Shown: positions 1 to 33,090 of the stretch, in pieces
Layout of the letters: every line of letters begins with the position of its first letter
Position numbering within the stretch: the first letter of the stretch is position 1
NCBI RefSeq assembly: GCF_000315625.1
Contig: NW_005434622.1
Location: forward strand, 309,057 to 342,146
Length of the DNA stretch: 33,090 bases
Direction: 5' to 3'
Origin: Guillardia theta CCMP2712
Lineage: Eukaryota; Protista; Cryptophyta
Translations under genes and position numbers: made by a program
The notes under the pieces: generated by a model
What the model was told of the DNA's origin: nothing
The model's database searches: none
What the model saw: only the letters and a program-made list of their open reading frames with translations

Positions 1-63
1 GAAATCTTCCTCCTACTGCGCCTTCCCTCTTCACAACTTTCACTCCTCTCATCGTGGCTTCAG

Positions 64-2834
64 ATCACTCAACGGCTCGCCAAGCTTCTTCTTCCTTCCT
101 ATCTTCCAATTAACAAGCCTCCGCCCGAGCAGCTGGCTCGAATCCTTGCTCTCATCAAGCAGAACTCTGCGGTACCCCTCCTCCCTCCTCCCTCCTCCCT
201 CCTCTCTCCTCCTTCCTCCTCCTCCTCCTCTCATCCTTCCCCTCTGTTCCTGTGGTTGTCGCTGAGTATCTCCTCCAGGCTGCTCAAGTCTTCTTCAAGC
301 AGGCTGGCTCGCAGGCCCCCGAGCAAACTTGCGTCAACGTCCTCGTGGCTCTCCATCACGCGCTGCTGGTGTACGCGGGCAGCAAGAAGAAGGTCAGCAA
401 GACCAACCCCAAGAAGAGCAAGAGAGGCGGCGAGTCGCGATCGAAGCGCCAGCAGCAGGAAGAGGAGGAGGAGCATCAAGAGGACGAGGAGGACGGAGAC
501 GTCGAGAGCTTCGGCAGCATCGCAGAGGTCAGCGTCCAGTGCATGTCCAGCATGCTCGAGACGCTGCGGGCGAGGCTGGACTCCTCCTCCTGCTTCAACA
601 TCCGCTCCTACCTCGTGGAGAACATCTCCTCCTCCGGCCTCGCGTCCCTCGCCTCGTCCTTCTCCTCCTCCTCCGGCATGGCGAGCGCCCTTTGGAAACT
701 CGCGGCGCTCATGCCGGAGCCCGGGGACAAGAAGCTGGTACAGGAGTGTCTTGCCCGGGCCCGCACGCTGCCCCTGGAGGAGGCGGCGCCGCTGCTGGAC
801 TGCGTGTTCCACTGGTCGGGGCAGAAGGAGTTTGTGAGGGAGGCCTGTGCTGAGCTGCGGTCGGCCGTTTCGCAGGAGGAGGGGAGGGGAGGAGGGAAGA
901 CGGGAGGGAAGAGGAGGAAGACTGGAGGAAAGTCCAGCGCGCAGGAGGAGGAGGAGGAGGAGGAGGAGGGGAGCTCGCCCCGCCCTCTCTCCCTCCTCCT
1001 GCAGCAGCTGCAGTACGTGCTTGACTCGGATCATCTCCGTCAGAAACTCATGCTGGTCCCCTCCCACCTCGAGGAGATGCTGGAGAGCCTTGAGGGAGCT
1101 TTGCAGCTGGTTGAGGCGAGGATGGAGGAGGAGGAGGAGGAGGAGGACGGGAAGATATCAGCGGAGGATCTCAAGAGCATGGTCAACATTTATGCAAAAC
1201 TCTGCCTCCACAGCCACTGTGCTCAGGTACCTTGTGAACCCTGCTTTCCTCTTGCCCTTTCCCCTCCCCTTCTCCCCTCCTCACTTTTCTCTTTCCCATT
1301 CTCATGTCTCTCATTCGTCCTCCCCCCCCTCTTTCTCCTCTCTTCATCCTCCTCCCTCCTCTCATTCCCCGGCAGTTCCCAGGAGCAGGAGGAGCCGGCA
1401 AGTCCTCGGGTCGCCTGCTCTCTCTCCTAGGATGGAGCAACTTGACCTGCCTGCCGGTCCTCCTTGCACCGCAGGAGGAGAAGCAGAGGAAGAGCAAGAA
1501 GAAGGCCGACGCCAAGGCCCAGGAAGGAGGAGGAGAGCGCAGGGAGCTCGCGAGGAGGAGCGTCATGATCTCCCTGATGGTGGCAACGGAGAGTGCCGTC
1601 CTCGGCCGTATCAACGATGCGCTTGCTGCTGCTGTTGCCAACCTGTGCTCGGACGTAAGCTGAGCCCTGGAGGAGAGGGAGGGAGGGGAAGGAGGGAGAG
1701 GAGAGCAGGAGCAGTGAGAACAAGGAAGGTGACATACGTTGCAGGTGCTGGACAAGAGAGGAGGAGCATGCGTCCTCAAGGAGGGGCTGCTGGGGATGGT
1801 GTGCAAGGCGATCTTTCAGCTGACTCGTGAGCCCAACCTTCCCCCTCCTCCTCTTTCCGCTTCGTCTATCTCTCCACTCTCACCTCCCGCCCTTTGAACC
1901 TCACCCCCCTCTTCTCCGCTAAGAGGTCACGGCAGGCTCTGGCCTCCAGCAGGACAAGCTCCAAGAGCTCTTCTCCTCTCTGATCCTCCTCGTCCCCATT
2001 GACAGACTGAGGACGGTAGGCAGGACATCAGCGTGTTGCTTGAAGACTGACAGAGAGCAGGTGACGATGCTGCTGCGAGATTCCCTCGGCCTCTGCTGCA
2101 AGGCCGGCAGCTCCTCCTCCTCGCTTTCCGGGAAGATCTTCTCTTCCTTCCTCCTCAAGCTTCAAGGTCAACACCCTCCTGCTCCTGCACCCCCTCTTGA
2201 CGTCAGCAGCAGAGTTCGAGGAGGAGAGCGACATTCAAGTCGTCATCAGCAGCCTCCTGTCTGCTGTGAAGCAAGCAGGAGGGAACGCGAGCAGAGCGCT
2301 GGTTGACGAGCTGCTCCGCGTGTTCTCCTCGTCGGATCTCACAAACATCGAGGCTGCTCTCCAACTGCTCCAGGTCAGCTCCCCCCCGCCCTCCTCCCTC
2401 GACTTGTTGGCCTTCTTTACCCTTCCCCGTCCTGTTCTCCTGTTTTCTTGCCACTGCCCTCCTCCTGAGACTTCCTCCCCTCCCCTCCTCTCTTCTCCCC
2501 TCCTCTCTTCTCCCCTCCTCTCTTCTCCCCTCCTCTACCCAACCACCTTCCTTCCTGTTCATCTCCTCACTTGCCGCAGGCTGCCAGCCGAGACAAAGTC
2601 CTGCGCGTCAAGGATCAGACGTCTGACAAGTTGACCCGAGCGTGCAGAGATGGCGTGGAGATGCTGGTGAAGAGACTCGACGAGCGACCTGGAGAGTATG
2701 AGGAGGGGAGGAAGAAGCGCGACCCGAGAGACGTGGTGGAGATTGCCGAGGGATGGCTGCAGGCAGAGGAAGTGGCAGGAGCTGAAGGAGCGGGAGCGGG
2801 AGCAGCGGGAAAGAAGGCAGAGGAAAGCAATTGA
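64..2834 (+). CDS. NCAPG2: Condensin-II complex subunit G2 (CAP-G2), 3' portion; multi-exon, starts upstream of the window
   Basis: GT-AG exons approx. 64-171, 279-1226, 1376-1654, 1745-1826, several short exons 1924-2373, and 2580-2834 (TGA) stay in frame. The spliced peptide (QRLAKLLLPSYLPINKPPPEQLARILALIKQNSA-AAQVFF..., ALWKLAALMP, LLDCVFHWSGQ, LQYVLDSDHLRQKL, IYAKLCLH) is collinear with recalled NCAPG2 blocks (NSFLPVNQP...MNHAAARRFY, LFMLMSFMP, LLDCLCSWGQ, IEYLLTHPKNRECL, LHCRLSIH). Confidence 0.85.
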
Positions 2835-2998
2835 GTCGGTTTTAATCTTTGTACAGTAGTGTGAGACACGTTGGTTAATCATTAAAGAATGAAAAGAATA
2901 CACAAGACAAGGAGGACAAGTCAACGATGCAGAGAGAGACAAAACAGAGACAAACACGTTCTGACATGGCATGTAAGACACACAGTCATAACCATGTG

Positions 2999-4070
2999 TC
3001 ACTTGCGGTAGATCTTGTTGACGAGCTTGTCCTTGAGAGATGATGTAGCGTTCTTGACCTTGCCTATCAGCCCTACCTGCTCCTCCTTCACCTCCTCCAC
3101 AGGCATCAGCAGGCGTATCCCCAGCAGGACGCCGGTAAGGTGCAGAACCATCTCGAAGAGGAAGATGAGGACTCGGTGCCAGTATAGCCACCCTTGCTCG
3201 AGCACAAAGACGATGTGCACGAAAGGTATTAGAGCCAAGACCTGGCAAGGAAGAGTGAGCAAGTGGAGGGGGAAGGGGGAAGGGGAGGAAGAGAGGAGGA
3301 AGAGGGGAGTCAGATGGACATGAGTGTTGGTGGATAGTGAAGGGGGGGAGGGGAAGAAAGAGAGATGGTATGTGAACGAGAAAGGAGAGAAAGACAACTC
3401 TTACAAACTGCACAAGGCTGATGCCGATGAAGATCTGCCATTCACTCATGTCATGACCACCAGGGAGCAAGTGAAAGGTCGACCTGGATGCCTCGCTTCC
3501 ACTTGAAGTAGATGGCGATGAAAACAACGAGGAAGCCCAGGAGCGCGAAGGGGAGGATGAGGAACAGGATGGCAGAGAAGTAGTTGAGGGAGACAGAGAT
3601 AAGCTGCGACAGGACGAGCGTGAGCAGATATGTACGCAGCGGAGAAGAGAGGGGTCACTACGTCAAACAAAAGAGAAGCAAGGTGAGGGGCGAGTGATGG
3701 ATATGAATGGGCTAGATGCAGACAAGGTGCATGACGTGTTCATCGGGATGAGAAAGACGAGATGAGCATCACGTCACTCGCATAGGAAAGAAGGAGAGTC
3801 CAAGGAGAAGGGAGGAGCAACGGAGCAGGAAGGAGGGAAGGGCAGTGTAGAATAGAATGAGATTAGAGAAAGGGAAGGAGGAAGCAGGAGGAGCAGAAGT
3901 AACAGGATGATCAGGATGATCAGAAGGAGCAGGAGGAGCAGGAGGAGCAGGAGGAGCAGGAGGACGAGCAGGAGGAGCAGCATGATCAGGAGGAGGAGCA
4001 GCATGAGTTTGTGCATTGCCTGCAACAGCGCCAGCGCCCCCAACATAAGCCGAAGCTTCGCATCCTCCAT
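2999..4070 (-). CDS. Small (~147 aa) four-helix membrane protein of unknown function
   Basis: Exons 4070-4020, 3603-3484, 3434-3405 and 3241-2999 join in phase 0: MEDAKLRLMLGALALLQ/LISVSLNYFSAILFLILPFALLGFLVVFIAIYFKWKRGIQ/IFIGISLVQF/VLALIPFVH...KIYRK*. There are four hydrophobic segments. The first intron needs a GC donor. Confidence 0.7.
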
Positions 4071-4220
4071 GACCCTTTTAGCTCCGAGACCTCATCCCCC
4101 CATTGACCATGTTCTCAAGCCGGACCCGCCCCAGGGGCCCGCCCTGCAAATTGGCTACCACATCCCCCCTCAACCCGCCCTGCACCGCTGAAGCAGCCAG
4201 TGAAGCAGCAGCGCAAGGCC

Positions 4221-6266
4221 ATGGACGACGGGGACTCGGAGATGGAGGAGATGGAGGAGATGGAGGAGATGGAGGAGGACGTCGGAGAGTACGTCGACAG
4301 TGACATGGAAGAAGATGAAGCGAACCAGACCGCCAACGCTGCTGCCGGGCTGCTGGGCTGGTTCATGGACTCGGACTCGTCTGACAACATGTCAGACGCT
4401 GACGACTCGGACTCGGACATCCCAAGAGAGGAGCGAGTGAACGTGTCCAAGCTGTTCGAGGACATACACCCACTGCCATTCCCGGTCTTCAAGATCATTG
4501 GCGACGGGATGATGAGCATACCCACCAAGGACTTCATCGCCGCCCGCGTCTTCCTCATCCTCTGCTGGAACCTGATGAGCCGCACAAGGAACTCCAACAA
4601 CATCGAGTTTGGGCATCTCAGCTGGAAGGACGACCACCTGTGTGTGATGTTCGACAACAAGAGGATCACCAACCCCGCGCGGAAGCCCGAGAAACTCAGG
4701 AGGGTCTTTGCCAACCCGAAGATGCCTGAGATCTGTCCCATCTTGGCGCTGGGGATTTACCTTCTCAGCATCGAGCAGGATGCCAAGAGGCTGTTTCCTC
4801 CTCCTCCCTTGCACAAGAAGTTCTGGAGGATCTTGAGGGACATTCTCAGGCCAGCAGGACAGAGCTCATCGCACAGTGAGAGGCACAAAACTGTTGACCT
4901 CACCAAGACAAGGGAGCTAGTAGCCAAGGAGCTGCAAGCGAAAGGCATCCGCACTAGCACTCTCGGCAGCGACAGCATACAGAAAGGTGCTGTAGTCTAC
5001 TGCGTTTCTTTCAACTTCCGGGAAGCACAGAATATCCCTCTTCCCGACGATGCATACTCTAGACGGCCCGCGCCCACCCCTGAATGGAATGAGCCAGACA
5101 ATGGCGATGCGTTTGTTGGAAGGACAGCAGTAGGGTTGCCTCTCAACACAGCTGAGTTTGCTCGCCTCCCTCCCCACTTCCGGGAGAATGATGAGATAGT
5201 GGAGCAGGTGGTTCAGAAGTTGTTCCCCCGGCGCTCACCTGCATTAGGCAAGGTGATACAGCACTGCCTGGCATCCGTGGTCTACCAGCTAGACTACCTC
5301 AAGACCAAACTTGATCCTCAACATCCTCTCTGGAAGTCGAGGCTGTTTGAGGACGAGGAGGTTCTGCAGGCCCTAAAGTCTCGAGTGATATGCTGCCTTC
5401 CGAACGAAACCATGTTCATGGTCGCCACGGGGGTCCCTCCAGCAGTCACTCAATTCCTGTACAATCAGAGGCTGATCGGGGACAGAGAGCGTTTCCACAC
5501 TGAGTTGATGAAGGATACCAAGGGCCTTGGTGGCCAACCGCCCAGCTCTTCTTCTGCTGCCAAGAATGTTTCAGAGCCGGAACAGGTCCCTGCAGGCTCC
5601 AAGAGGATGGGCGCGAGCACTCTCAAGGATATTTACAGTGAGTGTGTCAGCGAGTTGATGGAAAAGCGTGCTAGTATGCCGTCACTAGAAACAAAGGCTG
5701 ACGTGCGGAGTGCTCCGGACCTCACATCGGGACTGCCTGCCTATGAGAGATTTAGAACCTTGACATCGTGCATTGACGAGGTGCTGCTCAATCCCTCCGT
5801 GGAGTTTTCTGTGCCAGCTACCTTTCCCTTGGAGAAGCGAGTCACCAGCTGTGAAATTGCATGGAAACTTTGGTTTTGTGGAGACAATGGTTGTCGTCCC
5901 TTGATGCATGTCAAGGTTATGGAAGTTAATAGGCTGCAGGACAGGCGAATCCTCGGCTACATCAGGACCTTTGTGAGGGCCTTCTACGGGCATATCTTGT
6001 GTCACCATGCTGACAAGTACGATCAACCCGAGGTCAAGAGGAGGATGTCTAACATGATTGCTGAATTCGGAGAATCTCCAAAGTTAGAGACCGTCAAGAT
6101 CCTCTTCGCTGAATTCTATGACAGCTTCTACACATGGCTCCTGGCTGATGCTCCTGATGAGTTGCGCGCTCAAACCTTGAAGTTCAGTCAGCTGATGAAG
6201 CTGCTGCAGAAGAAGGTCTGCGGAGGCTTTCCGGGTTTCCAGGTCGTGACTCAGGACCGTCGGTAG
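4221..6266 (+). CDS. Crypton (CryptonS-like) tyrosine-recombinase-derived protein with degenerate catalytic motifs; probably domesticated
   Basis: Uninterrupted 681-codon ORF from ATG 4221. It carries Crypton YR hallmarks: WNLMSR, HLSWKDDHLCVMF, RRVFANPKMPEICPILALGIY, LGSDSIQKGA (vs GTHSIRKGA), GDAFVGRTAVGLP, FARLPPHF, LASVVYQ, HPLW, ATGVPP, and C-terminal VPATF...AWKLWFCG...PL. It also has an acidic N-terminal extension. Confidence 0.8.
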   Translation: MDDGDSEMEEMEEMEEMEEDVGEYVDSDMEEDEANQTANAAAGLLGWFMDSDSSDNMSDADDSDSDIPREERVNVSKLFEDIHPLPFPVFKIIGDGMMSIPTKDFIAARVFLILCWNLMSRTRNSNNIEFGHLSWKDDHLCVMFDNKRITNPARKPEKLRRVFANPKMPEICPILALGIYLLSIEQDAKRLFPPPPLHKKFWRILRDILRPAGQSSSHSERHKTVDLTKTRELVAKELQAKGIRTSTLGSDSIQKGAVVYCVSFNFREAQNIPLPDDAYSRRPAPTPEWNEPDNGDAFVGRTAVGLPLNTAEFARLPPHFRENDEIVEQVVQKLFPRRSPALGKVIQHCLASVVYQLDYLKTKLDPQHPLWKSRLFEDEEVLQALKSRVICCLPNETMFMVATGVPPAVTQFLYNQRLIGDRERFHTELMKDTKGLGGQPPSSSSAAKNVSEPEQVPAGSKRMGASTLKDIYSECVSELMEKRASMPSLETKADVRSAPDLTSGLPAYERFRTLTSCIDEVLLNPSVEFSVPATFPLEKRVTSCEIAWKLWFCGDNGCRPLMHVKVMEVNRLQDRRILGYIRTFVRAFYGHILCHHADKYDQPEVKRRMSNMIAEFGESPKLETVKILFAEFYDSFYTWLLADAPDELRAQTLKFSQLMKLLQKKVCGGFPGFQVVTQDRR

Positions 6267-7014
6267 CTGCATGCGCTCATCGACACTGTACGAATAGAAT
6301 GCAGGCTTTCGAAACGATCACAAGTGAATCGCCGGGGCAGCTCAGTGGCCGCTGAGACGATCAGCCGGGCAATCAAGGTGCAGCTGGCCGCCACCAGGTT
6401 ATCGTAGCGCTGCGCTAGTTACCTCCACGTTATTGACTAGCAAAGTGCCAAATTTGCAAGCTTCATGCTACGAATGTTTTCGCTCCCCGCAATGTCGTCG
6501 CTCTTATGATTTGGTGGTGTCTCCTCTTGACCACGAGAAGCACTTTCAGTGTAGACAACATTGTCCCCATGCAAGAAGAACGATGAATCTGAATCCCCTT
6601 CCCCTGTGACCATCGATTGCAACTTCGGTGAACACGTCCACAGCCTTGTGCAGTTCACTTTGTAGCAGATCCTTTCTCAAGACCATTTGGTATCTGCGGA
6701 ACTTCTTTCCGGTTGCTCCAGAAGTGAGTCAGCACACATAAATCACCTTCTCAGTGCAAAACTGCACCAGTTGGCGACAGCCCGTTGCATCACGCAGAAT
6801 AAAGATACGAATCACTAAGGATTAGTATTTCATATCAAACACTTCCTTCAATACATGGATTATGTGTTGCCTGCTCTCAAGGTGCTTGAGAAGGGAATTT
6901 TACGGTATGCTCTTCTCGCCCAGTACTCCTGCATGACCTCACGCAACTAGCCCCAGCATGTCAACGTCATCGACTCTTGTGATTGACCTCGTTCTGATTT
7001 TTGACTGACAAGTA

Positions 7015-7556
7015 GGCTACCGAGTCTAACGGCTGACATCCATAAAAGACCCAAGACTCAGTGGACGACACGGGTAAAGTTGCCTCGCTACCATCTCCGA
7101 AAAGACCTCTTTTCAGCTCAAAACCTCTTCACATCTCCTCCGCCTGGGCGCAGTTGGACCCTCTTGACCCCAGCCCACCCCTGGATGTGAGCTTCCCTCC
7201 TCCTCCTCTGACGCTGCTCTTGTCAGATCGAGAAGGACACAGGAGCCAAGCTTCAGCTGATTGAGGAAGGCAACACCTCCTTCCTGCAGGTAGTTCTCAG
7301 CTGAACACTAGCTGGGGTCTTGTGTCGCCTCTGACAAGCTGGGCAGATTTCCGGGACTAACAGCCAGCGACGAGAGGCGCTCAAGATTGTTCGCTCACAC
7401 CTCGACCGGCAGGTTGAGGAGGAGGAGGAGGAGGTGCCGGTCGAGGAGGAGGAAGATGAGGACGAGGAAGAGGAAGAGGAGAGCGAGGGGGAGGAGGGGG
7501 AGGAGGTGCCGGTCGAGGAGGAGGAAGATGAGGAAGAGGAACAGAAAAGGAAGGGG
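7015..7556 (+). CDS. Exons of a protein with a degenerate KH-like segment and an acidic tail; start unresolved, runs into the gap
   Basis: Exons 7015-7073, 7154-7186, 7227-7289 and 7347-gap join in frame: ...LDPSPPLD/IEKDTGAKLQLIEEGNTSFLQ/ISGTNSQRREALKIVRSHL, resembling the second half of a type-I KH fold. This is followed by poly-Glu with a duplicated EEVPVEEEEDE unit. Confidence 0.5.
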
Positions 7557-7656
7557 NNNNNNNNNNNNNNNNNNNNNNNNNNNNNNNNNNNNNNNNNNNN
7601 NNNNNNNNNNNNNNNNNNNNNNNNNNNNNNNNNNNNNNNNNNNNNNNNNNNNNNNN
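7557..7656. other. Assembly gap (100 N)
   Basis: Run of N flanked by purine-rich and pyrimidine-rich low-complexity sequence. Confidence 0.99.
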
Positions 7657-7798
7657 CCCCCCCCTCCCCCTCTCCCCTCTCCCTCTCCCCTCTCCCCTCT
7701 CCCCTCTCCCCTCCCCTCCCGTCCCCTCCCCTCTCCTCTTGCGACTCCATCAGACGCTCTTCTAGCCTTTCCGTTGCTCGCTGCTCGATCAAATCACA

Positions 7799-9418
7799 AT
7801 GTGTAAGTGTTCTATTTCGTCTGTCCGCCCCATGTGCATCGCAAGCATGGTGCTTGGGTTCGCCTTGTTCATTGCAGGAGTGGTCCCAGCCGCATACAAC
7901 CCCTCTGCCTGCCGCTCATCATCTTCCTCTTCTTCATCGAGCTCGGGATACGGCAGCTCTTCCTCCTACAACTCGGGATACGACAGCGGATACAACCGGG
8001 GCTACAACTATGGTTACAACAAAGGATTCGACACAACGTTCATATCAACGTACAATGATGCATACAACTATGGTTACAACAAGGGGTACAACAAAGGCTA
8101 CTCCGGCTATTCGTACAGCAATGTGGGAAACGGATTCTCCTCCTACTCATACGAAAGCAGCACGTATTCACTTGCTTACAACGCAGGTTACAACGCAGGT
8201 TACAACCCGAGCTCCCTGTGGGATCATACCTACGACTACAACACTGGATACAACACTGGATACAACTCAGGATATTACAAGGGGTTCGCCCAGGGGGACT
8301 CGTTGACCACCTACAAGCTGTCATACAACTCGGGGTTCAACGCTGGCTTTAACTCGGGGTACAACACCGGTCATAGTACCTACCTCTACACCCACAACTC
8401 GGGGTACTATAATGGCTTTTGCTCGGGCTACTACAACAGCTACATAGCATCCCAATCGTCAAGCTCGGACTACAATCGCGACCTGACCTGGTATTACAAC
8501 ACAGGTTACAATTCCGGCTTTTACAGCGGCTCCTACTCGCATACGTCGAGCTCCTACGGAAGCAGCAGCAGCTCTTCATCGTACCACTACTCAAGCTGTG
8601 AGGGTGATAGAGCCGCAGCCAAGGCATGGCTCGTGTTCATTGGACTCTGGGGGATCATTCCTGGCCTCTACACTCTCATCTTCGGAGGTCTTGGGATCGC
8701 GACTAGCAGCAAGAGAACAAAGCTATTTGGGGGTCTTTACCTCGCGCAGCTGATCAGTGACATCCTCTTGCTGCTGACGTCAACGTACATCTCATTATGC
8801 CTTGCCCTTTCATCACAGTTTATTTGTGGTAAGAACGCATGCGCCTTCTGTTTCTCGATAGCCGCTGACGACACTTTGACTTCTGCAGATGATTATGATC
8901 TAGTCGATAGCAATCGCCTCTGCTCAATGGCCCAAGGCAGTGCATATGCAATCTTTGTCTTCGATCTTCTCCTATCCATCTGTCAGATTGCCACTTCCAT
9001 CGTCATGTGCTCACTCTGCTGTCAACCTGACCAATGGGAGGAGATCAATGCGGTCCGGCCTATCCACCTCGATCACGGAATGCCTGTAGCAAAGCCCATT
9101 GAAGCCGTCCCTGTCCAGCCAGCGATAGCAAATCCTGTCTCGGCCCCACAGCCAGCGCAGGCAACTCTGAACTCACTGCTAGGTGCAAGCGCAGGCTCGA
9201 ATGACGTGAAGGACGATCATAACCCTATGGCCAAGTCTGGACAGGCACGAGGGGCATGGATCATGCCAGCACCCCCTCAGGTGCCGACTGACCCGCCGAC
9301 ATCTCAACATGAAGGTGCACAATCAGTGGTGGCCCCTTACCTTCGTGCGGGCAACAGGCTCTTCAAAAGCTTGAGAACACTGAAAGAATGGGTCGACGGC
9401 GAGGAATCTGAGGACTAA
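7799..9418 (+). CDS. MS4A/CD20-like four-TM protein with a large Tyr/Gly/Asn/Ser repeat insert in loop 1
   Basis: 539-aa ORF with TM1 (MVLGFALFIAGVV), about 230 aa of YNxG/Ser repeats, then GLWGIIPGLYTLIFGGLGIATSSKRTKLFGGLYLAQLISDILLL (CD20-like TM2-basic loop-TM3), a Cys-rich loop, TM4 (YAIFVFDLLLSICQIATSIVMC) and a Pro-rich tail. The start could be 7799 or 7832. Confidence 0.7.
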   Translation: MCKCSISSVRPMCIASMVLGFALFIAGVVPAAYNPSACRSSSSSSSSSSGYGSSSSYNSGYDSGYNRGYNYGYNKGFDTTFISTYNDAYNYGYNKGYNKGYSGYSYSNVGNGFSSYSYESSTYSLAYNAGYNAGYNPSSLWDHTYDYNTGYNTGYNSGYYKGFAQGDSLTTYKLSYNSGFNAGFNSGYNTGHSTYLYTHNSGYYNGFCSGYYNSYIASQSSSSDYNRDLTWYYNTGYNSGFYSGSYSHTSSSYGSSSSSSSYHYSSCEGDRAAAKAWLVFIGLWGIIPGLYTLIFGGLGIATSSKRTKLFGGLYLAQLISDILLLLTSTYISLCLALSSQFICGKNACAFCFSIAADDTLTSADDYDLVDSNRLCSMAQGSAYAIFVFDLLLSICQIATSIVMCSLCCQPDQWEEINAVRPIHLDHGMPVAKPIEAVPVQPAIANPVSAPQPAQATLNSLLGASAGSNDVKDDHNPMAKSGQARGAWIMPAPPQVPTDPPTSQHEGAQSVVAPYLRAGNRLFKSLRTLKEWVDGEESED

Positions 9419-11946
9419 ATGCTCGGCCTTGAGATCGGACTTCCTTTGTCTGAGAGGCACTGGTCAGTTCCACCGCCAGTCTCGGATTGTAATCATGTAA
9501 GTTAGACTGTAGATAGACAAAAACGCGCCCCAGCTGATTCAAGCCAGCCGTTGTTCACTGTCCGCTACACGGAACTTGATTTCAAAGTTTGTAATCATAG
9601 CTTTAGAGGCTTGCCAGTTGTGCTTGATCTGTTGTGTCGGAGACTGAGAGCGATGTTAACGTTGAAATGTGCCAAATTCACAGCTAGATAAACTCGCTGA
9701 GCGGCAGCTGGCTAGGGCGAACACTTACTCAAAATCTCAGCAGCAATTCACGGCAACATTGCCGGCGCAGTGCTACTGTGCCAGTGCGCATGGCGCTAGT
9801 CACGTGAAGTATTCAGTTCGCAATGCGGTGGTGTCAGTTGTCAACCTCGCTGGCAGTCCGATCGCTGCCTTAGTAACGTGTCAACTGATCGGCAGAGACG
9901 GTCAAAGTGGGATCCATGATGAGAACTCTCAGCCTTAGGGCCGACACTGGGCTCCCGCCGACTCTGAAGTAGAGCTCACAGTTGAGTCGAGAGCCTTTAA
10001 GACTGCTATTAGGTCAGTTCACCGCCCCAACTTGAGCCGGGCGATTGCTCATCGGAGTTCATGTGCACAAGAATAGGCTCCTACACAGGGTGTAAATGCA
10101 GTCCAGTCATGAACATGTTTACTGTCAGTAGAAGAATTGAGCTAGCATTCGCGATGGGAAGGTTTCTCTTCATTGGATCATCGACTGTCCTTGACTGTCC
10201 ACAGAAACATGAAAGTCTTTTTGCAAGCATTCATTCTCACACGTGATTCCCTAAAGACCTGTGAATGTTTGGCATCATGTCGAGATTTGCCAACACAGAA
10301 GCCCAGGAGAGCGGAACATGTTTTGAGAGTCTCATTTTCTTGATACTTCAATGAATTGCATCAAGTCTTCTTACATGATCCCAGTTTTACTTACTAAACA
10401 TCATTACCTGAAAGTGTCTGACAGCTCACAAACAATTCCTTCCGCGCCTAAACAAACATGACAATATCAGAGCACTACCTCAGCACTGCTCTCCTAGTTG
10501 AACACGCATCTGACTTCGCATTCTTGCTGTACAGCGTATCTTTTGTTTTTTTTTATCAAGATGATAACCCGAGGATTCAACACAGGTCGACAAGTCACTC
10601 AACCCAAGTACATTCATATCCAGCACACTCCATCAATGTGAATGAGTAATGACGCAACGATTCAGGTTCTGTCGAATCATCGCAGGTAGTGATAAGTGGC
10701 GATTGAAAAACCAGAATCAAATCGCTTGCTAGCTTTGGTCAATTCATATCTCAACCTCGGAGAATCAACCATGCCGTAGAAACATGTTGTCTGTAAGACC
10801 TTCATCAGCGCTGCTCTGAAGCATCAGTTCCATTTCTCAGAATTTTACCTGCGCGCTAATAACTGAAAATATCAACCAACTTTGGGGGGCATCAAGCGAA
10901 CAATTATGAAATTCAAAAGGGCTGTCCCATAATTGATCACTTAACTTTGATAAGTAAATATTTTTATCCGAATGAGGCGGGCCCAGTACTTGCTGTGTCG
11001 GGGGCCTCGAACCGATGGGGTTGTGACGGCACAGATTGCAAAAAGATCTCCTTTCGTAATCCCTTCATTCCTACAACGTTTTATCCTCCAATGTTTCGAT
11101 CCAAAGAATACTTATAAATACATCATAAGACATCTTTTCGGAACAGAACGAACTATTTGCGTCAGCATGCCCCCTTTGAGCCAATATCCCAAGATTCAAA
11201 TTAGAGATTTTGAATGCGAAAATATTGGAGTATATTTGAAACTTCACCAAACATTTATTTTCAAAACTGAAACACATGTTATAAAATGAGTTTTTTGACA
11301 GGTCTTATATGAACACTACCACAAAATAACTATCTTTTCGCTGGGGGCTCTCCCAAACTACTGACCTTTGATGCAATTTCAAACAAATCCCTAAGTTTTA
11401 GTAAACACACATATTTTATTTACAAAATTACAAAAGTATGGATGTAAGTAAAACATTTACGTAGTGGTTATACGATCGTAATCCTGCGGGAAGACCCCCG
11501 CCGCAATTTTCACTGTCAGCAGCGACCGCTATGGAGAGAGCGGGAGACGAACGGGGAATGGATGGGATGCGAGGTCAGGGAAGAGAAAGATAGTGGAACC
11601 AGTAGTCAATCGTGCACACCCATCACTAGGAACGTTTGAAGAGGCTGAACTCAGTTGAGAGATTCTGAAGGTGAGGCTCAGGAGAACAGCGGGGATAGCT
11701 TGAGGGCGATATCGGACTGATTTGACGAGAGCAGCGGAGGATTTCGTTTTATTGAAGGCAAAATCCAGACCTTTGGAGGAAACCAATCTACATTGGCATC
11801 ATATACGTGATTCGCACACTTTGCGCTCTGGAGCAACTGGGAATCTTTCGTCAAAATTCTTTCTCAACGATAACGCCTTTTAAAGGATAGGACTTGTTTG
11901 TTCCCTCCACATTTCTTGTTATTCATTGATACAGCTATTCTTTTCT

Positions 11947-12523
11947 ATGTCTGTCCCGAAGACCAAGGCGACCAATATGCACGTACGAATCGTCGCCTTT
12001 GTCCTGCTGTCATGCATGCTCCAACCACAATGGTGCAGCAGTACGTCGGCCAAGTGGCCCGATGGGAACGCCAGGGGAGGGAGCTCAGCGATGGTTGATT
12101 CTTTGAGGAGGAGTTGCCGGGCATGTCTGAGGTCAAACCACGTGGGTCTTAGCATGCGACTGCGAGGCGGGGAGGAGGTGAGGATGGAGCAAGTGCAGGC
12201 GGGGAGCCAGGGGGGGAACAGTCTTGCCAAGTCGAGGCTGGAGAAGATGTCCGAGCAGATCTTGTCGAGAGAGTCGAAGTATCAGTCAGACTGCAGTGTT
12301 GCAAGCAGAGACAACATTGACAGGACAAGAGACATCGTGGGGAAACACTACCATGACCACAGCCACGCCAACGCGCATCAGGTGCAGGATAAAATTGATC
12401 ATCAACCCGGTATGCATTTCTCCCTTCAATCTCCTCTGTCTCTACCCCTGCATCCGCTTCTGCGTCGTCTTCCTGCTCCTGCTCCTCCTGCTCCTCCTCC
12501 TGCTCCTCCTCCTCCTCCTCCTT

Positions 12524-12570
<47 letters not shown>

Positions 12571-13503
12571 TCTCCTGCTCCTGCTCCTGCTCCTCCTCCT
12601 TATGCTCTTTCTCTTGCTCCTGCTTCCCTTCCTGCCATTGCCCTTCCTGGCTCATTGGTGACATATGGACAATGCCAGACTACAACGACCTGCACCAGAT
12701 GTCCTGGTGCTCCCGGTCGTCAGATGCCTCACAGAACGAGATGGGGCTGACGAGCAACCCGGTGAGCTGAGGATGTGCCGCTGCTGCCTGCCTGACTTTT
12801 ACTCCTCAGGAGCAGAAGGTGGGGATGGAGACACTGCGGCTGGAGCGGGGGGTGTCTTTCGAGGTAAGAGGACAGGGAGACTTCAAGGGAGGCTGACGGC
12901 TGCCACAGGAAGAGGAGGTGGAGTTGAAGCAGACGCCAGCGGAGGAGCAGGCAGTCCTGCAGCAGCCCACCCATGTAAGGCGCCCAACCTGGTCTCCTCC
13001 TCGGTACTCATGCTGCTGGCGCAGGTGTGCGGGGTCTGCGGCTGCGGCATCGATGGCATGCTATGGGTTATGGCGGGGAATGAGCGGCACTGCTCTTTCA
13101 AGGTGCTTCCTCCTGCAGCGTGCTGGACCTTCCCCTCCTCACTTGCTTTCTTTACGCTAAACCCTTCTTTCTTCTCTCCCCTTCCCTTCCTCCCCTCCTC
13201 CTCCTCTTCTCCTTCTCCACGTCCCTCTTCTGTTGCTCACTCTCATGTACCACGTTGGCTCTCTCTGACCCTCGTCTCAGTGCGCGGGGATATCTGCCAT
13301 GCACGCAATCAGGCAGGTGGAGTACGTGGACGGGAGGCTGGATGGCGACAGGTAAAACCGACAAGAGGAAGAAGTGGGGAAGGGAAGAGGGAGGGGGGAA
13401 AGGGCAGTGGAGGAGGAGGAGGAGGAGGAGGCGGCGGCGGGAAGTGACGTTGTGGATTTTCAGCCCGAGCGTTCTGTTCAGATCGCTGGACATTGAAGAA
13501 TGA
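11947..13503 (+). CDS. Multi-exon protein with signal peptide, MRLRGG motif and C-terminal FCS/FLZ-like (TRASH-type) Cys4 finger
   Basis: Exon 1 (11947 or 11977 to 12409) encodes MHVRIVAFVLLSCMLQPQWCSS...LSMRLRGG. Short exons follow at 12679-12974, then 13025-13102, 13281-13351 and 13482-13503, giving CGVCGCGIDGMLWVMAGNERHCSFK/CAG...RSLDIEE*. Confidence 0.6.
12471..12600 (+). repeat. (CTCCTG/CTC)n intronic microsatellite
   Basis: Tandem gctcct units within the intron after the donor at 12410. It explains the spurious PAPAPA, poly-Leu and EQEQ ORFs. Confidence 0.9.
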
Positions 13504-13826
13504 AGTGGGAGGAGGCAAGTCGTCAGGATATGATCAGATCCTCAGATTTGAGCATTCCGACGCTGCTGTCTCGCATTCTTTCTTTTGTACTTTATATCTC
13601 TTCAAGAAAAAGGTTACGTCACAATCAGTTGCGTCAAACGAGCTTTTGAACAACCCTGCAGTCTGCATACTCCCTACTCCCCTTGTTCTCCGCTCCCTCC
13701 TGATCTCCGAACTCAGCTCTTTGGTGTATCTTCCTCTGAAAACCAAAACCAAGCACGGAGACACGGCAGGGAACATTCTTTCACGCTTCCGCTCCCCGTC
13801 TCTTGCTCTCTCTTCTCCGTCCCTGT

Positions 13827-14941
13827 TCATTTCCCCCTCTTCGCATCGTACTTGGCATACGCATACAGAGCTGCTCCTGCTGTTGACACTCCGATCCCCA
13901 CGAAGCCCTCCTCCACAAAGTTCACCTTGCCGAACCACAAGAAGCCGATCCACGTCTGCACGAGCCCCTTCAGCTGCCCCATCACCGACAGCGTCAGCCC
14001 AGAGCAGCGGCTGGTGAGCACGGTAGCAGCGAAGAGGAAGACAGCGCTGAGGAGCGAGAAGAGAGCAAGGGAGGAGAGGAACCAGGGCTTCTGCCATGCA
14101 GCATGATGCACGAGGCCGCGATCGAAGATGAAGGTCCCCACGAGGAGGGGGGCTGTGGTGATGATGCTGTTGAAGTAGTTGAGCTCTACCTCGGAGAAAC
14201 CGGCGTCGTTGAAGTGAGAGACGCTGATGAGGTAGAGCGCCTGCGTTGCGCTCGCAGCGAAGCCAACAGCATAGGAGGAGAACTTGAAGTCCATGTCTCC
14301 CCTCGCCACCATGAGGGGCCCAGCCAGGAGGAGGAAGACCGCGCAAATGACCATGGCAGACTGCCGCTTGCCTCGCAGGAGGAAGTCGAAGACGAGGACG
14401 TAGATCGGAGTCAGGCGCTTGATGCTCGTGTAGGCGGGGATGGTGAGCAGGCGGACGGCGAGGAGGCCCGTGGTGACGTTGAGGAGGTAGAAGCAGGAGA
14501 GAGGAACGAGCTTCCTGAGAGCATGCAGAGAGAAGGTCGGGGTGATGGGGAAGACTTGCACCAGGAAGATGGTGGTGAGGGCCTGGAGGAGGAGGAGGAA
14601 GGAGGTGAAGGAGAAGTCGAAGTTGCTCACGACCAGCTTGTTGGTTGCGACCATGGCGATGGAGGTGGTGCAGTAGAAAACAGCATAGACGAGCGAGAGG
14701 ATCGCCTGAGGAGTGCCGGTCTTGTCTGAGCTCCTCTCTGTTTCGCTGTGAAGATGAACAACTTGGACATGCTGCGCTTCATGGTTGCCCTGCTCATCGT
14801 CATCCTTAGTATGTCCTCCTCCTCCACCTCCTCCTCCTTCCTCCTCCTCCTCCTCCTCCCTCCTCCTCCTCCTCCCTCCTCCTCCTCCTCCTCCTCCTCC
14901 CATGAAAGTCCCGAAAGGACATCACCTTACCTCATGAACAT
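13827..14941 (-). CDS. Nucleotide-sugar transporter, SLC35D/GONST-like (DMT/TPT superfamily)
   Basis: Micro-exon 14941-14931 (MFM) plus exon 14745-13827. Motifs YCTTSIAMVATNKLVVS, LLLLQAL, LTIPAYTSIKRLTP, ELNYFNS, CSGLTLSVMGQLK, GAALYAYAK; about 10 TM helices. Confidence 0.9.
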
Positions 14942-15621
14942 GTACGCAGACCTCTCGAGCTCGTCTCTCCCCTGACGTCACCACACTCGACTCGTCCTCC
15001 ACTGGCTTCATTGCGTGCTGCTTGCCTTGTTTCATTGACTCCCGAGGTGGCAGACCGAGCTTGAGTCTCCAGTATCGCAACATCACTTTGATCTCATCCC
15101 CTCCTCCGTGTTCTTCCTCCTCCTCCCTGACTCCTCCTCCTCCTCTCTCCTCTCTCCTCTCTCCTCTCTCCTCTCTTCTCTCTCCTCTCTCTCCCTCCTC
15201 CTCCCTTCTTCACCTCTGACTCTCCCCCTCTCCCGCACCCCCCACCAGACCCAGCTGTCCCTGTGCATGAACTTGAGGGTCAGGTGTATAGGTTATTTAC
15301 CTTTATCTTAATTGAGAGATTCAAGACCTTGACTACCCATCCTTCCCCTTCTCAGTCCGAAACATGTTTCCGGAGTGGAATTCAGGGTAGAGAGAGATCC
15401 TGGAGATGGGAGGAGAGTGTGGGCGAAGGGAGGGATGGAGGGATGGAGGGATGGAGGGAGGGAGGGAGGGAGGGAGGGAGGGACGGAGGGACGGAGGGAG
15501 AGTGGGAGGATGGAGGGACGGAGGGAGGAGAGAGGAAGGGAAGGGGAGGCAAGAGAAGGAGGGTCCGTGGAGCTGGAGGGAGGAGACGTGAATGTGCTTG
15601 ACAATGAATGTGTTTTCTCAG

Positions 15622-16343
15622 TCGTTCGACGGACCCGAAACCTCTGCGACACGTTGGATGAAGAGGGAGAAGAAGAAAGAGAAGAAGGACAAGAAGGAAA
15701 AAAGGACAAGAAAGAGAAGAAGGACAAGAAGGACAAGAAGGACAAGAAGGACAAGAAAGAGAAGAAGACAGATAGAGCAAGGGTACAAGATGATGAGGTT
15801 TTTGTTAATCCGGCATGCACGGTTGATCACTGACAGCACGACGTTTGCAGGTCAACATTGCAGCCAAGAGGCAGAAAACTTCGCCTGGAGATGCCGCAGC
15901 GGAGCGCCAGCGATCGGAGCAGGAGAGGATCGTGAAGGTTCAGGAGCAGCAAACTAGAGCAGAGAAACGGAGGATGCTCGCTCCCATGACGCAGGTTCCC
16001 TTCCTCTCCTCCCTCTCCTCCCTCCCTCCCTTTTGCACCGCGTGTCTCTCATCTGCCAGCCTCACCCCCCGCCACGCCTCTCTTCTCGACATCCCGATCT
16101 TGATGTGAGTTTTTCCTCAGAGTCAAGCGGAGGAGGCGAACAGCAGAGTTGAGCGAGTCTGGGATGACGACACCGGTAGCTGCCTGCTGTCTCCATTGGC
16201 GCGACTGAGAGCGGGCAGGGCGGTGGAGACTCGTAAGAGGAGGAGGAGAAGTTTTGGAGCAGATCGTGACGGCGAGCGAGCATCGCACCATCAACAAGCA
16301 GGCGACTGGCTGGATCTCAAGGATCAACGCACGGAGCTTCTGA
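15622..16343 (+). CDS. ARL6IP4: ARL6IP4 / SR-25 nuclear splicing-associated protein; 5' end uncertain
   Basis: KKD/KKE-rich exon, then spliced exons giving RRMLAPMTQ...[42 protein letters not shown], matching the SR-25 consensus APMT..E...RQS.IR.V.DP.TGR.RLIKGDGEVLEEIV...RH..IN.QAT. TGA at 16341-16343. Confidence 0.85.
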
Positions 16344-16570
16344 GAATGCAAAGAAGTCTGGCTAACAAGGTTATAATACCCGCGTATCATACTCGCATAA
16401 TCCTTCTCCCTCTCCCTCTCTCTCCCTCTCCTTCTTCTTCCTCCTCCTCATCTTCCTCCTCCTCCCCATCTCGCCCCTTGTGAGCTAACCTCTTCCGCCC
16501 TCCTCAAACTTCTCTTCCACTGCCGTGACCTTTCTCCCGCACCTCCACCTCCTCGAGTGCTTTCTATCGT

Positions 16571-19500
16571 CTACCCTGCTAGTTTGGACTTGTTGACAGC
16601 GCGGGCCTCCTCCTCGTCTCCTGAAGGGCTCGAGTCAAGGTCGTCTGTGGCACCGTCAGCATCTCAGTGCCTCCTTCATCCTCGTGCTACCAGGAGAGTA
16701 CTCGCCATCAATAGGAGTCGGCATGGAGGACAGCATCTGCAAGATCCGTCAGGCGGGGGGGAGAGGAGGAGGGAAGCTCACGTTGGTGAGGTTGGAGTAG
16801 GGATGCGCGGAGACGGAGATCACTCTTCTCTCGTCTGCTGCTGTCACCATCTGCCACATGGTCATGACAGGGTGGGAGGGAGCGCGCGAGGGAGAAGGGG
16901 AGGACACGGCAAGAGGAGCGAGCGACCAGAGGTGGAGGTATTGGAGGTCATGACAAGAACTCACCACTTTCCATCCATCGAAGACGTAGGGTTCAGTCTC
17001 GTCCTTGGGGTTCCCCTGGAACCAAGATGAACAAAAGAGTCGGAATGAGAGGATGTCTTCAAGGGAGGAGAAGAAACGGCGGCGAGGGCACGGGGGAAAG
17101 GGGTAGAGAGAGTACCTTTGGCATGGTCTTGGAGAGGAGGATCTCGGTTCCAATCGCTGGAATGCAGCCAGCCTGCAATATGTCAGAGCTGTTCTGAATT
17201 TGAATTGCGTGATGGTGAAAGCAGGAGACAGAGTCAGCAGGGCGGGAGGAAAGGGAGGGACCTTATGGCACAGGTATCCAGACAGGGTTGCGAACTCGAT
17301 CAAGTCCTTCTCGCCAACCTCGATCTGTGTATGCATCAGCATCAGCATCAGCGCCCTTTCCTACTCTCTCTTCCTCCCCCTCCCCTCCCTCCTTGTCAAC
17401 CTGAAGTGCCTTGATCGTCTCCTCAAGGTCTGCAGATCCTTCTATGGTGAAACTGCCATCCGTCTCCTTGTAGATCGAGCTCTGAGCAGCTACGATTACA
17501 TCCCACAGACTCCCCTGTAACATTCGCACCTGCTCCTTGACGAGCTCTTCGATGTCGTCCTCGTCGTAGATCTCTCCGATCACCTTACCATCGATCACTC
17601 CTTATCCTGTCACTTACCACAATCTACACTCTACTCTCCCTCTCTCTGCCGCGGGTTCCCCTTCTTCCCACCCTGCTGCTGCTCCTCCTCCTCCCTCCTC
17701 CTCTTCCTCTTCCCACCCATCTCCCCCCATCGCACCCATCGCATACCTCTTCAAGGATGTCTTCCATGGTAACTATCCCTGCGGTACCCCTGGGAGCAAG
17801 TGAGAGGAGGGCGAGGACGCTGGCGGATCAATCACCCGTACTCATCCACCACTATAGCCATGTGGACTCTGCGCAGCCTCATCTCCTCCAGCGCATTCCA
17901 CACCTACAACCGTCGAGTCAAAGTCTTCGCCTTCCATATCCTCGCTGATTCTCTTGGAAAAGACAAAACTATTCCTCTGCTCCACACGCATTCGGGCGAT
18001 TGAGAAGGAGATGCATTTCAGTCTCGCCTGCCCCCGTCTCCAGGCATGCACGCACTCTGATCAGCCCTCTGTCTCACCGTCATCGACTCAGGCACATAGT
18101 ACGCAGGATCCATGATGTCGGCAACAGTACTGCGAAAAGTTATCACCAAGCGCCCATCCTACTTGCCTCCATCCTGCTCTTCTCTTTCTGTACCTGTGTT
18201 GAATTCCCTCCACCCATCCGGGCTTGTCCAGGTAATCGATCAAACTCTTTGCAAGAACCATTCCAATTATATTGTCGATGTTGTCGTCGTAGACAGGAAT
18301 TCTGCTGTATCCGCTCTCCGACACAGCTTTCTGCACATGCCAAGCAAGCAACATGCATCAGCGATGATGTTCAAAAGAACAAGAGGCTTCGGGTCACCAC
18401 AAACGTTCGGATGCTTGTAGATGCTTCCACCGCCACGACTTCAACCCTGCACATCTCCCGTTAATCGTCCAAAACTACACGTCGCATTCACCTTGGCTTC
18501 ATGATGGCTGTCACAAGAGTATCTTGCAAGTCCAACACACTCTCTGTTGAGAACTTCCAATGTCAGCAATGAGTCCGCATTGTCATCATCTGCTCTTTCC
18601 TATCATGTCTTGCTCCTCCGTTCGGATTTCCCCGCTGATTTTGGCGCCCATCACTCTAAAAAATCGAGTCAAAACCTACTCGTTCGAACCGTGGTTCTTC
18701 TCACATCATCCTTAGCTCTTCTTCGCTTACGTTGTTCTCTTCTGACTCCGTCACGCCCATCAGACTGAGGACAACTTTCGACGTGATCTGCAAATCCTTG
18801 ATGATGAAATTGGACAACCGAGCAAACTGACCTGCATCAACTTGCCCACGGGATACACCAGCATTGCGATCACATTGATAGCTGGTACCATGATCCGTGC
18901 AACTCTCTCTGCCTGCGCTACAGCAAGGGCCTTTGGCATAATCTCACCTAGAGATACAAAACGCGCACCCAAGTGTCAGCTACCACGACCCATTGCTGCT
19001 GATTACACTCACCGAACACCAACGTTACAACAGTCAGCCATATCGTTACAATGGTCATCATCTTGTCTCCTCCATATTGTGCTGCCTAATATTGGAATCA
19101 ACCACTCCATCGCACCGCAAAAAAGCGTTTACCATCTCAGCTGCCAAAGCAGCAGAGTATATTGTACAAGTCGTGGTGCCGATTAAGATGGCTGTTAAGA
19201 ATTTTGTGATGTCCCTTTCAAGCAACTTGAAAGGAGATTTTTCTCCTTCTTCTTCAGCAATCTTCTTCACCTGGCATATCATATAAGTATCAATCTTTCT
19301 GTCTGCGTCATAAGGACCTTCCAGGGCCACAGGGTCGTGATGGCTGTTTCAGCACCAGCGAGACAAGCAGATGTAATGATCAAACATCCAAGGAGACAAA
19401 GTTTCCATAGGGGTGGCATCACTCCCGTCGCCTCCTGCATGCTTGCACCGGCACTGACCTGCATATGTTGTAAGAAGTTGCATCACGAGCTCCAAGAGCT

Positions 19501-19979
19501 ACCATATGTGCCATCGCTTGATGTGCCATCGCTGCAACCATTGCAACAAACACCAACCCCGCACGAAAGAAAATCTTAAGCATGTACATCAGGAGATTCT
19601 TGGAGCTCTTTTCCTTCGGTAATGAAATTGCCTCCTTTCGCAAAGCGCATAGATTCCTTCCCAAAGCTTGCATGCCTTGTACCTGACGTATACCATTGCG
19701 AAAGGACCCGTGTCTTCCTGGTGCAACTGGTTTGATTCTTGGAAAGTGCTTTGCATTTGACCTCAGCTTTGCACTCTGAAGCGGGGCCAAAGGATAACCT
19801 TCACTCGAGCTGCACATGCGGAAATCGCTCATGCGCCTGGTTGGCGAAGAGCGGAGGGAACATTTGACCGCGTCAAATTGAATCAGGACAGGCTGGAACG
19901 CCATGGAAGAAGCGAAGAGCAGCGAGGAAGACACTATGAAGGCTCTTATCATCATGGACTGCATACATATAGAGAACAT
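16571..19979 (-). CDS. Plastid-targeted CNNM/CorB (DUF21 + CBS pair + CorC_HlyC) Mg2+/Co2+ transporter-like protein; many exons
   Basis: Leader MMIRAFIVSSSLLFASSMA-FQPV (signal peptide + Phe). DUF21 motifs AGAETAITTLWPWKV, TKFLTAILIGTT, GEIMPKALAV. CBS motifs SGYSRIPVYDDNIDNIIGMVLAKSL, YYVPESM, GGTAGIVTMEDILEE. Also GEIYDEDD and CorC_HlyC (FATLSGYLCH, AADERRV). Similar to plant chloroplast CBSDUFCH-type proteins. Confidence 0.9.
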
Positions 19980-20549
19980 CTTTGTCAGCGCGACAAAGCG
20001 TTTGCACTTCGATCAAGACCGCATCGATTCCCTCAATTGCACACTGAAGGATAAACAGCGTTCGTAAGATGATCAAAGATCATGCAAACTGATCCAAACT
20101 ACTCCCTGTAGCTGTAACCGAACTGTAACCTGCAACAACACTAACAGATCAACACCTCGAATAGCACATAACATGGAGCTGCATAAATCTCATGCCATAT
20201 GTTCACAGAAAATTGCAAGAAAACGACCGAAGAAACTGCAAAACAAGTAGAAGAAACATCTCATCAAAAGCCAATGCAATCAGCTTTCTGCCTAGAAGTG
20301 AGCAGGCGAGCGGGTAACGGGGAAGAGGATGATGATGTATGATTGGACGTAACTACAAAATGAAGCATGCTGAGCGTGTTCACAGCAACAAGGTCAACGA
20401 ACAGCAACCATGGACTATGACGGGGGGACATGCGGAAGATGGAAAGAGGAGGGCGCTTGCATTGAGCATGGACGGGAGAGAGGAGGAGGGAGGGGTATCT
20501 CCTCCTCTTACTCATACAGCAAGACAGCGCGAGCATACGGACCTTGATG

Positions 20550-21810
20550 CCGGTACCCCACCCCTCATAGATCCCGGGGAGCTGTACTATAACCCCACGA
20601 TTCTGGCGCCCCTACCCCGCTGGGCCTTGCACATAGATTTTATTTGTATTGGTCTATACTTTTCTGACAAAGTTTTAAATTTGATAAGAGGAATTTACAA
20701 CCTTTTTTCAACAGAATTGAATTTTAAAGTAGAGCCCTTCTTTTCCCCAAAAACGTTTCAACTACGGGTACGTCTACAGGACCATCCCTACCCCCACCCC
20801 TTGTTTGAAAGGCACCAGCCAAGGGAGGCCGAGGAAGAAGGTGTAGGTGGGGGTAGAGCGAAGTTAGTAGTCGCTGCCTTCCTGTTGTCTACTAAATGAT
20901 TCATTAGTGCAAGGCTGCTGCCCAAGGATTGAAGGGCGACCGCCGGGCGGCCGCCGGGCCGGCCGGGCCGCGGCTACCATACTCAGTGACTGGCAGGACC
21001 ACTGATCGGACTGGGGCCTACCGTGACCCCCACCCGGGGGCCTTACGGTTTGAACTGTGAACTTCGGAAAGGCACCGGGGTGACCGGCTCAAAGGCGCAG
21101 GGGTAACCGTGAGTGGCCCGGCGGGCCGGGCCGCGGTCGCGGCGGTCGGACCGGCCCGGCCCGGACCGCCGGCCTGCCGGAACCGTTCGTTTCAGTGCCG
21201 GGCCCGCCAGGGCCGGGGGGACGGCGGACGGTGCCGGACCGGCGTCCGACCGTGTCGGTCACGCCGTACTGAACCCGGTTGAATTGTGACTTAGCACTCA
21301 AGCAGCCTGGCCCGGACCCTGCCGATGAGCCGGGCCGGGGCCGGGCGGCCGGGCCGGGCCGCGGTCCGATCCGAGTACGGTCAGTCCGACACTGTGGTTC
21401 CGAAGTTCTGGCCGCCGTGACACGGACCCGGCCGTACGCCAGGACTCGGAGTTCCCGGTTCCGCTTCCGGGGCCGGCCAAAGAGCCTGGCTCCACCGGGG
21501 AGTCCGCGCGGACATGTCGGCCGCTCGGATACATGTCAGGCTCGGATACATGTCATCTTGAGCACGGGAGCTCTTACATTGTAACTTAGTACGATTACCG
21601 GTCTAACTGCGTCTTGAGATTTCATGTAGAGTTATTCTGACTACCCCTTCATTCTCCTAGAAATACAAGCATTCTGGACCCCTCCAAGAAGGCTACCTAC
21701 CCCTGTAATTTCCCAATCCCTCCCATTAGCCAGTCACTGAGAACAATCAGACCTCGACATATCTCGTACCCCTACTTAATTGGGATGAAGAGGGGGTAGT
21801 AATTCTGTAA
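20550..21810. repeat. Putative interspersed repeat or non-autonomous element: CCGG-saturated GC-rich core (~20935-21560) with CTACCCC-box flanks
   Basis: Abrupt compositional shift. GGCCGGGCCGCGG occurs at 20961, 21124 and 21352; a direct repeat GCTCGGATACATGTCA at 21523 and 21540; CTACCCC/GGGGTAG boxes on both flanks. No recognisable coding motif. Confidence 0.45.
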
Positions 21811-22124
21811 AGCTGAAGGAGTGGCACACGTGATCGATAACCGGAGGAACCCTGCGCCGAATATAAAATTGAACAGAGATCGTTTCAATACTTACTACAC
21901 TTTAATCCGTTGATATCCTAAAATGGAACGTTGTCTTTCAAGTGCCACTTGGAAAGGGTGCGCTCCATTCGGTGAAGATACTGTACCTTTTCAAACTCAG
22001 AAACGGAACGCTTCGGTGCTTTGGTCCTCAGAAAACTCCAAACGACCCCTTCACAGCCTCTACCTCGCCTACCGCCCGCTCTAGAATCGTGGACGTGTCT
22101 CTCGGACCTCGTGACTGGTGGATC

Positions 22125-22725
22125 ATGGATTCACCGACCCTCATGACCCTCAACCAATCGTTGCGATTTTACAGACATACCATGTGACCTTCCCCAACTT
22201 CCCCAGGGATCTATTTAAAAATCCCCGACTCCCCGACTCCAACCAGTCTCCCCTTTCCCTCCCCCACAGGCTCTATCCTGCTCCTGCCGTACTTCGCCGT
22301 GTGTCTGTCCTCCTGCTTCTAGCCACATCACCACAATACTCGTAGCTTCAGCACCTTCTCCTCAGCAGGACATCATCATGTGCTCACAGAACAAGCAGAG
22401 TCATGCTATTTGCGGTCACGGGACCTGCGCGATTGTTGGGTTTTGCATCAGGAAATATAATCGATCTGCAACTCAGCCTGCTCCAACATGTGAAAAGATA
22501 AAAGAAGAGCCAAAGGTCATGTGTGAAGAGGCTCAGCACAGTGCTTCTGCCAAGCAGGCTCAGTCCAACCCTGTTCCGAGCCAAGAACCCCACAAGTCCT
22601 CGGTTGAGATTTTGGAGATGTCAGAGTGCATCATGGATTCGTTCTCGGCCATCAAGTCAATCAGCAGCGTCGAGGTCGAAGCGTTAAAGGATTGCCTGGT
22701 TCGAAATATTCATATCGATCTGTAG
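22125..22725 (+). CDS. Small hypothetical protein with a Cys/His cluster
   Basis: Exons 22125-22183, 22270-22288 and 22369-22725 join in frame: MDSPTLMTLNQSLRFYRHTMLYPAPADIIMCSQNKQSHAICGHGTCAIVGFCIRK...LKDCLVRNIHIDL*. Confidence 0.55.
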
Positions 22726-22850
22726 TTTTTGCCTATTCATTCGGGGTATCGCTGTGTATTCTTTGCCTTGTAAATAAAGATATCTTTTCCAATCAAGTGT
22801 TTTGTCTATTACGACACGGGTAGTATCACATTTTCCTGCCTCATTCACCT

Positions 22851-25265
22851 CTACGCTGCGAAGACTTTCTCTGAACTCCTCCCTGAGCTTGGCCTCATCT
22901 CCGAAGCGCGAAACATTTCGGTTTCCTTCATGACCTCAGACTGCGATGTCTGCCTATTTTGCCTCTTGCTCTTCGACATCTGCGCGACATCCTGCTGGTA
23001 AGCGGCGACTTTGGCCTGGTAGACAACTCCGACGAAATGAGGGACGCGGTTGTAGTATCCCCAAAGTAGCAGCAGGCCGACGCAGATCAGCGCGAAGTAG
23101 CAGAAGCCGCTAGTGAACTGCCCGATGACCGAGGAGTTGGTGAGGATGAAACGCAAGCCGAACCATTCGTTGAAGATGCCGTAGGTGAAGATGGGAACGT
23201 TGAGGAAAGCGGCGCCCAGGACGAGGAAGATCCCAGGAACATCCTTGGAGAGCTTCATGGAGCAGATGGCGACCATGTACTGGACCTCGAGCTTGTCGCT
23301 CATCTCGTTGATGATCATGATGTGGAGAACGGCGAGCAGAGCTGCCCACATGAAGCAGAAGGCGGCGACAGCTGAGAAGCAGTAGAGGATTGACCCTGTC
23401 TCCTTATTCTGCATGTCGAAACCTTGCAAGCACCAGCAGTCGATCCCCGAGGGATCGCAGAAGCAACTGTAGGAGGCGTGATAAAACATGTTCCAGGCAA
23501 AGATGAAGGCAACGGCGGAGACAACCGCTATCTGTGTGTTGACCATGGTCCACTCGACCTTGGAAGAGGACTTAGTGATGAGCTAAATTACACAGGTCGT
23601 ACCTTTGCTTCTTCTATTTCAACCAGCTCGATCGTTCTTGTCCATGACAAGGTGAACATCCCTAACAACTTCTGGGGATAGTTCCTGGGCAAAAGTGTTA
23701 GCGGAAAGAGCGAAGACAACACATCGGAACAAGGAAGAGACCAACAAGTGGCCTCATTCATATTTTGTGAGTTGTGCGCTTAGAGAGAGAGAGGGCTAAG
23801 GAGGAAGGGAAGGTAGGATAGAAAGATGGTAGTAGAGAAGCAGTCGGATTGGAGGAGATGGAAGGGATGGCATACAGAACTCGCAGCTCCCTGGTCCTCG
23901 GCTTGCATGCGATTCGCTTTAGCTGAGAGACGGTAAGAGCAAAGACAAGACAGCTATCTCCGACTCCACCTGCTCGATCTCCTTTCCCAGCCTGACCCGA
24001 GTGCCAACTGGGCAAGCGAGTCAAACCACAGTCAAGACAGGCAACGCCATTTTGACGGACCAGCATGCACACCGATGCTGAACAAGTCATGCTCGCAAAT
24101 CCGGAGCAGAATCTGAAATTAAGTCTTGAGCCAGTTTCCAGTCCCAAGGAAGAAATCTTCTTCCACAATGAACTTTGCTCACAAACATCACAGCCTGCCT
24201 TCTCCATCACAGCACCTCGTATCTTCCAACTAGTACACACTCCTAGCATCGTACCCGGCCGTCGACGTCATTGGCTTGGAAGGCCTCTTCCTCATCTTCG
24301 AATCCCCGCTTCTTCAACCAGATGCAAACCTGAGCCGCTGATAGTCAATAGCAGGAGTAGACAGGAACAAGGGCCAACATCGTCTGTTGACCAGGACATA
24401 ACGTCGAACAATGATTCATTGACCTCCGGCGGGGCTTCCACCTTGGTCGCTTCAGAGATGACATACCCCTGCGACGCAGTCAGACCGGCCGGGACCGAGC
24501 GACAAGCCATGCGGACAGTTTTCTCTGGAACGGCCTGCTTGGTAGTGCTGATCGCTGTGTCCTTGTCAGAGAGGGCGTCCCTCTCCGAAGGGGCGCTCGT
24601 CCTAGCTAGTGAGCTCTTTACACCCAGAACCACCTGCACAACTTGAACTCTCAACCCTTCGCCTCGGTCAAGCAGTGGACAAATCTCACTTGGGAAAAGG
24701 GAGGGCCGCGCAGCAACTGCTCGACCCCTGTCTGGTCGAGTCCGGCGGTGCTGCAGCAAACGGTCATACCCGCAGGAGGCACTAAAAGCAAGGCAGGAGG
24801 AAATGCGGTTGGACAGCACCGGGGCGGCAAGGGGAGAAACGACACGAGGGAGCATCACCAAGTTGAGCAGCACACATACGAGAAAAGATTGCTGCGCATT
24901 CACTCACTGGATGAAATCGACCTCGAACAGGTAATCTCCCGATGACACAGAGTCGTAGAAAGCCACTGGGCCCTGCGAGCAAGCGCACAATGAACTCGAG
25001 CAGACGATGACTGTTCGTGGATGTCACCGATTCTGAGATGTACGAAATCATCCACAGGCCCGTCTTGGGGTCCCGGACAACCTTGATCCCTGTCTCTCCT
25101 GTGGACCCGCGCATGACCGTGCTGAAAGTCAAGTCCCTGACCTGCACTCCCTCGTCACGACCAGCATGACGGCAGTGCAGGAGGTCGTCAAGGTCCAGCA
25201 TGGACCGAACGCACCTCAGGAGATCCTTGGTTGCGTGCGAACACCAGGGAGGCCTTCATGCTCAT
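22851..25265 (-). CDS. PDZ + SAM + four-TM membrane protein; multi-exon, may extend further 5'
   Basis: Exons 25265-25215, 25141-25028, 24972-24908, 24750-24690 and 24633 onward give a PDZ domain (TGIKVVRD...MISYISES/GPVAFYDSVSSGDYLFEVDFIH/TAGLDQTGVEQLLRGPPFSQ/VVLGV). Next comes a SAM domain (VMSWSTDD/VCIWLKKRGFEDEEEAFQANDVDGR/ILLRICEHDLFSIGVHAV/GTRVRLGKEIEQ/LK). A terminal exon with four hydrophobic helices ends at 22851. Confidence 0.8.
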
Positions 25266-26429
25266 TGTCACCCCCTCGGAATCTGATTGATGACTGTCAG
25301 CTGACGACGTGCTGAAGCCTTATGGGATGGCGAGGTGGTGAAGTCAAGATGTTTCTCTCCTTCATCAAGACGGAGAGAAACATCTCGTTATTCTGAGTGG
25401 ACTGGTCCGAGGTTATCGACAGGATGTCACCACTGCTCTCTACCTCTGATGCAGCTCTGGAACCAACGAAGAAATCTAATCGCTCCAATAGAGAAACCTG
25501 ATTCCCCCACGGACCTCTTGCACGCAGCCTATCGCTCTGTAATACTTCTTGGTTTGTCCATTAGTATCTGTCTTCTGTTGACCTATCCATGTTTGTCATT
25601 TCTCGTTCGTCATCTTTTACTAGTCTACAATCTCGATTCCTGTGCCTTGATCTCCCCTCCCCTTCCCTTATCATATCTGTTATCTCCATGTATCTCTCTC
25701 CCTCCCTCCTCCCTCTGTCCCTTCTCCCTCCTCCCTCCTCCTCCTCCCTTTCTCCCACGGTCCATCCCTCCTCCCTCCTCCCTCCTCCCTCCTCCCTCCT
25801 CCTCCCTCCTCCCTCCTTCCCTCTTCCTTCCAGGCATCGCATCGTCCCGTCGGGAGTCGTCCTTCGGCTAGCTGCTTGGTTCCTCGCCTGACCATCAAAG
25901 AAACTTCGATGTGAAAAGTTGTCTTGTGCTTATCAACTGGTACCCATCCAATCCTAGTATTTTAGCTTATTATGTATGGGTAGGTTGTCATAACAAGTTG
26001 CCATTCGGCAGTGGAATGTGCCCAAGTGAAAGCCATAAAGAGCCGCACTGCCACCGTCTACATGGACCCCAAGGTCAACGAAACAATGCAGGGTGCAAGT
26101 TGGACAAACTCCGACCAACTTAGTTCCGGGACATGCACCTCTAGATTCCATGGGTCAAGATCTCAAATATCTCGATTCACCTTCTAATTAATTCAAGGTA
26201 TCCTTTCACCTTGCTGGTTTCGTGTCGCGGAAGAACTGGAGGTACCGGTGGCGCTCGGGCTGCCCGGTCACGCCTACTACTGTGAGTACGGCCGGGCATA
26301 TCAAGACCGAGTCTATTTTTTTGGTGGTTACAAAGACGTTACAATTTAACGGAGTGTAACCGCCGGGTACTTTGAAATGGCGTGGAGGGTAGATGGAAAC
26401 AAGAGCTGAGAGAGACGAGAGCTGACGTT

Positions 26430-26690
26430 CCTCCCCCTCCCTCCCTCCCTGCCTCCCTGCCTCCCTGCCTCCCTGCCTCCCTGCCTCCCTGCCTCCCTCC
26501 CTCCCTCCCTNNNNNNNNNNNNNNNNNNNNNNNNNNNNNNNNNNNNNNNNNNNNNNNNNNNNNNNNNNNNNNNNNNNNNNNNNNNNNNNNNNNNNNNNNN
26601 NNNNNNNNNNTCCCTCCCTACCTCCCTCCCTCCCTTCCTCCCTCCCTCCCTCCCTCCCTCCCTCCCTCCCTCCCTCCCTCCCTCCTCCCT
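26430..26690. repeat. (CCCT/CCCTGCCT)n microsatellite interrupted by a 100-N assembly gap (26511-26610)
   Basis: Tandem ccct units either side of the N run. Confidence 0.95.
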
Positions 26691-26820
26691 TGTAAAGTTC
26701 TTTCAACTTTGCATGTTCCTAAGATGGGAAGGTTGAGTCGGCCGGACCGCCGCGAGAAGGGGAGGGCAAGCGGGAGGATGAGGGGATGACCTCTGCATTG
26801 TTCGGCTCTACTTGTTGTCT

Positions 26821-27846
26821 ATGAGCGTCAGGATGGAGAAAACTCGGATAGGAGCGTCAAGGAATCCCCTCCAAGAGATAGACGAAAATCAGGACGTTCG
26901 CCATGTCACCAGCACGTTTCGAGAGGCGCTGGTGAAGTGTTCTAGTTTGGTGAGTCAAAATCCTTTCTCTGTGCTTTGATGATGTCCTGTGTTGTGTTGT
27001 TTCCGCTGATGTTGATTGTAGATTGAAGAGGAGCTGGGCCTTGAACAAACTTTCGGAAGCGCCTTCGTTGAATACCTCACCAACTGCCCATTAGTCAGGG
27101 AAGCAGAAAGTGCTGGAAAGGAAAGATTGCTCCGCAAATTGTTCGAGCCTTGGAAGGATTTGGCTGCGAGGAGCTTCCAGAGGAGCTGCCTGCTGACTTG
27201 TATGCTATCTCGATCAGATAGCAGAACGATAAAAAACGCTTTCCAACATTGGGCAAGCAGGATTATGCGAGATGCGGAAAAACTCCGGGAGGCGACTAAG
27301 TCGAACTCAGTCGGGGTTCAATGCGATGAGCTGCGAGACAGGGAGGAAGGCGTCCGATGGGACGAGAGGAAGCCCTGCCGTCCGAGATCCAACCAGCCAT
27401 CGGGCAAGAGGAGGAGGAAGACGGAGTTGAAGGACGGGTCTTTCCTGCTGTTCCTCGAGACCGTTGAGCATCGGCTTCTGCGGGAGATCAAAGAGCTTGA
27501 CTCGCGGGCGAGGAGGCTGGGGCAGGGGAACTGCTGCCTCCGACCTCGTCTCTCTTCCCTGGCTGAAGAAAGTCGACCGGATGACGAGCAAGGCTGCCAG
27601 GTTGCGACTGCCGGCCAAGGGCCCGTGCAGGTAGGCACTGCTTGTTCCTCTTGTGAGATCAGCGTCTTACTTGAACTTGGTAAGAAGGTTGCAAGGAACG
27701 GATCCCTCTACAGTCGCCTCGGGTCCCGTCTCTTCAGCCGCCTTCATAGGCTGCAACGAACGGTCTCCCCACGGTCGGATGAGAATCAGACGGCAGCTGG
27801 CAGAGATTGTGGTAGTCAGGAGGTTGTGCGGCAAGATGTCAAGAGG

Positions 27847-27900
<54 letters not shown>

Positions 27901-28882
27901 AGGACAATGAGGAGCATCTTCGTGAGGGCAAGCGGCAACTCATACGTCGACAACAATTTTCGCTGGAAGAGAATATTCGCGTCATGGCAGGGAGGGAGTG
28001 GGGGCAGCACGCTGCGGGCTCGTGGGCTCATGCCAGAAAAAGAGGAGAAGGGAGGGAGAGAGGAGGGAGAGGAGAGGGGAGCAGATGGAAGCGCAGCCAT
28101 CCCAGAACGCGTCCTCAAAAATCGAAGGTCTTCTCCTCCTGAATCTGCAACGCCCCAAGCTTCTGCTTCAAATGAGGAACAGCAGAGGCATGGACAGCAA
28201 CAGGAGAGCAACGGTTATGGGGAGGAGGAGGACGAGGACGAGGAGGAGGAGGAGGACAAGGAGGAGCTGCCAAGAGGAGCTTCTCCGCAGCCCTTCAGTC
28301 AGACCTCCCTCTCCTCCCTTGCATCAACCAGGCTCCCGCAGTTTGCAGACTTGCCGCATCGATCGCATCTGTGGCAGGAAGAAGAACGAAGGCGGGGGCA
28401 ACTAGCTCCCACTCCTCTGCTCCCTCCTTCCCTCCCTCCTGCTTCCTTCCCTACACCTCTCCCTCGTCCTCTCCCTCCTCCTCTCCCTCCTCCTTCCTTC
28501 CATAAACACACGTGGAGGTCTCACCTAGTCGGCAAGGACTCGTCGTTGCCCTCCTGCACGCCTCCGCAGCTCTCGCCTGCACCTTCTAGGAGGACAGAGC
28601 ATGGATACTCAGCGGGACGGGAGCAGACTTTGCTCCGTCACTCTCCTCCCACCGACGCCAGCTTGCCATGGCATCCACAAGGAAGGTACGAATGGCGACA
28701 CGGCAGGATGCGGGATATCGAGCAGGAGCGGGAGTATGAGGAGGATTGGAGGGAGGAGCTGGAGCAGGAGGAGCTGGAGCTGGAGCTGGAGCCGGATGCG
28801 ATGGAGACAGAGGGAGACGCTGAAATGTGGATGGAATATCTGCAGGATGACGAGAACAGCTCAGAGGACTTTGAGTGGAGGA

Positions 28883-28944
<62 letters not shown>

Positions 28945-29351
28945 GTGAGATTCGAGGACGACAATGACGACCACGAGGACGAGGAAAGCATGGAAGTGAC
29001 GCAGGTGGATACAAGGGTAAGATCGACACTTTTTCCTAGCTCCCCATCTGCGGTCTGCTCCCTCCTTCCTCGCCCTCCCAACCACCTCCTCTTCCTCCTC
29101 CCCAACCACCTCCTCTTCCTCCTCCCCTTGTTCTTCTCCACCATTCCGCCCTTCCATGCTGTCTGCTCCTTCCGTCCCTCTATGTCTGCCTGCCCCTTCC
29201 CCAGCCATGGCTCTGCGCCTTGTTGCTTGCCTTTACTCACTCTCTTCCCTTACAACAGTGCTCCTCTCCTCCATGCCCCTATCACCGAGGCCTCAGTCGC
29301 GAGCTCTCCTTCGAGGACGTGCTTGCATACTGGTCCATGAAGGGATGGTGA
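26821..29351 (+). CDS. Large low-complexity protein with N-terminal D-box-like motif and Sfi1-like (F-x-x-W) repeats
   Basis: Exons 26821-26949, 27022-29016 (may hide further introns) and 29259-29351 are in phase 0. Motifs RNPLQEIDEN, LLRKLFEPWK, IKNAFQHWAS, WKRIFASWQ, plus (GA)n, poly-E, poly-P and (RS)n tracts. It ends ...LSFEDVLAYWSMKGW*. Confidence 0.6.
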
Positions 29352-29386
29352 CTGATCCCACCGTCGTCGACCTCCTCCTCCTTCTC

Positions 29387-31442
29387 CTACTCCTCCTCCT
29401 CCTCCTCTTCCTCCTCCTCCCCTTCTCCCTGCTCTTCCTCTCCCTCAACCAGTTCCCTTCCCCCGTCATCGTCCTCCATCTTATCCTCGTCTATCCACCT
29501 CCTTCCAGCCATTTCCTCCTCCATGCTCTCTTCCTCACTCATCATCTTCTCCATCTCCTCCTCCAAACTCCACTTCCTCCCGAGGCCGTCGACGTTCCCC
29601 GTCAGGAGAAAACCTCGAGCTGCAGGGGCAAGACAGAGGATGCCGACACCACTCCTGTTGAGAGGAAGATCAGGGTAGGAGGAAGAAGAAGGGAGGAGAG
29701 AGGAGGGGCAGGGGAGGAAGCAACTAGGTAGAAGAAGCAGATCAGGAGAGACTGACCTCAACTCTGCGTTGCGTCGGAACATGGGAGCCTGGAGCAGCAT
29801 CATGAAGCAGCAGCAGCAGCAAGAAGCAGCAGCAGCAGCAGCACAGGGTTGGGGGCGTGGACAAGAACCTGTCCGAGGATGAGCACTCTGCCGTCGAGGA
29901 AGCCCATGGCGAGGAGCTCCTCTCCTGACTGCGAGCAGATGCTGGTGATACTTGTGGCTGCGTCATTGCCTGGAAGGGGACAGGAGGGCAGGATCAGGAA
30001 CGAGGACGAGGAGAAGTCACTGACCAGTGAACTCCGAGAGGAGGAGGGAGGAAGAGACGTCGAAGGCCTTGACTGATCGGTCCTTTCCTGCTACGTCTGC
30101 GAGAAGGAATGATAGTTTTAGTTTGTTGCATGTTATGGTGATATGAATCAGAGATGTTCATGATTGATTTGAAGACAAGAAGAGGCAATCTCCACTCACA
30201 AAGAACTCCGTCTATCACCGTACAGCTCCATGCGTCATTGCATGTGGACTTGTTGGCAGGTCAGCGGAGCAAAGGCGATCACTGTTACACTTACATTCAT
30301 CACCACGTGCTCCCTCATCTCGCTCAGGTCCCACAGGAGTACGTCCCCCCTCCCCTGACACCTCACACCTGTCTCCTCCGCCTTCCTCACAGGGCCTGGA
30401 TAGAACTCGCTGTCGCTGACCGACTGCTCCTGTGCTGGGGGAACTTCACGCCGACTCCGGGTCGAGCAGCATGCTCTGACCTGCTAGGATAACGAGAAGG
30501 TCTTTCCATACGCAGGCTGATCGCACAGGCTTCGCCAGCAGCTCAATCTTGAAAACCTGTGTCGCCTCTTCAGCAATATGCTCTCCTTCCCAGCTCCCCC
30601 CCTTCCCCCTTCCCCTTCCCCTCCCCCCTTTCCCTTCCTCTTTCGCAGCCTTCCTCCCTCCAAACCTCCTCTCTGCTCCCCGTCCTTATCTCCTCCCTCC
30701 CTCCCTCCCTCCCTCCCTCCCTCCCTCCCTCTCTCTCTCTCTCTCTCTCCGCACCAGAGTGAGATGTGCAGACGTCCAGAACTTGACCTGAGTCTAACAA
30801 GTCAAAAACCTTTCGCGGGTATCCAAGGGCTCACCGTCCCGTCGTACCCCCCAGAAACTATCCTGTCCTCGTGCTCTACGATACACCGCACCCCACCCTG
30901 GTTGCACTTCACCTGCCTGACCTCCCTCCGAAGTTCGACGTCCCACTCTCGCACGCTGTCATCGGACGAGCAGGAGAACAAAACTCCCTTCCTCGCCGAG
31001 AGGTCCGTGGGAGGATTGGTGTGCCCTGCCATCCATCCCCTGCTCTGCCCTGTCCTCAAGTCCCAAGTTCTGATCATCTTGTCAGTCCCACCCGTGCACA
31101 GCAAGTCCTCGCCGACCACCACCATGCACTGCACTGCTCCGTCGTGCTTCCTGTAGACTCGGACGGGCTTCAGCTTGCTCCCGCAAGATCCTTCTCGTCA
31201 GTAACTGAGTACTTGGGCTCCTTGCAGAACTCTCGGCTATCTACACTTGAGCCCTCGGAAGATTCGCTGCTCGTGCTCTGCCCGGATCCTCTGCCGTCCC
31301 CTCGCGCCGCCATTCTGTGCATGCCATGGAACAGCATCCTGGTCGCCATGCTGCTCGCATCCATCCCGACGGTCATGTGGGTTTCATGACAACACAGCAA
31401 GAAAACAAGAGGGATGAGCAAGTTCCATGAGAGCCCAGCCAT
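29387..31442 (-). CDS. WD40-repeat protein with a hydrophobic N-terminal leader and acidic C-terminal tail; many exons
   Basis: WD repeats KHDGAVQCM...TGGTDKMIRTWD, GHTNPP...SCSSDDSVREWD, VSGGYDGT/VKFW, GDVLLWD, GKDRSVKAFD, LAMGFLDGRV and LLTGNVDGLGRKWS lie across GT-AG exons. ATG at 31442, TAG at 29387-29389. Confidence 0.8.
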
Positions 31443-31916
31443 GCTCCTGCTATCAGCGTGCCCTCACCTGTAGATCAATTTCTCCCACCTCCTATCTTGC
31501 CCTGCTTCCCCCTCCCATTCTCTGGGGCCTCCCTCCCTCTCTCACTCACTCAATCTGAATCTCAACCTTCCTCCTCCCTGAAGAGCGAAATTCAGTGATC
31601 ACGAAGAGATATCTTTAGAGTGTAACTCGCTCACTCTCGTCTTGTATCCTGTCTTCTCCTTCCTCTATCCTCCCTCTCCACTCTCTCCACTCTCTCCACT
31701 CTCTCCTTCCTCTCCTCCTTCTCCTCCCCCTCCTCCCCCTCCCCCCTCCTCCCCCCTCCTCCCCCTCCTGCTCTCGTCCTGCTCTCGTCCTGCTCTTCTT
31801 TCCTGCCTTGCGACTTGTCACTGCCCTTGGTCGGCCTTGTAGGGGATCCCGTACCCTACCCACCCGAGAAAGCATGATTGATGGGGTAGTTTGGCTCTAC
31901 ACAAACGGGGGCCAGC

Positions 31917-32673
31917 ATGGCAAACCTGCCGCCGACGTTTGTTGCGAACTTTCATGATGAAGAGCAGGTCAAGAAGATGAAGTACAGGTGAGCAGATGAC
32001 CAACAACAGTCCTTGGATAGACAGACAACGTGCTGCAGGAGAAGAGATGTGATAGTTGACTGAGAAGAGGAACTGTTTCTGTTTCTCCGTTTTACAACCT
32101 CATTGGGTCTCATCTGATCTGATCTCATCTGATCCCGTCTCGCCTTGTCTCGTCCCATTCCATCTCATCTCATCTCATCTCATCTCATCTCATCTCATCT
32201 CATCTCATCTCATCTCATCTCATCTCATCTCATCTCATCTCATCTCATCTCATCTCATCTCATCTCATCTCATCTCATCTCATCTCATCTCATCTCATCT
32301 CATCTCATCTCATCTCATCTCATCTCATCTCATCTCATCTCATCTCATCTCATCTCATCTCATCTCATCTCATCTCATCTCATCTCATCTCGTCTCGTCT
32401 CATCTCATCTCGTCTCATCTGATTGCATCTTCCTCCGGCTTTGTTCTGATCCCCGACAGGGATCTTGGAGGAACAGGTCTGAAAGTCTCAGCCCTGGGCT
32501 TCGGAGGGAGTGCGCTTGGAGGTGTCTTCCATGCTGTGACGGAGGGAGAGTGCACGCGAGTGGTCGAGGAGACGATTCGAGCCGGAGTCAACATAATCGA
32601 CACGGCTCCATGGTACGGTCAAGGAAAGAGCGAGGAGATGCTGGGCAAGGCGCTGAAGGGAGTGCCAAGAGAG
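31917..32673 (+). CDS. Aldo-keto reductase, L-galactose/L-fucose dehydrogenase-like; first two exons, continues beyond the window
   Basis: Exon 31917-31987 (MANLPPTFVANFHDEEQVKKMKYR) plus exon 32460-32673 (DLGGTGLKVSALGFGGSALGGVF...GVNIIDTAPWYGQGKSEEMLGKALKGVPRE), with the AKR DTAxxYG catalytic Asp/Tyr motif. Confidence 0.88.
32161..32420 (+). repeat. (CATCT)n pentanucleotide microsatellite in AKR intron 1
   Basis: About 260 bp of near-perfect catct tandem repeat. It produces the spurious HLISS ORFs. Confidence 0.97.
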
Positions 32674-33090
32674 GTACGGGAAGGAGGAGTGGATAAAGGA
32701 TGGGGGAAGGGGAGAGTGGTGGTGGTGGTGGTGGTGGTGGTGGTGGTGAGAGAGGAGGAGGAGGAGGAGGACTTGGAGGAGGAGGAGGAGGAGGAGGAGG
32801 AGGAGGAGGAGGAGGTGGTGGTGGTGGTGGTGGTGGTGGATACCCGCATGGATGAGGCACGAGTTCAACTTAGACTCCTCTCCTGCCTCCTCCCCGTTCA
32901 CTTCCCTTCTCCTCCTCTATGTCCTCTCCTGCCACTTGTGCTTCTCTGCCCTTCATCCTGCTTGTTGTCAACTCATCTACTCCTCGTCTTCTCCACCTTT
33001 CCACCTCTATTCCTCTTCTCTACATCATCTCTCACTGCAGGCTGACCTGAAGATTAACTCTACGGCAGGACAATGAAACAGAGCAGGAGC

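What the first reader, a model, noticed from the sequence alone, without database searches (positions are those of the whole stretch)
4221..6266. Catalytically dead, apparently domesticated CryptonS-type tyrosine recombinase gene
Seen: an intact 681-codon ORF with the full Crypton YR scaffold and C-terminal WxLWFxG domain. The first catalytic Arg is kept (LMSR, 4581), but H-x-x-R reads D-S-I-Q (4971-4982). The segment that normally carries RxGW and the nucleophilic Tyr before GDxFVGR is replaced by unrelated Pro-rich sequence. An acidic N-terminal tail is added, and a host gene starts only 150 bp upstream, leaving no room for an element end. Known: Cryptons gave rise to host genes in animals (ZMYM2-4, QRICH1, KCTD1, KIAA1958) and yeasts (Gcr1, Msn1, Hot1, Ndc10/Cbf2), and CryptonS occurs in oomycetes and diatoms. 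Inference: an independent domestication in this algal lineage as a DNA-binding or chromatin/transcription factor. Loss of catalytic residues without stops or frameshifts suggests purifying selection.
Basis: partly seen in the sequence, partly recalled or inferred. Interest (0 to 1): 0.82.

Follow-up and report, generated by a model that had tools for sequence, protein, structure and literature searches.

The report
Domesticated dead Crypton recombinase gene
A single-copy, expressed, intron-free gene in a cryptophyte alga is a former Crypton transposon recombinase that lost its catalytic residues before two algal genera split, making it a new but unsurprising case of a host gene made from a transposon.

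Summary
Window 4221-6266 (+) is an intact 681-codon ORF. No Pfam, NCBIfam or PDB sequence search recognises it. Its predicted structure has a tyrosine-recombinase (YR) catalytic fold, closest to yeast Ndc10 (Z 14.5) and Flp (13.8). It belongs to a very large family of ~700-aa proteins (11,224 cluster representatives). Of 183 members examined, 160 keep the full R-K-H-R-W-Y set with Cre-like spacing.

The window protein keeps Arg-I. It reads D-S-I-Q at H-x-x-R, has unrelated Pro-rich sequence where LRAGW and the Tyr lie, and has an acidic tail in place of the N-terminal core-binding domain. A Hanusia phi transcript protein (50% identical, full length) shares the identical GSDSIQKG, the missing W/Y segment and the acidic MSDADDSDSD motif, so inactivation predates their split.

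DNA contig depth equals the flanks, indicating a single copy. RNA-type assemblies carry an unspliced 2.26-kb transcript between spliced host genes. A divergent host gene starts 150 bp upstream. There are no TATGG termini.

An ordinary neighbour gene is 90% identical to its Hanusia counterpart, so this gene evolves fast, or the Hanusia protein is a paralogue. Domestication is well supported. A DNA- or chromatin-binding role is inferred only. dN/dS and assignment to the CryptonS group could not be tested. First-stage notes report other Crypton-like genes elsewhere in this genome.

The parts
4221..6266 (+). Intact intron-free CDS (681 codons plus stop) of the Crypton-derived gene
   Evidence: ORF list. 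Unspliced RNA-type contigs cover 4248-6508 and 4248-6516.
4192..6516 (+). Approximate transcribed span. The 5' limit is uncertain because a GAG/ATG repeat breaks the assemblies. The 3' end lies about 240-250 nt after the stop.
   Evidence: Contig ends and the drop in depth in runs X2 and X3; loose end at 4192 in X2.
4221..4460 (+). Acidic, disordered N-terminal tail (res 1-80) that stands where intact relatives have the core-binding domain. It includes the conserved W-F...MSDADDSDSD motif.
   Evidence: Net charge -28, pI 4.05. pLDDT about 42-57. Res 46-80 are 57% identical to P0001, with MSDADDSDSD identical. The core-binding domain is absent in alignment A1.
4461..5540 (+). Tyrosine-recombinase catalytic-domain fold plus the conserved post-Tyr region (res 81-440)
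   Evidence: VIA-align Z 14.5 to 3sqi_A Ndc10 (model 84-391), 13.8 to Flp, about 11 to Cre. pLDDT is mostly above 90. Net charge +10, pI 9.3.
4581..4583 (+). Arg-I (R121 of WNLMSR), retained
   Evidence: Column is R in 180/183 family members.
4971..4982 (+). Former H-x-x-R box, now D-S-I-Q (res 251-254)
   Evidence: Family consensus is GTHSxRKG. The window and Hanusia P0001 both read GSDSIQKG.
5022..5102 (+). Pro-rich replacement (res 268-294) of the LRAGW...DxY segment that carries the Trp and the nucleophilic Tyr
   Evidence: Alignments A1 and A2. pLDDT<50. 29% identity to P0001.
5103..5123 (+). GDAFVGR, the start of the most conserved block (res 295-440, 68% identical to P0001)
5541..5807 (+). 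Poorly conserved, largely disordered linker (res 441-529)
   Evidence: 25% identity to P0001. Low pLDDT.
5808..6236 (+). Family-specific helical C-terminal domain (res 530-672) with AWKLWFCG at 5859-5882
   Evidence: Domain model (res 526-672) has pLDDT 91.9. No solved-structure match, best Z 4.4. Atlas TM 0.71 to an oomycete cluster and 0.53 to an oomycete cluster partly marked GCR1_C. pI 9.0.
4020..4079 (-). First exon of the divergently transcribed, spliced host gene (ATG at 4070). It leaves 150 bp between the two start codons.
   Evidence: RNA contig 9 of X2 with joints 4020>3603, 3484>3434 and 3403>3239; sequence.

Best explanation
This is a host gene made from a Crypton-family tyrosine-recombinase transposon gene. 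The source belongs to the stramenopile-type ('CryptonS-like') group.

Shown:
- The protein keeps the YR catalytic-domain fold, the conserved post-Tyr region and the family's C-terminal helical domain.
- It has lost the His and Arg-II of H-x-x-R and the Trp/Tyr segment, so it cannot carry out the phosphoryl-transfer chemistry of a YR.
- It has exchanged the N-terminal core-binding domain for a strongly acidic tail.
- These changes were already present in the common ancestor shared with a Hanusia phi gene.
- Since then the reading frame has stayed open in both lineages, and the folded parts have been conserved better than the linkers.
- The gene is single-copy, has host-like composition, sits 150 bp from a divergent host gene, and is transcribed as an unspliced mRNA.

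Inferred:
- It acts without catalysis, as a nucleic-acid- or chromatin-binding adaptor or regulator.
- The basic YR core and basic C-terminal domain would provide DNA binding and/or multimerisation surfaces.
- The conserved acidic-aromatic, Ser/Asp-rich tail would act as an effector module: a transactivation-like, histone/partner-binding or auto-inhibitory module.
For: Fold: the top Foldseek rows are all YR-fold proteins. VIA-align gives Z 14.5 to Ndc10, 13.8 to Flp, about 11 to Cre and 8.4 to lambda Int over model residues about 80-390.

Family: 45 relatives came from the word search and 11,224 representatives from full HMMER. 160/183 have R-K-H-R-W-Y. The spacing is R to K about 27, Arg-II to W 23 and W to Y 9, as in Cre (the Cre numbering is from my own knowledge).

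Dead site shared with Hanusia P0001: identical GSDSIQKG, no W/Y segment, and a conserved acidic motif. The clade (window, P0001) has support 1.0 and is nested in the intact family.

Selection:
- Identity is 56-68% in folded parts against 25-29% in the loop and linker.
- Neutral simulation to about 50% identity gives about 15 stop codons, and 0/200 replicates stay open.

Single copy and expression: DNA contig depth is 60.3 against 62.7 in the flank. Unspliced RNA contigs cover 4248-6508/6516 at depth 220.8 and 23.9. The neighbouring genes are spliced and the intergenic DNA has zero depth. 15 runs hold at least half of the gene's words.

No element ends.

Charge layout: core +10, C-domain pI 9.0, tail -28.
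Against: - No dN/dS could be computed, because no Hanusia nucleotide sequence was available.
- A neighbouring TPT transporter gene is 90% identical to its Hanusia orthologue, while this gene is only 50% identical. Either constraint is weak or diversifying over much of the protein, or P0001 is a paralogue and not the orthologue.
- The core-binding domain, which in YRs and Ndc10 forms half of the DNA clamp, is absent. DNA binding is therefore not assured.
- No DNA-binding, localisation or phenotype data exist.
- Copy number rests on one DNA run's contigs, which may be the source of the assembly itself.
- Other Crypton-like genes are noted elsewhere in this genome but were not examined.
Confidence: 0.72

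Rival explanations
1. It is domesticated, but as a regulator or inhibitor of mobile Cryptons and not as a general transcription or chromatin factor. A catalytically dead subunit that keeps the multimerisation surfaces (the post-Tyr region) and perhaps end recognition would poison the recombinase tetramer or occupy element ends. This would be analogous to truncated transposase inhibitors such as the Tn5 inhibitor protein or the P-element KP repressor.
For: - The most conserved block is the post-Tyr region (68% identity). In YRs the sequence after the Tyr mediates subunit contacts (established knowledge for Cre and Flp).
- The N-terminal DNA-clamp domain is lost.
- Divergence is fast relative to an ordinary gene (50% against 90%), and the stem branch is long (1.13), as expected in a conflict.
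- A first-stage note reports a Crypton with an intact catalytic set in the same genome (unverified).
Against: There is no direct evidence. Active Cryptons in this genome were not examined here, and their relation to this protein is unknown. The window clade is about 30% identical to intact family members, which may be too far for heteromer formation. Fast evolution can also be simple relaxation.
Confidence: 0.17
2. It is an inactive, decaying transposon copy that happens to be transcribed, with no host function.
For: Catalytic residues are lost. It has no introns, like its transposon relatives. There is high divergence from the Hanusia protein.
Against: - A 681-codon frame is open here and a 689-residue frame in Hanusia, despite about 50% divergence. 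Neutral simulation never keeps the frame open (0/200).
- Conservation is uneven and follows the fold.
- The dead-site motif and the acidic motif are identical in both species.
- It is single-copy with no element ends, and is packed between expressed host genes.
Confidence: 0.06
3. It is a still-active, non-canonical recombinase or topoisomerase-like enzyme that uses substitute residues, for example Tyr279.
For: Arg-I is kept. A Tyr (Y279) lies in the replaced segment, and one alignment puts it in the nucleophile column.
Against: His and Arg-II are replaced by Asp and Gln, and the Trp is gone. The Lys column holds Arg. Y279 corresponds to Leu or Gln in Hanusia P0001 and lies in a pLDDT<50 segment. 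Arg-II is essential in all studied YRs (established knowledge). The gene is single-copy with no ends.
Confidence: 0.02
4. The gene derives from the tyrosine recombinase of a polinton-like virus or virophage integrated in cryptophyte genomes, not from a Crypton.
For: Cryptophyte polinton-like viruses often encode a YR (PMC12220804).
Against: - The relatives are ~700-aa proteins with a core-binding domain, YR domain and the family C-terminal domain. Most sit on 2-3-kb contigs, and some are in diatom chromosomes.
- The best solved-structure matches are Ndc10 and Flp.
- The nearest Atlas clusters are diatom and oomycete proteins, some marked NDC10_II, GCR1_C or DUF3504.
- There are no viral genes beside it.
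Confidence: 0.03

Closest known systems
CryptonS elements of oomycetes and diatoms (Kojima & Jurka 2011, PMC3212892)
   Same: It has a YR domain followed by a conserved C-terminal region that Pfam does not score as GCR1_C. Its sequence relatives include diatom (Nitzschia) genes, and the nearest Atlas clusters are oomycete and diatom proteins.
   Different: It is single-copy, has no TATGG or other terminal direct repeats, has a dead catalytic site, lacks the core-binding domain and has gained an acidic tail. The host is a cryptophyte, not a stramenopile. No Repbase CryptonS sequence was available for a direct comparison.
Ndc10/Cbf2 and Gcr1 of budding yeasts (CryptonF-derived host genes)
   Same: Ndc10 is the best structural match (3sqi_A Z 14.5, 4aco 13.8). 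Like this gene, they are YR-fold proteins without a preserved catalytic site, retained as host genes (PMC3212892).
   Different: Ndc10 keeps both lobes of the DNA clamp and has further domains. Sequence identity is about 11-12%. No Pfam NDC10_II or GCR1_C hit was found. This is an independent event in a different eukaryotic supergroup.
DUF3504 genes of animals (KCTD1, KIAA1958, ZMYM2-4, QRICH1, WOC)
   Same: They are Crypton YR-derived domains that lost the Tyr and Arg-II, and mostly the His, yet are conserved and expressed (PMC3212892). The same residues are lost here.
   Different: They derive from CryptonA and are fused to other host domains (zinc fingers, BTB) in intron-containing genes. 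This gene is a stand-alone, intron-free ORF with no DUF3504 Pfam hit.
Flp and Cre site-specific recombinases
   Same: The catalytic-domain fold is the same (Z 13.8 and about 11). In intact family members the spacing of the R-K-H-R-W-Y residues is the same as in Cre (Cre numbering from my own knowledge).
   Different: The window protein lacks four or five of the six active-site residues and the N-terminal domain.

Membership tests
Tyrosine recombinase superfamily (fold) | Catalytic-domain fold shared with Cre, Flp, lambda Int and topoisomerase IB | tested here: met
   VIA-align Z 14.5 (Ndc10), 13.8 (Flp), 11.4 (Cre), 10.6 (XerH), 8.4 (lambda Int), with 145-237 residues aligned. The top Foldseek rows are all YR-fold.
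Tyrosine recombinase superfamily (enzyme) | Active-site residues R-K-H-R-(H/W)-Y | tested here: not met
   Only Arg-I is kept. H-x-x-R reads D-S-I-Q, the Lys column holds Arg, and the W/Y segment is replaced. It therefore has the fold and ancestry of the family but is not an enzyme of it.
Crypton-family YR proteins (homology) | Significant sequence similarity to a multi-copy eukaryotic family of stand-alone YR proteins with an intact active site | tested here: met
   E-values are 1e-50 to 1e-20 to ~700-aa relatives. The family has 11,224 representatives, and 160/183 have an intact hexad. The window protein is nested in the family tree. That this family equals Repbase 'Crypton' is inferred from the Ndc10/Flp fold match and from Atlas clusters marked NDC10_II, GCR1_C or DUF3504.
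CryptonS group | Clusters with Repbase CryptonS YR sequences in a phylogeny | not testable with these tools
   No Repbase sequences were available. Only indirect support exists: diatom relatives and oomycete and diatom Atlas clusters.
CryptonS group | No GCR1_C domain, but a C-terminal region conserved within the group (PMC3212892) | tested here: met
   No Pfam hit in the window protein or 14 relatives. The C-terminal W..W.CG...P.R.L domain is conserved in 35 members and folds confidently. There is a weak shape resemblance (TM 0.53) to a cluster partly marked GCR1_C.
CryptonS group (as a mobile element) | 5-6-bp terminal direct repeats, mostly TATGG, and multiple copies | tested here: not met
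   There is no TATGG in the flanks and no flanking direct repeat of 8 bp or more. Contig depth is single-copy. This is expected for a domesticated derivative. An attempt to define the ends of the diatom relatives gave nothing.
Domesticated transposon gene | Single copy, no element ends, in a host-gene context | tested here: met
   The divergent spliced host gene starts 150 bp upstream.
Domesticated transposon gene | Counterpart in a related species with the same derived state | tested here: met
   Hanusia phi P0001: 50% identity, 99% coverage, the same GSDSIQKG and the same acidic motif. Orthology versus old paralogy is not resolved, and synteny is not testable.
Domesticated transposon gene | Purifying selection (dN/dS<1) | tested here: inconclusive
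   No nucleotide sequence of the counterpart was available. The proxies are positive: an open frame against about 15 expected stops, and conservation that follows the fold. However, divergence is far above that of a neighbour gene.
Domesticated transposon gene | Expression | tested here: met
   Unspliced contigs span the whole ORF in RNA-type assemblies X2 and X3. Their RNA nature is shown by the spliced neighbours and the empty intergenic DNA. 15 runs hold at least half of the gene's words. The raw RNA run X23 was sampled too thinly to add anything.

The most novel reading that the evidence does not exclude
Cryptophytes may carry a small, fast-evolving family of exapted dead Crypton recombinases: this gene, its Hanusia counterpart, the Hanusia paralogue P0002 that keeps H-x-x-R but lacks W and Y, and possibly the other loci noted in this genome. 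These would act as dominant-negative or end-binding inhibitors of active Cryptons. That would be a transposon-derived anti-transposon defence based on a tyrosine recombinase.
Probability: 0.15. Interest if true: 0.72.

Novelty: new member of a known kind. Interest (0 to 1): 0.5.

Why it matters
Crypton domestication is documented in animals (the DUF3504 genes) and budding yeasts (Ndc10, Gcr1, Msn1/Hot1). This would be an independent case in a cryptophyte alga, a different eukaryotic supergroup, and from the stramenopile-type Crypton group. My literature searches found no report of a domesticated gene from that group.

It shows the same convergent pattern as the known cases: the His, Arg-II and Tyr are lost while the fold is kept. 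It also adds a different remodelling, with the core-binding lobe swapped for a conserved acidic tail.

It gives a concrete, expressed, single-copy candidate for asking what a dead YR fold is reused for in protists. Because intact Cryptons reportedly coexist in the same genome, it also allows a test of whether such genes regulate their mobile relatives.

Tried and rejected
- Pfam, NCBIfam and PDB sequence searches with the single protein, with a 15-sequence set and with profiles found nothing meaningful. The family link had to come from fold and feature searches.
- A second word-index search with the profile added almost nothing new.
- Exact-sequence look-ups for the window protein and for Hanusia P0001 found no encoding contig, so no codon alignment or dN/dS was possible.
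- The C-terminal domain has no solved-structure match (best Z 4.4). A GCR1_C relationship is only hinted at (TM 0.53).
- I tried to define the ends of intact diatom relatives to test for TATGG termini. The Nitzschia loci were fetched, but no long direct repeat was found between the two neighbouring genes in L002, so I dropped this line.
- The 30-nt loose ends seen in RNA contigs at 4192 and 7226 are not present in the window and remain unexplained.
- The raw RNA-seq run X23 gave too few reads over the gene (about 6% of the run was read) to show transcript ends or strand.
- tblastn of the protein against the window found no second copy.
- A look-up of earlier findings by sequence was blank.
Full report
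**1. What is in the sequence**

The + strand carries one long ORF from 4200 (GTG) or 4221 (first ATG) to 6266, which is 681 codons from the ATG. The in-frame stop upstream is at 4104.

- R121 of WNLMSR lies at 4581-4583.
- D-S-I-Q (res 251-254) lies at 4971-4982.

No second copy exists in the 33-kb window (tblastn). Pfam, NCBIfam and PDB sequence searches, with the single protein or with profiles, return nothing meaningful. The 'Crypton' label therefore could not be taken from a family scan and had to be tested in other ways.

**2. Family and fold**

The word-index search found 45 relatives:
- Best: a Hanusia phi (cryptophyte) transcriptome protein, P0001, at 50% identity over 99% of the query.
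- Next: a second Hanusia protein, P0002, at 30%.
- Then: diatom (Nitzschia inconspicua) genes and many ~700-aa proteins on 2-3-kb metagenomic contigs, at 22-34%.

A full HMMER search with the family profile found 11,224 cluster representatives at E<=1e-3 and 2,941 at E<=1e-30. That abundance is what one expects of a mobile-element protein.

An AlphaFold2 model built on the 45-sequence alignment has mean pLDDT 77.8. Residues about 80-265, 293-440 and 530-670 are confident.
- The top Foldseek rows are all tyrosine-recombinase-fold proteins, with weak E-values.
- VIA-align gives Z 14.5 to the Ndc10 DNA-binding domain (3sqi_A: 220 residues aligned, rmsd 3.8, model 84-391). It gives 13.8 to Flp, about 11 to Cre, 10.6 to XerH and 8.4 to lambda integrase.
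- Language-model features and shape searches in the ESM Atlas point to oomycete and diatom clusters. Some of these carry NDC10_II, GCR1_C or DUF3504 marks.

The YR-fold claim is therefore confirmed. The closest solved structure is a protein that Kojima & Jurka (PMC3212892) derive from a Crypton.

**3. The active site**

Intact family members show WNLMSR, H-M-K-N-D-Q, G-T-H-S-x-R-K-G, L-R-A-G-W and D-x-Y, followed by A-G-D-x-x-V-G-R. The spacing is Arg-I to Lys about 27, Arg-II to Trp 23 and Trp to Tyr 9. This equals that of Cre (R173, K201, H289, R292, W315, Y324; from my own knowledge).

In a census of 183 sequences, 160 have R-K-H-R-W-Y and most of the rest have only W to Q or H.

The window protein differs as follows:
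- It keeps Arg-I.
- It has Arg in the Lys column, with a Lys one residue earlier.
- It reads Asp and Gln for the His and Arg-II.
- Between Q254 and G295 it has 41 residues of Pro-rich sequence unrelated to the 42 residues of the family. This segment is modelled at pLDDT<50.

One caveat applies. A large MAFFT alignment puts Tyr279 of that segment in the nucleophile column. In the pairwise alignment the Hanusia counterpart has Leu there, and in the MAFFT alignment Gln. This Tyr is therefore not a conserved nucleophile.

The ~190-aa N-terminal core-binding domain of the relatives is also missing. An acidic tail stands in its place.

**4. Evidence that it is a host gene and not a dying element**

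*(a) Shared derived state.* P0001 has the identical GSDSIQKG, lacks the W/Y segment and lacks the core-binding domain. It also has the same acidic W-F...MSDADDSDSD motif. The two form a clade with support 1.0. P0002 is their sister (1.0), and the group is nested inside the intact family on a long stem. Inactivation therefore predates the split of the two genes.

*(b) Open frames.* Both frames are open over 681 and 689 residues. Neutral simulation of this ORF to about 50% amino-acid identity gives about 15 stop codons, and none of 200 replicates stays open.

*(c) Conservation follows the fold.*

| Region (residues) | Identity to P0001 |
|---|---|
| First 45 residues of the tail | 27% |
| Motif part of the tail (46-80) | 57% |
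| YR core (81-270) | 56% |
| Former active-site loop (271-294) | 29% |
| Post-Tyr block (295-440) | 68% |
| Linker (441-529) | 25% |
| C-terminal domain (530-670) | 50% |

(All values.)

*(d) Copy number.* In the DNA run, the contig covering 4250-7192 has depth 60.3 and the flank contig has 62.7. A single contig runs from the gene into 900 bp of unique downstream sequence. This run may be the source of the assembly, so the evidence is internal to it and not independent.

*(e) Expression.* Two assemblies (X2, X3) carry unspliced contigs covering 4248-6508 and 4248-6516, at depth 220.8 and 23.9. They are RNA assemblies for two reasons. They skip GT..AG introns in the neighbouring genes (7290-7346 on the + strand, and three introns of the minus-strand gene upstream). 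They also have no depth over the intergenic 6700-7027, where the DNA run stays at 60. Fifteen runs hold at least half of the gene's words.

*(f) Context.* The spliced minus-strand gene has its first exon at 4020-4079 with the ATG at 4070, 150 bp from ATG 4221. There is no TATGG in the flanks and no flanking direct repeat of 8 bp or more. GC3 is 0.68, between two host genes at 0.62 and 0.77.

**5. A caution about rate**

A neighbouring single-exon TPT-family transporter gene (13827-14903, minus strand) is 90% identical to its Hanusia phi orthologue. This shows that the window comes from a close relative of Hanusia. It is probably Guillardia, but that name is my inference. It also shows that the Crypton-derived gene has diverged about five times more at the protein level.

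Two readings are possible:
- It evolves fast, through relaxed constraint outside the core or through diversifying selection.
- P0001 is a paralogue, and the true orthologue was not sampled in the transcriptome.

Either way, the shared derived features show that a dead ancestor gave rise to two long-lived expressed genes. A formal dN/dS was not possible, because no encoding contig is on record for P0001.

**6. How it probably works**

What is shown is that YR chemistry is impossible. Arg-II and the His are gone, the Trp/Tyr segment is replaced, and the N-terminal lobe of the clamp is lost.

What remains is:
- A basic YR core (net +10, pI 9.3, more basic than intact relatives at -1 to +5).
- A very well conserved post-Tyr region.
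- A basic helical C-terminal domain (pI 9.0).
- A strongly acidic tail (net -28) with a conserved aromatic-acidic, Ser/Asp-rich motif.

The C-terminal domain folds confidently (pLDDT 91.9). It has no solved-structure counterpart (best Z 4.4). It matches an oomycete Atlas cluster at TM 0.71 and a cluster partly marked GCR1_C at TM 0.53.

My best reading is a non-catalytic DNA- or chromatin-binding adaptor or regulator. The acidic tail would be an effector or auto-inhibitory module. This would work like Ndc10/Gcr1 or the DUF3504 proteins without being a member of those families. This step is inference.

The main alternative mechanism is a dominant-negative or end-binding inhibitor of active Cryptons. 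It is suggested by three things: retention of the likely multimerisation region, loss of the DNA-clamp lobe, and fast evolution. A first-stage note also reports an intact Crypton elsewhere in this genome (not verified here).

**7. Comparison with the known and novelty**

Kojima & Jurka define CryptonS as follows (PMC3212892):
- Found in oomycete and diatom hosts.
- No GCR1_C domain, but a conserved C-terminal region.
- 5-6-bp terminal direct repeats, mostly TATGG.

The architecture and the taxa of the relatives fit this definition. The terminal repeats are absent, as expected after domestication. A phylogeny with Repbase CryptonS sequences could not be made, so 'CryptonS-type' remains plausible but unproven.

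Domesticated Cryptons are known in animals and yeasts and lose the same residues. My literature searches found no report of one in cryptophytes or from the CryptonS group. I therefore rate this a new member of a known kind. The case is solid, but the biological role is open.

**8. Limits**

- Copy number comes from the contigs of one DNA run.
- The 5' end of the transcript is unresolved. A repeat breaks the assemblies at about 4248, and a single-contig loose end at 4192 is unexplained.
- The organism's name is inferred.
- Other Crypton-like loci in this genome are known only from unverified first-stage notes.

Noticed in passing
window 4192 (run X2): One RNA-type contig matches from 4192 rightwards. 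Before that point it carries at least 255 letters that are not in the window (the last 30 were tested). Read in frame, they would add M-E-D-G-A-L-E-E upstream of the ORF. This could be a distant 5' exon or an assembly chimera through the GGAGGA-type repeat.
   Followed up: partly
window 7226-7406 and the N run at 7557-7656: A highly expressed spliced transcript contig (depth 1256 in X2, 341 in X3) enters the window at 7226. About 1.4 kb of its 5' sequence is absent from 2600-7225, and the 30 nt next to the joint are absent from the whole window. Either the 5' exons are far away, in which case the Crypton-derived gene would lie inside a long intron, or the assembly is misjoined near the gap.
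   Followed up: partly
window 3912-4075: A purine-rich (AGGAGC/AGGAGG)n low-complexity tract has an enormous summed depth in all runs (about 100,000 in the DNA contigs), so it is a genome-wide simple repeat. Most of it lies inside the first intron (3604-4019, GC..AG on the minus strand) of the upstream gene.
   Followed up: no
window 2835-4079, minus strand: The upstream host gene is spliced with short introns (49 nt and 163 nt, GT..AG) and one 416-nt GC..AG intron. Its exon 1 encodes M-E-D-A-K-L-R-L....
   Followed up: no
P0002 (Hanusia phi): This Hanusia paralogue (30% identity) keeps Arg-I and H-x-x-R but has Met and Glu at the Trp and Tyr columns. It is sister to the window/P0001 pair. It may be a second, differently degraded exapted Crypton gene.
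   Followed up: partly
L001 6001-8224 (Nitzschia inconspicua, P0004): This diatom family member reads D for the His and H for the Tyr (R-K-D-R-W-H). It sits among ordinary genes (UbiA, aldehyde dehydrogenase), so it may be another inactivated or domesticated copy in a diatom.
   Followed up: no
window 13827-14903, minus strand: A single-exon TPT-family (solute carrier 35-like) transporter gene is 90% identical to a Hanusia phi protein. It was used here as a divergence yardstick.
   Followed up: yes
run X16 (freshwater metagenome): A 2023 freshwater metagenome holds 48% of the gene's sampled words, which suggests the same or a very close organism is in that sample.
   Followed up: no
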